Shown: one piece after another, positions 1-64,000 of the stretch | Layout of the letters: each line of letters starts with the position of its first letter | How positions within the stretch are numbered: the first letter of the stretch is position 1 | DNA from: Vulcanimicrobiales bacterium | GTDB taxonomy: Bacteria; Vulcanimicrobiota; Vulcanimicrobiia; Vulcanimicrobiales; Vulcanimicrobiaceae | NCBI GenBank assembly: GCA_038215615.1 | Contig: JBBQQR010000006.1 | Coordinates: 6,417 to 70,416, forward strand | DNA: 64,000 bases | Direction: 5' to 3' | Notes under the pieces: generated by a model | The model's database searches: none | What the model saw: only the letters and a program-made list of their open reading frames with translations | What the model was told of the DNA's origin: nothing | Program-made: the position numbers and the translations under genes

Positions 1-526
1 CGGCTCGTTCTTTCAAGTAAACGTGGAGATCCTCGAGCGCATTTTGGAACGCCTCGATCTGCTGCTGAGCCGGCCGCTGCGCATTCTCGATCTCTACTGC
101 GGCGCGGGCGCATTTGCGCTGTACTTTGCCAAGCGCGGCTCGACGGTTCTGGGGATCGAGGAGAATACGCTCGCTGTCGCCGAGGCGCGCGAAAATGCCG
201 CACTCAACGGTCTCACGCCGAATGTGCGCTTTCACGCGAGCACGGTGGAGCATGCGCTCACGCACCCGGCCATGGCGAAGGACGTCGCCGGAACTGAGGC
301 CGTGTTTTTGGATCCGCCGCGCAAGGGCTGCGAGGAGCGCGCGCTTGGCGCAATCGCCGCCCGGCAAATCCCCGCGATTTGGTACCTGTCCTGCGATCCG
401 GCAACGCTGGCCCGGGATTTGAAGTTTCTGGCCGCCAAAGGGTACCGCCCCGGCGAGATCCAGCCGTTCGACATGTTTCCGCAAACGGGACACATCGAGA
501 CCCTGGCGCTTCTCGCCCTTCCTTGA
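1..526 (+). CDS. 3' part of a RumA/TrmA-family SAM-dependent RNA (uracil-5)-methyltransferase; the 5' end lies outside the window
   Basis: Frame 2 is open from base 2. The translation GSFFQVN...LDLYCGAGAFALYFA (SAM motif I)...FLDPPRKGC...YLSCDPATLARDL...FDMFPQTGHIETLALL matches the catalytic C-terminal core of RlmD/RumA-type enzymes. Confidence 0.85.
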   Translation, partial: GSFFQVNVEILERILERLDLLLSRPLRILDLYCGAGAFALYFAKRGSTVLGIEENTLAVAEARENAALNGLTPNVRFHASTVEHALTHPAMAKDVAGTEAVFLDPPRKGCEERALGAIAARQIPAIWYLSCDPATLARDLKFLAAKGYRPGEIQPFDMFPQTGHIETLALLALP

Positions 527-533
527 GGTAGGC

Positions 534-827
534 GTGGCATCTGAAAAAATAGACGTCCGGTACGTTGCAAAACTCGCCCGAATCGCGCTTACGCAAGACG
601 AAGTCGAACGCTTTGGCGCGCAGCTCCACGATCTGCTCGCGCACGTCAACGTGCTTTCCGAATTGGAAACGTCTGCTGTCCCCGCTACCGCGCAAGTCGT
701 CGAATCCACCAACGTCGAGCGTGCCGACGAAACCGGCCCATGCCTGGATCGTGAAACGGTACTCGCCATGGCGCCGCAACGCGAAGGTGCGTTTTTTCGC
801 GTTCCAAAGATTATCGCCGAACCGTGA
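534..827 (+). CDS. gatC: Asp/Glu-tRNA amidotransferase subunit C
   Basis: 97-aa ORF with a GTG start. IDVRYVAKLARIALTQDEVERFGAQLHDLLAHVNVL is typical of GatC. It sits directly upstream of gatA and overlaps it in a GTGA. Confidence 0.93.
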   Translation: MASEKIDVRYVAKLARIALTQDEVERFGAQLHDLLAHVNVLSELETSAVPATAQVVESTNVERADETGPCLDRETVLAMAPQREGAFFRVPKIIAEP

Positions 828-2284
828 ACGAGCTCGTCAAACGATCGGCGGCGGGGATCGCGCGCGACGTTCGCGCCAGGCGTGTCTCCGCTCGCGAGGT
901 GACCGAAGCGGTACTGGCCCGCGTCGATGAAGTGGACGGCCGGCTGGGATGTTATCTCACGCGGCTGCACGATCTTGCGCGCGAACAGGCACGCCGCGTG
1001 GACGAGCGCGTCGCGGTGGGTGAAGTGCTGCCGCTGGCGGGCGTGCCGGTGGCCGTCAAGGACAACATGTGTTTGACCGGGACGCGGACGACTGCGGCGT
1101 CGAAAATTTTAGAAAACTGGATAGCCCCGTACACGGCGACGGCTGTGCAGCGTATGCTCGACGCGGGTGCGGTCCCGATTGGAAAATCGAATCTCGACGA
1201 ATTCGCGATGGGCAGTTCGTGCGAAAACAGCGCCCTCGGCGTAACGCGCAATCCCTACGACCTCAAGCGTGTGCCGGGCGGCAGTTCGGGTGGATCGGCC
1301 GCAGCGGTGGCGGCTTTCGAGGCGGCGATAGGATTGGGAAGCGACACCGGAGGATCGATTCGCGAGCCGGGCGCTTTCTGCAACGTCGTCGGTTTCAAAC
1401 CGACGTACGGACGCGTGTCGCGCTACGGTCTGATCGCGTTCGCGTCGAGCTTGGATCAGATCGGTCCGCTGACGCGAACCGTTGAAGATGCGGCGCTGGC
1501 ATACGACGTGATGGCCGGGCACGATCCCATGGACTCCACCAGCATCGATCGTCCGGTCGAGCCGGCCGCATCCTCGCTTCGCGAAGATCTCAAAGGCCTA
1601 CGCATCGGCATCGTCAAGGAATTCGTGACCGCTAAACTCGGTCCGGAGATCGACGCGCTCTACAAACGGGCGTATGAAGAACTCGCAGGGCTCGGAGCGG
1701 AACTCGTTGAGGTGTCGCTGCCGACCGCTGATTACGGGCTTGCGACTTATTATTTGATAGCGCCGGCCGAATGCAGCAGCAACTTGGCGAGATTCGATGG
1801 CGTTCGTTATGGCTTGCGAGTCGACGGCGCTGATGTCGGACAGATGTACGAACGGACTCGCGCGGCCGGCTTTGGTCCCGAAGTAAAGCGCCGTATTCTG
1901 ATCGGCACGTACGCGCTTTCGAGCGGGTATTATGACGCGTATTACGTCAAAGCTCAGAAGGCACGCACCATGTTCGCGCAAGATTTCCGCAAAGCGTTTG
2001 AACGCTGCGATCTGATCGCCGCGCCGGCCGCAAGCAGCCCGGCGTTCGAATTTAACTCCAAGAGCGATCCGTACAGCATGTACATGATGGATTACTACAC
2101 GATACCGATGTCGCTGGCCGGTTTGCCCGCGCTTTCAGTTCCGTGCGGGTATGCCGGCACGCCGGCGCTTCCGATGGGATTGCAGCTGGCGGCGCCGCTC
2201 TTCGAAGAGTCCAAACTCCTGGGCGCCGCGCACGCGTACGAACGCGCGACCGCGTACGCCGCGAAAGGAGCGCTGGCTGTATGA
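824..2284 (+). CDS. gatA: Asp/Glu-tRNA amidotransferase subunit A
   Basis: 486 aa with the amidase signature GVPVAVKDNMCLTGTRTTAASKIL and GGSSGGSAAAVAA...GSDTGGSIREP. Part of the gatCAB gene order. Confidence 0.97.
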   Translation: MNELVKRSAAGIARDVRARRVSAREVTEAVLARVDEVDGRLGCYLTRLHDLAREQARRVDERVAVGEVLPLAGVPVAVKDNMCLTGTRTTAASKILENWIAPYTATAVQRMLDAGAVPIGKSNLDEFAMGSSCENSALGVTRNPYDLKRVPGGSSGGSAAAVAAFEAAIGLGSDTGGSIREPGAFCNVVGFKPTYGRVSRYGLIAFASSLDQIGPLTRTVEDAALAYDVMAGHDPMDSTSIDRPVEPAASSLREDLKGLRIGIVKEFVTAKLGPEIDALYKRAYEELAGLGAELVEVSLPTADYGLATYYLIAPAECSSNLARFDGVRYGLRVDGADVGQMYERTRAAGFGPEVKRRILIGTYALSSGYYDAYYVKAQKARTMFAQDFRKAFERCDLIAAPAASSPAFEFNSKSDPYSMYMMDYYTIPMSLAGLPALSVPCGYAGTPALPMGLQLAAPLFEESKLLGAAHAYERATAYAAKGALAV

Positions 2285-3741
2285 CGGAGTGGACGCGCTA
2301 CGAAGCCGTCATCGGCGTTGAATGCCACGTCGAGTTGAAAACGCGCAGCAAAATGTTTTGCGCTTGCGCCAACGAGTTCGGCGGCGAACCGAACACAAAA
2401 GTCTGTCCGGTTTGCTTGGCGCTGCCCGGCTCGCTGCCGGTTGCTAACGCCGAAGCGATCCGTCACATGATTCGCGCCGGCCTCGCCTTCGGAGCGTCGA
2501 TTCCGGAGTTCTCGAAGTTCGATCGCAAGAACTACTTCTATCCCGATATGCCCAAAGATTATCAAATCTCGCAATACGACATGCCGTTAACGCTCGGCGG
2601 CACCGTGCATTACTGGCTCGAAGACGGTACGCTCAAAGAATGCAAGCTCACGCGCATTCATTTAGAAGAGGATACGGGCAAATCGATGCACGGCGGCGGC
2701 GGGGATGGACGAATTGCGGGCAGTTCGTTCTCGCTAATCGATTTCAACCGCGCCGGCGTCCCCTTGATGGAGTGCGTCAGCGAACCGGATCTGCGCAGCG
2801 CGCAGGAAGCGGTCGGTTATTTGGAGGCGCTCAAACGAACGTTCGTGCAGTTGGGCGTGAGCGACGTAAAGATGGAGGAAGGCTCACTGCGCTGCGATGC
2901 CAACGTTTCCATTCGCCCCGCGGGCAGTACGGAGCTCGGGACCAAGACCGAGATCAAGAACATGAATTCGTTCCGCTCGGTGCTGCGCGCCGTCGAAAGC
3001 GAAATCAAACGGCAGACGGCGATTCTCGAATCAGGCGGCCGTATCGTACAGGAGACGCGCGGCTGGGACGAAGGTCAAGGCGAAACGCACTCGATGCGCA
3101 GTAAAGAAGAAGCGCATGACTACCGCTATTTCCCCGATCCCGATCTCGTGCCGATCGAGATCGACGCCGCGCTCATCGACGAATTGAAGAGAACGATCCC
3201 GGTGCTGCCACCGGAGCGCTTCGCAAAATACCGGGAGTACGGAATGGACGCCAAACAGGCGACGCAGCTCGTCGACAACTCCCCGCTTGCGACCTACTTC
3301 GATGCAACCGTGGCGGCCGGCGCCGACCCGCAAGCGAGCATGAATTTCGTGCTCGGCGACCTTTCGCGGCTGGCAAATGAAACCGGCACGGCGGTGAACG
3401 AATCGGCCGTGACACCGGCGGCGCTGGCAGAGCTCGTCTTGCTCGTGGAAGGCAAAACGATCAATTCGAAGATCGCCAAAGAACTGCTCGAGCGCATGTG
3501 GGCCGGCGAGGGTTCCCCGAAAGCGATCGTCGAGAAAGAAAGCCTCGCGCAAACCAGCGACACGGGCGAAATCGAAAATCTGATCGGCGCTGTCTTGGCC
3601 GCGAACGAAAAAGCGGTAACCGACTATAAAGCCGGCAAAACGAACATCCTGGGTTTTCTTACCGGTGCGGTGATGAAGGCGTCGCGCGGGAAAGCCAATC
3701 CTGCCCTCGTCAACGAACTGCTGCGAAAAAGACTGGAGTAA
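2281..3741 (+). CDS. gatB: Asp/Glu-tRNA amidotransferase subunit B
   Basis: The ORF track starts at 2143, but homology begins at MTEWTRYEAVIGVECHVEL (ATG 2281, an ATGA overlap with the gatA stop). GatB motifs include NRAGVPLMECVSEPD and a C-terminal YqeY-like tail. Confidence 0.96.
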   Translation: MTEWTRYEAVIGVECHVELKTRSKMFCACANEFGGEPNTKVCPVCLALPGSLPVANAEAIRHMIRAGLAFGASIPEFSKFDRKNYFYPDMPKDYQISQYDMPLTLGGTVHYWLEDGTLKECKLTRIHLEEDTGKSMHGGGGDGRIAGSSFSLIDFNRAGVPLMECVSEPDLRSAQEAVGYLEALKRTFVQLGVSDVKMEEGSLRCDANVSIRPAGSTELGTKTEIKNMNSFRSVLRAVESEIKRQTAILESGGRIVQETRGWDEGQGETHSMRSKEEAHDYRYFPDPDLVPIEIDAALIDELKRTIPVLPPERFAKYREYGMDAKQATQLVDNSPLATYFDATVAAGADPQASMNFVLGDLSRLANETGTAVNESAVTPAALAELVLLVEGKTINSKIAKELLERMWAGEGSPKAIVEKESLAQTSDTGEIENLIGAVLAANEKAVTDYKAGKTNILGFLTGAVMKASRGKANPALVNELLRKRLE

Positions 3742-3745
3742 CGAT

Positions 3746-4099
3746 ATGGGCGTTAACGGAATCGACGCGAGCTACTATACCGTCATCGACTTAGAGAAGA
3801 TGACCGGTTTTTACGGCAAGATATTGGGCGAACCGGCGACGCGTGCGCAACGCTGGTCGGAATGGACCTTCGCTGACGGGTCGTCATTCGGGATATACAT
3901 GGCCGACGGAAAAACGGGCGGCCGCAGCGGCAGCATCATGTTCGCCGTAGACGACGTGCCGGCGATGGCGAAGCAAGCGGAAGCGGCCGGCGCGACCATC
4001 GACGCCGATCACGAACTCCTTGAGATGCCCAGCTGTCAGATGATGTTTGCCGATGATCCGGAGGGCAATCAATTCATCCTCCACAAGCGGAAAACGTAG
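3746..4099 (+). CDS. VOC (glyoxalase/bleomycin-resistance) family protein
   Basis: 117 aa with a single beta-alpha-beta-beta-beta-type pattern (YYTVIDLEKMTGFYGKILG ... DPEGNQFILH), typical of small VOC proteins. Confidence 0.7.
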   Translation: MGVNGIDASYYTVIDLEKMTGFYGKILGEPATRAQRWSEWTFADGSSFGIYMADGKTGGRSGSIMFAVDDVPAMAKQAEAAGATIDADHELLEMPSCQMMFADDPEGNQFILHKRKT

Positions 4100-6429
4100 C
4101 GCTCGCCGACGACCGCACCCTCGAAAGCCTCGATTTCGCGGCGCTGCGCGCGCGCGTTGCGGGGCGCTGCGTCACCGAGCGCGGCCGCGGCCGCGGCGAA
4201 GAGCTGCAGCCGTCGCCCGATTTCGATCGCGCGGTTCGCGAACAGGCCAAAACAGCGGCCGTGCGCGGCCTGGTCGTTTCCGCCGACTTCCACGTTTTGC
4301 CCGCGGTCGAAACGGCCGAGCTGACTTCGCGCGCCGCAATCGGTACCGCCCTTTCGTCGATCGACTTGCGTTCGCTTGCGGAAGCAATTGGTGCCGCTGC
4401 GGCGGCCTTCAATAAAACGCGCGAATACGCAGGAGACGCTCTCGCCGAAGTAACCGCGCCATACCGGCCCCTCAAGGAATTGCAACGCGCGCTCACCGAT
4501 TCGATCGACGAGCGGGGCGTCGTGCTCGACCGCGCTTCGCCCGCGCTGGGCCGCATCCGCAGAAACTTGCAGAACGCCCAGCGCGAAGCTCGCGATCGCG
4601 TGAGCGCGCTGCTTCGTTCGCCGAAGTATGCCCGCGCGATCCAGGACTCCGTCGTAACGATCCGCGACGGCCGTTTCGTCGTCCCGGTGAAAACCGAGTT
4701 CAGCGCGGATGTCCCGGGCATCGTGCACGACACGAGCTCGAGCGGGCAAACCGTATTCGTGGAGCCGCTCGCGGCGCTGGAAACGAACAACCGGGTGCGC
4801 ACACTCGAGATCGAGCAAGAGCGTGAAATCGCGAGAATCCTCGCGCAGCTCTCGCGCGAAGCCGGCGCGCATGCACCGCAAATCGAAGCCAACATGGACA
4901 TGCTTGCCGAGCTCGATCTGTTGGCAGCCAAAGCAGATGTTGCGCAGGCGATGGACGCACGCGTGCCGGAACTCACACAAGAGTCGGGAGTGAGCGTACT
5001 GTCCGGGCGCCACCCGCTGCTCGGCGATCGCGCCGTTCCGCAGTCGCTTACGCTAGACGAAGACACGCGCGTGCTGGTGATCAGCGGTCCGAACATGGGC
5101 GGGAAGACGGTCGCCCTCAAGATGGTCGGCTTGTTCGTGTTGATGACCTACGCCGGTATGCAAGTTCCGGCCGCGGACGGAACGCGCATCGGGCGCTTCG
5201 ACTGCGTCTTCGCAGACATCGGCGACGAGCAGTCGATCGCGGCCAACACATCGACCTTCTCGGCGCATCTTGCGCGGATGCGCGACATTCTGGCGCGGGC
5301 GGGTCCGCGTTCGCTCGTGCTCGTCGATGAAATCGGCGGCGGCACCGAGCCGGGAAGCGGCGCAGCGCTGGCGGTGGCTATGCTTGGGCGACTACTCGAC
5401 GCCGGCGCGTGCGCCATCGTTACGACCCACAGCACCGAGCTCAAGCTTTTCGCCCATGAAGCCGGCAAGGTGACGAACGCAAGCGTGCGGTTCGATCCGC
5501 ACACGTTCGCGCCGACGTTTCATCTGGACGTCGGGACCCCGGGGCAGTCGCTGGCCTTTGCGCTGGCGCGATCGATCGGCATCGATCGCGAATTGATTAC
5601 AAATGCTGAAGCGCTGTTGACGACGCGCGATCGCGATTACGAGCGGGCGTTGAGTCAGCTCGCAGACCTTAATGCGAACCTGCAGCGGGAACGCGAGATG
5701 CTTGCGCGCGACCGCGCCCACATCGGTACGTTGCAAGAAAATCTGCGTTCGCGGGCTGAAACGCTTGAGCGTGAGCGCCGTTCCTTTGCGCAAATTGCCG
5801 ACACGCGGTTGCGGGAAACGCTGCGAGATTTCGCGGCCGATCTTGCCGCGCTCGGCTCGCGCCAAACACCTCCGAAGGTGACGCGCGGTCAGGCGGAGCT
5901 CTTGGCGCGAACCCTGGACGACCTGCACGGCGATCTCGGAATGACTTCAGATGAGCCGGCCGGCGAAGCCGCCCCGGCGCGCGTTTTCGTGCAAGGAGAT
6001 CCGGTACGCGTTCTCTCGCTCGCACAAGACGGTTCGGTCGTCGCCGATAACGGAGAGAACGTGCTGGTCGCTATCGGTCCGATGAAGACGATGGTGCCCA
6101 AGAAAGATCTTCGATCGATCGCGGCGGCGGCAAAGCGTTCGGGACCTTCTCCGGGAGAGGCTCAACTTGAAGCCGCCGGCAGGACGAGGGTGGAATTGGA
6201 CGTGCGCGGCAAGCGGTTTGTCGAAGCGGAGCCACTGGTCGATCACTGGATCGATGAAGCGGTGCTGGCGGGAAATACTCCGCTGCGGCTGATCCACGGC
6301 AAAGGCACGGGGATGCTCGGCCGCGGGCTGCAAGTGTATTTGCGCGCGCATCCGCAGGTCACGGGCGTGCGCTATGGCAGCGAAGACGAGGGAGGCGGCG
6401 GCGTAACGATTTTTGAACTGCGCTCCTGA
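4072..6429 (+). CDS. mutS2: Endonuclease MutS2 (MutS domain V ATPase plus C-terminal Smr); start uncertain (ATT 4072 proposed; first canonical start is GTG 4261)
   Basis: Walker A ISGPNMGGKTVALK, DEIGGGTEP, and a C-terminal Smr domain (ELDVRGKRFVEAEP...IHGKGTGMLGRGLQ). The conserved MutS2 N-terminus (DRTLESLDFAALRARVAGRC) is encoded in frame at 4111-4170, upstream of GTG 4261. There is no ATG/GTG/TTG between the frame stop at 4054 and 4261. ATT 4072 lies 6 nt after GGAGGG (4060-4065) and gives 785 aa, the usual MutS2 length. Confidence 0.9.
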   Translation: MHPPQAENVALADDRTLESLDFAALRARVAGRCVTERGRGRGEELQPSPDFDRAVREQAKTAAVRGLVVSADFHVLPAVETAELTSRAAIGTALSSIDLRSLAEAIGAAAAAFNKTREYAGDALAEVTAPYRPLKELQRALTDSIDERGVVLDRASPALGRIRRNLQNAQREARDRVSALLRSPKYARAIQDSVVTIRDGRFVVPVKTEFSADVPGIVHDTSSSGQTVFVEPLAALETNNRVRTLEIEQEREIARILAQLSREAGAHAPQIEANMDMLAELDLLAAKADVAQAMDARVPELTQESGVSVLSGRHPLLGDRAVPQSLTLDEDTRVLVISGPNMGGKTVALKMVGLFVLMTYAGMQVPAADGTRIGRFDCVFADIGDEQSIAANTSTFSAHLARMRDILARAGPRSLVLVDEIGGGTEPGSGAALAVAMLGRLLDAGACAIVTTHSTELKLFAHEAGKVTNASVRFDPHTFAPTFHLDVGTPGQSLAFALARSIGIDRELITNAEALLTTRDRDYERALSQLADLNANLQREREMLARDRAHIGTLQENLRSRAETLERERRSFAQIADTRLRETLRDFAADLAALGSRQTPPKVTRGQAELLARTLDDLHGDLGMTSDEPAGEAAPARVFVQGDPVRVLSLAQDGSVVADNGENVLVAIGPMKTMVPKKDLRSIAAAAKRSGPSPGEAQLEAAGRTRVELDVRGKRFVEAEPLVDHWIDEAVLAGNTPLRLIHGKGTGMLGRGLQVYLRAHPQVTGVRYGSEDEGGGGVTIFELRS

Positions 6430-7617
6430 ATGTCCAAGCCAATTGAAGAACTGCTCGACGGGTTCGACCATGTCGAAACGCGGCGCGAGCTCGAGGAACG
6501 GCTAGCCGGCGGCGAACCGCTGACCGTCAAGCTCGGTCTCGACCCGACCTCGCCCGATCTGCATCTGGGGCATGCGGTCGTCTTGCGCAAACTTCAGGAG
6601 TTTGTGGAAGCGGGCCACAAGGTCGTACTGGTCATCGGCTCGTTTACCGCGCGCATCGGCGATCCGTCGGGACGCAACGAATTGCGTCCGGCGCTGACGA
6701 CCGCCGACATAACGGCAAACATGAAAACCTACGCCGAGCAAGCCGGCAAAGTGCTCGATATGGATCGCGTGCGCCTAGAATACAATTCCACGTGGCTCGA
6801 CCGCCTGACGTCGGCCGATTTACTGCGGCTGCTCTCCCAGGTCACTGTCGCGCAAATGATTGAGCGAGAAGATTTTCACGAACGCTACACAGCCGGGACG
6901 CCGATCGCGCTGCACGAATTTCTGTATCCGATTGCGCAGGCGTACGACAGCATCGCGCTGCACGCCGACGTCGAGCTCGGTGGCAACGACCAGCTCTTCA
7001 ATTTACTCATGGGGCGCCAGTATCAACGCGCGGCCGGTCAGCGCGAACAGGTGTGCATGACGGTTCCGCTGCTCGAAGGTTTGGATGGTTCAAAAAAAAT
7101 GTCCAAATCGGCGGGTAATTCCGTGGGTTTGACCGAGCCCCCCGAGCAACAGTTTGGAAAGCTGATGCGGATTCCGGACGAGGCGATTCCGCGTTACGCG
7201 CGTTTGGCGGCGTTCCGCTCGCAAGACGAGTGCGATCGTCTTTCGCAAGCGCTCGGCAACGGCAAAGCGCATCCCATGCAAGAGAAGAAGCGGATCGCGC
7301 AAGAGGTGGTCGCCCTCTATCACGGCGGTTCTGCGGCGAATGCGGCCCGCGAATATTTCGAACGGACCGTGCAACAGCGCGAGCTGCCGGCGGGCGACGT
7401 GCCCGAGATTAGGCTGGGCGACGCACGGCGCGTCGCGGACGTGCTGGTTGCGTCGGGGCTTGCGGAAAGCCGGCGCGCTGCGGAGCGTCTGGTTGCGGGT
7501 AAGGGGGTACGCATCGATGGTATACTCGTCGAGGATCCGAAGGCGCCTTGGCCCGCGGGCGGCCCGGTGACGCTCTCGGTCGGCGCGCGAAAATTTGTAA
7601 GGGTACTGCCCAACTAA
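6430..7617 (+). CDS. tyrS: Tyrosine--tRNA ligase
   Basis: 395 aa with a HIGH-type motif (PDLHLGHAV), KMSKS (KKMSKSAGN) and a C-terminal S4-like domain. The start abuts the mutS2 stop. Confidence 0.93.
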   Translation: MSKPIEELLDGFDHVETRRELEERLAGGEPLTVKLGLDPTSPDLHLGHAVVLRKLQEFVEAGHKVVLVIGSFTARIGDPSGRNELRPALTTADITANMKTYAEQAGKVLDMDRVRLEYNSTWLDRLTSADLLRLLSQVTVAQMIEREDFHERYTAGTPIALHEFLYPIAQAYDSIALHADVELGGNDQLFNLLMGRQYQRAAGQREQVCMTVPLLEGLDGSKKMSKSAGNSVGLTEPPEQQFGKLMRIPDEAIPRYARLAAFRSQDECDRLSQALGNGKAHPMQEKKRIAQEVVALYHGGSAANAAREYFERTVQQRELPAGDVPEIRLGDARRVADVLVASGLAESRRAAERLVAGKGVRIDGILVEDPKAPWPAGGPVTLSVGARKFVRVLPN

Positions 7618-7618
7618 C

Positions 7619-7801
7619 ATGAAAAAATTTATCTGCAAGCGCTGCAAACGCGAATACGCCTATCCCCAGGCCGGGGGCCCGCCGATCAAGTGCGAGTGCG
7701 GCTGGTGGTACGAAAACGTGCGCGGAAGGATTCGTGAGGCGTTCTGGGAGCGGATCGATCCGTACCGCGACCCGCCGCCTACGCTTTTTTCAAAAGGGTA
7801 A
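7619..7801 (+). CDS. Small zinc-ribbon-like hypothetical protein
   Basis: 60-aa ORF starting 2 nt after tyrS, with CxxC...CxC (CKRCKREY...KCECGWWY). Its 3' end overlaps the convergent hslO by 23 nt. No homology recognised. Confidence 0.4.
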   Translation: MKKFICKRCKREYAYPQAGGPPIKCECGWWYENVRGRIREAFWERIDPYRDPPPTLFSKG

Positions 7802-8669
7802 CGAGTTCGGCGAGCTCCGCCGAACTGAACACGTAAATGCTCTTACAGAATTCGCACGTTGCGTCGGTTCGCGGACGCTCCCGCGACATCTTGAGAATCT
7901 CGTCCGCGCCCAGTCCCGCCAAAGCGGTTTCAACCCGCTCGCGCGTGCACAGGCAGGCGAAGCCGACTTCGATGACGCGTTCGGATCGCACGGCCGCACT
8001 TCCCGCAAACCGTTTTATGAGCGCGTGCGCATCGATTCCGCGCGAAATCAGCGTGGTGATCGGCGGCAACTCCAGCGCGCGCCGTTCGAGCATCGCGATC
8101 GCTTTCTCGTCGGCGTCGGGTAAGACTTGGGCGATAACGCCGCCCGCGGCAACGACTCCCGATGGATCGGCCAGCACGCCGAGTGCAACGGCGCTCGGAA
8201 TCTGTTCCGACTTCAAAAGATAGAACGCGAGATCTTCGGCGATCTCTCCGGTTTGGAGCGGAACGACCCCGGAGTACGGCTGTCCCTCTTCGTAAGCTTT
8301 GGTGACATGCAGCGTGCCCGATCCGATCGCGCCGGCGACATCGAACTTGCCGGCGGCGTTTAGCGGGACGTCCGCACGAGGCGCTTTCACATAAGCGCGC
8401 GCTCCGATCCGGCCGGAAGCGGTCAGCCATGCCTCGGCGGCAACCCGCTGCAGCGGACCGTTGCCGGCCGCCTGTAGCGAGATGCGCAGCGTGTCTTTCA
8501 GACCCGCTCCGAGCAGTGCAGCTCCCGTGATCAGGCGGCCCGCGGCGGCTGTCGCGGTGGGGCTCAGAGCGTGCCGGCGCTGGGTTTCGCGGACCAGCTC
8601 GGTCGTAATCGCCGCGGTTATGGCAAAACCGGCTTCGGGGAGTGAGGCGGTGACGATCGCATCGCGCAT
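7779..8669 (-). CDS. hslO: Redox-regulated chaperone Hsp33
   Basis: The ORF track extends to 9227, but homology starts at MRDAIVTASL (ATG 8669), giving 296 aa. The C-terminal zinc centre is CLCTRERV ... CEFCKSIY (CxC...CxxC). Confidence 0.9.
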   Translation of the reverse strand: MRDAIVTASLPEAGFAITAAITTELVRETQRRHALSPTATAAAGRLITGAALLGAGLKDTLRISLQAAGNGPLQRVAAEAWLTASGRIGARAYVKAPRADVPLNAAGKFDVAGAIGSGTLHVTKAYEEGQPYSGVVPLQTGEIAEDLAFYLLKSEQIPSAVALGVLADPSGVVAAGGVIAQVLPDADEKAIAMLERRALELPPITTLISRGIDAHALIKRFAGSAAVRSERVIEVGFACLCTRERVETALAGLGADEILKMSRERPRTDATCEFCKSIYVFSSAELAELVTLLKKA

Positions 8670-8726
8670 GTTCCGGGCCGCATTTGCCCCGAGGTTCGCT
8701 TTCTTTCCTTCCCGAAAGCGCCGCCC

Positions 8727-9155
8727 ATGCGAGTCCTTGTGATTCACGGGCCGAACCTGAATCTGCTCGGCGAGCGTGAGCCCGCCGTCTACGGTACGCA
8801 GACGCTTGCGCACATCGACGCGCGGATCGCCGGGCTCGCCAAGGAGCTGCAGCTCGACGTGCGCAGCGTGCAGCATAATTCGGAAGGCGCGATCGTCGAC
8901 GAGCTGCATGCCGCACGCAGTTCCTTTGATTACATTATCCTCAACCCGGGTGCCTACACTCATTACGCGTACGCGATTGCCGACGCGATTGCCGCGATCG
9001 ACGTTCCCGTGATCGAGGTGCACGTATCGAACATTTTCGCACGCGAAGAATTCCGGCGCAACAGCGTAGTGGCGCCCGTCTGCGTCGGCACGATCGGTGG
9101 TTTCGGCGTTGATTCCTATCTGCTGGCGCTGCGCGCCGCGGCCGATAAAATATGA
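8727..9155 (+). CDS. aroQ: Type II 3-dehydroquinate dehydratase
   Basis: 142 aa. MRVLVIHGPNLNLLGEREPAVYG ... INPGAYTHYAYAIADA ... VIEVHVSNI is characteristic of AroQ. Confidence 0.95.
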   Translation: MRVLVIHGPNLNLLGEREPAVYGTQTLAHIDARIAGLAKELQLDVRSVQHNSEGAIVDELHAARSSFDYIILNPGAYTHYAYAIADAIAAIDVPVIEVHVSNIFAREEFRRNSVVAPVCVGTIGGFGVDSYLLALRAAADKI

Positions 9156-9259
9156 GGTTTTCGCTGCATGCGCGGAAGGAGGCCACCGAGTCCCTCCGTA
9201 TAACAATCCAGGCGGCGGGCCCATCATCGCACTAGCGCCGCATAAGGAGACTTGAGAAC

Positions 9260-9583
9260 TTGACGAAAGCCGAAATCATAGAGTCCGTTGCCAGCGAGTC
9301 CGAACTCTCGAAACGCCAAGCGACGGAAATTGTCGACCTGATCATCAGCGAGATCACGTCGGCGCTGCAAAAGGGTGATGAAGTCGCTCTCACGCCGTTC
9401 GGAAGATTCAAGGTGCGTGCGCGAAAAGCGCGCGAGGGGCGCAACCCCAAGACGGGCGCGAAGATTAAGATTCCGGCGCGCAAAGTCCCGGCCTTTGTCG
9501 CCGGCAAAGCGCTCAAAGATGCCGTCGCCGGCGGGCGCGGCGGTTCGAAAAAGACAGCAGCGAAGAAAAAACGCAGGCGCTAA
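9260..9583 (+). CDS. hup: HU/IHF-family nucleoid protein with a lysine-rich C-terminal tail
   Basis: TTG start. MTKAEIIESVA...FGRFKVRARKAREGRNPKTGAKIKIPARKVPAFVAGKALKDAV is the HU fold signature; the tail is GGRGGSKKTAAKKKRRR. Confidence 0.92.
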   Translation: MTKAEIIESVASESELSKRQATEIVDLIISEITSALQKGDEVALTPFGRFKVRARKAREGRNPKTGAKIKIPARKVPAFVAGKALKDAVAGGRGGSKKTAAKKKRRR

Positions 9584-9626
9584 GCATCTCCACCGGCCCC
9601 TGCGGAGTCCGTTTGGCCCTGGCCAT

Positions 9627-9701
9627 CGGGCTGTAGCGAAGCTTGGTTATCGCGCCTGACTGGGGGTCAGGAGATCGTGGGTTCGAATCCCGCCAGCCCG
9701 A
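9627..9701 (+). tRNA. tRNA-Pro (anticodon GGG), 75 nt, CCA not encoded
   Basis: Manual cloverleaf: acceptor CGGGCTG/CAGCCCG (C1-G72, A73, as in bacterial tRNA-Pro); D arm GCGA-AGCTTGGTTA-TCGC; anticodon arm CCTGA-CTGGGGG-TCAGG (U33, GGG, G37); variable AGATC; T arm GTGGG-TTCGAAT-CCCGC. Confidence 0.9.
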
Positions 9702-9710
9702 GATTCCTTG

Positions 9711-10142
9711 ATGGAGAAGCTGTTTAAGCCGCCGCCGGTTGAGGCCACGCTTTTTACCGACGGCGGTTCCCGCGGTAATCCCGGCCCGGCGGCGTCGGGC
9801 GCGGTGCTCGTTGGGCCCGACGGTCAGATATTGCACGAGGTCGGGCACTTTCTTGGTGTCGCGACCAACAACGTCGCGGAGTGGACCGCCGTGCAGATCG
9901 GATTGGAAGCCGCGCTGGAACACGGCCTCAGCAGCCTGTCGGTGCGCATGGACAGCGAACTCGTGGTCCGGCAGCTTTCAGGCGAGTACCGCGTCAAGCA
10001 TCCGGACCTTGCGCCGCTTCACGGCCGCGTCAAGAGCCTGCTGCGAAAATTTTCGCATGTCGACATTGCTCACGTACGACGTAACGATAACAAACTGGCC
10101 GACGCCGTGGTCAATCGCGTGCTCGATCAGGAGGAGCAGTGA
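9711..10142 (+). CDS. RNase H (type 1) domain protein
   Basis: TLFTDGGSRGNPGPAASGAVL ... TNNVAEWTAVQIGLEAAL ... MDSELVVRQL ... VRRNDNKLADAVVN gives the D-E-D-D RNase HI-like pattern. ATG 9711 is 9 nt after the tRNA 3' end. Confidence 0.85.
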   Translation: MEKLFKPPPVEATLFTDGGSRGNPGPAASGAVLVGPDGQILHEVGHFLGVATNNVAEWTAVQIGLEAALEHGLSSLSVRMDSELVVRQLSGEYRVKHPDLAPLHGRVKSLLRKFSHVDIAHVRRNDNKLADAVVNRVLDQEEQ

Positions 10143-10789
10143 TGCGCCGGCCTTGGCTGCCTGCCGCGCTCTTCATTTTCGCGATCGTGTTCCTACTGGC
10201 TGGGTTTTTGATTAAGTGGCCCGATTTTCAGAACAAACCGCAAGTCGAAAAAGTGCTGCAAGCGCCGACCGCCCTCGACCTGCGGCTCACGATTGGGTAC
10301 GACAAGCCGCCCATCTACCAAGAGCAGTACGTCATACGAAACGACAACGGGCTCTCGACCGCACGGTACAAAATCTCGGGCTACTCGGGGAAAGTCGTCA
10401 CGATTACGATCCCGCCGGCCAAGCGCTACGATATGACCTTTTTCTTTGACGACGTTGTCCAAGACGGAATCTGGCAGCTCACGAACCGGCCCCCGCGCGG
10501 GAACACAGACGTCCACTACACGCTGTACGTGCACGAAATGGTGAACCGCAAACAGGGGTCGCGTACGATTACGTTCACCGATCCCCACTACTGGGCGGTG
10601 ACAGCCGGCCGCCAATACGAGATCCACATGAGTCCCAACAGCCCGACGCCGGATTTGCTGAAACTCAAAAGCACCGCCCTAGCCGATCCGCGCTTTGAGA
10701 CAATCGTGCGCGCGTTCCGGTCATTCGGCCCGGTCTCGTTTCGTCAGAAGATTCTCCAAGCCCAACGGCTGGTCAGCAACTCGCATTGA
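10142..10789 (+). CDS. Hypothetical protein with an N-terminal membrane anchor
   Basis: ATG 10142 overlaps the RNase H stop and is preceded by GAGGAG. It has one N-terminal TM helix (WLPAALFIFAIVFLLAGFLI). High GC3; no family recognised. Confidence 0.6.
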   Translation: MRRPWLPAALFIFAIVFLLAGFLIKWPDFQNKPQVEKVLQAPTALDLRLTIGYDKPPIYQEQYVIRNDNGLSTARYKISGYSGKVVTITIPPAKRYDMTFFFDDVVQDGIWQLTNRPPRGNTDVHYTLYVHEMVNRKQGSRTITFTDPHYWAVTAGRQYEIHMSPNSPTPDLLKLKSTALADPRFETIVRAFRSFGPVSFRQKILQAQRLVSNSH

Positions 10790-11562
10790 TCGCGCTTCGA
10801 ATCGCCATCGTCGCGGCCGTGCTTGCGGCTGCGGGTTTCCTGGCATACGAGCACTTCGAGCAGCCGGCTAATCAACTGTTCGGCCGCACCCTGACGCGCG
10901 GCCCTTCGAACGAGCGCGTGATCGCGCTGACGTACGACGACGGGCCGAATCCGCCGTATACGAACCGCATTCTCGACGTGCTCGAGCGGGAAGGCGTGCA
11001 TGCGACGTTTTTTCTGGTGGGACGGGCGGTGCAGGCATATCCGGAAGTCGTGCGGCGCGAGGTTCGAGACGGCGACGCGATCGGCAACCACAGTTGGGAT
11101 CACAGCCACTTAATCGTCTATCCGTCCTCCGCAGTCGCAACGTCCATCGTGCGGACAGACGCCGCGATCGAAGCGGCCGCCGGTATCCATACGCGGCTCT
11201 TCCGGCCGCCTTTTGGGGCGCGCGATTGGATCGTGATGCGGGCGGCGCAGCGGCTGGGCTATACCGTTGTCATGTGGTCGGAGCCGCTGCCGCGCGATTG
11301 GGAGTATCCGTCCCCGGCTCAGATCGCGCAGCGCGTCTTGCGCGTGGCCGGCGATGGCTCGATCATCGTACTGCACGACGGCAATCGCGGGGAGCTCTGC
11401 ACACAGAGGCATTTGAATCCGCACGTCTGCGACCGCAGTGCCGATATTGGGGCCACGCGCCTCGTGATTGACGAGCTGAAGAAGCGCGGCTACCGGTTCG
11501 TGACGATCCCCGATTTAATCGCGGGGCGGTCTACGCATAAAAACGCCCGCGCAGCTCGATGA
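10786..11562 (+). CDS. Polysaccharide deacetylase (NodB/CE4 domain), membrane anchored
   Basis: VIALTYDDGPNPPYT ... ATFFLVG ... GNHSWDHSHL ... LFRPPFGA are the NodB motifs 1-3. N-terminal TM helix; 4-nt overlap with the upstream gene. Confidence 0.9.
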   Translation: MIALRIAIVAAVLAAAGFLAYEHFEQPANQLFGRTLTRGPSNERVIALTYDDGPNPPYTNRILDVLEREGVHATFFLVGRAVQAYPEVVRREVRDGDAIGNHSWDHSHLIVYPSSAVATSIVRTDAAIEAAAGIHTRLFRPPFGARDWIVMRAAQRLGYTVVMWSEPLPRDWEYPSPAQIAQRVLRVAGDGSIIVLHDGNRGELCTQRHLNPHVCDRSADIGATRLVIDELKKRGYRFVTIPDLIAGRSTHKNARAAR

Positions 11563-11824
11563 ACCCGTCGGGGTGCCTTCCTTGAGGATCGTGGTGCGTC
11601 CAGTGCACGATCGGAATGCGGCCGGGATCATGCACCATCTCACCGCGCACTTGGATGCGGTCCCCGGGCTGGACGGGAACGCGCGGAGCGATCGCGGTGT
11701 TATCGATGATTTGCATCGGGCCGGCGGCCGTTGCGACGCCGAACGTCTCGTGCTCGCATCTCGTATGCGTTCCGTAAAAAAACCGCGCCGGGCTCGTGAC
11801 CGTGCCGGAAAACGTGACTTCCAT
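11531..11824 (-). CDS. DUF3465-family protein
   Basis: 97 aa. The C-terminal IVHWTHHDPQGRHPDGFIELRGRFY matches, from memory, the DUF3465 signature (HWTHHDP.G.H..G). Its 3' end overlaps the convergent deacetylase gene by 32 nt. Confidence 0.65.
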   Translation of the reverse strand: MEVTFSGTVTSPARFFYGTHTRCEHETFGVATAAGPMQIIDNTAIAPRVPVQPGDRIQVRGEMVHDPGRIPIVHWTHHDPQGRHPDGFIELRGRFYA

Positions 11825-11907
11825 AGGCCCTCCCGCCTCTCCATCACGACGAGCGCACGCTTAGACAACATGAGCGGGACGCAAACTGGTAAAATCCTCT
11901 AGAAGAA

Positions 11908-12480
11908 ATGCACACGATCGAAACTCCCCGCCTGCGGCTGGTTCCCGTGACGCCCCGGAACTCGGACACGCTGTGGGAGGTGCTTCAGCAGCCGGATCTG
12001 CGAGCGTATCAAGATCTGCCGGCAGCCGGGCGTAAAGCGTTCGGCCAAATGGTAGCGGCGCGCCCGACCAAGCTTTCCGCCGGTTCGACGGGCCGCTTCG
12101 AATGGCTCGTGCAGTTCGCGAACTCCTCCGGCACCTTGGGCTGGGTATCGCTGCGGATTCACGACCGTAAAGAGGCTGCCGCAGAGATCGGCTACAGCAT
12201 CTTGCGCGAACATCGCGGAAAGGGCATAGCGACCGAAGCCGTGCGGGCGCTGCTGACCCAAGCGTTTGATATCGCCGGCGTCGCGCGCGTCCAAGCTTTT
12301 TGCGTTCCGGCAAATCAAGCCTCGCGGCGTTTACTCAAACGGTTGAGATTTCACGCCGACGGCGTGCTGACGCACGGCGCCAGCGTCAGCGGGCGCCCGG
12401 TGGACGTGCTCGTGCATAAGCTGGAACGCGACGTCTGGGTTCAGTCGGGGAAAACGATCGAGACGCCGGCTTCGGCGTAG
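11908..12480 (+). CDS. GNAT-family N-acetyltransferase (RimJ/RimL-like)
   Basis: TPRLRLVPVTPRN ... IGYSILREHRGKGIATEAVRALLTQAF is the acetyl-CoA-binding motif A. Confidence 0.85.
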   Translation: MHTIETPRLRLVPVTPRNSDTLWEVLQQPDLRAYQDLPAAGRKAFGQMVAARPTKLSAGSTGRFEWLVQFANSSGTLGWVSLRIHDRKEAAAEIGYSILREHRGKGIATEAVRALLTQAFDIAGVARVQAFCVPANQASRRLLKRLRFHADGVLTHGASVSGRPVDVLVHKLERDVWVQSGKTIETPASA

Positions 12481-12893
12481 CCCGCGTAACGCATGCCGTC
12501 CCCCAGATAACCGAGCAGCGGTTCGCGGACGACCGCGATCGCAACCCGGCTCGCAATTTGGCCTGCCGAAACCCACGCCACCTCGACGACGTGGTCTCCA
12601 TCATGCGCCGGCGCGGCCGGCGTGCCGTCTGCTTCTACCGCAAACGTGACGTTGGTGATCTGCGTGGCTCCGTCGTAGGACTCGCTCACATAGCACAGCT
12701 CGCGCACACTGCCTTGCAACCCGGTCTCTTCGCGCAGTTCGCGTACCGCAGTTTCGGTCAGAAGTTCCCCGTGCATTTGCCGCCCTCCGGGGAGATTCCA
12801 CAGCGGCTGCGCGTGATTGGGATATTTCGAGGCGACCAGCAAAATGTTGCTGCCGCGGCGCACGAGTGCGCTCGCTAAATGGATACGGGTCAT
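12441..12893 (-). CDS. NUDIX hydrolase
   Basis: Nudix box GGRQMHGELLTETAVRELREETGL. ATG 12893 forms an ATGA overlap with the stop of the upstream GT4 gene; the ORF-track start at 12944 would overlap that gene. Confidence 0.88.
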   Translation of the reverse strand: MTRIHLASALVRRGSNILLVASKYPNHAQPLWNLPGGRQMHGELLTETAVRELREETGLQGSVRELCYVSESYDGATQITNVTFAVEADGTPAAPAHDGDHVVEVAWVSAGQIASRVAIAVVREPLLGYLGDGMRYAGYAEAGVSIVFPD

Positions 12894-13966
12894 TGCGCAG
12901 CCGTCTCGAGCACGGCGAGCGTTCGTTCGGCGGTCTTGCGCCACGGCATTTCGCGCACGCGGGCGTACCCACGTTCGCGCATTGCCCGTGCAAGAGCTTC
13001 GTCGCCGGTTACGCGCCGCAACGCTTGAGCCAACGCCGGCGCATCGCCGGCCGGAACGTACAGAGGCGCGACGCCGCCGGCTTCCGGAATGCCCGCGGCC
13101 GCCGATGCGACCACGGGAGCGCCGTAGTTCATCGCCTCCAGCACCGGCAAGCCGAAGCCTTCATAGTGCGACGGATACACTGAAACCGCGCAGGCGCGAT
13201 ACAGCGCCGCGAGCGTGGCGTCATCAACGTGTCCGAGCGCGTGAAGCCGGCAGTGCGCGCTCGCGGTCAGCGCGCGCGAACGGAGCGTCGATGTTCCGGC
13301 AACCACGAGCGGTATGCTGATGCCCGCGCCTTGCAAGCGCGTGAGGGCCTCGATGACCGTGTCCAGCCCTTTTCGCGGATCGTTTTCTCCGACAAAAAGA
13401 GCGAACCGGCCGAACGCCGCAACGTCGAGCGCTACCGGCTGCACGGGGAGCGGCGTGCCGATGCCCAGCGGAATCGCCGCGACGCGTGAGGGCTCGAGGC
13501 GCAGTTCGCGCACGAGCTCCGCTTTTGAAAACTCCGAATCCGTAATAATCGTGCGGCAGCGCCGCGCCGCGCGGCGGAACGTAGCGCGATCGGTTTCGGT
13601 GTATTCGGGGCGCACGAACGTGGATGCATCGTGCAGCGTCGCGACCGACGGAAGCGAAAACCCGTTCCAACTTGGGCCGTTGAATGGAAACCACAGGACA
13701 TCGAGATTGCTGCGGCCGTGAAGATGACGCGAACGGACCGGATAGGCGCCGCCCGCTTCGGCGCGGTACCGGCCGGCGGCGGTCCATGTATGCCATTCGG
13801 GCACGACCAGCGTGACGCTCACGCGATCGGTAAACGCGGCCCGCCATTCGCCCAGGAGCGCGCGCACATATCTGCCGATTCCCCGGTGATCGCCGGTCAA
13901 ATTCCAAGCGTCGACGCCGACCGCAATCATTACCGGGCGCGTTCGGTACAGGGCGGCGGGGCTCAT
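12890..13966 (-). CDS. Glycosyltransferase family 4 (GT-B)
   Basis: The ORF track extends to 14404, but the GT fold starts at MSPAALYRTRPVMIAVGVDAWNL (ATG 13966, with GGAG 8 nt upstream). C-terminal E-x7-E region: YEGFGLPVLEAMNYGAPVV. Confidence 0.88.
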   Translation of the reverse strand: MSPAALYRTRPVMIAVGVDAWNLTGDHRGIGRYVRALLGEWRAAFTDRVSVTLVVPEWHTWTAAGRYRAEAGGAYPVRSRHLHGRSNLDVLWFPFNGPSWNGFSLPSVATLHDASTFVRPEYTETDRATFRRAARRCRTIITDSEFSKAELVRELRLEPSRVAAIPLGIGTPLPVQPVALDVAAFGRFALFVGENDPRKGLDTVIEALTRLQGAGISIPLVVAGTSTLRSRALTASAHCRLHALGHVDDATLAALYRACAVSVYPSHYEGFGLPVLEAMNYGAPVVASAAAGIPEAGGVAPLYVPAGDAPALAQALRRVTGDEALARAMRERGYARVREMPWRKTAERTLAVLETAAQ

Positions 13967-13984
13967 TGGGCATACTCCAACCCG

Positions 13985-14998
13985 GTGCACGTCGCGGTCG
14001 ATGCTCATAATCTGCTGACGGACCGGCGCGGCATCGGCGTCTATCTTCGCGCCGTTCTGCGCCGCATGCTCGCAAGCGGTGAGTGCGAGGTCACGCTGCT
14101 GGTACGGCATCCGCTGCCCGGATTGAAGAAGCGCGCGCTGGCCGCGGAGCTCGGCTCGCGGCGTTTTGCCGTCCGGTCGCGCATCCCGCCCGAGGCGACC
14201 GTCGTGTGGCATCCATGGAACGGCACGTTTTTTCGCGGCGGCCGCCGCAACGTCGTGACGATGCACGATGTCGCGCCGTTCGTCTATCCCGCGGCCGATC
14301 CGGAAAAACGGCGATCGCAGCAGACGCCGTTTGAAATCTCCGCCCGCACGGCCGACCGTATCATTGCCGATTCGCACTTTTCCAAGAGCGGTATCGAGGC
14401 TCACCTGGGCGTTGAGCCGGGACGGATAGTCGTCGTGCCGCTAGCGGCGGACGAGCGTTTCACACCCGGAAAGCCGGAAGAACTTCCGGCGGCTTTGCGG
14501 GATCGGAGATATGTGATGTACGTGGGAACGCTCGAAGAACGCAAAAACGCGGGAACGCTGATTGCCGCGTGGCGCAACAGTTTGGCTCCGCAGGGGATCG
14601 CGCTTGCAGTCGTGAGCGATGAAAACGTTCCCGCTGGTGTGGTGGCGTTGCGCGATCTCGGTTTGGAACGCTTTCGTGACATCTACCGCGGTGCGCTGTG
14701 CCTGGCATTTCCGACGCTGTACGAAGGTTTTGGCCTGCCGGCGCTGGAGGCGATGGCGTGCGGTGCGCCCGTCGCGGTTTCGCGCGTCGCATCGCTGCCG
14801 GAAGTTTGCGGCGAAGCCGCGCGGTACGTCGACGAACCGCTCAGCGTCGCTGCATGGGAGGCGGCGCTGCTCGAGATTGCGTCCTCGGATGAGCTGTGTG
14901 CGGATCTGTCGCGGCGCGGCCTGGAACAAGCGGCAAGGTTTTCGTGGGACGCGACCGCGCGCGCGACGCTCGACGTGCTTTCACAGGCCGGCGCGTGA
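13985..14998 (+). CDS. Glycosyltransferase family 4 (GT-B)
   Basis: The ORF track starts at 13631, inside the divergent gene. Homology starts at (GTG 13985) [20 protein letters not shown]. It also has [18 protein letters not shown]. Confidence 0.85.
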
Positions 14999-15882
14999 AC
15001 GCAATGCGTTCGGCGGCGCACCTGATCGTCGGATCGCGCGACGAGCCGTTCCTAGCGCCGCTGCTTGAATCGATGAGCGGAGCCGTGGATGCGCTCGTCG
15101 TCAACGATAACTCCACCGGCGACTCGCCGCATGAGGAGACACTGCGCGCGAGCTGGTTCGGGCGCACCGGACGGCTCTTCGTCGACCGGTCGCCGTTCAC
15201 GGATTTCTCCGCGGCCCGCAACCGATGTTTGGACCTGCACGCGCAAATCGGCGGTGGTCCGTGGGCCGCTTTCGTGGATGCCGACGAAGTGCACGGGGAA
15301 GCGTTCGGGCACGTCGCGCGCAATCTGGATGTTGTGCCCCAGAAATACGATTTTTTGGACGGCTACACGTGGCACTTCTTTCAGTCTTTCGATCTCTACA
15401 CCTCGATCGAGCGCCGGATGGCTTTTTTCCGCGTGCGGCCGGACGTGCGTTGGGAAGGGCCGGTTCACGAACAGCTGCGTGGACTCGATGGCCGCCGGCT
15501 GGCGCTGCCGTACGTCTACGCGCACTACGGTCATGTTCTGCCGCCCCGGCGACACGCGGAAAAGGGACGGCAATACGCCGGCCTCGGGCAGATCGGTGAA
15601 GTCGTTCCTGAAGAAAAACTCGACGCGATCGATCCGGCCGTTTATTTCCGCAGCATTTGGCCGATCGTGCTGCGGTTTACGGCGCAGCATCCGGTCGCTG
15701 CTCGAGCAACGATCGCCAGACTCCGGCAGGAGTATGCGCACGAACAGCATCGCGCGATGCAGCTCGCATGGGCGGCGCAGCCGCCGCTGGTGCGCGCGCG
15801 CAACGTCACGCTTAAAATGAATTACGAGCAACGCTGGCGTTCCCGCTTCGCCAACGCGATCGCCCGGCGCCTACTGCGCTAA
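14995..15882 (+). CDS. Glycosyltransferase family 2-like protein
   Basis: GTG 14995 forms a GTGA overlap with the upstream GT4; ATG 15004 is an alternative. [21 protein letters not shown] and the DxD-type FVDADEVH match the GT2 subfamily. Confidence 0.72.
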
Positions 15883-16899
15883 GCCCTGCGCGATCGCTTC
15901 GCAGAACGCGTCGACGTCTTCTGGTCGCGTGGCATGGTGCGTCATCCAGCGTACTTCGGGAAGCGCCTCGTTGAAGACGTAAAAAAAGAAACGCTTTTGA
16001 ATCCGTTCGATAGCGCTTCGGTCGAGCGTCGCAAAGACGGCATTGCAGCGCACGGGACGCGTGATGCGCACGCCGCTGACACTGCCCAGGCCAGTTTCCA
16101 GTTTCTTGGCCATGGCGTTGGCATGATCGGCGTATCTGCGCCAGCGCTCGTCTTGAAGCAGTGCGGAAAACTGCGCCGCGATGAACCGCATTTTCGAAGC
16201 AAGTTGCATCCCTTGTTTACGCGCGAACGGCGCGGCGCCGCGGTGCAGGCCGGCGTCGAAAAAAACGACTGCCTCGCCGCCCATGAGTCCATTTTTCGTT
16301 CCACCGAAACTCAGGACGTCGATCCCGAGGTCGCGCGACGCTTCGCGCAATCCCAACCCGAGCGCCGCGGCCGCATTTGAAATGCGGGCGCCGTCCATGT
16401 GAACGAACCAGCCCTGCGCGTGCGCGAATTCACAAAGCTCGCGCAATTCGGCCGGTTCGTACAGCGTGCCGAACTCCGTCGATTGCGAGATCGAGATAAC
16501 TCGCGGCTGAACGTGGTGCTCCTCGCGCGACGGATGCGCGAAAACTTTCAGATGCGCGAGTGTCAATTTTCCGTCGGCGCATTCAACCGCCAGCAGTTTG
16601 CAGCCGGCAAAACGTTCGAAAGCGCCGCATTCGTCAGTTTGCAGATGCGCGGTGGCGGGACAGATAACGGCCTCGTACGGCTGCGTCAAGCAGCTTAGCG
16701 CGACGACGTTGGCCCCGGTGCCGTTGAACGTAAAATAGACGTCGCTCCCGGCTCCGAAGACTTCGCGGAATGCCGCCTTCGCGCGCTCGGTGTATGGATC
16801 GTGTCCATAACCGACGGCGTCGCCGTCGTTCGCTTCGGTAATCGCTTGCAGGATCTCGGCGGCGATCGGCGCGTTGTTGTCGCTGGCGAAAGTGCGAAT
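15871..16899 (-). CDS. Low-specificity L-threonine aldolase (PLP-dependent); proposed ATT start
   Basis: Conserved FNGTGANVVAL, ISQSTEFGTLY, HMDGARISNAAAALG and SFGGTKNG (PLP lysine). The conserved N-terminus RTFASDNNAPIAAEILQAI... is encoded in frame upstream of the first canonical start (TTG 16689). Between the upstream TAG (16909-16911) and 16689, the only near-cognate start is ATT 16899, giving 342 aa. Confidence 0.85.
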   Translation of the reverse strand: MRTFASDNNAPIAAEILQAITEANDGDAVGYGHDPYTERAKAAFREVFGAGSDVYFTFNGTGANVVALSCLTQPYEAVICPATAHLQTDECGAFERFAGCKLLAVECADGKLTLAHLKVFAHPSREEHHVQPRVISISQSTEFGTLYEPAELRELCEFAHAQGWFVHMDGARISNAAAALGLGLREASRDLGIDVLSFGGTKNGLMGGEAVVFFDAGLHRGAAPFARKQGMQLASKMRFIAAQFSALLQDERWRRYADHANAMAKKLETGLGSVSGVRITRPVRCNAVFATLDRSAIERIQKRFFFYVFNEALPEVRWMTHHATRPEDVDAFCEAIAQGLAQ

Positions 16900-16908
16900 G
16901 GGCCCCGC

Positions 16909-18672
16909 CTATGTCGGCTGAACGCTGAGCGCTAGCACCTCGGCGCGGATGAGATCTCGCAGAACGGCAATATCGATGTCGGCAGCGCCGTCAGGCACCG
17001 CTCGCGAAAGCAATTCGTAGGCCGTTCCGACGCGGTGCGCCACCAAAGCGAGCGCATCGATCTCCTCGGTCAAATAGTGCGTTCGTTCGCGTTTGGGTCC
17101 AGCGGCGATGAATCCCAGCAACGAGCCGCGGACGCTCATCGGAAGAAGTAGCGCTTCGCTTAATGCGTGCGAACCAAATTCCAACTCGAAAGGCTCGTTC
17201 CACCGGCGCAACCGGACGATCGCAGCATCGTTAAGTTCCAGTCGTCTCGGAAGTGTCCCGTTGGATGATCGAAGGCATTCGTAGGTTCCGCTTGCGGCGA
17301 TATAGATAGCGGCGTAGCGTCCCTCGATGTTTTCGCGGATGGATTCGAACGTTAGCGTGAGCAGTGATTCGGTATCAGTGACGACGTCGGCTTCGAGCGC
17401 CAACCGGCGGATCGCCGACAACGCCTGCGCCCGTCGACCAAAAAACAGTGCGTTCAACTGCCGATCGACCACCGAGTGGATCGAGCGCGCGGAAAGACCG
17501 ACCAGCAACGCCACGCCCAGCGGTACCGCTTTGCCGAGCCACCCGTTTGCGACCGCCGCCCCGAGCCCTCGCTCGAGAATTTGAGCTGCCACCCATTCGC
17601 CGGCGACAAACAGCGCGACCAGGGCAATCGAGACGAAGCCGAAGACTGCCGCGCGGCTGAAAACGATCGTGACGTCGACCAGACGGTGCCTCAAAATCGC
17701 GTAGGCGATCGCGAGCAGCGGAACGTCCTGAAAAAGAGACATCCAAGCCGACCACGGCTGGGGGTTCGGATTCGCCAGCAGCGTAAAATTGGTTATGAGC
17801 CACGCTGCCTGCGAGAGCATCACGGCGCCCCCGACCCACCGCGCTTGCGCGCGGTGCTCTTCATCTACGCGAATGAGCCCTTCAATCGCTCCTGCGAGAA
17901 GGATAACGGAGACGAGCGCCCAGGTGAGGTTTCCGAACCAGGCCGGTGCGACAGAGCCGGCAATTTGGAAGAGTTGGTCATGCGCCACAAACGATGTCAG
18001 GTCCGTCCACGCATTGGCGAGGCCTGCGATCAGAATAAGGGGAAGCGCGATGCGGATAATCACTCCGCGCAACTGGGAGACAACCGGTGGAAAACACGCG
18101 ATGAACAGCAAGAGGAAGTAATAAACGAACAGGCTGGTCATCTGATTCAATACGGTCCCAGCAAACGCGACGAGCGGGGAAGGCGCCACATCGCCAAACC
18201 AGAGAAGCGCCATACTCAGGCCGTAACCGGAAAAGAAGAGAGCAAGTAGGGTCACCTCGCGCCGCCGGGCGCCCCGAATTGCGACGAGCACACCTGTTAA
18301 GGCGAAAATAGTGAGTAAAAACAGCGTCAGCGGGCCCTCTTCGAGTGGCTTCAAGCTTTTATACTCCGCGGCCACGAGCCTGACGTTGCCGAGTACTCCG
18401 TGTTGAAGGACTGGAAGAATAACCGTCTGACCGGCGCGCTTGAAATTGGCATCGAGCGCAGCTCGCGCGGGCATCGTCAAAAGCCAAACGTCTCCGGGAC
18501 GCAATCCTGCCCGCTCGGCCGGGGACTCAGGATAAATGCTCGTTAAGACTTGATCGCCGTTGTTTGCCGTGGTGCTGTCAAAGCCAAACATGCCGACGCG
18601 ATACGGATTGGCGATATCATAGCCGCCCAGCCCAATCGCGGCTATGGCAAGAAAAATGACGACGATTCTCAT
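16909..18672 (-). CDS. Polytopic membrane protein with an N-terminal PDZ-like segment and a C-terminal GAF-like domain
   Basis: 587 aa with an N-terminal TM helix, a PDZ-like ESPAERAGLRPGDVWLL and about 8-10 hydrophobic helices. The C-terminal soluble domain looks GAF-like (RYAAIYIAASGTYECL...LLLPMSVRGSLLGFIAAGPKR). No kinase, cyclase or HTH output was seen. Confidence 0.7.
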   Translation of the reverse strand: MRIVVIFLAIAAIGLGGYDIANPYRVGMFGFDSTTANNGDQVLTSIYPESPAERAGLRPGDVWLLTMPARAALDANFKRAGQTVILPVLQHGVLGNVRLVAAEYKSLKPLEEGPLTLFLLTIFALTGVLVAIRGARRREVTLLALFFSGYGLSMALLWFGDVAPSPLVAFAGTVLNQMTSLFVYYFLLLFIACFPPVVSQLRGVIIRIALPLILIAGLANAWTDLTSFVAHDQLFQIAGSVAPAWFGNLTWALVSVILLAGAIEGLIRVDEEHRAQARWVGGAVMLSQAAWLITNFTLLANPNPQPWSAWMSLFQDVPLLAIAYAILRHRLVDVTIVFSRAAVFGFVSIALVALFVAGEWVAAQILERGLGAAVANGWLGKAVPLGVALLVGLSARSIHSVVDRQLNALFFGRRAQALSAIRRLALEADVVTDTESLLTLTFESIRENIEGRYAAIYIAASGTYECLRSSNGTLPRRLELNDAAIVRLRRWNEPFELEFGSHALSEALLLPMSVRGSLLGFIAAGPKRERTHYLTEEIDALALVAHRVGTAYELLSRAVPDGAADIDIAVLRDLIRAEVLALSVQPT

Positions 18673-18741
18673 GGGCTTGCCTCGTTTGGATCGGTGTTTT
18701 AACGGCCTTTTGTTGGGCGGGCCTCGGCGGCCTCTCGCCGG

Positions 18742-20238
18742 CTATTCGGCCGCCATCGCCGCCGCGGCTGCGGCCGCGCGTCGCGAAGGACGCATGAAGA
18801 TCACGAGCGGCGCGCAGACGAAGAAGACAATTGCTGAGAGCCTGAACAGGTAATCGTAGGCGTTCACCGCCGACTGCTGCGCGACCAGCGCCGTGAGGAC
18901 CGGTATCGAATAGCCGTGAGCGTTGGTAACGCCCGAGGCGAGCTCGCTCCAGGCAACCGCGCTCTGCCTGGCAAGCAGTGTGGTGAGTATTGCGATCCCA
19001 AAGCTGCCGCCGAGCTGACGAATCAGCGCGGAGACGCCGGTCGCGCCGGCAAGTTCTTCTTTAGGGACCGCTCCGAGCGTCACCGTTGTCAACGGCACGA
19101 ACATGAAGCCGAGCGCGAGTCCTTGCCAAACCCGCGGCCAAAAAACGTCCCAGTAGCCGGCGTCTTGCGTCAGGCCTCCCATCCACCAGGTGGAGAGGCC
19201 GAAAAGCAGCATGCCGAAAATAACCATTGCGCGCGAATCGACAAAGCGCATCAGCGCTCCGACCATTAGCATGCTTATCGCGGTCGCAATCGCGCCCGGC
19301 AGCAGCGCCATTCCCGTTTGGAAGGCCGTGAATCCCAGTATCGTTTGAAAGAAGAGCGGCAAGATTAAACTCGTCCCGAATAATCCAAAGCCCAACACGA
19401 TGCCGACGATGTTGCCGATGGTAAACGTCCGGAATCGAAAGACGCGGATATCCACCAGTGGATACCGGTCGCGCATCGTTTTATAGATGAACCACGTCAG
19501 CGCGACGATCGCGACGATCGAGAGCAGCCAGATCGCGCCCGAGTCAAACCAATCGTCGTGCTGCCCGCGCTCGAGCACGTATTGCAGCGACGCGAGCCCC
19601 GCCGTTAGTAAGCCCAGACCTATCCAATCTACACCGCCCTTCGGTTTCTCTAAGAAGTGAGGATTCGGAATGAACTTGAGCGTCATCAAAAACGCCGCGA
19701 TCCCGATGGGAATGTTAATGTAGAAGATGAGCGGCCAGGTGTAGTTGTCGATGATGTATCCGCCCAGCGTCGGACCAACCGCCGGCCCAACCATTGCGCC
19801 GAGTCCGAAGATCGCCATCGCCGCGCCGCGTTTTGACGGCGGATACGTCTCGAACAAGATCGCTTGCGCAGTCGGCTGCAGTGCGCCGCCGCCGAATCCC
19901 TGAATCACGCGGTAGAAGACCAGTTGCCAAATGCTGTGGGCGGTTCCGCAGAGCAGCGATGCGATGGTGAAAATCGCCAAGCAGCCGGCATAGAAGTTCT
20001 TGCGTCCCAGGTATGCGGTCAGCCAGCCGTTGAGCGGCATGACGACGACGCTTGCCAAGATGTAACCGGTCGCTACCCATGCAACCTCGTCGATGGACGC
20101 ACCGAGGTTTCCCGCAATGTCGTTCAGCGCCACATTCACGATCGTCGCATCGATGATCGCCATGATCAGACCAAGCATCACGGTTATCGTAATGAGCGCG
20201 ACCGGCGCGTTTGCGCGTGCGCGCAACGGGTTAGACAC
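18742..20238 (-). CDS. MFS transporter, DHA2 (EmrB/QacA, 14-TMS) family
   Basis: 498 aa. GWLTAYLGRKNFY, LVFYRVIQGFGGGAL and a 14-helix hydropathy pattern are typical of EmrB-type drug:H+ antiporters. Confidence 0.88.
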   Translation of the reverse strand: MSNPLRARANAPVALITITVMLGLIMAIIDATIVNVALNDIAGNLGASIDEVAWVATGYILASVVVMPLNGWLTAYLGRKNFYAGCLAIFTIASLLCGTAHSIWQLVFYRVIQGFGGGALQPTAQAILFETYPPSKRGAAMAIFGLGAMVGPAVGPTLGGYIIDNYTWPLIFYINIPIGIAAFLMTLKFIPNPHFLEKPKGGVDWIGLGLLTAGLASLQYVLERGQHDDWFDSGAIWLLSIVAIVALTWFIYKTMRDRYPLVDIRVFRFRTFTIGNIVGIVLGFGLFGTSLILPLFFQTILGFTAFQTGMALLPGAIATAISMLMVGALMRFVDSRAMVIFGMLLFGLSTWWMGGLTQDAGYWDVFWPRVWQGLALGFMFVPLTTVTLGAVPKEELAGATGVSALIRQLGGSFGIAILTTLLARQSAVAWSELASGVTNAHGYSIPVLTALVAQQSAVNAYDYLFRLSAIVFFVCAPLVIFMRPSRRAAAAAAAMAAE

Positions 20239-20274
20239 TAGGGCCGCGGCCGCCGAATCGCATATACTAATCGC

Positions 20275-20463
20275 ATGAAGTTGCTGCTGGAGATCTTAAT
20301 TGCGATAATCCTGCACCCGGTTGCATGGATCTTGGTGCTGATCGATCTTGCCGGCCGCGACGACCTGACGACGGCCCAAAAGTTTATCTGGGGTGTTTTT
20401 TCGATCGTCTGGGGCATCGGCCCGATTCTGTACATCCTGGTAGGCGGCGGCAAGCTCTGGTGA
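20275..20463 (+). CDS. Small two-helix membrane protein, PLD-nuclease N-terminal (PLDc_N)-like
   Basis: 62 aa. ILHPVAWILVLIDLAGRDDLTTAQKFIWGVFSIVWGIGPILYILVGG resembles PLDc_N small proteins. Confidence 0.65.
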   Translation: MKLLLEILIAIILHPVAWILVLIDLAGRDDLTTAQKFIWGVFSIVWGIGPILYILVGGGKLW

Positions 20464-20503
20464 CATAAGGGGCCAAACCGCGGCCCTTCCGAACTAATTA
20501 GGC

Positions 20504-22384
20504 GTGCCGAATTCGATAGTCAGGCGAGGCTTACTCGCCCTCGTGCTGCTGGTCGGAGCTCTCTGCGTTGGGATTGCCTCTGCGGACACGGACGAGACCA
20601 CCGCCGGCATCAATCCGGCGACGATTGGCATGCAGCCAATCCGGGGGGCGCTTCCGGCCGCCACGCCGCTTCCCGGCGAATCTCGGCTCATGCGCCGCGT
20701 GGACGGAACCTTTGCGGCTGTTCCGCAATCGAGCGGGCGCACGCGAACTTTTCACCTCGTGGAACGCGATGCGCCGTGGACGCTCCAGCCCGGACTGACG
20801 GTTCTCGCCAAGACCTATAACGGCGTCGTTCCCGGTCCGACCCTAGTCGTTCATCAAGGCGACCGGGTGGTCATCGATTACCGTAACGAACAGGGCACCC
20901 CGGATACGCTGCACCTTCATGGCATTCACGAGATTCCGGTGAGCATGGACGGCGTCGCGGGCATTTCGCAGGCGCTCGTCAGGCAAGGCGGAGCCTATCG
21001 TTACATTTTCACCGCGGATACGCCCGGCACGTTCATCTATCATTCGCATGACAACGAAGAGATGGTCAACAGCGGATTATACGGCGCGATAGTCGTGTTG
21101 CCGTCCCACCCGTCGGCAGCGGAACGATCCGATCGCGATTACGTCGAGGTGCTGTCGTCTTGGGCGATTCAAAGCCTGAGCGAAAATCATTTCACGATCA
21201 ACGGAAAAGAGTATCCGTACACGGCTCCCATTGAGGTGCGCAAAGGTCAGCGCGTACGGCTTCGCTGGATCAATATCTCGGGCGAAAGCATGCACACGAT
21301 GCATACGCACGGACATTATCAGCGTATCGTAGCGCGCGACGCGCAGCCGGTGACGTACCAGGATATCGAGGATACGGTTTTCTTGGCACCCGGTCAGCGC
21401 GTGGACGTCGTCATCCAAGCGAACCAAATGCCCGGAACGTGGCTGGTGCACTGTCACGTGATCGATCATACCGAGGACGGTTCGGGAATGCCCGACGGCC
21501 TGGTCAGCGCGCTTCATTACCAAGGGACGCCGTATACCGGCGCAGCCATGAACACGGCGATGCGTGCGATGCTTCCCGCGTTCGGCCGTTCGAAAGGCGG
21601 GCTCTCGTTCGGGATGACCGTGCTCCTGGGCGCTGTCGCCGGGCTGACGATCTTTCTTGGATTGCCGGTCGCGCGTATGCGCAACGTGTCGCCGTCGGTT
21701 ATGGCGGCACTGAACGCACTGGCGATCGGGATCCTCGTCTACTTAGTTGTCGAGATCGCCGGAAGCGCGACGGCGCCGCTCGTGCAGGCGGCGCGATTCT
21801 GGCACGGCGGCGGCGCACCGTTGGGAGTGATTTCGCTGGCTCTTGCCTACGTGGGCGGCTTGTTCGCGGGACTGGTCGGATTGGGTTTCGTGGCCAACAA
21901 ACTTAGCAGCCGCGCCGCTTCGTCTGTGCATCAGCCGCTCGTGCTGGCCGCGGTCATCGCGGTCGGAATCGGCGCGCACAATTTTGCCGAAGGGCTGGCC
22001 ATCGGCGCTTCGGCCGCAAGCGGCGCAACGGCAATTGCGGTCGGGTTGATTATCGGATTCGCCCTGCATAACGCGACCGAGGGCTTCGGTATTGCCGCTC
22101 CGCTTTCGGGGCGCATCATTCCGTCCTGGGGGCAACTCGGCCTAGCGGGCATTGTGGCGGGCGGCCCGACTTTTCTCGGTACGGTTGTCGGCTATACGTT
22201 CCAATCGCCGGTTCTCTCGGTCTTATTTTTAGCGACGGCAATCGGCGCGCTCGTCTTCGTGATCGGCGAAATTTGGGCTGTGCTGCGGCGGAACTTAGGC
22301 ATTACTCCGCTGGTGACCTCAATGCTGGCGTGCGGATTCTTGATCGCGTTGACGACGGAGCTAGTCTTGGATTTAAGCGGTTAA
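20504..22384 (+). CDS. Fusion protein: exported two-domain multicopper oxidase (N-terminal) plus ZIP-family metal permease (C-terminal)
   Basis: A single 626-aa ORF with an RR-containing signal peptide (IVRRGLLALVLLVGALCVGIASA). MCO copper ligand motifs are HLHGIH, YHSHDN, HTMHTHGH and HCHVIDHTEDGSGM. From about residue 360 there are about 8 TM helices with ZIP signatures GAHNFAEGLAIG and ALHNATEGFGIAAPL. Confidence 0.85.
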   Translation: MPNSIVRRGLLALVLLVGALCVGIASADTDETTAGINPATIGMQPIRGALPAATPLPGESRLMRRVDGTFAAVPQSSGRTRTFHLVERDAPWTLQPGLTVLAKTYNGVVPGPTLVVHQGDRVVIDYRNEQGTPDTLHLHGIHEIPVSMDGVAGISQALVRQGGAYRYIFTADTPGTFIYHSHDNEEMVNSGLYGAIVVLPSHPSAAERSDRDYVEVLSSWAIQSLSENHFTINGKEYPYTAPIEVRKGQRVRLRWINISGESMHTMHTHGHYQRIVARDAQPVTYQDIEDTVFLAPGQRVDVVIQANQMPGTWLVHCHVIDHTEDGSGMPDGLVSALHYQGTPYTGAAMNTAMRAMLPAFGRSKGGLSFGMTVLLGAVAGLTIFLGLPVARMRNVSPSVMAALNALAIGILVYLVVEIAGSATAPLVQAARFWHGGGAPLGVISLALAYVGGLFAGLVGLGFVANKLSSRAASSVHQPLVLAAVIAVGIGAHNFAEGLAIGASAASGATAIAVGLIIGFALHNATEGFGIAAPLSGRIIPSWGQLGLAGIVAGGPTFLGTVVGYTFQSPVLSVLFLATAIGALVFVIGEIWAVLRRNLGITPLVTSMLACGFLIALTTELVLDLSG

Positions 22385-22387
22385 CCG

Positions 22388-23308
22388 ATGGAAACGGCGC
22401 GCGCGCAATTCCCCGACGAACAGAGCGGAGGCGACTTTGCGCGCCAGGACGACGCGTTTCGCGAGTCCATCGTCGGCGAATCCGGGCGTTATCATCTTTA
22501 CGTTTCGTGGGCGTGTCCGTGGGCCTCGCGCGCGATCATCGCGCGCAAGCTGAAGGGCCTCGAGGATGCGATCGGCATGAGCGGCGTCGATCCGATTCGC
22601 GACGAGCGCGGCTGGGCGTTTCGGGACGGGCCGGGATACTCGCGTGACCCGATCAACGGCTTTGCATTTTTGAGGGAAGCCTATGCAGTCAGCGATCCGC
22701 AATACCGGGGACGCGTGACGGTGCCCGCGCTTTGGGACAAGCAGGCCGGACGGATCGTCAACAACTCCGACGACGACATCATGCGCGCGTTTGAAACCGA
22801 GTTCGAAGGCTTTGCGAAGCACGACATCGACCTGTATCCGGCGGAGCACCGCGCCGAGATCGAGGCGCTCAACCAGCTCATTTACGAAACCGTCAACAAC
22901 GGTGTGTACCGAGCCGGTTTTGCGACCTCACAAGGCGCCTACGAAAACGCGGCTTACGGCGTCTTCGAAACGCTCGATCGTTTGGAGGAACGCCTGGCGC
23001 ACCGCCGCTACTTGATCGCGGCGCACCCTGTGGAAACGGATTGGAAGCTGTTCGTGACGCTGATCCGCTTTGACGCCGTCTATTTCGGGCATTTCAAATG
23101 CAACGTGCGCCGCATCGTCGACTACCCGAATCTGTGGGGCTACGTACGCGACCTCTACCAAATCGACGGCATCGCCGAAATGGTCAACTTCGATCACATC
23201 AAGCGCCACTATTATATGACGCACGGAGAGATCAACCCGACGCGGATCGTTCCGGTCGGGCCAACCCTGGATCTTCTGACGCCGCACGGCCGCGAAAGAC
23301 TATCTTAG
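22388..23308 (+). CDS. yqjG: Glutathionyl-hydroquinone reductase (Xi-class GST, YqjG/ECM4-like)
   Basis: GRYHLYVSWACPWASRAIIARKL (CPWA active site), VPALWDK and NNGVYRAGFA are characteristic of the YqjG family. Confidence 0.88.
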   Translation: METARAQFPDEQSGGDFARQDDAFRESIVGESGRYHLYVSWACPWASRAIIARKLKGLEDAIGMSGVDPIRDERGWAFRDGPGYSRDPINGFAFLREAYAVSDPQYRGRVTVPALWDKQAGRIVNNSDDDIMRAFETEFEGFAKHDIDLYPAEHRAEIEALNQLIYETVNNGVYRAGFATSQGAYENAAYGVFETLDRLEERLAHRRYLIAAHPVETDWKLFVTLIRFDAVYFGHFKCNVRRIVDYPNLWGYVRDLYQIDGIAEMVNFDHIKRHYYMTHGEINPTRIVPVGPTLDLLTPHGRERLS

Positions 23309-23311
23309 GGG

Positions 23312-24007
23312 CTAGAGCGACGGAAAACTGACGTTCTGCAGGACGAGCGTGCTGGAAAACGCCCGGTCTTTCGAATTCGGCGCGGGCTGCCAACTCGCGT
23401 CGATCTCGGATATCCACCAAACCGCTTGCGGACCGTACGGCTTGAAAGAATAATCGATCGCGGTGCTCCAGCCGCCGGGGTTTTCCGCATAGGTCAGCTT
23501 GCGAACCTGGAATGTGACGCGATCGATCCAGAGCGCCCGCAGCGGATAATGTTCGGCAGCGTTGATCGGACGCAAGAGCAAGTGATAGACGCTGCTGCCG
23601 TCGAGTTGCTCTTCGCCTGCGAGCGCGACGTCGTAATGCGCGGCGCGCACCTGCGCGATCACCCGAAGCTTGGAGGGCGCGAACGGATCGGGCTGCGTGC
23701 TGCCCGGATAGACCGACGAAATGTTGAAGCCCAGCGGAGAATATGCAGGCCCTTCGCAGTTGGGACCTCGGCTCGTTTTTGGCTGCGCTAATCCTTGGTC
23801 GATCTCCACGGTGGCGCACCAATGATCGAACGTGCGCAACACGACGTGCTCGTTTCCGCGGGTGACCACGCCGGCTGCGTCGCGGTGCGTGATTGCCGTG
23901 TCAAAAGCAACGTAGGCCGGAAGTGCGCGAGCTTCCCACGCGTCTTCGGCTTGAAAGAACATTTGCAACGGTGTCAGAACCGCCGCGAAGATGGCGCCCG
24001 GTAGCAC
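23312..24007 (-). CDS. Hypothetical protein, possibly exported
   Basis: 231-aa ORF with high GC3 and a hydrophobic N-terminus. No family recognised with confidence. Confidence 0.55.
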   Translation of the reverse strand: MLPGAIFAAVLTPLQMFFQAEDAWEARALPAYVAFDTAITHRDAAGVVTRGNEHVVLRTFDHWCATVEIDQGLAQPKTSRGPNCEGPAYSPLGFNISSVYPGSTQPDPFAPSKLRVIAQVRAAHYDVALAGEEQLDGSSVYHLLLRPINAAEHYPLRALWIDRVTFQVRKLTYAENPGGWSTAIDYSFKPYGPQAVWWISEIDASWQPAPNSKDRAFSSTLVLQNVSFPSL

Positions 24008-24027
24008 GCTAACGCCCGCCGGCGGCG

Positions 24028-24462
24028 CTAAGAGGTATAGCGGCGGCTGATCTCCTGTGCGCGCTGATACGTTTGCGTCGCGCGCGAACGAAACATGGCC
24101 TCTCCCGAAGCTTCGGGCGGCATGCGCAGGACGATGTGCGTGCCTTGCGCGCTAGCCTCGACCGTAAGCGGAACGCGCGTTCCCAACAAGATCGCTCGCC
24201 GGTATTCGTTGTGATCGATGCCGATGGCGGGCGGACCCTGTGCGTACAAGTGAATCGTGGGGCCCGCCAGCTCGCTTTCCACTGAAACGGCCAGCGCCCA
24301 GTGCCCACGTTCGGTTTCAGCTGCCAGCAACTCACCGAGTACCAGCTCGAGTCCGAACAGATCGGCGTCCGGATCTGCGGCCAGCCCCCGCACCGCGTCA
24401 ATGGCGCTGCGCCGCACGCGTGCGACCGAGAACGCGTCGGCTGAGTCGATCGACCAGTTCAT
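24028..24462 (-). CDS. Hypothetical protein (weak resemblance to RsbW-type HATPase_c_2 folds, catalytic residues not evident)
   Basis: 144-aa ORF with high GC3. LELVLGELLAAETERG...LAVSVE...IHLYAQGPP loosely recalls anti-sigma kinase N/G1 boxes, but the Asn and the DxG are missing. Confidence 0.5.
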   Translation of the reverse strand: MNWSIDSADAFSVARVRRSAIDAVRGLAADPDADLFGLELVLGELLAAETERGHWALAVSVESELAGPTIHLYAQGPPAIGIDHNEYRRAILLGTRVPLTVEASAQGTHIVLRMPPEASGEAMFRSRATQTYQRAQEISRRYTS

Positions 24463-24530
24463 TCATTCTGTTGTACCACGATTCCAGGCTTGCCACGCGC
24501 TGCGAGCATGTGTTAGACTCCCCCCGTAAC

Positions 24531-24695
24531 ATGTCGAGACACCATCAATCCTTTGTGGTCGAGGAGATTTTCTTTTTTTCAGCCTTGCTGCCAATCGCTT
24601 GGCTGTTTGCGCTACTTTTCGGGCACAAAATCTTCGACCGCCTCCACCGTGGCCGCCGCTCCGGCCGCGCCCTCCTGACCCAGCCGGTAGAGTAG
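24531..24695 (+). CDS. Possible 54-aa single-pass membrane peptide
   Basis: ATG 24531 opens MSRHHQSFVVEEIFFFSALLPIAWLFALLFGHKIF... TTGCCA-N18-TAGACT lies just upstream, so the transcript would be near-leaderless. No homology; weak call. Confidence 0.25.
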   Translation: MSRHHQSFVVEEIFFFSALLPIAWLFALLFGHKIFDRLHRGRRSGRALLTQPVE

Positions 24696-24716
24696 GCCCC
24701 TTTTCTCCCGTTACCC

Positions 24717-24759
24717 TTGTAGTGATTTTGGGCGGGTGATATACTATTCGCCTGTGCCC
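24717..24759 (+). promoter_or_regulatory. Putative sigma70-type promoter of rpoB with extended -10 and a downstream CTGTGCCC box
   Basis: TTGTAG (24717-22), N17, TG-n-TATACT (24737-45), N6, CTGTGCCC (24752-59). It lies about 140 nt upstream of the rpoB ATG. Confidence 0.45.
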
Positions 24760-24893
24760 TGGCCGCTAGGCATAAAATAGAGAAAGAGCGAGTCACCACA
24801 TGCGGAGTGGTCGGCTTCGTTCTTTTTAGCGTGCTCGGGTCTGCGCAAAACGGCTTCCTTCCTTATATACACTTCCATAGAGAGAGATAACGA

Positions 24894-28817
<3,924 letters not shown>

Positions 28818-28819
28818 CC

Positions 28820-28850
28820 GAAAGGGCCCCTAGGCGGGGCCCTTTCTTTA
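28820..28850 (+). terminator. Hairpin terminator candidate directly after rpoB
   Basis: GAAAGGGCCCC-TAGGC-GGGGCCCTTTC (an 11-bp perfect stem) followed by TTTA. The U-tract is short. Confidence 0.5.
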
Positions 28851-28945
28851 AAAAGGGATTAGAGAGCCCTGTGGGAATCAGCCAGACAGGCAGGCGTTGA
28901 GCCTACCATCAGCGGCGCTATTTGCAAAATCTGAAAGGGAAGCTT

Positions 28946-31900
28946 ATGAGCTCTTTTCATGGCAAGCAAAGTGCGCGGACGATTTTACATTTGTTCGCGG
29001 CACTTTTCATCACGAGTTTGTTGCTCGTACAAACATGCGCGCCGGCGTTTGCGGGAACCACGGGGATCCTGAGCGGAACCGCAACGGATTCCGCAACGCA
29101 GGCACCATTAGCCGGTGTCCAAATCGTCGCACTCGCGCCGGTTGGACGCTACACGGCAACAACCAACAACAGTGGATTCTATTCCTTAGCGGGCCTTCCG
29201 CCCGACACATACTCCGTCTCGTTCAACCTTACGGGTTACGAGCCGGTGTCGATACCCGGGCAAAACGTCTTCGCCGATTTGACGACGACGGTCAGCACGA
29301 CGCTGGTGAAGTCGCTGCGCACGATTGCGCACGTGACGTCACGCAGTGCGGGCGGCGCGTTCCAGCCAAATCAGCCGGTGAACACGTACAGCGTCACCCA
29401 GCATCAAGTACAGACGATACTGGGTACCTCGCTAAACCTGGCGGAATCGACGCTGATCACTTCGCTGCCGGGCGGCTCGGCCGACTCGAGCGGCTATCCG
29501 GTTATCCGCGGCGGCCGCGAAAATGAAGAGAACTTCGAATTCGAAGGCATTCCGTTCACCGACGCGTTCACAAACCAATTCACGAACTCGCTGAGCGTTC
29601 CGGGCCTGGGCCTGCAGAGCGCGCAGTTGACGCCGGGGCTTGGGAACGCGTCACAGGATAACTACGGAACGGGCACGTTCAACCTGATTGCCAAGCGCGG
29701 AGCGTATCCGGGCTTTGCGACGGGACAGTTTGCCATCGGCGCACCGGCTTTCCGGCACCAGGCAAACCTGGAATGGGGTTTCGCATCGCCCAACGGGCGG
29801 ATTTCCGCCTACATGGCGCTGTCGGACAACAACCAGAACAGCGCGTTCAACACGACCTCCGCGAACTGCTTGACTATCGGAACCTGTTTCTCACGCTTGT
29901 ATCAAACAAAGCGGGAGTTTTTAGGAAACCTGGTTTACAAGTTCGGTCGCAATAACAACCAAGCGCTCCAATTCTTCACGGATATCGGCCAGTCGATCTT
30001 CTTCACGGGGAACGCCTTCGGCGGACCCAACAACAACTGGTTGTGCTACGCATCGTGCGATCCGTTCTCGATGCAGCAGGAAATGGCGACTTCGGGGTTT
30101 TCGACAGCGGCAATCCCACTGAATGGGACGACGTGTCCGACACCTTTGAACTGCGCCGGATATACGGCGCCGCCGCTTGGGTGCTCGACTCCGCCGATTC
30201 CCGCCTCGTGCGCAGCGGCACTGCTGGCATATTCTCGCGTTCAAACGCTCCAGGGCCTATTACAGCTCTATCCGGGGCAGAGCTCCTTGAATCAAACGCT
30301 GAGTTCGACCGGCGCCATGCCATCAACTAATTTCCAGCCGAACGCCGCGTTCAAACTCGGCTACATTTGGAATATCAATCCCTCGAGTGTCCTCGAAATG
30401 ATGGCCTACCATCTGGACTCCGTTACCACGTTCGACCTTGCTCTCTCAGGCGGATACGCTTCGTTTAGTACCGCTCGCAGACAGTTGCAAGGCGGCAGAA
30501 CCAGCGGCTATAAGCTCGACTTCACCAAGCAGATGGGTGATAAGAACCTGCTCAAGGCGGGTGGAGAGTACAAATACCTGATTCCTGTGTTCGATGCTCC
30601 CGCGAACGTCTATGGTTTCTTTAACTTCGCGTTCGAACACGGCGAGCAGTTCGACTTCTTGACGGGAGCTCAGTGCAGCGCCATTGGCGTCGCACCGGCT
30701 TCGTGCGGCTACATCTACGCCAACGGCGTGACCAGCCCGCAGACCCTTCCGAAGGCGTATGAAAATACGTCGGTCGAACGTCACGACTACGCAGCCTACA
30801 TCGACGACACGTGGTCGCCGAACGACAAACTCAAAGTCGAAGGCGGCATCCGCTTCGACGGAGCGAGCTTCGGCTATCCAAATGCCCAGATCGATCCCTA
30901 TACGTGCACCTCGGTCTTTTTGCCGACATACTCAACTGACTCCACCGGAGCGCTGTTGACGACGCCGAGCACGAATTCGGGTGCGCAGACCACCTATCGT
31001 AATCCGATCACCGGTGTCGTCACGACGACGGCGCTGGGCACGTGCCCGGTTGCGACATTCCCGCAGTTGACCACCCTGTCGCGCCGTCCGCTCATCCCGG
31101 AGCCGATCTTCGCGGCAACGTACCGCCTCGGCGCAAACGACTCGGTTCGCGCGTCGTGGGGACGTTCGGTCAATTTCCCGACATTGGGCCTGGTCGACAC
31201 TTCCGCCAATATCGACTACTTTGGCGGGCCGAATCGCCAGTTCTTCAAAATCCCGGGATACACGAGTGACTGCGGAGTCTTGTCCGATCAGGCCTGTGCA
31301 AACTACGCCGAGCAACTCTATTGGGATAACGCCCGTGAGTGGGCCGGCGGCGTTCCGCTCGCGCCGGTCCGCCCAACGGTCTTCGTCAACGCGGACTTTT
31401 CATGGGAACACCAATTCACGCGCGGGTTCTTGAACGGCATTTCGTTCAAGCTCACGCCGTGGTATCGCAAGGCTCAAGATGAGACCGCCCTGGTTTCAAC
31501 CCCGAAGATCGTTGGCGGCGTCCCGCTGACCAATCCGATTACGGGCGCGATCATCTTCAACCCGCCGGTGGCTAACAACCTCGGCAAGAACCAGGCGACC
31601 GGCGTCGAGGCGCAGTTCACGAAAGAGCAAACCTACGGCCTCTCGGGTCAGGTGAGCTTCACGTATCAGAACGAACTCTCGAGCGTCATCCCCGGATCGA
31701 GCAGCGAGGACTTCTATCCGTCGATTCCCGCGCAGTCCGTATTGCTCGGAAACATCTACCGCGTCGGATTCCTCTCGCCGTTCGTGGCGTCGTTCGACTT
31801 CTCGTATCAGACACATAACGGTTGGAGAATCTCACCGCAAACGCAATGGAACATCGGTTATCCGATCGGTCCTGGCTTCATCACGTCGGCGTTCGTCAAC

Positions 31901-32362
31901 GGCCAGCCCTACAACGTGCCGTTCACGAACGCATGCCCCGGCTGCTCGACAACGGGCACGGGACAATTCGTGGATCCGATGAACCCCGGTTCGTTCTTCG
32001 CACCGAACGTTGCGGCGAACAAAGGCATTCCGATGGGGAACGCCAACGGCGGCAAGCTTTCGCATCCGTCGTCGATCACGAACCTCACAATCGAATACAA
32101 CGCTCCGAAGACATGGACCGCCGGCGTCGAGGTCTTCAATCTCTTCGGTGCACTGTACGGCGGCCCGTCATTGAACGGACGCTGGCAGCCGGTTGCTAAC
32201 GGCATCGGCGGACCGCTTACCGGTCAAAACGCTACGGGATACAATTTCCCGCAGTACGGACAGATCGGAAACACCGGTTCGTTGCGGCATGGGGAGAACG
32301 CCTATATCGATACGCCCAGCGGCCTCCGGACCTTTGTATTCTACTTCCAAGTCAAGATGTAA
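28946..32362 (+). CDS. Outer-membrane receptor-like protein (CarboxypepD_reg-like domain, TonB-dependent-receptor plug, large beta-barrel)
   Basis: Signal peptide ...LLLVQTCAPAFAG. The carboxypeptidase-regulatory-like fold is GILSGTATDSATQAPLAGVQIVA...NNSGFYSLAGLPPDTYSVSF, and the plug-like segment is SSGYPVIRGGRENEENFEFEGIPFTD. About 800 aa follow that are rich in alternating G/Y/N/T/F strands. ATG 28946 is preferred over TTG 28922. Confidence 0.8.
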   Translation: MSSFHGKQSARTILHLFAALFITSLLLVQTCAPAFAGTTGILSGTATDSATQAPLAGVQIVALAPVGRYTATTNNSGFYSLAGLPPDTYSVSFNLTGYEPVSIPGQNVFADLTTTVSTTLVKSLRTIAHVTSRSAGGAFQPNQPVNTYSVTQHQVQTILGTSLNLAESTLITSLPGGSADSSGYPVIRGGRENEENFEFEGIPFTDAFTNQFTNSLSVPGLGLQSAQLTPGLGNASQDNYGTGTFNLIAKRGAYPGFATGQFAIGAPAFRHQANLEWGFASPNGRISAYMALSDNNQNSAFNTTSANCLTIGTCFSRLYQTKREFLGNLVYKFGRNNNQALQFFTDIGQSIFFTGNAFGGPNNNWLCYASCDPFSMQQEMATSGFSTAAIPLNGTTCPTPLNCAGYTAPPLGCSTPPIPASCAAALLAYSRVQTLQGLLQLYPGQSSLNQTLSSTGAMPSTNFQPNAAFKLGYIWNINPSSVLEMMAYHLDSVTTFDLALSGGYASFSTARRQLQGGRTSGYKLDFTKQMGDKNLLKAGGEYKYLIPVFDAPANVYGFFNFAFEHGEQFDFLTGAQCSAIGVAPASCGYIYANGVTSPQTLPKAYENTSVERHDYAAYIDDTWSPNDKLKVEGGIRFDGASFGYPNAQIDPYTCTSVFLPTYSTDSTGALLTTPSTNSGAQTTYRNPITGVVTTTALGTCPVATFPQLTTLSRRPLIPEPIFAATYRLGANDSVRASWGRSVNFPTLGLVDTSANIDYFGGPNRQFFKIPGYTSDCGVLSDQACANYAEQLYWDNAREWAGGVPLAPVRPTVFVNADFSWEHQFTRGFLNGISFKLTPWYRKAQDETALVSTPKIVGGVPLTNPITGAIIFNPPVANNLGKNQATGVEAQFTKEQTYGLSGQVSFTYQNELSSVIPGSSSEDFYPSIPAQSVLLGNIYRVGFLSPFVASFDFSYQTHNGWRISPQTQWNIGYPIGPGFITSAFVNGQPYNVPFTNACPGCSTTGTGQFVDPMNPGSFFAPNVAANKGIPMGNANGGKLSHPSSITNLTIEYNAPKTWTAGVEVFNLFGALYGGPSLNGRWQPVANGIGGPLTGQNATGYNFPQYGQIGNTGSLRHGENAYIDTPSGLRTFVFYFQVKM

Positions 32363-32371
32363 GGAGCGACT

Positions 32372-33484
32372 TTGATCAACCACAAAATCATCGCGGCGGC
32401 TGTCGTCGCGGCGCTCCTTGCAGGGTGCTCCGCCAACGGCACCGCGAGCCCGCCGACCTCAGTCGTCAGCAATCTCGGAGCCAACGTACTGCAGTTTGCG
32501 GTCGGTACGGCAAACATGGGGCAAACCGGAACGGTCGGCCTGAACACGGTCTCGACGTTCCGTCAGCCCAATGGATTGACGGCCACGCTCGTCAACACAC
32601 CGACGATCACGGCACCGGCGGGATTCGTCCCGCCGGCCTGTGGCGCCACGTGCGTTGACAATGCAGTGACCCACCAAATGAGTGGTGCGCCGCAAAACGT
32701 CAATCCGGCTGTCACCAACCCCGTCACGACGTTCGGACAAGCCGGGGGCGTCTTCTCATTCGGCATTGCGCCGGAAAATGAAGGCGCGACCGGTGCCGCA
32801 ATTTATACGCGGTACGTCCAGCCCTTCACGGGATCGACGACGGCTTCGGCCACAAATCCGAACTACACTGGTGGACCGCCGGCCTATCCGTTCTTTAAAG
32901 ACGGAACCTTCCCGGCGGCATTCTCTGGGTACTCGCAAGGGTTTGATATGTTCAACGCTACACCGGTCGCGGGCGCATACACGCTCTCGGTCGTCGTGGC
33001 CACGAGCAATGCGGGAACCACCACGTTTACGGCGTCCAGCACGCTTGCTAACCTCGTTGCGTTGCCGGCCCTTACCGTGCCGACATTCGTCAAAGACGGT
33101 TTGGGCGGCGGCGCCGGAGTAGTCACCGTTCCGGTCGACGCGCGCGTCGTGGAAACGATGGTCTACTTCCAGAATGTCTCGCAAGGTACGTTCTTTGCGG
33201 TCGGTCCGATTCGCGGCACCGGCGCGCAAGCGTACACGTTGCCGGATTTCCTGGGACCCTGCGGCGGAGCCGCGGGCACGGGTTGCCAGAACAACGCAGC
33301 CACACGTTCGGTCACGTTTGCAACCGGAAACACCGTCCGGATCTACGCGGCCACGTATGACTATCCGATGTTCGAAGCATCGCCGCCGGGAAATACGCAA
33401 CAGTCCCCCGCCATCAACGGCGGAGCCGCTACGAGCAACCAAGCGGACCTCACCACGTCAGCGGTGACGTCAATAGTCTACTAA
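32372..33484 (+). CDS. Lipoprotein of unknown function
   Basis: Lipobox AALLAGC|S at the N-terminus (TTG start 9 nt after the receptor stop). The mature part is Thr/Ala/Gly/Pro/Asn-rich. No family recognised. Confidence 0.7.
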   Translation: MINHKIIAAAVVAALLAGCSANGTASPPTSVVSNLGANVLQFAVGTANMGQTGTVGLNTVSTFRQPNGLTATLVNTPTITAPAGFVPPACGATCVDNAVTHQMSGAPQNVNPAVTNPVTTFGQAGGVFSFGIAPENEGATGAAIYTRYVQPFTGSTTASATNPNYTGGPPAYPFFKDGTFPAAFSGYSQGFDMFNATPVAGAYTLSVVVATSNAGTTTFTASSTLANLVALPALTVPTFVKDGLGGGAGVVTVPVDARVVETMVYFQNVSQGTFFAVGPIRGTGAQAYTLPDFLGPCGGAAGTGCQNNAATRSVTFATGNTVRIYAATYDYPMFEASPPGNTQQSPAINGGAATSNQADLTTSAVTSIVY

Positions 33485-33508
33485 CCGCTTAGCAGGGCTA
33501 AAGCAGCA

Positions 33509-33549
33509 CAAAGGGCCCGGAGAAATCCGGGCCCTTTGTTTTTTATTTT
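33509..33549. terminator. Rho-independent terminator, possibly bidirectional
   Basis: CAAAGGGCCCGG-AGAAAT-CCGGGCCCTTTG (a 12-bp stem) followed by TTTTTTATTTT on the + strand. It lies between the convergent lipoprotein gene and the 33581-33856 (-) ORF. Confidence 0.8.
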
Positions 33550-33580
33550 GCCTCGGCGTGCGTGCTCGCGTCGGGAGCCA

Positions 33581-33856
33581 TCATCTGGGCTTGTTGGCTT
33601 GCGTGCTGCTCTTGTCCGGCGCGAGCTCGCCTCGAACGTTGCGCACTCGCCTCGCTTCGTCGGTCAGCTGCTGGAGCTCTCTAACATAAAAAGCGATGAG
33701 GCGCCGGTCGATGTCGCGGCCAAGGTTTTCGTGGATGATCTTTTGCAGGTCGCGCTCCATCTGATCAACGAGCGGGGGCGCGGGCAAATGGGAGTACTCC
33801 GCAGCCAGATCCTTAATGCTACGCCAGACCCTATCGGGAGCGCCGGGACCGTCCAT
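33581..33856 (-). CDS. Hypothetical 91-aa protein
   Basis: GC3 is clearly high in this minus frame (atg gac ggt ccc ggc ...), unlike the overlapping + ORF at 33536-33946. No homology recognised. Confidence 0.45.
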   Translation of the reverse strand: MDGPGAPDRVWRSIKDLAAEYSHLPAPPLVDQMERDLQKIIHENLGRDIDRRLIAFYVRELQQLTDEARRVRNVRGELAPDKSSTQANKPR

Positions 33857-33901
33857 TCAGGGTCCTATCCCCAACTTTGGTACAACCAAAACGTAGCGCC
33901 G

Positions 33902-34000
33902 CTAGGCGCGGCGGTTCGACTCTGCGATCCCGCCCATGTACATTAAGAGAGTGACCACCATGCCAGCGGCGGCGATGAGCAGGACGATCGTTTCGTTCAT
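33902..34000 (-). CDS. Possible 32-aa single-TM peptide
   Basis: MNETIVLLIAAAGMVVTLLMYMGGIAESNRRA has high GC3 and lies just upstream of the 91-aa ORF on the same strand. It is not in the supplied track (too short). Confidence 0.3.
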   Translation of the reverse strand: MNETIVLLIAAAGMVVTLLMYMGGIAESNRRA

Positions 34001-34056
34001 GCCGCCGAATTTAGCCGCCGGGGCCGGGCGTTACTGCGCAGCCCGCGCATCACAGC

Positions 34057-34797
34057 TTGGCAGGCGGCCGTCAGCTGAGCGCAAATTCCTGGCCCGTGGT
34101 TCACACTGAAGAGCGCATTTCCCACGACGACGGCGCGCAGACGACCTTAGAGCGCTGGGGCGAAGGGGGTCCGGCAATTCTCGCGATTCACGGCATGACC
34201 GGCTCGCGCAAAGCGTGGGAGCAGCTGGCTGCCCACTATGGAGGCGAGGCTCGAATCTACGCGTACGACCAGCGCGGCCACGGTGACGGACCGCCCGATG
34301 GTCCGATGACCCTTCACCGGTCGCTGCTCGATCTTTACAACGTCATGTCCGCGATCCCCGAAGGCGTCGACACGCTAGTCGGGCATTCGTGGGGCGGCGC
34401 CATTGCGATACTGGGCGGCCGCCGCTTTGACTGCAACCGAGTCATTGCGATCGACCCGATGATTCGCCAGGCCGAATCGTCGTGGTACGATGCGTTTTTG
34501 CGGGACTTAAAAAAGCAAAAACTTCCCGGGAAAACGATCAAAAAACTGCGTGATGAGAACCCGCCGGCGATGTGGGATCTGCGCGCAGATCTCGAGCGCT
34601 ATCCCAAACCGTTGCTGCTGGCCGTCGGTGAAGGCCCGGAAAGCTTATTCGCGCTCGACGATATGAAGTTCGTTCGGGAGCGCGGCGGCCCGAATGTGGC
34701 GCTGCGCGTTTTCGAGGGACAGGGACACAACTTGCACCGCACGGACTTCGAGCGGTTCACGCGCGAATTCGATACGTTCCTGGCGCGCACACCGTAG
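34057..34797 (+). CDS. Alpha/beta-fold hydrolase
   Basis: ILAIHGMTGSRKAW (oxyanion region), nucleophile elbow VGHSWGG and a C-terminal GQGHNLH. The start is uncertain (TTG 34057 or GTG 34096). Confidence 0.82.
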   Translation: MAGGRQLSANSWPVVHTEERISHDDGAQTTLERWGEGGPAILAIHGMTGSRKAWEQLAAHYGGEARIYAYDQRGHGDGPPDGPMTLHRSLLDLYNVMSAIPEGVDTLVGHSWGGAIAILGGRRFDCNRVIAIDPMIRQAESSWYDAFLRDLKKQKLPGKTIKKLRDENPPAMWDLRADLERYPKPLLLAVGEGPESLFALDDMKFVRERGGPNVALRVFEGQGHNLHRTDFERFTREFDTFLARTP

Positions 34798-34801
34798 ATC
34801 T

Positions 34802-35821
34802 CTACGGCAGCTCCATGCCGGCGGTGCCGGGAGGTGCAGCCGGCGTCCAATCGGGAGAACACACGCGCATATAGTCGGCAGCCGGTGTGGCTTGGCAGGG
34901 CGGCGGAAGGTCTCCACCGGTCGGTTCGCTCAAGCCGCCCTCGCTGTGTGTCTGGGTGTCGAAGAGCGCCCACGTATAGCCGCGATCGTAACTCTCGTAG
35001 TAACGCGACGTGGTCGTTTGCAACCAGTGGTATTTGGGCCACTCTGCGTTCGAGCAGTCAGCCCGGCTCGGACAATCTTGCCAACGCCCGATGACTTGGG
35101 CGCGCACTATCGCCGCGGTGAAACGATTGCGCGCCGGCGAATTGGACGGCGCCGGTGTATAACGTAGCACGATCGTGAAACCGCCCGGCGCGGTTTGCGT
35201 GGAAAGCTGCAACTCTCGGGTGATGCGCGCAAATCGTATACGCGCGAACGTGATTTGATTGCCGCCCGCCACCCACGGACGCGTGCGATCAAAACGCACT
35301 TCCGCCGGGTGCAGTCCGGCGCCTCGATACAGGTCCGAATACACGGGTGAGCCGGGATCTTGCAGCGCCGTTACCGGATAGGTTCGCGCGAAGAATTCCT
35401 CGACCCCGGCCACCGGCGCGCCGTCCACCATTGGCGCTGCGCCCACTTGCGCATACAGCAGCCGCGCAATGTGATGCTCGGTCTTGTCGTAGGAATAGGC
35501 AGCGAAGTGAGCGCGATTCTGCGCGTCACGGAAGAAAAAATCCACTTCGTGTCCATCGGCGTTGGAGGAGCCGTACGCATCGAGCGGTGGCGTGAAGATC
35601 GCCCATGCGGAATCTCCGTCCGCCTCCAACCGATCCGCCACCCAACCGATTGCGGCCTCTCCCATGCGATGCTGCGCAAGTGATGCATTCCAGCGCAACG
35701 CCTGAGCTATCGCAGACAAAGCGAAAAACCCGATGACGGTGACCACCGCCACGGCGACGACCGTTTCCAACAGCGTGAATCCGCGCTGCGGTCGCTTCAC
35801 CCACCGAAGAGTGCCCTTCAT
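34802..35821 (-). CDS. Prepilin-type N-terminal cleavage/methylation domain protein (pseudopilin-like), orphan
   Basis: ATG 35821 opens MKGTLRWVKRPQRG|FTLLETVVAVAVVTVIGFFAL, the class III signal (G/FTLLE plus a hydrophobic helix). About 300 aa of unique sequence follow. Confidence 0.75.
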   Translation of the reverse strand: MKGTLRWVKRPQRGFTLLETVVAVAVVTVIGFFALSAIAQALRWNASLAQHRMGEAAIGWVADRLEADGDSAWAIFTPPLDAYGSSNADGHEVDFFFRDAQNRAHFAAYSYDKTEHHIARLLYAQVGAAPMVDGAPVAGVEEFFARTYPVTALQDPGSPVYSDLYRGAGLHPAEVRFDRTRPWVAGGNQITFARIRFARITRELQLSTQTAPGGFTIVLRYTPAPSNSPARNRFTAAIVRAQVIGRWQDCPSRADCSNAEWPKYHWLQTTTSRYYESYDRGYTWALFDTQTHSEGGLSEPTGGDLPPPCQATPAADYMRVCSPDWTPAAPPGTAGMELP

Positions 35822-35843
35822 CGCGCTGCCGAAGCCCTCCGGG

Positions 35844-37367
35844 ATGTCGGCATCGCTCGAAAAGCGAGGAACGCTCGTGATCGTAGCCGCCATTCTCGGT
35901 TCTGGGATGGCGCTGCTCGACGGCACGGCGGTAAACGTCATTCTACCGCTCGTCCAGCGCGATCTGCACGCGGGCGCGCAGTTTGTGCAATGGGTCGTCG
36001 AGGGGTACGCACTGTTCGCGTCTGCCTTGATCCTCGTTGGCGGTGCGCTCGGCGATGTTTACGGACGGCGCAGGATGTTCGTCGCAGGGACGGCACTTTT
36101 CGCCGCTGCTTCAATCGGCTGTGCCGTGGCGCAAACGATCGAAGAGCTCATCGTCGCGCGCTGCGTGCAGGGTGTCGGCGCCGCGCTGCTCGTCCCGGAA
36201 AGCTTGGCCCTCATCAGCGCGCAGTTCGATCCGAAAGCTCGCGGCAAGGCGATCGGAACCTGGGCGGCGTTTTCCGCGATCAGCGGGGCGGTAGGGCCGG
36301 TTCTCGGCGGCGTCATCGCGCAGAGTTTCTCGTGGCGCTGGGTGTTCTTGTTGAACGTGCCGATTGGTGCACTCGTTGTCTTCATTTCCTCGCGCTGGAT
36401 CAAAGAAAGCCGCGATGAGTCGGCCGGCCCGCATATCGATTTTAGCGGCGCTGCATTGGCGACTGCCGGCCTTGGAGGGCTCGTGTACGCGTTGATCAGT
36501 TTGCAGGGTGCGCACAACGCGTTTTCGCTCGCGATCGGCGTCGCATCGCTGGCCCTACTCGTGTTCTTCGTCATGTATGAGAAGCGCGCGCGCTCACCGA
36601 TGATGCCGCTGCGTTTTTTTGGTTCGCGCGACTTTGCAGCCGCCAACGCGTACACGTTTCTGCTGTACGCTGGTCTAGGCGGCAGTTTGTTCTTCGTTCC
36701 CTTCGACCTGATCAATGTGCAGCATTACACGCCCGTGCAAGCCGGCGCATCGATGTTGCCCATGACGACGATCATCTTCTTGTTTTCGCGTTTCAGCGGC
36801 GCGCTGCAAGTGCGTTTCGGAGCGCGCGCGATGCTCTCGTCCGGCGCATTCGTGGCGGCTCTGGGATTCGTTTTGTTCGCGATCGCCGGCGAAGGGAAGA
36901 GCTACTGGGTGTCATTCTTCCCGGCGTCGGTCGTCTTGGGAATTGGCGCGGCACTTTTTGTCGCCCCGCTTACCGCTACCGTGATGAACTCGCTGGAGAC
37001 CGCTCATGCGGGCGTGGCGTCCGGAGTAAATAACGCGATTTCGCGAGCCGCCGGCCTGCTTGCGGTAGCAGCTCTCGGGCTGCTTCTAAGCGCGGCGTTC
37101 TATCGCGCTTATGACGCGGAGATCGGCCAGGCCGCGATTGCAGCGCAGACGCGGCAGGCGCTGTCGCGCGACCGCGCGCGGCTGCTGACCGGCTACGTGC
37201 CGGCCAATATCGCGCCGGCTGACCGGCCGGTGGTCCGTGCGATCGTCGACCGCGCGTTCGTCGGCGGGTTCGCCTGGGCTATGGTGAGCTCGGCGGCGCT
37301 CGCGTTCGCTGCCGCCGGGATTGCAAAATTTTCGTTCGGGCTTGCGCAAGCGGCTAGAACCGGCTGA
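35844..37367 (+). CDS. MFS transporter, DHA2 (14-TMS) family
   Basis: ATG 35844 opens MSASLEKRGTLVIVAAILGSGMALLDGTAVNV. It has GALGDVYGRRRMF, ARCVQGVGAALLVP and a 14-helix pattern. Confidence 0.85.
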   Translation: MSASLEKRGTLVIVAAILGSGMALLDGTAVNVILPLVQRDLHAGAQFVQWVVEGYALFASALILVGGALGDVYGRRRMFVAGTALFAAASIGCAVAQTIEELIVARCVQGVGAALLVPESLALISAQFDPKARGKAIGTWAAFSAISGAVGPVLGGVIAQSFSWRWVFLLNVPIGALVVFISSRWIKESRDESAGPHIDFSGAALATAGLGGLVYALISLQGAHNAFSLAIGVASLALLVFFVMYEKRARSPMMPLRFFGSRDFAAANAYTFLLYAGLGGSLFFVPFDLINVQHYTPVQAGASMLPMTTIIFLFSRFSGALQVRFGARAMLSSGAFVAALGFVLFAIAGEGKSYWVSFFPASVVLGIGAALFVAPLTATVMNSLETAHAGVASGVNNAISRAAGLLAVAALGLLLSAAFYRAYDAEIGQAAIAAQTRQALSRDRARLLTGYVPANIAPADRPVVRAIVDRAFVGGFAWAMVSSAALAFAAAGIAKFSFGLAQAARTG

Positions 37368-37422
37368 CCAGACATGCTAACTTTAGGGTGGTGCTGCTCC
37401 TTTTGAGCCGGCCGGTTTTTCA

Positions 37423-37752
37423 ATGTCGCAAACACAAACTCGGGTCGTTGTTCTCGACGGCGATTGGGATATCGCCCGGCGTGACGAGCTCGAACGGTTG
37501 CTGACGCCCGCCTACGACTTCCTGGGCGGCCTGATTATCGACATGCAGGCCGTCAACTACGCCGACAGCACGACTCTGGCTGCCCTCATCGTGCTGCGGA
37601 ACCGGCGCCGGAAAAAGGGCCTGGCCCTCCCGAGCCTGGTCATCGGCTCCCGCCAGGTCCGCCGGCTTCTGAGCATTGCCGGGCTGGGCGAGGCCTTTTC
37701 GCTCTACGAAAGCGTCGAAGAGGCCAAAGCCCGCGACGCCTTGACCCCTTAG
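37423..37752 (+). CDS. STAS-domain protein (anti-sigma-factor antagonist-like)
   Basis: 109 aa. VVVLDGDWDIARRDELERLL...IIDMQAVNYADSTTLAALIVL...SRQVRRLLSIAGL is SpoIIAA/RsbV-like, with the DS(T) phosphorylation-site position. Confidence 0.8.
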   Translation: MSQTQTRVVVLDGDWDIARRDELERLLTPAYDFLGGLIIDMQAVNYADSTTLAALIVLRNRRRKKGLALPSLVIGSRQVRRLLSIAGLGEAFSLYESVEEAKARDALTP

Positions 37753-37783
37753 AGTCGGAGCCGTATAATAGCCCTCTGTGCCC
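37741..37783 (+). promoter_or_regulatory. Putative near-consensus sigma70-type promoter of rpoC with a downstream CTGTGCCC box
   Basis: TTGACC (37741-46), N17, TATAAT (37764-69), N6, CTGTGCCC (37776-83). The -35 element lies in the last codons of the STAS gene, about 100 nt upstream of the rpoC TTG start. Confidence 0.55.
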
Positions 37784-37883
37784 GCCCTTGGCGGCCAGCG
37801 GCAACGGTGGGACTCCTTACGTGACCACGTGAGATGAGCGCCCTGCGTAAGCCCGGCCAACGCGCGATGGCTCCGGAGACTCC

Positions 37884-41699
<3,816 letters not shown>

Positions 41700-41705
41700 A
41701 TCGCA

Positions 41706-42329
41706 GTGAGGGGTCGCGCTGCCGTTTTTGTTCGTTACCTCAGCGGCGACGGCGCGGGACACGTCGGCTGGGCGTTCGAGTACGATCCGCCTAAGCTGAT
41801 TGATTCGGGATCGGTTGAGAATCACACGGGAGGCATCCATGCGGATGCCTCCCACATGGATTTTTGGAACGAACTGAGTTCCGATCCCGTCGCGTGCATG
41901 CGCAAGAACCAGTACGACGACGTAAAGTTCGTCGACGTGGACGATCCCGACCCCGTAACCGCTTATGAGACGGTGCTCTGGATCGGGAAACACGCCTACA
42001 TGGCCATTTTGCGCAATTGCCTCGACGACGCATACGACGTGCTGCGCGCGTACGGCGTCCCCGATCTCGAACCACCCTCCCACGACTGGCTTCCGAGAAA
42101 TTGGTTTGCCCATTTCAACGGTACGCAGCGGCCCGTGGCCGAGTTTGATTGGCACGAGGGTCTTACGGAACGAGCCGGAGGAAGCCAAACGCTGCCGGCC
42201 CCCGATTCACTCGAACCGAAAGCTCCGGATTGGCGCAACCCGTTGCGCACGGTCTTTTCCTTATTTCGGTTGGAACTTTTTCGCGATTTCTTTCGCGGGC
42301 TCGTTCACCGCCGCCGCCGCCGGGGTTAG
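41706..42329 (+). CDS. Hypothetical protein, possible permuted papain-fold (LRAT/NlpC-P60-like) enzyme
   Basis: GTG starts 6 nt after the rpoC stop. A His...His...Cys order (GAGHVGWAFEY, VENHTGG, YMAILRNCLDDAYDVLRAYG) resembles the LRAT/H-REV107 H-H-NC arrangement. The last 69 nt overlap the convergent helicase gene. Confidence 0.45.
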   Translation: MRGRAAVFVRYLSGDGAGHVGWAFEYDPPKLIDSGSVENHTGGIHADASHMDFWNELSSDPVACMRKNQYDDVKFVDVDDPDPVTAYETVLWIGKHAYMAILRNCLDDAYDVLRAYGVPDLEPPSHDWLPRNWFAHFNGTQRPVAEFDWHEGLTERAGGSQTLPAPDSLEPKAPDWRNPLRTVFSLFRLELFRDFFRGLVHRRRRRG

Positions 42330-45300
42330 CTGTACGGCGCGCGCGGCTTCCTGATACGCGCAGAGCAAATTCACCAGCGCCATCTGTTCGGGCGTCTTGC
42401 ACGGCGATTCCAATAGGCGGGGGCTGCAGACGATAATGCTCGCGCATTGAGCGCGCGATATCGCGACGTTGAATCGGTTTTTATCAAAAAGGAAGGCTGC
42501 GTCGCGCGGCAACGTCTGCGAACTCGAAGTCGCCATGCTGTAAATCACGACGGCCGCTTCTTGACCCTGGAATTTATCCACCGTGCCGACGCGCACGCTG
42601 CCGTGTCCCTCCGACTCCAGCAACTCTTTGATGCGGATCCGCTGCAAGTTGTACGGCGCGACGATCAGGATGTCGGCTTGCGTCACCGGTCGCGGCGGAG
42701 CCGCGCCTATCGTCACGCTGCCCTGCAATAACCGGCTGACCGCGCCGGTAATCCAGGTGGCTTCCTCGTCGGACTTGCGGCCGTTGCCATCGTGTACCAC
42801 CGGCGCGAACAGCGGTCCGGCGGCCGCAAAATCCGGTGCGTCGATCGAGTTGGGTTCGGTCGTAGGCGAGTTGTGAAGCCGGCCTTCGTAGATGTTCTCT
42901 GAAATAAAACCGGTTAACGCGGGGTTCAATCGATAGGTCGTATCCAAAAAGACGCCGCGGTCGGGCGGAATCGTGCGGTCGCCCGCAAGTAAATGCTCTA
43001 AGATCGAAAGATCGGTCCCGGCGGGATGCGTCCCCTTCGTCACTTGCGGGAGCTGCAGCGGATCGCCCAGCAGTACGACGTTTTTTCCAGCCAAGGACGC
43101 GATCAAGGCGTCGGCCAGCGAAACTTGCCCGGCCTCATCGATGAAGATGTAGTCGAACTCCCGCACGAGGCTCTCATCCGCCCATGCGTACGTCGTGCCG
43201 GCGGCCAGCAGGCACAGCTCGGACGTGAGCGCGCCGAGGTCGTCCTGGCTCTCCATCATCGGCCAATCGGTCAGCGCTTCGTACCTCGATCCTTCGGTTG
43301 TCGCGCTTTCTTTGTGGCAGCCGTGAAAGCGAAACTCCCGTTCTCTTGCGACTTCCTCGACTTTTCGCAGCAAGTTGTGCACGGCTTTGTGACTTTGCGC
43401 GGCTACGCCGACGCGTTTGCCGGCCTGCAGCAGGTCGACGATCGCGTAAGCTCCGGCAGTCGTCTTCCCCGAACCGGGCGGACCCTGCACGAAGAGCGCG
43501 CTCCGACCGAGATTTCCAATGACGCTGGAAACGGAAGCCGGTGTAACGAGCGCGGGTTGAATCGGGGCCGAGCTTTTGAGCGCCGGCGCGCGCGCGAAGA
43601 GCATCTGCAGGGTCGCCGGGTAATCGGCTTGTAGCGTCCCTGCGGCGTACCCTTGCGCGATCCGTTCCATAGCAGCGCGTTTCTTGTGTTGCGGAATCGG
43701 CGTGCCGGGGATGAGCGCGCGCAAGGCGGCCGGCTCGATCGCCTTGGTGAGTTTTATTTTCAGTTCGCGTTTCGCGCCGTCGATGGAGACAATTTCGCCG
43801 GCCCCTTTTTGCGAGTACGGGTCGTGACAGCCTTTGAACGGGAGTCTGTGCTCCTGCGGCGGGAACGTGTAGGTGTAGACCAGATTGCGATCTTCGGGAC
43901 TGCGCTTGTATGGCTCGATCTCCACGCGCAACGTGAGATTTCCGAGCGCCTCGTCATCATATTCTTGCAGATCTTGCGGGTTCGCGCAGCGGTCGAAATA
44001 TTTCCACCACTCGGGTTTGTGTTCGCGCCTGTGATACTGCAGCAGATTGCCCAGTAGCCACCGGGCGCGAAGCTCATCGCTCCAGCCGCGCAGCTCGGCG
44101 GCCGAGTCCGGAGCCGGAAGGCCCTCGAGAAAGCCTTTCTCGAGATCGGTTTGACTGGTTTCCTCCGCGGGTTTGACCACCGGCGCGCCCCGCCACTCGA
44201 GCGGCTCTTCACGACCGGTGTTGAGCTCGTCGCGGAGAACGCGCAGCCATTCCCGCAGCTGGAACGTGGAGCGGCAGTCGTCTTCGTTATAAGCGCGGAT
44301 GTCTTCTAAGATGGCGTCGTCGGGCTGGTCGAGCCACGATTCGAACATGACGATCGACTCGTCGCCGCCCTTGACTTGCGTCTCGCGCTGCAGGCCGTAA
44401 AATGCCTCAACTTTTTTGATCGAGTAAGACGGCTGAGAGATCACCAAGCCTTGCCGCACCACCGGGTAGAGATCGACGAAGATGCCTTGCCGCAGGAAAT
44501 CGTCAACCTCGCGTTCACGCGACCCGTAACGGCCCATGAGTCGCTTGAGAACGGAAATCTCGTACGAAGCGTAATGGTAGACGTGCGCGTCCGGGTATTC
44601 TTCGCGACGCCGCACGACGAAATCGACAAACGCTTCAAAGGCCGCGCGTTCGAGTGCCGGATCGGTTCCCCAAAAGGCCTGATACGTGTCTTCGGCCGGG
44701 AGATAGAACCCCCAGAGATATTCCAGGCCGCGGTCGGCGCGGTACAGCGGGTCGCCTTCGATATCGAAGAAGATGTCGCCGGGATCGGGTTTGGGGAGCT
44801 TCGCGAACCCGCCAAGCTCGTCGCACGGGCGGAACTTGTAAAAGTGTTCGCCTTCCCCGTTTGCGCGGGACGTGCGGTGCAGATGCTGCTGCTGCGCCTG
44901 ATCTTTCAGTCGCTCGAACGCAGCTGCCGACATCTTGTTCGGCTTCTCGACGGCGGTAGCCAGTTGTGCGAGCGTATGGATTCCGCTCTTTTCGAGCTTG
45001 GCGATCTGATCGCGCCGGATGCCCGCGACCAAACTCAAGTGGTCGTCGTCATCGCGTCGCTTCGTGCACTGAGCGCTCCATGGACAGATAACGCAGTGAG
45101 CGCATTCGAACGGGTAGACGTCGCCGCCGGTCTTGACGCTTTCCAAGAACGATTGTTTCAAGTGCCGGTAATACGCCGCAAAGTCGGCTAAGAGAAACGG
45201 TGCATCCTCGCCGCTCCCGAGCACGATGTGTCCGAACTTCGGGGCGGTGCCTTGCACGCGCTCGACGTGCTCGCTGTAATTACAGAGCTGAATGAGGAAA

Positions 45301-45743
45301 TACGGTTTGGGATGCAGCGCGAGCTTCGTGTCGATGACTTCGTAGCTCCAGTCCCAGTGTGCCGATTTCGTCTCGGTGCGCCGCAAGAAATCCGCGTGGC
45401 CCACGAATGTGCCGTCGAAAAATGTGGCCTGGTAGATGTAGCGGACGCCTTGCTCCATGGCGCGTACCGTCCGGGCTTCGGCTTCGCGCAAGCCGGCGAT
45501 CGTCTGTTCGGGGGGACGATCGAATATCTCGACCTCCGCTTGGAGTTCGGTCAGACGCCGTAGGTAATGCCGCTCGTGTTCCTCACCCTTGCGGGCGATG
45601 AGCGCGGTCATGGGGTCGACTTGTGCCGGGCGCTCTTTCTGCCCCAGCGCGACCAGGCGGTCTAGCTCGGTGAGATGGCGGCACTCCAGAAAGTTGTTGA
45701 GGTCGGAAGCCGAGTAGACGGGGGCGCGATCGATGCGCTGCAT
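42261..45743 (-). CDS. RecB-like (Cas4/PD-(D/E)XK, Fe-S) nuclease, RNase H-fold exonuclease-like domain and SF1 (DNA2/Upf1-like) helicase fusion
   Basis: 1160 aa. N-terminal SASDLNNFLECRHL...YEVIDTKL...CAHCVICPWSAQC gives the Cas4-like Cys cluster. The middle DIEGDP...YHYASYEISVLKRL...YNEDDCRST is DEDD-like. The C-terminal region has Walker A GPPGSGKTT, DEAGQ, VDKFQGQEA and NVAISRA. Confidence 0.85.
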   Translation of the reverse strand: MQRIDRAPVYSASDLNNFLECRHLTELDRLVALGQKERPAQVDPMTALIARKGEEHERHYLRRLTELQAEVEIFDRPPEQTIAGLREAEARTVRAMEQGVRYIYQATFFDGTFVGHADFLRRTETKSAHWDWSYEVIDTKLALHPKPYFLIQLCNYSEHVERVQGTAPKFGHIVLGSGEDAPFLLADFAAYYRHLKQSFLESVKTGGDVYPFECAHCVICPWSAQCTKRRDDDDHLSLVAGIRRDQIAKLEKSGIHTLAQLATAVEKPNKMSAAAFERLKDQAQQQHLHRTSRANGEGEHFYKFRPCDELGGFAKLPKPDPGDIFFDIEGDPLYRADRGLEYLWGFYLPAEDTYQAFWGTDPALERAAFEAFVDFVVRRREEYPDAHVYHYASYEISVLKRLMGRYGSREREVDDFLRQGIFVDLYPVVRQGLVISQPSYSIKKVEAFYGLQRETQVKGGDESIVMFESWLDQPDDAILEDIRAYNEDDCRSTFQLREWLRVLRDELNTGREEPLEWRGAPVVKPAEETSQTDLEKGFLEGLPAPDSAAELRGWSDELRARWLLGNLLQYHRREHKPEWWKYFDRCANPQDLQEYDDEALGNLTLRVEIEPYKRSPEDRNLVYTYTFPPQEHRLPFKGCHDPYSQKGAGEIVSIDGAKRELKIKLTKAIEPAALRALIPGTPIPQHKKRAAMERIAQGYAAGTLQADYPATLQMLFARAPALKSSAPIQPALVTPASVSSVIGNLGRSALFVQGPPGSGKTTAGAYAIVDLLQAGKRVGVAAQSHKAVHNLLRKVEEVAREREFRFHGCHKESATTEGSRYEALTDWPMMESQDDLGALTSELCLLAAGTTYAWADESLVREFDYIFIDEAGQVSLADALIASLAGKNVVLLGDPLQLPQVTKGTHPAGTDLSILEHLLAGDRTIPPDRGVFLDTTYRLNPALTGFISENIYEGRLHNSPTTEPNSIDAPDFAAAGPLFAPVVHDGNGRKSDEEATWITGAVSRLLQGSVTIGAAPPRPVTQADILIVAPYNLQRIRIKELLESEGHGSVRVGTVDKFQGQEAAVVIYSMATSSSQTLPRDAAFLFDKNRFNVAISRAQCASIIVCSPRLLESPCKTPEQMALVNLLCAYQEAARAVQLTPAAAAVNEPAKEIAKKFQPK

Positions 45744-45812
45744 GGTTCGAGCTTACCGTGGCATTGTGCCATACGCCTGGCACACGGGAGCTAAGGATGC
45801 GCGAAGAACAGC

Positions 45813-46670
45813 TTAGATCGGATGGGGCTTGCGGTCGGCGAGTCGCAGGCGGCGCCGCAACTCTTGGCTCGGGACTCGAACGCGATCTGCCAGCCGGACC
45901 AGCCAGAGTAAGCGGATCGTCCACCAGGTCATATCGACCTCGTACCAAGCCATGCCATGGCGAGCCGAGTACGGAAATGCGTGATGGTTGTTGTGCCAGC
46001 CCTCGCCGAAAGAGAGGAGGGCGACCCACCAAGAGTTGGTCGAGCGATCGCTCGTTTTGTAGGTCCGGTACCCGAACATATGCGTGGCGCTGTTGACCAG
46101 CCAGGTCGAGTGGTAGGCGAAAACCAGGCGTCCGAAGATGGCCCACACGACGAACGGCCAGCCTCCAAGCGCGAACATGATACCCGCGAACGCGAGTTGG
46201 ATCGGAAAATTCAACCGGTAGAGCGCGCGGTAGAAAGGATCGCTCCACAAGTCCGGACAGTACTTCTGAAACTCCGGAATCGTGCGCGGCACGTCAGGAT
46301 TCGGTTTGAAGATCCACTCGATGTGCGCCCAGCTGAAGCCGCGGCGAACGTCGTGCGGATCGCCGTTCTGATCGGCATGGGCGTGGTGCCGGCGGTGCGT
46401 CGCCACCCACGAAATCGGGTCGCCTTGCATAGCCAGCAATCCCATGATCGCCGTTGCGTATTCGACCGGCTTGACCAAGCGGACGCTGCGGTGCGTCAAC
46501 GTGCGATGGTAGCAAAGTGTCACGCCTAGCGCGCCCGTCGCGTATGCGACGCATGCTGCGGCGATAATCGCCGGCCAGGTGAAGAACAGCGGCACAAAAA
46601 CTGCCAGGGCGCAGAGGTGAATGATTAAAAGGCCTATGCCGTTTGGCCAGTTTGGACGCGCGTCTACCAT
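45813..46670 (-). CDS. Acyl-CoA (stearoyl-CoA-type, delta-9-like) fatty-acid desaturase
   Basis: Three His boxes (HRTLTHRS, HRRHHAHAD, HNNHHAFP) and four predicted TM helices. Confidence 0.9.
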   Translation of the reverse strand: MVDARPNWPNGIGLLIIHLCALAVFVPLFFTWPAIIAAACVAYATGALGVTLCYHRTLTHRSVRLVKPVEYATAIMGLLAMQGDPISWVATHRRHHAHADQNGDPHDVRRGFSWAHIEWIFKPNPDVPRTIPEFQKYCPDLWSDPFYRALYRLNFPIQLAFAGIMFALGGWPFVVWAIFGRLVFAYHSTWLVNSATHMFGYRTYKTSDRSTNSWWVALLSFGEGWHNNHHAFPYSARHGMAWYEVDMTWWTIRLLWLVRLADRVRVPSQELRRRLRLADRKPHPI

Positions 46671-46712
46671 TTACAGAGCTTTCCCAATCCAGCTTCGCTT
46701 GAAGCGTGCCGG

Positions 46713-47147
46713 TCAGACTAATCCGGCACGGATGGCGTGTACGGCGACTTGAGTGCGCGCCGTCAGACTCATCTTCGCCAAGACGTGCGAAATATGATTC
46801 TTCACGGTTTTGTCGCTGAGTTTGAGCCGGCTGGATATTTCCTTGTTCGAAAGCCCTTCGGCAACCAAGCGAACGACGTCTAGTTCGCGATCCGACAATG
46901 TTGAAAATGCACGGACGGCGGGCCCTGAAACTGCTTTCAGCGGCGGGGGTAACGCGTCGGGCGCCATTCGTCTGAGCGTATCGATGGCCTCGGCGATGGT
47001 CATCGCCCGCAGCGTGGCTGCGAGCGAGGAAGTCTCACCTAGGTCGTCGATTTGGCGGTCCAGCTCGAGCAACCGGCCGAGGGTCCCGGAAATAGTGGGG
47101 TCTGGGCCGGAAAAGACTTCTCCGGCAGCTTCTTGAGAAACAGCCAT
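46713..47147 (-). CDS. LuxR-family HTH protein (solo, no receiver domain)
   Basis: C-terminal LSDRELDVVRLVAEGLSNKEISSRLKLSDKTVKNHISHVLAKMSL is a GerE/LuxR HTH. The N-terminal roughly 80 aa are unassigned. Confidence 0.85.
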   Translation of the reverse strand: MAVSQEAAGEVFSGPDPTISGTLGRLLELDRQIDDLGETSSLAATLRAMTIAEAIDTLRRMAPDALPPPLKAVSGPAVRAFSTLSDRELDVVRLVAEGLSNKEISSRLKLSDKTVKNHISHVLAKMSLTARTQVAVHAIRAGLV

Positions 47148-47182
47148 ATCCGAACAGGGTACCCGGCAGGCTTGTCCTGGGC

Positions 47183-47221
47183 CTTACGGACTATAACAAG
47201 CTCCTTACAAAGTGCTTACAA
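47183..47221 (-). promoter_or_regulatory. Heptad direct repeats with 11-bp phasing plus a -10 box (SARP/OmpR-style activator-dependent promoter candidate) facing the LuxR solo operon
   Basis: The minus strand reads TTGTAAG-cact-TTGTAAG-gagcttgt-TATAGT-CCGTAAG. The plus strand has CTTACAA at 47204 and 47215 and CTTACGG at 47183. TATAGT is the complement of 47190-47195, 8 bp from the proximal repeat. Confidence 0.4.
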
Positions 47222-47274
47222 GAAAGGCCCCGTCCGAGGAGTCCGGGGCGGTCCGCCGTCGTAATGAGAGCGCG

Positions 47275-50145
47275 ATGGGGGCCGGTGTGAAGCCTGCCGG
47301 ACTGGAGATCCGGCGCGACGCTCTGCTTGACCGGCTTGAGAGGGCCCGGCCGAAGATTTCGGCCTTGCTCGCCCCGGCAGGTTTCGGAAAATCGACGCTG
47401 GCTCGCCAGCTTCTCGCGGGCAAGACGAACGCGGCCATTTGCGACGCCAGCGAGGTTTCGGGCGAACTGGAGCTCGCGCGCCGGCTTATCCCCGCCCTGG
47501 CCGCCGAGAATCCGAAGCGTACGCAGACCCTTACCCAACGCGAGCTCATGATGGGCGACGCGGGGACGGCCGTCGCCGACCGCGTGAACCTCGCGCTGGA
47601 AGCGTGGAAGGAACCGATCGAAGACTCGACCTTCGTATTTGAAAATGCCGAACATTTGGTGCGCGATCCCGCAGCGCGTGATTTTTTTAGCCGCCTATTA
47701 GCCCAACGCCCGCCCGGTCGCGACGTCGTCATCTGTTCGCGCGAAAATCTGCGCGTGCATCTGACGAGGTTCGCGCCGCCGCACGAGATCGTGACGTTGC
47801 GAGCCGAAGACTTGGCGCTCGATCGATCCGAGCTCGGCGACCTCTTCGAACCCTACAGTGACCGACCCGGATTCGTCGCGCGGATCATGCAGCTCTCGCA
47901 AGGCTGGCCGATCGCGGTTTTTCTGCTCCGCCGGTTTGCCGGCGAAGGCCGGATCGACAGTTTGCTCGAGAGTTTGAATGACGTCGCGTTCGAAGAGCTG
48001 CACGACTATCTTGCGGATCAGGTGCTCGCTTCACTCGATCCGCCGCTGGTCGATGCGCTCTTCGCGTGCGCGTGCATCCCCAACGCTCGCGTTGCCGACT
48101 TGCGTGCCGCACTCCCCAAAGAGCAAGCGGTCGTCGCGCTCCAAGAGTTTGCAAAAGGATCGCCGTTCATCACGCGTTCGGATGAGGCGTTCGTTCTGCA
48201 TCCGCTGCTCAGCTCGTTGTTGACGGAGCGCCGGGGAGACGAGCGCGCGGATCTGTTGGCGCGGGTCGCCGGGGCTCATACCCAAGCCAAACGTTATCAG
48301 CGCGCCGCCGAGCTGCACTTGGCGCGGGATGATCAAGAAGCGGCGGCCGAAGTGCTGGCGCGCCACGAAGTGATCCGTGACCGCGCCCCATCGATGGAGT
48401 ATGCGCGCGTCTTGGCGTCGCTCGACCATTCCCAGGTTCACCGCTACCCGCGGCTCTGGGCCGTGACCGCGATGTTGCGCATGTTCTGCATTGATTGCGA
48501 AGAACTGCTCGACGAAGCCGAATCGCTTTGGCGGACGCTCTCGCCCGAGGTAAGTGCCTCCGAGCGCGGTTACGTTTTGCTGTTCCGCATCATGCTCATG
48601 AGTTACATCGGCTTAATCGACGATGCTGAGAAGATGCTTGCGGAATTTCTATCCGGCCCGCGCGCAGCGGTTCAAAGCAAGGACTACGTGGAAGCATACC
48701 TTGGATACGTCCTAGGCGTCATGCGATCGCGTGTGGGCCGCCTGGAACAAGCCGAGCGCGATTTAACCATTGCGCTTCCCAAAATAGGCAGCACGGATAT
48801 CGCCGGTTCGGGAGCGCTCCTGACGCTAGGCGCCGATATCGCGCGAGTGCGCGGCGAATTTGCCGTGGCGCGGCAATTTATCGACCGCGCGCTGGAAAGC
48901 GCGCGCCGCTCGGGTCTATGGAACTTCATCGCGTTCGATTTGGCGGAAGCGTGTTTCGGAGCTTGGTTTGCCGGCGACGACGCGGCGTTCGTCCGGTACG
49001 GCATAGAACTCGACGACGTCGTCCACCGCAACGGTATTCGGTGCATCTCATTTTTTGCGGCGGCCGCACGCGGGCGGGCCGAAGAGCCGGCGGATGCCGA
49101 CTTACTTAAATTCGTCGCTTGCGGGCGGATGATCGCGGCCGCCGCTTCGCACGACCGCAGAACGGCCGTTCGTCAGGCGCGCGCGGCCGTTACCGCCGCA
49201 CAGCGGCTTCGCTCGCCGTTTACGCTTTGTTTGGCTTTCTTAACGCTGGCGGCTTACGACGACGCAAACACAGCGGAGCATTTTGAAAGAGCGGTTGAAG
49301 CGGCGGCGCGATGCGACTCGCCGCCATTGCACAATGCCGTTCGTGCCGTGGCCGAAGGCCGCGCCGACTACGGAATGCTCAATCCGTTCATGATGCGGCT
49401 GCAGCATGAACGAACGGGAACGGCGCCGCTGCTGGAGGTCGTACTCACGGCCGGCGTTGCGCGCGCGGCCGGAGAAGAAGTGGCGCTATCGGAACGAGAG
49501 TTTGCGCTGCTGGCGGCGCTCTCGATTCGCCGCGAGACCGTCCCGCGAGCGCGCCTAACCGATCTTCTGTGGCCGGAACTGGATGAACGCGCGGCGCGGA
49601 ATGCGCTCAGCGTTTGTCTACACCGTCTGCGGTTGCATCTGCGCATCGATCAGAGTGTCATACGCAAGAAGGACGGATACGCACTGCACGACGACGTACG
49701 CGTCGATCTCTGGGAGATCGATCGCACGGTGACAGCCTTGCGATCGCGAACCGCGCTGGGGGACAGCGAGCGGGCACTCTTTTCCGGCATCTACGAACAG
49801 TTACGGCGCAAAAGACCCGAGCGGATGCTTCAGTGGGACTGGTTCGAACCGACTGAACGGCATATTCGCGAACTGCGCTTGGAAGTGGCGCACCGGCTTG
49901 CGGGGGATGCCCTAAGCCACGGACAAGTGCACCACGCGCTTGAGCTTGCCGAAGAAATGATCGGCTACGATCCTTGCGATGAGGCGGGCCGCGAGCTTGC
50001 AATCACCGCGCACTTGCGTCGCGGAGATCGGGCCGCCGCAATGCGCCAGTACCGGCAATACCGCGAGACGCTTCTCGCCGAATTGCAGTGCGAGCCGTCC
50101 GATGAAATCAAGGAACTCGTCGGCCTTGCGCAACACACGGCGTAG
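47275..50145 (+). CDS. MalT-like STAND ATPase with helical repeats and a C-terminal OmpR-type winged helix plus BTAD (SARP-type) module
   Basis: Walker A LLAPAGFGKSTLARQLL, Walker B-like TFVFENAEH, SQGWPIAVFLL; wHTH LSEREFALLAALSIRRETVPRARLTDLLWPEL...LSVCLHRLRLHL...DGYAL; BTAD ...ALELAEEMIGYDPCDEAGRELAITAHLRRGDRAAAMRQYRQYRETLLAELQCEPS. The start is ATG 47275 (preferred) or GTG 47212. Confidence 0.85.
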   Translation: MGAGVKPAGLEIRRDALLDRLERARPKISALLAPAGFGKSTLARQLLAGKTNAAICDASEVSGELELARRLIPALAAENPKRTQTLTQRELMMGDAGTAVADRVNLALEAWKEPIEDSTFVFENAEHLVRDPAARDFFSRLLAQRPPGRDVVICSRENLRVHLTRFAPPHEIVTLRAEDLALDRSELGDLFEPYSDRPGFVARIMQLSQGWPIAVFLLRRFAGEGRIDSLLESLNDVAFEELHDYLADQVLASLDPPLVDALFACACIPNARVADLRAALPKEQAVVALQEFAKGSPFITRSDEAFVLHPLLSSLLTERRGDERADLLARVAGAHTQAKRYQRAAELHLARDDQEAAAEVLARHEVIRDRAPSMEYARVLASLDHSQVHRYPRLWAVTAMLRMFCIDCEELLDEAESLWRTLSPEVSASERGYVLLFRIMLMSYIGLIDDAEKMLAEFLSGPRAAVQSKDYVEAYLGYVLGVMRSRVGRLEQAERDLTIALPKIGSTDIAGSGALLTLGADIARVRGEFAVARQFIDRALESARRSGLWNFIAFDLAEACFGAWFAGDDAAFVRYGIELDDVVHRNGIRCISFFAAAARGRAEEPADADLLKFVACGRMIAAAASHDRRTAVRQARAAVTAAQRLRSPFTLCLAFLTLAAYDDANTAEHFERAVEAAARCDSPPLHNAVRAVAEGRADYGMLNPFMMRLQHERTGTAPLLEVVLTAGVARAAGEEVALSEREFALLAALSIRRETVPRARLTDLLWPELDERAARNALSVCLHRLRLHLRIDQSVIRKKDGYALHDDVRVDLWEIDRTVTALRSRTALGDSERALFSGIYEQLRRKRPERMLQWDWFEPTERHIRELRLEVAHRLAGDALSHGQVHHALELAEEMIGYDPCDEAGRELAITAHLRRGDRAAAMRQYRQYRETLLAELQCEPSDEIKELVGLAQHTA

Positions 50146-50151
50146 CCTAAA

Positions 50152-50754
50152 ATGATCGCAATCATCTTGGCCGCGCTGACTGTGAAGCAGTCTCCGTCTC
50201 GACAACCATCCCCGGTCCGGCAGTACGACGTGCTCGTCTCCGCCGGTCACGAGGGCCGCCCAACGAGCTGCGCGCGGTTCCCGAAACGTCGTTGTAACTT
50301 AGGAGCTGCGGGCGAGCGGCAGTGGACTCCGATCGTCGCCGACGAAACCGCCCGCTCTCTGCGCGCCTCGGGATTCAGCGTCGCTCGCGAGCCGGCGGAT
50401 TTCGATGGCTCCTTCAATGTCAAGGCTGCTGTGTTTATCCATTTCGATGGCAGCGATCGCCCGTGCTCGACGGGTGCATCCATCGGCTACCACGACAGCG
50501 GATCGAGCGCTGCGGCCAAGCTTTGGCGCGACATGTATTCGCGGTATTTTCCGTTCACGTTTATGGCAGATAACTTTACGGACAATTTGCGCGACTACTA
50601 CGGGTTCCGGCAAGTGCATGCGGCCGCCGGCGCGCTGGTGATCGAGCTAGGCGAAGTCTCGTGTCCGGCGCAGCGGCAGTGGCTGGCGGCGCGGCTGAAG
50701 CCGGCTGCGGACTTCATCGCGGACTTCATAAGGGAGCTGATCGCCAAGAAGTGA
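50152..50754 (+). CDS. N-acetylmuramoyl-L-alanine amidase (Amidase_3-like)
   Basis: VLVSAGHEG...GAAGERQWTPIVADETARSLRASGFSV...AAVFIHFDGS...GALVIELGEVSCP follows the Amidase_3 H/E/H-type pattern. Short hydrophobic N-terminus. Confidence 0.72.
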   Translation: MIAIILAALTVKQSPSRQPSPVRQYDVLVSAGHEGRPTSCARFPKRRCNLGAAGERQWTPIVADETARSLRASGFSVAREPADFDGSFNVKAAVFIHFDGSDRPCSTGASIGYHDSGSSAAAKLWRDMYSRYFPFTFMADNFTDNLRDYYGFRQVHAAAGALVIELGEVSCPAQRQWLAARLKPAADFIADFIRELIAKK

Positions 50755-50783
50755 ATGCAACAACGCGCGGCTAAAGCGCCCGT

Positions 50784-53700
50784 ATGCGCCGATTGCTTCT
50801 TGCGTTTGCCCTACTAGCCGCGACACCGCAGCCTTCCCCTACTCCCGGGTTCTTCGATCAGATGCGTTTTCGCAGCGTCGGTCCGGCCGTTTCAGGCGGA
50901 CGTCTGGGCGCCGTAGCGGGAACTGACGCCGACCCATCGCTCTACTATGTAGGCGCGGCCGGGGGCGGGGTCTGGCGCAGCACGAACGGCGGTCAGACGT
51001 TTTCGCCCGTTTTCGATTCGCAGCGCATCGGTTCGATCGGCGCGGTTGCAATCGATCCGCGCGATACGAAGATCGTTTGGGTGGGCACCGGAGAAGGCGC
51101 GCCGCGCAACGATGTTTCGCAAGGCGACGGCGTCTACCGCAGCGCGGACGGCGGCAGGACGTGGAGCCACGTCTTAGTTTTGGGAAATGCGCTTGTCGCG
51201 GCGATCCTTGTCGATCCGCGCGATTCCAATACGGTGCTCGTTGGGGTTCTGGGCGATCCGTTTGCGGACAACGAGGCGCGCGGAATGTACCGCACTTCCG
51301 ACGGCGGAAAAACTTGGCAGAAAACGTTGTACGTAGACGCGCGCACCGGCGCATCGGATATTGCAGCGTCCGTCAAAGAGCCTGGCGTTGTATACGGCGG
51401 AATGTGGCCGTACCGGCGAACCGGATGGAGTTCGGAGAGCGGCGGAACGCAAGGCGGGCTCTACAAATCTTCCGACTTCGGCGCAACCTGGCAAAAACTG
51501 ACCGGCAATGGATTGCCGGAGGGTGAGACAGGACGTATAGGCGTCGCGGTGGCGCCGTCGGATCCGCAGCGCGTTTACGCGCTGATCGAATCGAAGCAAG
51601 GTTTGCTTTGGCGCAGCGATGACGGCGGCGCGACTTGGAAACTCACGAGTTCGAACACGCTCATCAATGAGAGGCCTTTCTACTACACCCACGTGTTTGT
51701 CGATCCGACCAACGAAAATCATCTTTGGGCGCTTTCCGTTCACGTGGCAGCGAGCAGCGATGGCGGCAAGACGTGGAGATTGGGAGCGCGCGGCGTGCAC
51801 GGCGATAATCACGCGATGTGGATATCAAAGGACGCCAAACGCATCATTGAAGGTAATGACGGCGGCCCTTCGTTTTCATATGACGATGGCACAACGTGGC
51901 AGATGCCGCACAATTTGGCAATCGCGCAACTCTACCACATCGGGTTCGACCGGCAGAATCCCTATCACGTGTGCGCTCCGCTGCAAGATAACGGCGTGTG
52001 GTGCGCGCCCAACGACGGGTTAAGCGGCGGCATCAGCTCGAGCCAGTGGCAGAGTATGGGAGGCGGCGACGGCACCTGGGTCGTTCCCGATCCGCTCCAG
52101 CCGAAAGTCGTGTGGCTGACGAGCGGTGGCGGCAATTTCGCCGGGGAAATCAGCGTCATCGATACGCGGACCAACGAGATTCGCACCGTATCGCCGTTTC
52201 TGCACGATCAAAACGTTGTCGATCCGCGCAATCTAAAGTACCGCTTTAATTGGGAGACGCCGATTGCGTTCGATCCGTTCGATCCGCATACAGTCTACAC
52301 GGCCGGCGACGTCGTGTTTAAGACGCGCGACGCCGGGCAGCACTGGCAGGCAATAAGCCCAGACTTGACCCGGAACGCCCGCAGCCACGAAACCCTTAGC
52401 GGCGGCATTACGCTCGACGGCACGGGAGCCGAAACGTCGGAGACCATCCTTTATATAGAGCCTTCTCGCGTGAAGCGCGGACTGCTGTGGATTGGGACCG
52501 ACGACGGCTATGTTCAGCTGACGCAAGACGGCGGGAAGAGCTGGCGCAACGTTACGCCGACGGGCTTGCCTCCATTCGGACGATTTGCGAGTCTTTCGGC
52601 GTCTGTGCATAATGCCGGAGTTCTGTATGCGGTCTACGATCTGCATATGGTGGGCGACCGTGCGCCGCACGTCTTCGTAACCGCAGATTACGGGCGGCAC
52701 TGGCGCGACATCGCGGCCAACTTGCCTGCCGGGCAGGAAGTGCGCAGCGTTCGTGCCGATCCGCGAAATGCGCAACTCGTGTACGCAGGACTGGAAAATA
52801 GCCTGTGGGCCACGTTCGATGGCGGCGCGCACTGGCGCGATATCAACCTCAATCTTCCGCCGAGCTCGGTGCGCGACATTGCCGTGCAGCCGGATCGCAA
52901 CGACTTGCTGCTGGCAACGCACGGGCGCAGTGTTTGGATACTGGACGATATCTCGCCGCTTCAGAACCTTCGGACAGCGCAAAGCGCGGCTTCGGGCGTT
53001 TATCTTTTTCCGTCACGGCCTGCCACTCTGTGGAACGAGCACAGCTATTTTGGAACGCGTACCGATGGCGCGGGGCCTCCGTACGGAACGATCGTCACAT
53101 ATTATTTGAAACGTCCGGCTGCGTTTGCTCCCACGGCGGAAATCATCGACTCGTCCGGACGCATCGTGCGCCATTTCAAGGCGAAAGATCTCTCCAATCA
53201 AGCCGGCTTGAATCGCTTTTCGTGGGATATCGCCGAAGACGCGCCGCCCATCTGGAAGTTCACGCCCACATGGAACCAAGGCGGCGCCTTCAGCCAAGAG
53301 AGCGTCACGGTCTTGCCCGGCAGGTACACACTCGTTCTGCACGCCGGTGTGCCGCTGCGACGGCCGATTGTTGTTGAACAGGACCCGCGGACGCGATATC
53401 CCGCCGCGCAGTTACGCCAAAACTACGTCGCAATGAGTGAGGTCTTCGACGATTTCGGACGCGTGAACGTCGCGCTCAATGTGCTCTCTACGGTTTTAAA
53501 TGAGGCACCCTTCCGCACGGCTGCGCTCAACCAAGCGCAGAACGGAACGCTTGCGTTGCAGGTTGCAGCAGTAGCCTCACAAGCCAGGCTCTTGTTGCTT
53601 TCGATCACGCAGAACCCCGTCAACGATCAGGACGACGATTTTTTCACCGACGTTTTGCGCGAACGCTTGCAAACGCAAATGGGCACGTTCGGAGGTTCGG

Positions 53701-53918
53701 CGGGGCCGCCGACGGCCGTGCAGCTCACCGAAAATGCGGTGCTCCACGCGCTGGCCAACCAGCGCCTGCGCGCAGTGGCCGGCTTTGAAGCCGGCGCGCT
53801 GCGCCAGGTCGACGCGGCATTGCGTGCGGCGAAATTGCCTCTGCTGACGACGCTCACCCAACAGCCCAAGATTTACGACGAAGCTGTAGGCGGGCGCCGC
53901 GGAGACGACTCGCTTTAG
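50784..53918 (+). CDS. Secreted sortilin/VPS10-like BNR (Asp-box) repeat protein
   Basis: 1044 aa with a signal peptide and many Asp-box repeats (RSTNGGQTF, RSADGGRTW, RTSDGGKTW, KSSDFGATW, RSDDGGATW, ASSDGGKTW, YDDGTTW, TRDAGQHW, TQDGGKSW, TADYGRHW, TFDGGAHW). Confidence 0.88.
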   Translation: MRRLLLAFALLAATPQPSPTPGFFDQMRFRSVGPAVSGGRLGAVAGTDADPSLYYVGAAGGGVWRSTNGGQTFSPVFDSQRIGSIGAVAIDPRDTKIVWVGTGEGAPRNDVSQGDGVYRSADGGRTWSHVLVLGNALVAAILVDPRDSNTVLVGVLGDPFADNEARGMYRTSDGGKTWQKTLYVDARTGASDIAASVKEPGVVYGGMWPYRRTGWSSESGGTQGGLYKSSDFGATWQKLTGNGLPEGETGRIGVAVAPSDPQRVYALIESKQGLLWRSDDGGATWKLTSSNTLINERPFYYTHVFVDPTNENHLWALSVHVAASSDGGKTWRLGARGVHGDNHAMWISKDAKRIIEGNDGGPSFSYDDGTTWQMPHNLAIAQLYHIGFDRQNPYHVCAPLQDNGVWCAPNDGLSGGISSSQWQSMGGGDGTWVVPDPLQPKVVWLTSGGGNFAGEISVIDTRTNEIRTVSPFLHDQNVVDPRNLKYRFNWETPIAFDPFDPHTVYTAGDVVFKTRDAGQHWQAISPDLTRNARSHETLSGGITLDGTGAETSETILYIEPSRVKRGLLWIGTDDGYVQLTQDGGKSWRNVTPTGLPPFGRFASLSASVHNAGVLYAVYDLHMVGDRAPHVFVTADYGRHWRDIAANLPAGQEVRSVRADPRNAQLVYAGLENSLWATFDGGAHWRDINLNLPPSSVRDIAVQPDRNDLLLATHGRSVWILDDISPLQNLRTAQSAASGVYLFPSRPATLWNEHSYFGTRTDGAGPPYGTIVTYYLKRPAAFAPTAEIIDSSGRIVRHFKAKDLSNQAGLNRFSWDIAEDAPPIWKFTPTWNQGGAFSQESVTVLPGRYTLVLHAGVPLRRPIVVEQDPRTRYPAAQLRQNYVAMSEVFDDFGRVNVALNVLSTVLNEAPFRTAALNQAQNGTLALQVAAVASQARLLLLSITQNPVNDQDDDFFTDVLRERLQTQMGTFGGSAGPPTAVQLTENAVLHALANQRLRAVAGFEAGALRQVDAALRAAKLPLLTTLTQQPKIYDEAVGGRRGDDSL

Positions 53919-53964
53919 GCGACAGCCGCCGGTACGACAGCGAGCATACGCTGCAAGGGTGGCA

Positions 53965-54035
53965 GCTGTATGGCACCGTGCGCGAACCGTACTGCAATTG
54001 CTGTATGGTTCAAATGTCACGGTGCCGCTTAATAT
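53965..54035 (+). promoter_or_regulatory. Repeat-structured leader or promoter region upstream of the first STAND-LuxR gene
   Basis: Direct 9-mer GCTGTATGG at 53965 and 54000. Perfect 9-bp inverted repeat GGCACCGTG (53972-80) / CACGGTGCC (54017-25). A possible TTCAAA-N15-TAATAT (54009-54035). Confidence 0.3.
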
Positions 54036-54106
54036 CTTTACAGAGCCTCTCCCAGGTGTGGCCGTCGTCGCGGAGGGGCTCCAAAGTTTTCGTCGTAGGT
54101 CGCGGT

Positions 54107-56743
54107 GTGACGCGGCTGGCCGACGCTGCACGACCCGCCGGACCGGCAACATTTTCGCCGATCGTTCGTCCGCGAATATCGCAGCGCATCGACGCAGCCG
54201 CTGCCGGCCGAATCGTCCTGATTGTCGCCCCTGCCGGATACGGAAAATCCCTGGCGCTGTCGCATTGGCTGGAGTGCCAGCCGCGCCGGCCCGTGCGCTT
54301 CGACGTGCAAACCGAACACGATACGCTGCTCGGGTTTGTGCGCGGAATTGCGGATGCGTTCTTCCAGTTCCCCGCGTTGCGGAAGACCGTGGCGACCGCA
54401 TTTCAAAACAGCGCGTCGGCTGCGGCGCCGGGAATTGAAATGGCTCGCTGGATGGCAGCCCATCTTGAGGCATTTGAGGGTACCGTCGCCATCGACGATT
54501 TTCACCGCGCGAGCGAGGATGTCGAGGTTTCGCGGTTCGTCGCCTCTCTGATCGCCCGAACGAAGCCGCGGGTACAGTGGGTGCTGGCCACGCGCTCGAC
54601 ATTAGATCTGCCGGTCGCGAGTTGGCTTGCTTACGGCGAAGCGCATTTCGTCATCGGCGATCGCGATCTGCGCTTCTTAGACGACGAAGCGCTCGAGCTT
54701 TCCCAAGGCGCAGGGCAAGTCTGGTCGCCGCGGGCGCTTCGGGGCGTGATGGACGCGACGTCGGGTTGGCCCGTCGCATTGGGGCTTGCGCTGCGAAGCA
54801 CGAGCGTATTGAACGGCGCCGATCTTTCACACTCTACGCGCGAGGTACTGTTCCAATACCTGGCGGAGCAAGTCTATGCCGACCTTTCGCCGGAAGAGCG
54901 CGAGCTGTTGCATTTTGCCGCATACTTACCGTCGATCGATATCGGCGTTCTCGAAGTTGCCGGCTATCGCACCAGTGCGAGAATGTTGGAAACAGTCCGA
55001 CGAAGAGCGACATTTCTTTCGCTCGAATCCCCGGGCAGATACAAGTGCCACGATCTATTTCGCGAATTCTTGCGAAGTCAGTTCGAACTGAATGATCCGG
55101 CGGAGGCGAAATGCTCACAGGAGAAGGCGGCCTCAGCTTTGGAGCGGAGCAGCGATGTTGTCGCAGCGTTGCGCCTCTACTCGAAGCTACATGCGACACC
55201 CGCGATTTTGCGGATCCTGCGCGAGCACGGCTTTAACCTAATGGATCACTCTCACGGTGATGTTGTAGAAAGCGCGCTGCAAGCGGTGCCGCCGAACGTG
55301 CGATCTGCCGACGCCATCATCCTCGGCTTGCGCGCCCAACGTGCCGCCGATGCCGGACACTTGGAGCGCGCCGAAGCGCTGTTCAGGCGTGCGCTAGACT
55401 CCACGAAGGATACCGACGCGCGCCTAACACTTGCGGTCTCTTTCGCGGTTTTGCAAAGGAACCAATCGCGCTCCGTTAATGAGATTCTTGGTCCCCTAGA
55501 CGCATCTGCGGGGCGACTTGAGTTGCGAGCCGAGATGGCTGCCTTGCTCGCGACCGACAGCGCGCTGTCAAACGAACAAAATAGCGCTAAGGAAAGGGTC
55601 GCGGCGGCAGAGCAGTTCTGCGCGCTTATTGAATCGCAGGAGGTTCGCGCCAAGCTACTTTTGCGAATCGGAATCGCTAAAATGACGCTGGGCTACGCTG
55701 CTGACGAAGTGCTGTCAGGATTGTCAGAGGCCGCTACCTTAGCGGAAAGAATTGGGATGCTTGGCATCGCGGCTAGAGCATATAATGTTCTGGGCATGGC
55801 GCAGTTGTTCTGTCTAAACGCGCCGGACAAAACACTAGAATCCGAAAAGAAAGGTGCAATTGCCGCCATAAAGAGCGCCGATCGCTTTGCCCTACAAGCT
55901 TCAATTACATGCTCAATTACGGCGGAAACAAACCTTGGAAATGCGCGGGCATTAGAACCGTTGCTATCGCGCCTTAGCGACGCTGCCATATCGGACGCGG
56001 AACGGCTGCGCTCCATTAGATCTTACACGCGAGCCACGATTTGTGCTTGGAATGGGCATCTTCAAGACGCCGTCGTGCTGATGGGCGACCTAGTGTCAAA
56101 TAATTACGGTTATTATGATTTCGACCAACTGTTCAACATGGCAAGCCATGCTTTATTTGCGGCGGCATGCGACGATATTTCGGCGAGCAGGAAGCTGCTG
56201 GTTGCCGCGGCCGAAAAAAGCAGGCACTGTAAAGTTCCACATGCGTACGCCAAAGCGAAATGGGGCGTTGCAACCGTGTTTTGTGCAACCGCGGAATATC
56301 TAAACGGCCGTCGACAACGCGCTGGGGAATTACTGAAAACGTTACCGATGGACTCCCCTGCGTCCGTGATGCGCCTAAGCGAGACGCTAAATGTATTTTT
56401 ACAGGGAGGTAGCGATTGGAACGATGACGTGTCGACCTTAGTAAAATCAGTCGCGGGCGGATACACCGGTGCAGCTCGGACGCTTGAGGCGTGCATGAAG
56501 TATTGGGCGGCTCTACACGGTGTGGGCGCTCGGCCAAGTGGCGCCTTGACGCCGGCTGAACGACGCGTATTGTTTGATTTAGAAGCGGGGGAAAGTCCCA
56601 AGGAAATTGCTGCTCGCACGGGGCGGAGTATTCACACGATTCGAACGTTGATTCAGCGATCTATTCAGAAGCTTGGTTGTCAGGGACGTCATGAGGCTTT
56701 GGCGATGGCTCGACGGTCCGGAGTATTCACGATAGATCTCTAG
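54107..56743 (+). CDS. MalT/LAL-type STAND ATPase with C-terminal LuxR HTH (paralogue 1)
   Basis: Walker A IVLIVAPAGYGKSLALSHWL, Walker B VAIDDFH, TSGWPVALGLAL, helical/TPR-like middle, C-terminal LTPAERRVLFDLEAGESPKEIAARTGRSIHTIRTLIQRSIQKLG. GTG 54107 gives 878 aa, matching the 880-aa paralogue. The stretch 53978-54106 contains rare codons (tta ata tct tta). Confidence 0.85.
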   Translation: MTRLADAARPAGPATFSPIVRPRISQRIDAAAAGRIVLIVAPAGYGKSLALSHWLECQPRRPVRFDVQTEHDTLLGFVRGIADAFFQFPALRKTVATAFQNSASAAAPGIEMARWMAAHLEAFEGTVAIDDFHRASEDVEVSRFVASLIARTKPRVQWVLATRSTLDLPVASWLAYGEAHFVIGDRDLRFLDDEALELSQGAGQVWSPRALRGVMDATSGWPVALGLALRSTSVLNGADLSHSTREVLFQYLAEQVYADLSPEERELLHFAAYLPSIDIGVLEVAGYRTSARMLETVRRRATFLSLESPGRYKCHDLFREFLRSQFELNDPAEAKCSQEKAASALERSSDVVAALRLYSKLHATPAILRILREHGFNLMDHSHGDVVESALQAVPPNVRSADAIILGLRAQRAADAGHLERAEALFRRALDSTKDTDARLTLAVSFAVLQRNQSRSVNEILGPLDASAGRLELRAEMAALLATDSALSNEQNSAKERVAAAEQFCALIESQEVRAKLLLRIGIAKMTLGYAADEVLSGLSEAATLAERIGMLGIAARAYNVLGMAQLFCLNAPDKTLESEKKGAIAAIKSADRFALQASITCSITAETNLGNARALEPLLSRLSDAAISDAERLRSIRSYTRATICAWNGHLQDAVVLMGDLVSNNYGYYDFDQLFNMASHALFAAACDDISASRKLLVAAAEKSRHCKVPHAYAKAKWGVATVFCATAEYLNGRRQRAGELLKTLPMDSPASVMRLSETLNVFLQGGSDWNDDVSTLVKSVAGGYTGAARTLEACMKYWAALHGVGARPSGALTPAERRVLFDLEAGESPKEIAARTGRSIHTIRTLIQRSIQKLGCQGRHEALAMARRSGVFTIDL

Positions 56744-56791
56744 CATGTTGCATCTGGAGGAGCAGACCAGAGCACGCCTAAGGCATCCGTA

Positions 56792-59434
56792 ATGATTAGG
56801 CCAGTCAGGGCAGATGGCCACGTGGAGCGAGGCGGGATCTTTACTCCGGTTGTTCGGCCGCGAGTCATCGACAGAATTGCGTCCGCGGCCTCTCAGAGGG
56901 TTGTTCTGGTTGTTGCTCCCGCCGGCTACGGTAAATCACTTGCCGTCGGCCAATACCTGGACACCTCGAGTGAGCCCTACGTGCGTTTTGATGCTAAGCC
57001 TGAACACGCGCGTCTGTTAGGATTCCTTCGTGGTTTTGCCGATGCGCTGTCGACAGTTACTGTGGATGCGCGGCGAACGCTCAAGGCCGCCTACGAAGCA
57101 AGTTGCCCGTCAAGAACGCAGGGCGCGGATCTAGCGATGTGGATGCATTCGCACATCAAGAGCTATTCGGGGTTAATTGTAATCGATGATTTGCATGTTA
57201 CTGAGGCAGATTGTGAAGTAACAGAGTTTTTATCCACCTTGGTCGCTCTCTCGCGTGGACGTACGAGATGGCTGCTCGCGTCAAGATCTACACTAGATTT
57301 ACCGGTTGGTTCGTGGCTGGCATACGGCGACATGGATCTGACAATCGATGAGCATGATCTGCGATTCACGCTGGAAGAGGCGCGACAGGCTGGGAAGGCC
57401 GCGCGCGTCACCGTCCGGGATGAAGAGCTTGAACAGCTATTGCTGATGACGCAAGGCTGGCCAACCGCGTTAAGTTTCGCTTTGCGTTCATCGACGAGAT
57501 CCGTAGATCTCAAGAATATCCAGGCAAACACGTTGGAAATGGTGTACCGTTATCTCGCCGAGCAAGTATATCGGGGCCTAAATAGTGAAGAGCGAGATTT
57601 ACTGCACTTTATCTCGTACCTCGACGAAATAGACATTCCTGTGCTTCGCAAAGCCGGCTATACGCACGCCAAGCGCATTATCGAGAGTCTCCGAGATCGG
57701 GTTGCGTTTATATATTCGGATAAGCCATCGATTTATGGTTGCCACGATTTGTTTCGTGGATTCCTTCGGCATCAGCTCGAGTTAAGTGGGGACGCAGCCG
57801 TTCTTGCCACTCAATTGAAGGCGGCGCGAGCGCTTGAAGCGGTTAACAATGTCCCGGCCGCGCTTCGAATATTCGCGCAAGCGCTTTCTGCAGATGACGT
57901 CTTGCGGTTGCTCGAAACCCATGGTTTGGAACTCGCGGAGCAGGGTCACGGCGATGTAGTACAAGTTGTCCTCACAATCGTACCTCATGACATACGTGCC
58001 AAAAATCCCTACGTGTTGGGTATTCGCGGAATCGTGATGGGAGATGCCGGTAGGCTTGATCGTGCCGAATCACTCCTGCAGCGAGCCATCGCAGGCGCTA
58101 AAGACGTAGCTTTAAGAGCAACGCTCGCCATAAAACTAGCTTTAATTCTCGCGAACCAGATGAAAGAAACAGCTAGCGTCCTGGAGCCTCTAAAGTCCGA
58201 ACCACTTTCGAAGAATTTGCGTAGCGAGGTTCTCAGTCTTCTCGCGATTGCGTATGCGTACGCCGCTCGGCCAGAACAGGCGGAAGAGGCGGCACGTGAG
58301 GCGGAGCTTTTGGCGTCTGAGCTAGACAATGACCAAGATCGCGCGAAGGTGTTTCACCGTATCGCAATTGCGGAAGCTCGACTGGGCTTGCCTTTTGAGA
58401 AAGTGCTTGCTATGCAGGAACGAGCGGCTAGCCTTGCTTCAGAGCAGGGTTTGTTTGGTTTGGCAGGGCGTTGTTTTTCATCGTTGGCTAGCATCGCGCT
58501 TTTCTACGAAGGCGATATTACAAGAGAAATTTGGTATGCCCAGCAGGCATCTACGGCGTCGATGAAAGCCGGCGATCGAATAAATTTGCAGACGGCCCTA
58601 CTGCAGTTAATTGATATCGAGGGTCGGCGCGGCGATGCCGAGCGAATTCTGACGCTGGAAAAGCAGCTCGCCGCCGTAGCTACGACAGACGCAAACCGGC
58701 TTGTGTACGTGGTTCCGGTTCGCGCTCTATTTGCCGCATGGCAGGGAAAGTTTGATGAAGCGCACCGTCTTATGGCGACTGTCGCCGGCAATGCCCGCTT
58801 CTTTGATTTCGATCGCGCCCTCAATGCTGCGATCGATGCCGTACTTTTATTGGCCGACGGTCGGCGCGAGGAGGCTCTCGCCGCCACTTCTCAGGCGCTG
58901 GCGGAGATCGAAAAGGGAGTATCGCCTTTGCCGCACGCAAGGCGTCAGAACGAAATAGCAAAACTGTTCTGTTGTATAGTAGAAAGCCTCGCAGGTCGTC
59001 AGTTAAATGCTCAGCGGCTTCTACGTGTTAAGCCACTGACTCACGGCCCGGCGGTTCAGGCTTTTCGAAATGCTGCAGCGGCCGTCTTGCGGATGAATAA
59101 AACCGATTGTGTAGACACGCTGACGGAACACTTCGAGGGTATCTCACTCGCTGGCTACGGCGGCTTCGCGCGTGTTCTGGGACTGGCAATAGAGAAGATT
59201 CTGAACTCTGGTGCGAGTGACGAGGAATTGACTCAGACCCAGATCCAGATCTTGGAGGCTTTAGCTTTGGGCCGGACCCCTAAAGAAATCGCCCGCGAGA
59301 GCGAGCGGAGCCTTTACACTATCCAAACACATATCCAGAACATCATAAAACGGCTCGGGTGCAGCGGTAGGCACGAAGCGCTTGTAATTGCTCGTGCGCG
59401 CGGTCTACTGAACGACGCCGGCGCACCATCCTGA
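56792..59434 (+). CDS. MalT/LAL-type STAND ATPase with C-terminal LuxR HTH (paralogue 2)
   Basis: VVLVVAPAGYGKSLAVGQYL, IVIDDLH, TQGWPTALSFAL, C-terminal LTQTQIQILEALALGRTPKEIARESERSLYTIQTHIQNIIKRLG. The gene lies entirely in a low-GC segment. Confidence 0.87.
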   Translation: MIRPVRADGHVERGGIFTPVVRPRVIDRIASAASQRVVLVVAPAGYGKSLAVGQYLDTSSEPYVRFDAKPEHARLLGFLRGFADALSTVTVDARRTLKAAYEASCPSRTQGADLAMWMHSHIKSYSGLIVIDDLHVTEADCEVTEFLSTLVALSRGRTRWLLASRSTLDLPVGSWLAYGDMDLTIDEHDLRFTLEEARQAGKAARVTVRDEELEQLLLMTQGWPTALSFALRSSTRSVDLKNIQANTLEMVYRYLAEQVYRGLNSEERDLLHFISYLDEIDIPVLRKAGYTHAKRIIESLRDRVAFIYSDKPSIYGCHDLFRGFLRHQLELSGDAAVLATQLKAARALEAVNNVPAALRIFAQALSADDVLRLLETHGLELAEQGHGDVVQVVLTIVPHDIRAKNPYVLGIRGIVMGDAGRLDRAESLLQRAIAGAKDVALRATLAIKLALILANQMKETASVLEPLKSEPLSKNLRSEVLSLLAIAYAYAARPEQAEEAAREAELLASELDNDQDRAKVFHRIAIAEARLGLPFEKVLAMQERAASLASEQGLFGLAGRCFSSLASIALFYEGDITREIWYAQQASTASMKAGDRINLQTALLQLIDIEGRRGDAERILTLEKQLAAVATTDANRLVYVVPVRALFAAWQGKFDEAHRLMATVAGNARFFDFDRALNAAIDAVLLLADGRREEALAATSQALAEIEKGVSPLPHARRQNEIAKLFCCIVESLAGRQLNAQRLLRVKPLTHGPAVQAFRNAAAAVLRMNKTDCVDTLTEHFEGISLAGYGGFARVLGLAIEKILNSGASDEELTQTQIQILEALALGRTPKEIARESERSLYTIQTHIQNIIKRLGCSGRHEALVIARARGLLNDAGAPS

Positions 59435-59667
59435 CGGCCAACGGCATACTGATCTTTAATTAGAGACCTAAAGCGCAGTCCGGGCTATTCTAAGAGCTAA
59501 TCACACGAGTTTCTCAAGGAGCATTTGAAGTGGATTCTCTTGTCTTAGCTATAGAACTTATTTTTGTCGGTACCGTCCCCCCGACAATCGGATAGTCGGG
59601 CACCACCCTGACCGTATATACGCGAATTAGTTCGCTCGGATCGGACCTATCGCTGCTTACAAAGGCC

Positions 59668-60576
59668 GTGATCGAGCAGCTCCAAGATCCGACGTTGGTG
59701 GGAGATCCGGGCCTGGAAAGGTCGATTGAGGCGCTCCTCGATCGGCTTTGCATGTCGGTCAACCTCTCGAAACCCGTCGGTTTGAGCAATTGGGCGGTGC
59801 GCGAGGGGAACCGGTTGGGGACGGCACGCGCGAGCGAACTCGCGTCAGCTGCCCTTCATGTCGTGGCCGGCGAGGCCGCCCGTTTCGATCTCGACCACGG
59901 GCGGCTCTTGGCGTTCATGGAGGTGTTGCGCTCCGAGATCGTCTCGGAGTTAGCGTGGCACAAAAATGGAAAGCCTGAAGAACCGGCCGAATACTCCGAG
60001 AGCACTCGCGCGTTATTGGCAATGTTAGGCGAACGGGACTCGGCGACGTGCTGCCATTCCCGCGCAACGGGCGAATGGGCGCGCCGTCTGTGCGCCGCGA
60101 TGGCAATTCTGCCTGAGAAAGCGGAATTGATAAAACTTTGCGCAGTATTGCACGACATCGGCAAAATTTCCACGCCCGAGGCCATTCTTTTCAAACGCGG
60201 CACGTTTACGGAAGACGAGTGGGCGATCATGCGCGACCATTCGGCCGCCGGACAGCGCGTTCTGGATCAAATACCGACCCTGGCAAAATGCGCCCTGATC
60301 GTCAGAGCGCATCACGAGCGCTGGGACGGCACCGGCTATCCCGACGGCTTAGCGGGCGAAAACATTCCGTTTGAAGCGCGCGTCGTCGCCGTGGCGGACG
60401 CCTTTCATGCGATGATTAGTGAGCGTCCGTACCGCAAGGCTATACCTCCGCGTCAGGCCCTGGAGATATTGGAGGCGGGCCGCGGCACACAATGGGATGC
60501 CGGCGTTGTCGACGCGATGCTAGGCTTATTTCGAAAGTCACGTGAGCGCCACGAGGTCCGCGCTTCGAGCGCATAG
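59668..60576 (+). CDS. HD-GYP domain protein (putative c-di-GMP phosphodiesterase)
   Basis: HDIGKISTPEAILFKRG, HHERWDGTGYPDGL and VVAVADAFHAMISERPYRKA are canonical HD-GYP motifs. GTG start. Confidence 0.9.
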   Translation: MIEQLQDPTLVGDPGLERSIEALLDRLCMSVNLSKPVGLSNWAVREGNRLGTARASELASAALHVVAGEAARFDLDHGRLLAFMEVLRSEIVSELAWHKNGKPEEPAEYSESTRALLAMLGERDSATCCHSRATGEWARRLCAAMAILPEKAELIKLCAVLHDIGKISTPEAILFKRGTFTEDEWAIMRDHSAAGQRVLDQIPTLAKCALIVRAHHERWDGTGYPDGLAGENIPFEARVVAVADAFHAMISERPYRKAIPPRQALEILEAGRGTQWDAGVVDAMLGLFRKSRERHEVRASSA

Positions 60577-60601
60577 GCACCGCTATTCCGGGTAGTGGGC
60601 T

Positions 60602-60634
60602 GGGCGCACCGAAAGGTGCGCCCTTCATTTTTTT
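60602..60634 (+). terminator. Rho-independent terminator after the HD-GYP gene
   Basis: GGGCGCACC-GAAA-GGTGCGCCC (a 9-bp stem with a GNRA loop) followed by TTCATTTTTTT. Confidence 0.85.
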
Positions 60635-60656
60635 GTGCCAACCAGTTGGCACTCAG

Positions 60657-61124
60657 ATGCCCCATACTCGCACCATGGAGTACATGATCGGCGCGGGAGC
60701 TATCCTGGAGGCGGGCGAGGGCGCCAAGGTTACGGCGGCAATGCTGCATGCCCGCGTCGACCCCATTCTAGCTCGCTCGGTTAAAGCTGCGGCGGTAGAT
60801 TTCGACGGGAACTCGGCTGCCGCGCTGCGCCGGCTCCTGGTGTTGGTGCCCGGGTGGAACGCTGGGAGGTTCCGCTCGCGCGTGACCCATCCGCTCATCG
60901 AGCGCGGGACATGCTCGCTGGCCGACGTGCTCTCCATGCTCGCCGCTGCCGCTCGGGCGCCGGAAATTCACTTGTTCGCACATTGGTTTCCCGACGATGC
61001 GACGTGCGCTGCCCTAAAGCAGCGCGGGATCGGATTGGTGGTGCATCCTTTGGAAGCCATTGAATCGGCCGCGGTCGTCGCGGGCCAGCGGCATACCCGG
61101 TGGAAGACCCGCCGGGCAGCCTAG
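60657..61124 (+). CDS. Hypothetical protein
   Basis: The ORF-track start (60633) lies inside the terminator T-tract. ATG 60657, 60675 and 60684 are the plausible starts. High GC3; no family recognised. Confidence 0.5.
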   Translation: MPHTRTMEYMIGAGAILEAGEGAKVTAAMLHARVDPILARSVKAAAVDFDGNSAAALRRLLVLVPGWNAGRFRSRVTHPLIERGTCSLADVLSMLAAAARAPEIHLFAHWFPDDATCAALKQRGIGLVVHPLEAIESAAVVAGQRHTRWKTRRAA

Positions 61125-61165
61125 TTCAGCCCCCTCTAAGGGTGAGGGTCGACCATCAGTCATAC

Positions 61166-61849
61166 ATGCCCGATATGCAACCGACCCGCGTGGCGGTAGT
61201 CGACGATGACCGCTTCGTCCGCGAAATGCTCGAACTCGGCCTCTCCCGCGAGGGGTTCATCGTAAAAACCGCTGCCGACGGGGTCGCCGCGCTTCAGCTC
61301 GTGCGCGACTGGGCGCCGGAAGCGATCGTGCTCGACGTCATGATGCCGAAGATCGATGGGTTGGCCCTGCTGCCAAAATTGCGCGAGATCACGCAAGCTC
61401 CGATCCTGATGCTCACCGCCAAAGGTGAGACCGCCGACAAAGTCGCGACGCTGGGAGCAGGCGCCGACGATTATTTGGTCAAGCCGTTCATTTTCGAAGA
61501 ACTCATCGCGCGGCTGCAAGCGAAGCTCCGGCGTCCGCAACTGATTGAAGAGCAAGTCTTTCGTTGGCACGACGTTGCCATCAATCCCGATACGCGCGAA
61601 GCATGGCATGGCCGCGACGCCCTCGATCTCACACAGAGAGAATTCGATTTGCTCGCGGTCTTCATGCGCGAGCCGCGGCGAGTGTTTAGCAAAGACCACT
61701 TGCTCGAACTGGTCTGGGGTCACGACTTCGAAGGCGGCCCAAACATTGTAGAAACATACATTTCTTATTTGCGCGCGAAGATCGATCAGCCCGATCAAGG
61801 TTCATTTTTCCGTACGGTGCGCGGCGTCGGCTACGGCCTGGCACAGTAG
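61166..61849 (+). CDS. OmpR/PhoB-family response regulator
   Basis: Receiver VAVVDDDRFVREML...IVLDVMMPKIDGL...MLTAKG...GADDYLVKPF and wHTH LTQREFDLLAVFMREPRRVFSKDHLLELVWG...YISYLRAKI...TVRGVGYGL. The start is ATG 61166 or 61175. Confidence 0.93.
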   Translation: MPDMQPTRVAVVDDDRFVREMLELGLSREGFIVKTAADGVAALQLVRDWAPEAIVLDVMMPKIDGLALLPKLREITQAPILMLTAKGETADKVATLGAGADDYLVKPFIFEELIARLQAKLRRPQLIEEQVFRWHDVAINPDTREAWHGRDALDLTQREFDLLAVFMREPRRVFSKDHLLELVWGHDFEGGPNIVETYISYLRAKIDQPDQGSFFRTVRGVGYGLAQ

Positions 61850-61852
61850 GGG

Positions 61853-63343
61853 GTGGTGCGGAGTTCGCTGGCCTCCCGCTTGGCGGGTCTGTACACGTTG
61901 CTTCTGGGAATTACGGTATTTCTGGTTATCGTCGCATCTTCAATCGCCCTGATTTATGAACTGACCGGTTTTAGCCGCGACATCATCATCGCCAAGCACG
62001 ACGAAGCGCGTACCTTGGCCGAGCAATATCACATGCAAGGCGTGAGCCTCAGTAAAGCTGCGCCCGACATTGCGCGCGAACTGAGCGGCATCGGGCTTCA
62101 GGTCGCGGTCTTCGACGAAAAAGGAAAATATTTGGCGGGCGATCGGACGTTGCGGCCGCCGCTGCTCACGCGGGTCCTGAACGGGCGTATCGAAATCGCG
62201 CAGCCGCCGGGATCGCGGGTCGGCGTTTTCGGGCCTTTTCCGCACCCGTTTCCGGCGGGGCGGACAATGCTGACGATCCGCCGCGGAACCGACTTCAGCG
62301 TCCCGGCGCGCGGCCCGGACTTCCGGTACTTAATCGCGGTCGATGGCGGCTTTGTGGCGTTCATGCCGTCGCCCTGGATCATTTTTGCAAATCTTGGGCC
62401 GTATTGGCTGATTATCGTGTCCATCGGCATCGCTGCCATTTTACTCTCCTGGTTTATCGGCCGCGTCTTTTCGCGTCACGCCCTAGCCCCGCTGACCGAA
62501 GTCACCGGTTCGTTGCAGGCGCTGGCGCTTGGTGATTACACGCAGCGCCGGTTCATCGCGGCAGGCGGAGACGAGATCGCGCAGTTGACGCAAGCCTACA
62601 ACGACGCCGCTGCCAGCGTGGCCAGCGCGATGGACGAACGCAAAAATACCGAAGCGCGGATGCGCCAGTTTGTCGCCGACGCAGGTCACGAGCTGCGAAC
62701 GCCGCTGACCGTTATCGCGGGCTACATAGACGTTCTACGCCGCGGCGCGATTGAAGAACCGAAAGTCGCCAAGCAGATCTTGGCGACGATGGCGCTTGAA
62801 AAAGAGCACATGCGCGGTTTGATCGATCGTCTGATGCGGTTGGCGCGCATGGATGCGGAAGCGCCTCCGGCACCGATGCCAATCGACGTACGCGAATTTC
62901 TTAGCGATCAGTCCGATGCGGCGCGCAGGTTCGACGAACAGCGCCACATCGACTATAGCGTCGAAGGCGTCAAGGAGATTTTCGCGGACCGGGCCGAGTT
63001 GGGCGAAGCGTTTTGGAATATTTTAGAAAATGCGCTGAAGTATGCGCCGGGGGCGCCGGTGCACTTGCGCGCGGAAGCCGACGGTGAAGAAGTCGTCTTG
63101 ACCGTCAGCGACCAGGGACCCGGTATGACCGAGGGGGAACGGCTGCACGCCTTTGAGCGGTTCTATCGCGGCGACGCTCGCGGCGAGATGCCGGGCACCG
63201 GACTTGGCCTGGCGATTGCCAAACGGGCGGTCGACCGCGCCGGGGGCACGATTCGCTTAGATAGCGCGCCCGGGCACGGGACGACCGTGACCATCCGCCT
63301 TCCTCAGGTATTTCCCAAGGGTGAAGTGGTACAAGAATCTTGA
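61853..63343 (+). CDS. Sensor histidine kinase (two TM helices, HAMP, HisKA, HATPase_c)
   Basis: H-box FVADAGHELRTPLTVIAGY, N box NILENALKYAP, G boxes SDQGPGM and GTGLGLAIAKRAV. It sits directly downstream of the response regulator. Confidence 0.93.
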   Translation: MVRSSLASRLAGLYTLLLGITVFLVIVASSIALIYELTGFSRDIIIAKHDEARTLAEQYHMQGVSLSKAAPDIARELSGIGLQVAVFDEKGKYLAGDRTLRPPLLTRVLNGRIEIAQPPGSRVGVFGPFPHPFPAGRTMLTIRRGTDFSVPARGPDFRYLIAVDGGFVAFMPSPWIIFANLGPYWLIIVSIGIAAILLSWFIGRVFSRHALAPLTEVTGSLQALALGDYTQRRFIAAGGDEIAQLTQAYNDAAASVASAMDERKNTEARMRQFVADAGHELRTPLTVIAGYIDVLRRGAIEEPKVAKQILATMALEKEHMRGLIDRLMRLARMDAEAPPAPMPIDVREFLSDQSDAARRFDEQRHIDYSVEGVKEIFADRAELGEAFWNILENALKYAPGAPVHLRAEADGEEVVLTVSDQGPGMTEGERLHAFERFYRGDARGEMPGTGLGLAIAKRAVDRAGGTIRLDSAPGHGTTVTIRLPQVFPKGEVVQES

Positions 63344-64000
63344 TGCAACGTCTTATTGCCTTTTTGTTGACCTTGACGCTCATTGCGAGTCTGACGCCGG
63401 CTGCGCGCGCACAGTCCGACACGGGCGAAATATGGATCACCGTCCAGGACGCGGGGACCAAGGCTCCGGTCATTTTGGCGCGGGTCTTGCTCGACGGTCC
63501 GGTCGTGACCAGCGAGTACACCGGCAACGACGGGAAAGTTCACTTCATCGACGTGCCGGACGGCATCTACCGCGCGCGCGTTTTTGCGCGCGGTTTCCAG
63601 GCGGTTACGTCTTCGAACTTTGAGGTTACCAACGGCCGCTCGGTCACCGTCGCCGTGGAATTAGCGCAGTCGCAGGCTCCGCTGCGCACGATTGCATCGG
63701 TAGTTGCAAAATCGACAGCCACAGTGTCGACCACGGCTATTTCGAATACGAGCGCCCAGCGCAAGCTCTCCGATACGCTTGCCGACGCCCTTGGCAAGCT
63801 CTCCGGCGTGAACGTCACCACGTCGAGCAACGATAGCGACGCTACGCAAACCGTTTCGCTCGAGGGTCAGGACGCGAGCCAGACGGCGATGTCGGTCAAC
63901 GGCATTCCCCTCAACTCACCGGGCATGGCCGGCAACATGCGCGGAATCAATTCCGACCTTTTTACGGGCGCCAACGTTTCGTTCGGCCCGCAGGCCGGCG
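63343..64000 (+). CDS. 5' part of a second CarboxypepD_reg-like/plug outer-membrane receptor (runs off the window)
   Basis: Not in the ORF track because there is no stop in the window. ATG 63343 shares one base with the kinase TGA. Translation: MQRLIAFLLTLTLIASLTPAARA|QSDTGEIWITVQDAGTKAPVILARVLLDG...GNDGKVHFIDVPDGIYRARVFARGFQ...VSLEGQDASQTAMSVNGIPLNSPG. The architecture matches the gene at 28946-32362. Confidence 0.75.
   Translation, partial: MQRLIAFLLTLTLIASLTPAARAQSDTGEIWITVQDAGTKAPVILARVLLDGPVVTSEYTGNDGKVHFIDVPDGIYRARVFARGFQAVTSSNFEVTNGRSVTVAVELAQSQAPLRTIASVVAKSTATVSTTAISNTSAQRKLSDTLADALGKLSGVNVTTSSNDSDATQTVSLEGQDASQTAMSVNGIPLNSPGMAGNMRGINSDLFTGANVSFGPQAG

Follow-up and report, generated by a model that had tools for sequence, protein, structure and literature searches.

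The eight-base box CTGTGCCC, which is shared by the promoters of the separately located rpoB and rpoC genes of a member of the uncultivated phylum Eremiobacterota, is very probably a selected element linked to the transcription start site. Judged from the sequence, the box most likely consists of a C-T dinucleotide, an R-T-G start codon and the proline codon CCC, with transcription predicted to begin on the purine. We give roughly even chances to the view that it marks the start of a translated leaderless mini-ORF, or a 5'-terminal element, that would control rpoB and rpoC through the leader.

Promoters and box in the window

The window, that is, the whole stretch of 64,000 nucleotides that was analysed, carries rpoB and rpoC about 9 kb apart. 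Seven reading frames lie in between, six of them gene-like. The relevant features are as follows.

24717-24722, forward strand: -35 hexamer TTGTAG of rpoB as read in the window; relatives have TTGACG or TTGACC
24737-24745, forward strand: extended -10 element TGaTATACT of rpoB, with the hexamer TATACT at 24740-24745 and a 17-nt spacer whose 3' end is TGa
24752-24759, forward strand: rpoB box CTGTGCCC, with C at -2, T at -1, the predicted start at G24754, GTG and the proline codon CCC
24894-28817, forward strand: rpoB (Pfam), 1307 aa, of which about 65 form an N-terminal extension specific to the lineage
rpoB-rpoC interval: TonB-dependent-receptor-like gene
rpoB-rpoC interval: two frames without a Pfam match
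rpoB-rpoC interval: hydrolase
rpoB-rpoC interval, reverse strand: frame with an N-terminal methylation motif, dropped by GC3-based gene picking
rpoB-rpoC interval: MFS transporter
rpoB-rpoC interval, 37423-37752: STAS-domain gene whose 3' end lies within the rpoC promoter
37741-37746, forward strand: -35 hexamer TTGACC of rpoC, overlapping the last codons of the STAS-domain gene
37764-37769, forward strand: -10 hexamer TATAAT of rpoC, 17 nt beyond the -35 hexamer
37776-37783, forward strand: rpoC box CTGTGCCC, 6 nt past the -10 hexamer, with the predicted start at G37778
37884-41699, forward strand: rpoC (Pfam), with a TTG start and GGAG 7 nt upstream

An earlier note on this DNA had described the two promoters as TTGTAG-N17-TATACT-N6-CTGTGCCC before rpoB and TTGACC-N17-TATAAT-N6-CTGTGCCC before rpoC. 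Direct reading confirmed both strings. Both are sigma-70-type promoters, their -35 and -10 hexamers being 17 bp apart, within the 17 +/- 1 bp expected of this class; the rpoC promoter shows 11 of 12 matches, and that of rpoB reads TTGTAG-N17-TGaTATACT. The statement that the box occurs nowhere else in the window also held, as a search of both strands returned only these two copies. The GGCCGC/GGCGGCC element said to follow both boxes is present in the window but is not conserved in relatives, where only a GGN/GGC a few bases past the box recurs.

By number alone the box would attract little attention, since 1.5 copies of CTGTGCCC are expected by chance on the two strands against the two found. 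An identical offset has a probability of about 0.26^8 = 2e-5 per fixed offset at the base composition of the window. The count is thus at the chance level and only the offset is unusual, so that comparison with relatives was needed to decide the matter.

Conservation, specificity and transcripts in relatives

The closest RpoB and RpoC proteins are named Candidatus Eremiobacteraeota, including Rubrimentiphilum, Cybelea, Baltobacteraceae and Vulcanimicrobiaceae. Loci were retrieved through the RpoB and RpoC proteins without use of the box, which gave an unbiased set of 16 promoters with the window included: ten of rpoB (L012, L081-L086, L209, L210 and the window) and six of rpoC (L081, L086, L087, L088, L211 and the window). 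In all ten rpoB and all six rpoC promoters of this set, the sequence C-(T/G)-(A/G)-T-G-C-C-(C/T/G) was located exactly 6 nt past the -10 hexamer. The -35 element of the set was of the TTGNNN type (GTGACA in L087), followed by TANNNT at a distance of 17-18 nt.

Across these 16 promoters the successive box positions carried 2.0, 1.7, 1.0, 2.0, 2.0, 2.0, 2.0 and 1.3 bits of information. This conservation is on par with that of the invariant T, A and T of the -10 hexamer; the N6 stretch, the spacer and the bases 3' of the box did not exceed 1.0 bit. Position 3 was always A or G, and positions 4 and 5 were always TG. The CT ahead of this purine, which would lie outside the transcript, was nearly invariant. 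CCC was kept in 14 of the 16, and the two exceptions (CCT and CCG) affected the wobble base with proline retained. Proline codon use in this genome is 62% for CCG versus 27% for CCC.

Among the matches listed, about 24 further metagenome promoters carried the box at the same offset with divergent flanks. The earlier note had suggested looking for the box in relatives; with the box at a fixed offset in 16 of 16 promoters and variable flanks, this check came out in its favour. Because promoters retrieved without the box share both its offset and its sequence, chance is excluded. Accidental resemblance between two unrelated promoters would fit the unremarkable count of CTGTGCCC in the window, yet it is refuted by the identical offset in the 16 independent and some 24 metagenome promoters, and we regard its probability as negligible.

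The box was also specific. In 229 kb of Eremiobacterota DNA retrieved without the box, it occurred in a promoter context at rpoB and rpoC only, which bears out the claim of an element common to the two separated polymerase genes. The string TTGACN-N16-18-TANNNT was found at 11 sites on both strands of the same DNA, nine of which were rpoB or rpoC promoters. In the rpsB-tsf operon of L084, the sequence reads TATAGT-N7-CTGTCAAA, and the box is absent.

The presence of the module followed the arrangement of the two genes. In L085, where rpoB and rpoC are separated by a gap of 136 nt, there was no promoter or box inside the gap, and the module was found before rpoB alone. In L086 the gap is 720 nt; a terminator lies behind rpoB, and rpoC has a complete promoter with box. 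Other relatives have the two genes 3 to >10 kb apart. The outgroup L212 (84% RpoC identity), which has the order secE-nusG-rplKAJL-rpoB-rpoC, showed no such promoter or box; ribosomal protein genes upstream of rpoB were found in this outgroup only, and in neither the window nor the relatives. The pattern of presence and absence in L085, L086 and L212 indicated that the module accompanies rpoB and rpoC when they stand alone.

Transcripts were sought among Logan contigs from metatranscriptomes of relatives. The window comes from a sediment metagenome, and none of the RNA runs contained it. In L164, whose rpoB has its predicted +1 at 6551 on the minus strand, a 700-nt contig with a depth of 6.2 ended at +10, and a separate contig with a depth of 2.0 ended at -4. 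In a second study, a 600-nt rpoB contig of an L164-related strain ended at about +9. In L152, whose rpoC has its predicted +1 at 3720, a contig with a depth of 15 started at +12/13, where it was fused to the Illumina adapter AGACGTGTGCTCTTCCGATC, and a low-depth contig spanned the promoter and ended at +5. Some read-through or DNA was also present among the metatranscriptome contigs. When the rpoC leaders of L130 and the window were searched against the metatranscriptomes, the matches were rpoC coding contigs of other strains only. The contigs at rpoB and rpoC indicated that the promoters are active in relatives, with 5' ends no more than about 13 nt from the prediction, a resolution at which +1 and +10 are not separable. 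Loss of the last ~10 bases is plausible in RNA libraries of this type.

Probable leaderless start, predicted mini-ORF and leader structures

To characterise the box beyond the polymerase genes, metagenome contigs were scanned for TTGAC-N18/19-TANNNT-N6-CTRTGCCC. The scan gave at least 120 matching stretches, of which 80 were taken as loci. At least 23 of these loci precede rpoB or rpoC on Eremiobacterota-like contigs, and at least three more have leaders of the same types on contigs that end before the gene. At many other loci among the matches listed, the RTG of the box is the first codon of a long gene; Pfam-confirmed examples are UvrA, DnaA, a YfiO/BamD-like lipoprotein, a LysR regulator and an IS1595 transposase. 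Because full-length genes begin at that RTG, the succession of -10 hexamer, eight bases and RTG has the geometry of a leaderless gene.

In mycobacteria, a 5' ATG or GTG is necessary and sufficient for leaderless translation, while CTG and TTG fail (PMC4633059). The restriction of box position 3 to A or G agrees with this rule for leaderless initiation (PMC4633059). The RTG lies 8 nt past the -10 hexamer in 16 of 16 promoters, compared with a mode of 6-7 nt for the phylum's candidate leaderless genes, whose enrichment is only mild.

These observations modify the earlier idea of a regulatory box. A shared element with a fixed position, on the start site or immediately past it, was indeed found, but the same string of promoter and box opens ordinary leaderless genes in other organisms. 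An operator, an initial-transcribed element and a leader element had all been offered as options. The operator fared worst of the three, as the box has no conserved dyad and reads as CT, a start codon and CCC; an initial-transcribed or leader element was right in kind. Motif searches should take note that a shared box just 3' of a -10 hexamer may be a leaderless start with its second codon.

The frames and structures predicted in the two leaders of the window are the following.

24754-24780, forward strand: predicted leaderless mini-ORF of the rpoB leader, GTG CCC TGG CCG CTA GGC ATA AAA TAG, MPWPLGIK*, a frame-shifted GTG variant of the M-P-x-G-x-stop frame of five codons seen in relatives
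24782-24830, forward strand: terminator-like hairpin and candidate attenuator of the rpoB leader, with an A-rich 5' arm, the hairpin at 24782-24826 and a T run at 24820-24827, followed by a conserved GCGTGC
37778-37837, forward strand: open frame of 19 codons from the 5'-terminal GTG of the rpoC leader, with TGA at 37835-37837
37793-37859, forward strand: conserved structure of the rpoC leader, with CCUUACGUGNNNACGUGAG inside a long, irregular hairpin

We translated 40 non-redundant rpoB and rpoC leaders from the RTG, 30 of which were of the ATG type and 10 of the GTG type among the matches listed. The first in-frame stop fell at codon 6 in 25 of the 30 ATG-type leaders listed, and all three stop codons were used (12 TAA, 8 TAG and 5 TGA). 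When the downstream bases were shuffled, a stop at codon 6 appeared in 0.9 leaders on average and in 6 at most. No stop position was preferred in the two remaining frames of these 30 listed leaders. The peptides follow the pattern M-P-x-G-x, with residues 3 and 5 varying freely and glycine encoded by GGC, GGA or GGT. MPRGV, MPRGE, MPLGG, MPRGA and MPKGG occur before rpoB, and MPRGK, MPRGI, MPCGK, MPLGR and MPPGR before rpoC. The leaders of the two genes could not be aligned with each other apart from the mini-ORF. Since stop and length are conserved while residues are free, selection seems to act on length and stop, which is typical of a regulatory upstream ORF and not of a functional peptide.

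The GTG-type leaders behaved differently. In the ten found among the matches listed, which include both copies of the window, the frames ranged from 2 to 33 codons, and frame shifts split even close relatives (L087 versus L088; L081 reads GTG CCT TGA). In relatives with the leader type of the window's rpoC, the corresponding frame has 2, 6, 12 or 15 codons, so neither length nor frame is conserved. Two near relatives illustrate both types. L209, an rpoB match 94% identical over two-thirds of the query, reads ATG CCC CGG GGC GAA TAA, the canonical form, and L211 (97% RpoC) reads GTG CCC CGC ACC CAA ACC TAG. Given the variable GTG-type frames, the universal part is RTG-CCC at a fixed place and not the peptide.

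Two further candidates in the leaders were rejected. The window's rpoC leader contains overlapping frames (GTG 37778 to TGA 37837, ATG 37833 to TGA 37887, and the TTG start), but the second ATG is missing in relatives. An open +1 frame after CCC-C was stop-free in 14 of 30 leaders among the matches listed, which is not clearly above the expectation for GC-rich sequence. AUG/GUG-CCC-C itself is found at 10 of the 16 promoters of the unbiased set and at most of the metagenome copies listed; the copies of the window read CCC-T and CCC-G. In E. coli reporters, CCC-C at the second codon was most prone to +1 shifts in a manner dependent on m1G37-tRNAPro (PMC6335274), and the likeness of the leaders to this context is a sequence resemblance only.

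Terminator-like structures were common downstream of the mini-ORF. Because the terminator stems diverge too far in sequence and length to be aligned, leaders were scored individually. In most rpoB leaders, a GC-rich hairpin with a U tract (-12 to -25 kcal/mol) starts 11-18 nt past the five-codon stop, about as far from the predicted transcription start as in the window. In the rpoB leader of the window, the hairpin starts 1-5 nt past the stop of the eight-codon frame, the distance depending on how the A-rich stem base is counted. The ATG-type rpoC leaders mostly have CAGGG...CCCUG (-11 to -20 kcal/mol) and a U-rich run 7-14 nt after the stop. In a subgroup (L086, L103, L110, L125 and L158), a hairpin begins at +3 with the GCCC of the box itself as its foot; a U-rich run follows it in L086, L103 and L158, and the terminator test was negative in L110 and L125. 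No terminator was detected by this test in the rpoC leader of the window, where the hairpin at 37793-37859 is represented by 25 consensus pairs, four of which show compensatory changes, across five sequences.

Other structural searches gave little. Neither single folds nor the alignment fold contained an alternative pairing that could act as an antiterminator, and folded singly, the two window leaders did not exceed shuffled sequences in stability (z = -1.2 and +0.5). When 14 rpoB leaders were aligned with MAFFT, their consensus fold consisted of a 3-bp hairpin only. Rfam 15 returned only a tRNA for the whole window at the gathering score and no relevant match for the two leaders at E <= 1. 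The leader peptides had no amino-acid run and thus no regulatory codons for a sensed amino acid. With a gap of 5-18 nt, the only conceivable effect is that a terminating ribosome sterically overlaps the hairpin base.

Alternative explanations, proposed mechanism and significance

The conservation of the box might instead reflect a DNA-level promoter element. RNA polymerase would read the start-site or initial-transcribed sequence (in start choice, open-complex lifetime, escape or growth-rate control) and tune both promoters alike, the mini-ORF being secondary or incidental. The fixed offset from the -10 hexamer in all 16 promoters speaks for this, as does the conservation of the non-transcribed CT at the level of the rest of the box. 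The retention of CCC against the genome's preference for CCG, the GTG-type leaders without a conserved frame, and the standing of the rpoB and rpoC promoters as by far the best -35/-10 matches (9 of 11 sites in 229 kb) point the same way. Such an element leaves unexplained why a stop codon of any kind falls at codon 6 in 25 of 30 ATG-type leaders, and why position 3 is restricted to purines and positions 4-5 to TG. We know of no polymerase-contacted element with the sequence of the box, and we consider this explanation rather unlikely, though a serious one.

Pairing of the box within RNA is a further explanation. The GCC of the box could pair with a GGC a few bases on, and the resulting 5'-terminal stem-loop would protect both mRNAs from 5'-end-dependent decay or bind a protein. 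The consensus fold of the 14 rpoB leaders contains the pairs G3-C12, C4-G11 and C5-G10 in 13-14 of 14, many single folds place the box within a 5' hairpin, and the conservation, at the level of nucleotides, of CCC and the GG in 'codon 4' would be accounted for. The three pairs are invariant, hence show no covariation; loop size and register vary among leaders, ATG-type rpoC leaders form only about two pairs there, and the conserved stop codon and R-T-G are left unexplained. A stem-loop as the basis of the box is quite unlikely, but a nucleotide-level role in general, in DNA or RNA, is a serious rival to the mini-ORF. Co-regulation by a repressor or activator bound to the DNA of the two promoters at positions +1 to +8 is highly improbable. 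The position would be typical of repressors, and some relatives have the palindrome GCCCCGGGGC directly at the box, but this palindrome is not conserved, with a loop or spacer of anywhere between 2 and 14 nt. Conservation is confined to 8 asymmetric base pairs, without the 12-20 bp of dyad or direct-repeat symmetry expected of an operator, and the gene tables of the relatives' loci show no conserved regulator gene beside either promoter.

The leaderless mini-ORF reading draws its support from the box offset and sequence kept in 16 of 16 promoters with variable N6 and spacer, from the limitation of position 3 to the two start codons that suffice in mycobacteria, where leaderless short ORFs also act as attenuators, from the metatranscriptome contig ends near the predicted start, from the codon-6 stop in 25 of 30 ATG-type leaders with all three stop codons in use, from the terminator-like hairpin and U tract in most rpoB and ATG-type rpoC leaders, from the synonymous nature of both departures from CCC, from the geometry shared with leaderless genes, and from the absence of the module between the adjacent rpoB and rpoC of L085 and in L212. 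Other observations weaken it. Both copies of the window are of the GTG type with unconserved frames, the CT is nearly invariant, and the gap from the -10 hexamer to the RTG is 8 nt instead of the mode of 6-7 nt. The preservation of CCC despite the CCG preference suggests a constraint on nucleotides and not just on coding. RNA contigs end at +9 to +13 instead of +1, and two low-depth contigs cross the promoter. Finally, the rpoC leader of the window has no terminator, no antiterminator was found, and the folds resemble those of shuffles.

Under the mini-ORF reading, the box would be the start-site region of a strong housekeeping-type promoter that is kept before rpoB and before any rpoC outside the operon. 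The pyrimidine at -1 and the purine at +1 would fix the transcription start, and the 5'-terminal AUG or GUG would make the transcript a leaderless mRNA. A 70S ribosome would load on the 5' end of the nascent leader and translate the mini-ORF; on reaching the stop codon, it would hinder folding of the leader and, in the rpoB leader, of the terminator. Read-through into rpoB, and expression of rpoC by the same logic, would then track translational capacity, and the same 5' module on both genes would keep β and β' balanced despite the 9 kb between them. The exact start, translation of the mini-ORF and co-regulation of the two genes are what we infer here, and the specific attenuation logic is less likely than not. 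The most complete version may be put as follows: both polymerase subunits are gated by a leaderless five-codon AUG-CCC-C ORF, a ribosome at its stop suppresses the terminator or leader structure, output is set by translational capacity, and the module was copied to rpoC at the breakup of rpoBC, which kept β and β' in step without co-transcription. That all of this applies together is unlikely.

Short ORFs followed by a hairpin and a U tract ahead of a structural gene are the hallmark of classical transcription attenuation by leader peptides, as in the trp, his, pheST and pyrBI leaders. The leaders described here share this layout, but their ORF would be leaderless, has five codons and lacks regulatory codons, and no antiterminator was identified. 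Bacterial mRNAs can also be stabilised at the 5' end by hairpins or by ribosomes bound or stalled nearby. The box likewise lies at the extreme 5' end, where it could, by analogy, hold a ribosome or a small hairpin.

A closer parallel is found in mycobacteria, where leaderless short ORFs serve as attenuators (polycysteine sORFs, the 'Cys ribulon'; bioRxiv 10.1101/834739). The two cases have in common that the first cistron is a very short, unannotated ORF beginning with an RTG at the 5' end, that sORFs of one kind are found on several separate transcription units, which would respond jointly, and that the organisms are of the Terrabacteria type. Unlike the mycobacterial sORFs, the rpoB and rpoC leaders have no regulatory amino-acid run, and M, P, (G) and length are conserved instead. 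Their targets are rpoB and rpoC, their translation is predicted, and the downstream element resembles an intrinsic terminator and not a structure that sequesters the RBS. The rplKAJL-rpoBC operon of E. coli is a more distant parallel. A transcription attenuator lies between rplL and rpoB there, and β and β' are under autogenous control in both transcription and translation (PMC4670729, citing Dykxhoorn et al. 1996). The two cases share a terminator-like element just upstream of rpoB, by which polymerase synthesis could be set independently of the neighbouring genes. In contrast to the E. coli operon, rpoB of the window does not follow rplL and has its own promoter, rpoC has a second copy of the module, and a mini-ORF starts the leader.

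Eremiobacterota have repeatedly separated rpoB and rpoC. The same promoter and 5' module on both genes offers a concrete and mutable candidate for how stoichiometry may be kept without an operon; to our knowledge, how bacteria balance β and β' has been worked out for no arrangement other than the co-transcribed rpoBC operon, and not fully even for that one. Leaderless regulatory upstream ORFs and leader attenuators are known in kind, and what is new is their prediction in silico on rpoB and rpoC of this uncultivated phylum. If the mini-ORF is translated, leaderless regulatory sORFs would extend beyond Actinobacteria, and the RNA polymerase genes of these bacteria would be under a ribosome-dependent leader control that couples transcription to translation capacity.

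Leaders of rpoB and rpoC

We located the following features of the two polymerase genes and their leaders in the window:

24782-24830, terminator-like hairpin of the rpoB leader, carrying both an A tract and a T tract
24894-28817, rpoB
37793-37859, conserved RNA structure of the rpoC leader, with nested helices around CCUUACGUG-NNN-ACGUGAG
37833-37887, second small frame in the rpoC leader, from ATG (37833) to TGA (37887)
37884-41699, rpoC

The position of the hairpin was conserved across the rpoB leaders of the relatives, and a conserved GCGTGC followed it. The hairpin is a candidate attenuator. In two metagenome contigs that form a subgroup (L103 and L125), the rpoB leader was short, at ~68 nt. 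The predicted leaderless frame starting at the promoter box spanned this leader entirely, and its terminal TAATG overlapped the rpoB start codon. This overlap suggests translational coupling to rpoB in these lineages. The RpoB protein itself carried an N-terminal extension of ~65 residues (24894-25100) with abundant Ala, Lys, Ser and Pro, and this extension was kept in the Eremiobacterota relatives. Among the matches listed, proteins of other phyla were without this extension, their matches beginning at about residue 61-69.

The structured RNA of the rpoC leader was common to the window and four relatives (L211, L081, L087 and L088), with a few compensatory changes, and a comparison with Rfam gave no match to it. 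This structure is a candidate for a new cis-regulatory RNA of rpoC. At its two ends, the second small frame overlapped the stop codon of the preceding 5'-terminal frame (ATGA) and the start codon of rpoC (TTGA). This second frame is probably incidental, because it was not conserved in the relatives.

Metatranscriptome run X39 provided a view of the rpoC leader of another metagenome contig, L152. The assembled transcript started with an Illumina adapter joined to +12/13 (3731-3732), counted from the predicted transcription start, which implies that many cDNA ends lay at one place. This could be attributed either to a library effect at a 5' end or to a processed 5' end within the mini-ORF.

Candidate leaderless genes

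Several ordinary genes began 6 nt past a TANNNT motif, leaving no space for a Shine-Dalgarno sequence:

Window 45743, minus strand, start of a helicase-like gene (42261-45743, 1160 aa)
L081 21199, gene start
L081 16592, minus strand, gene start
L081 6433, minus strand, gene start
L083 9722, minus strand, gene start

In addition, -10 boxes were mildly enriched at 5-8 nt ahead of candidate starts. The phylum seems to have leaderless genes. In other organisms, a leaderless uvrA was found in four GC-rich soil contigs (L145, L157, L162 and L168), which had the common string GCTAACGTAGGAAAGTGGAGAG immediately upstream of the -35. This string may be a regulatory site, possibly of the SOS type.

Base composition and gene arrangement

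The GC content was 0.54-0.55 at 56000-60000, versus ~0.61 in the rest of the window, and this stretch may be acquired DNA. The window's only other consensus promoter-like site, TTGACG-N16-TATTGT, was located at 56546.

In the outgroup L212, the order secE-nusG-rplKAJL-rpoBC was intact. Gene order in the window and its relatives revealed that rplKAJL and rpoB are no longer together in Eremiobacterota. The two polymerase genes were separated by 136 nt (L085), 720 nt (L086), 3 kb (L081) or 9 kb (the window), and in other Eremiobacterota loci rpoC was absent within 7-10 kb of rpoB. This variable spacing looks like an operon that was broken up stepwise inside one phylum.
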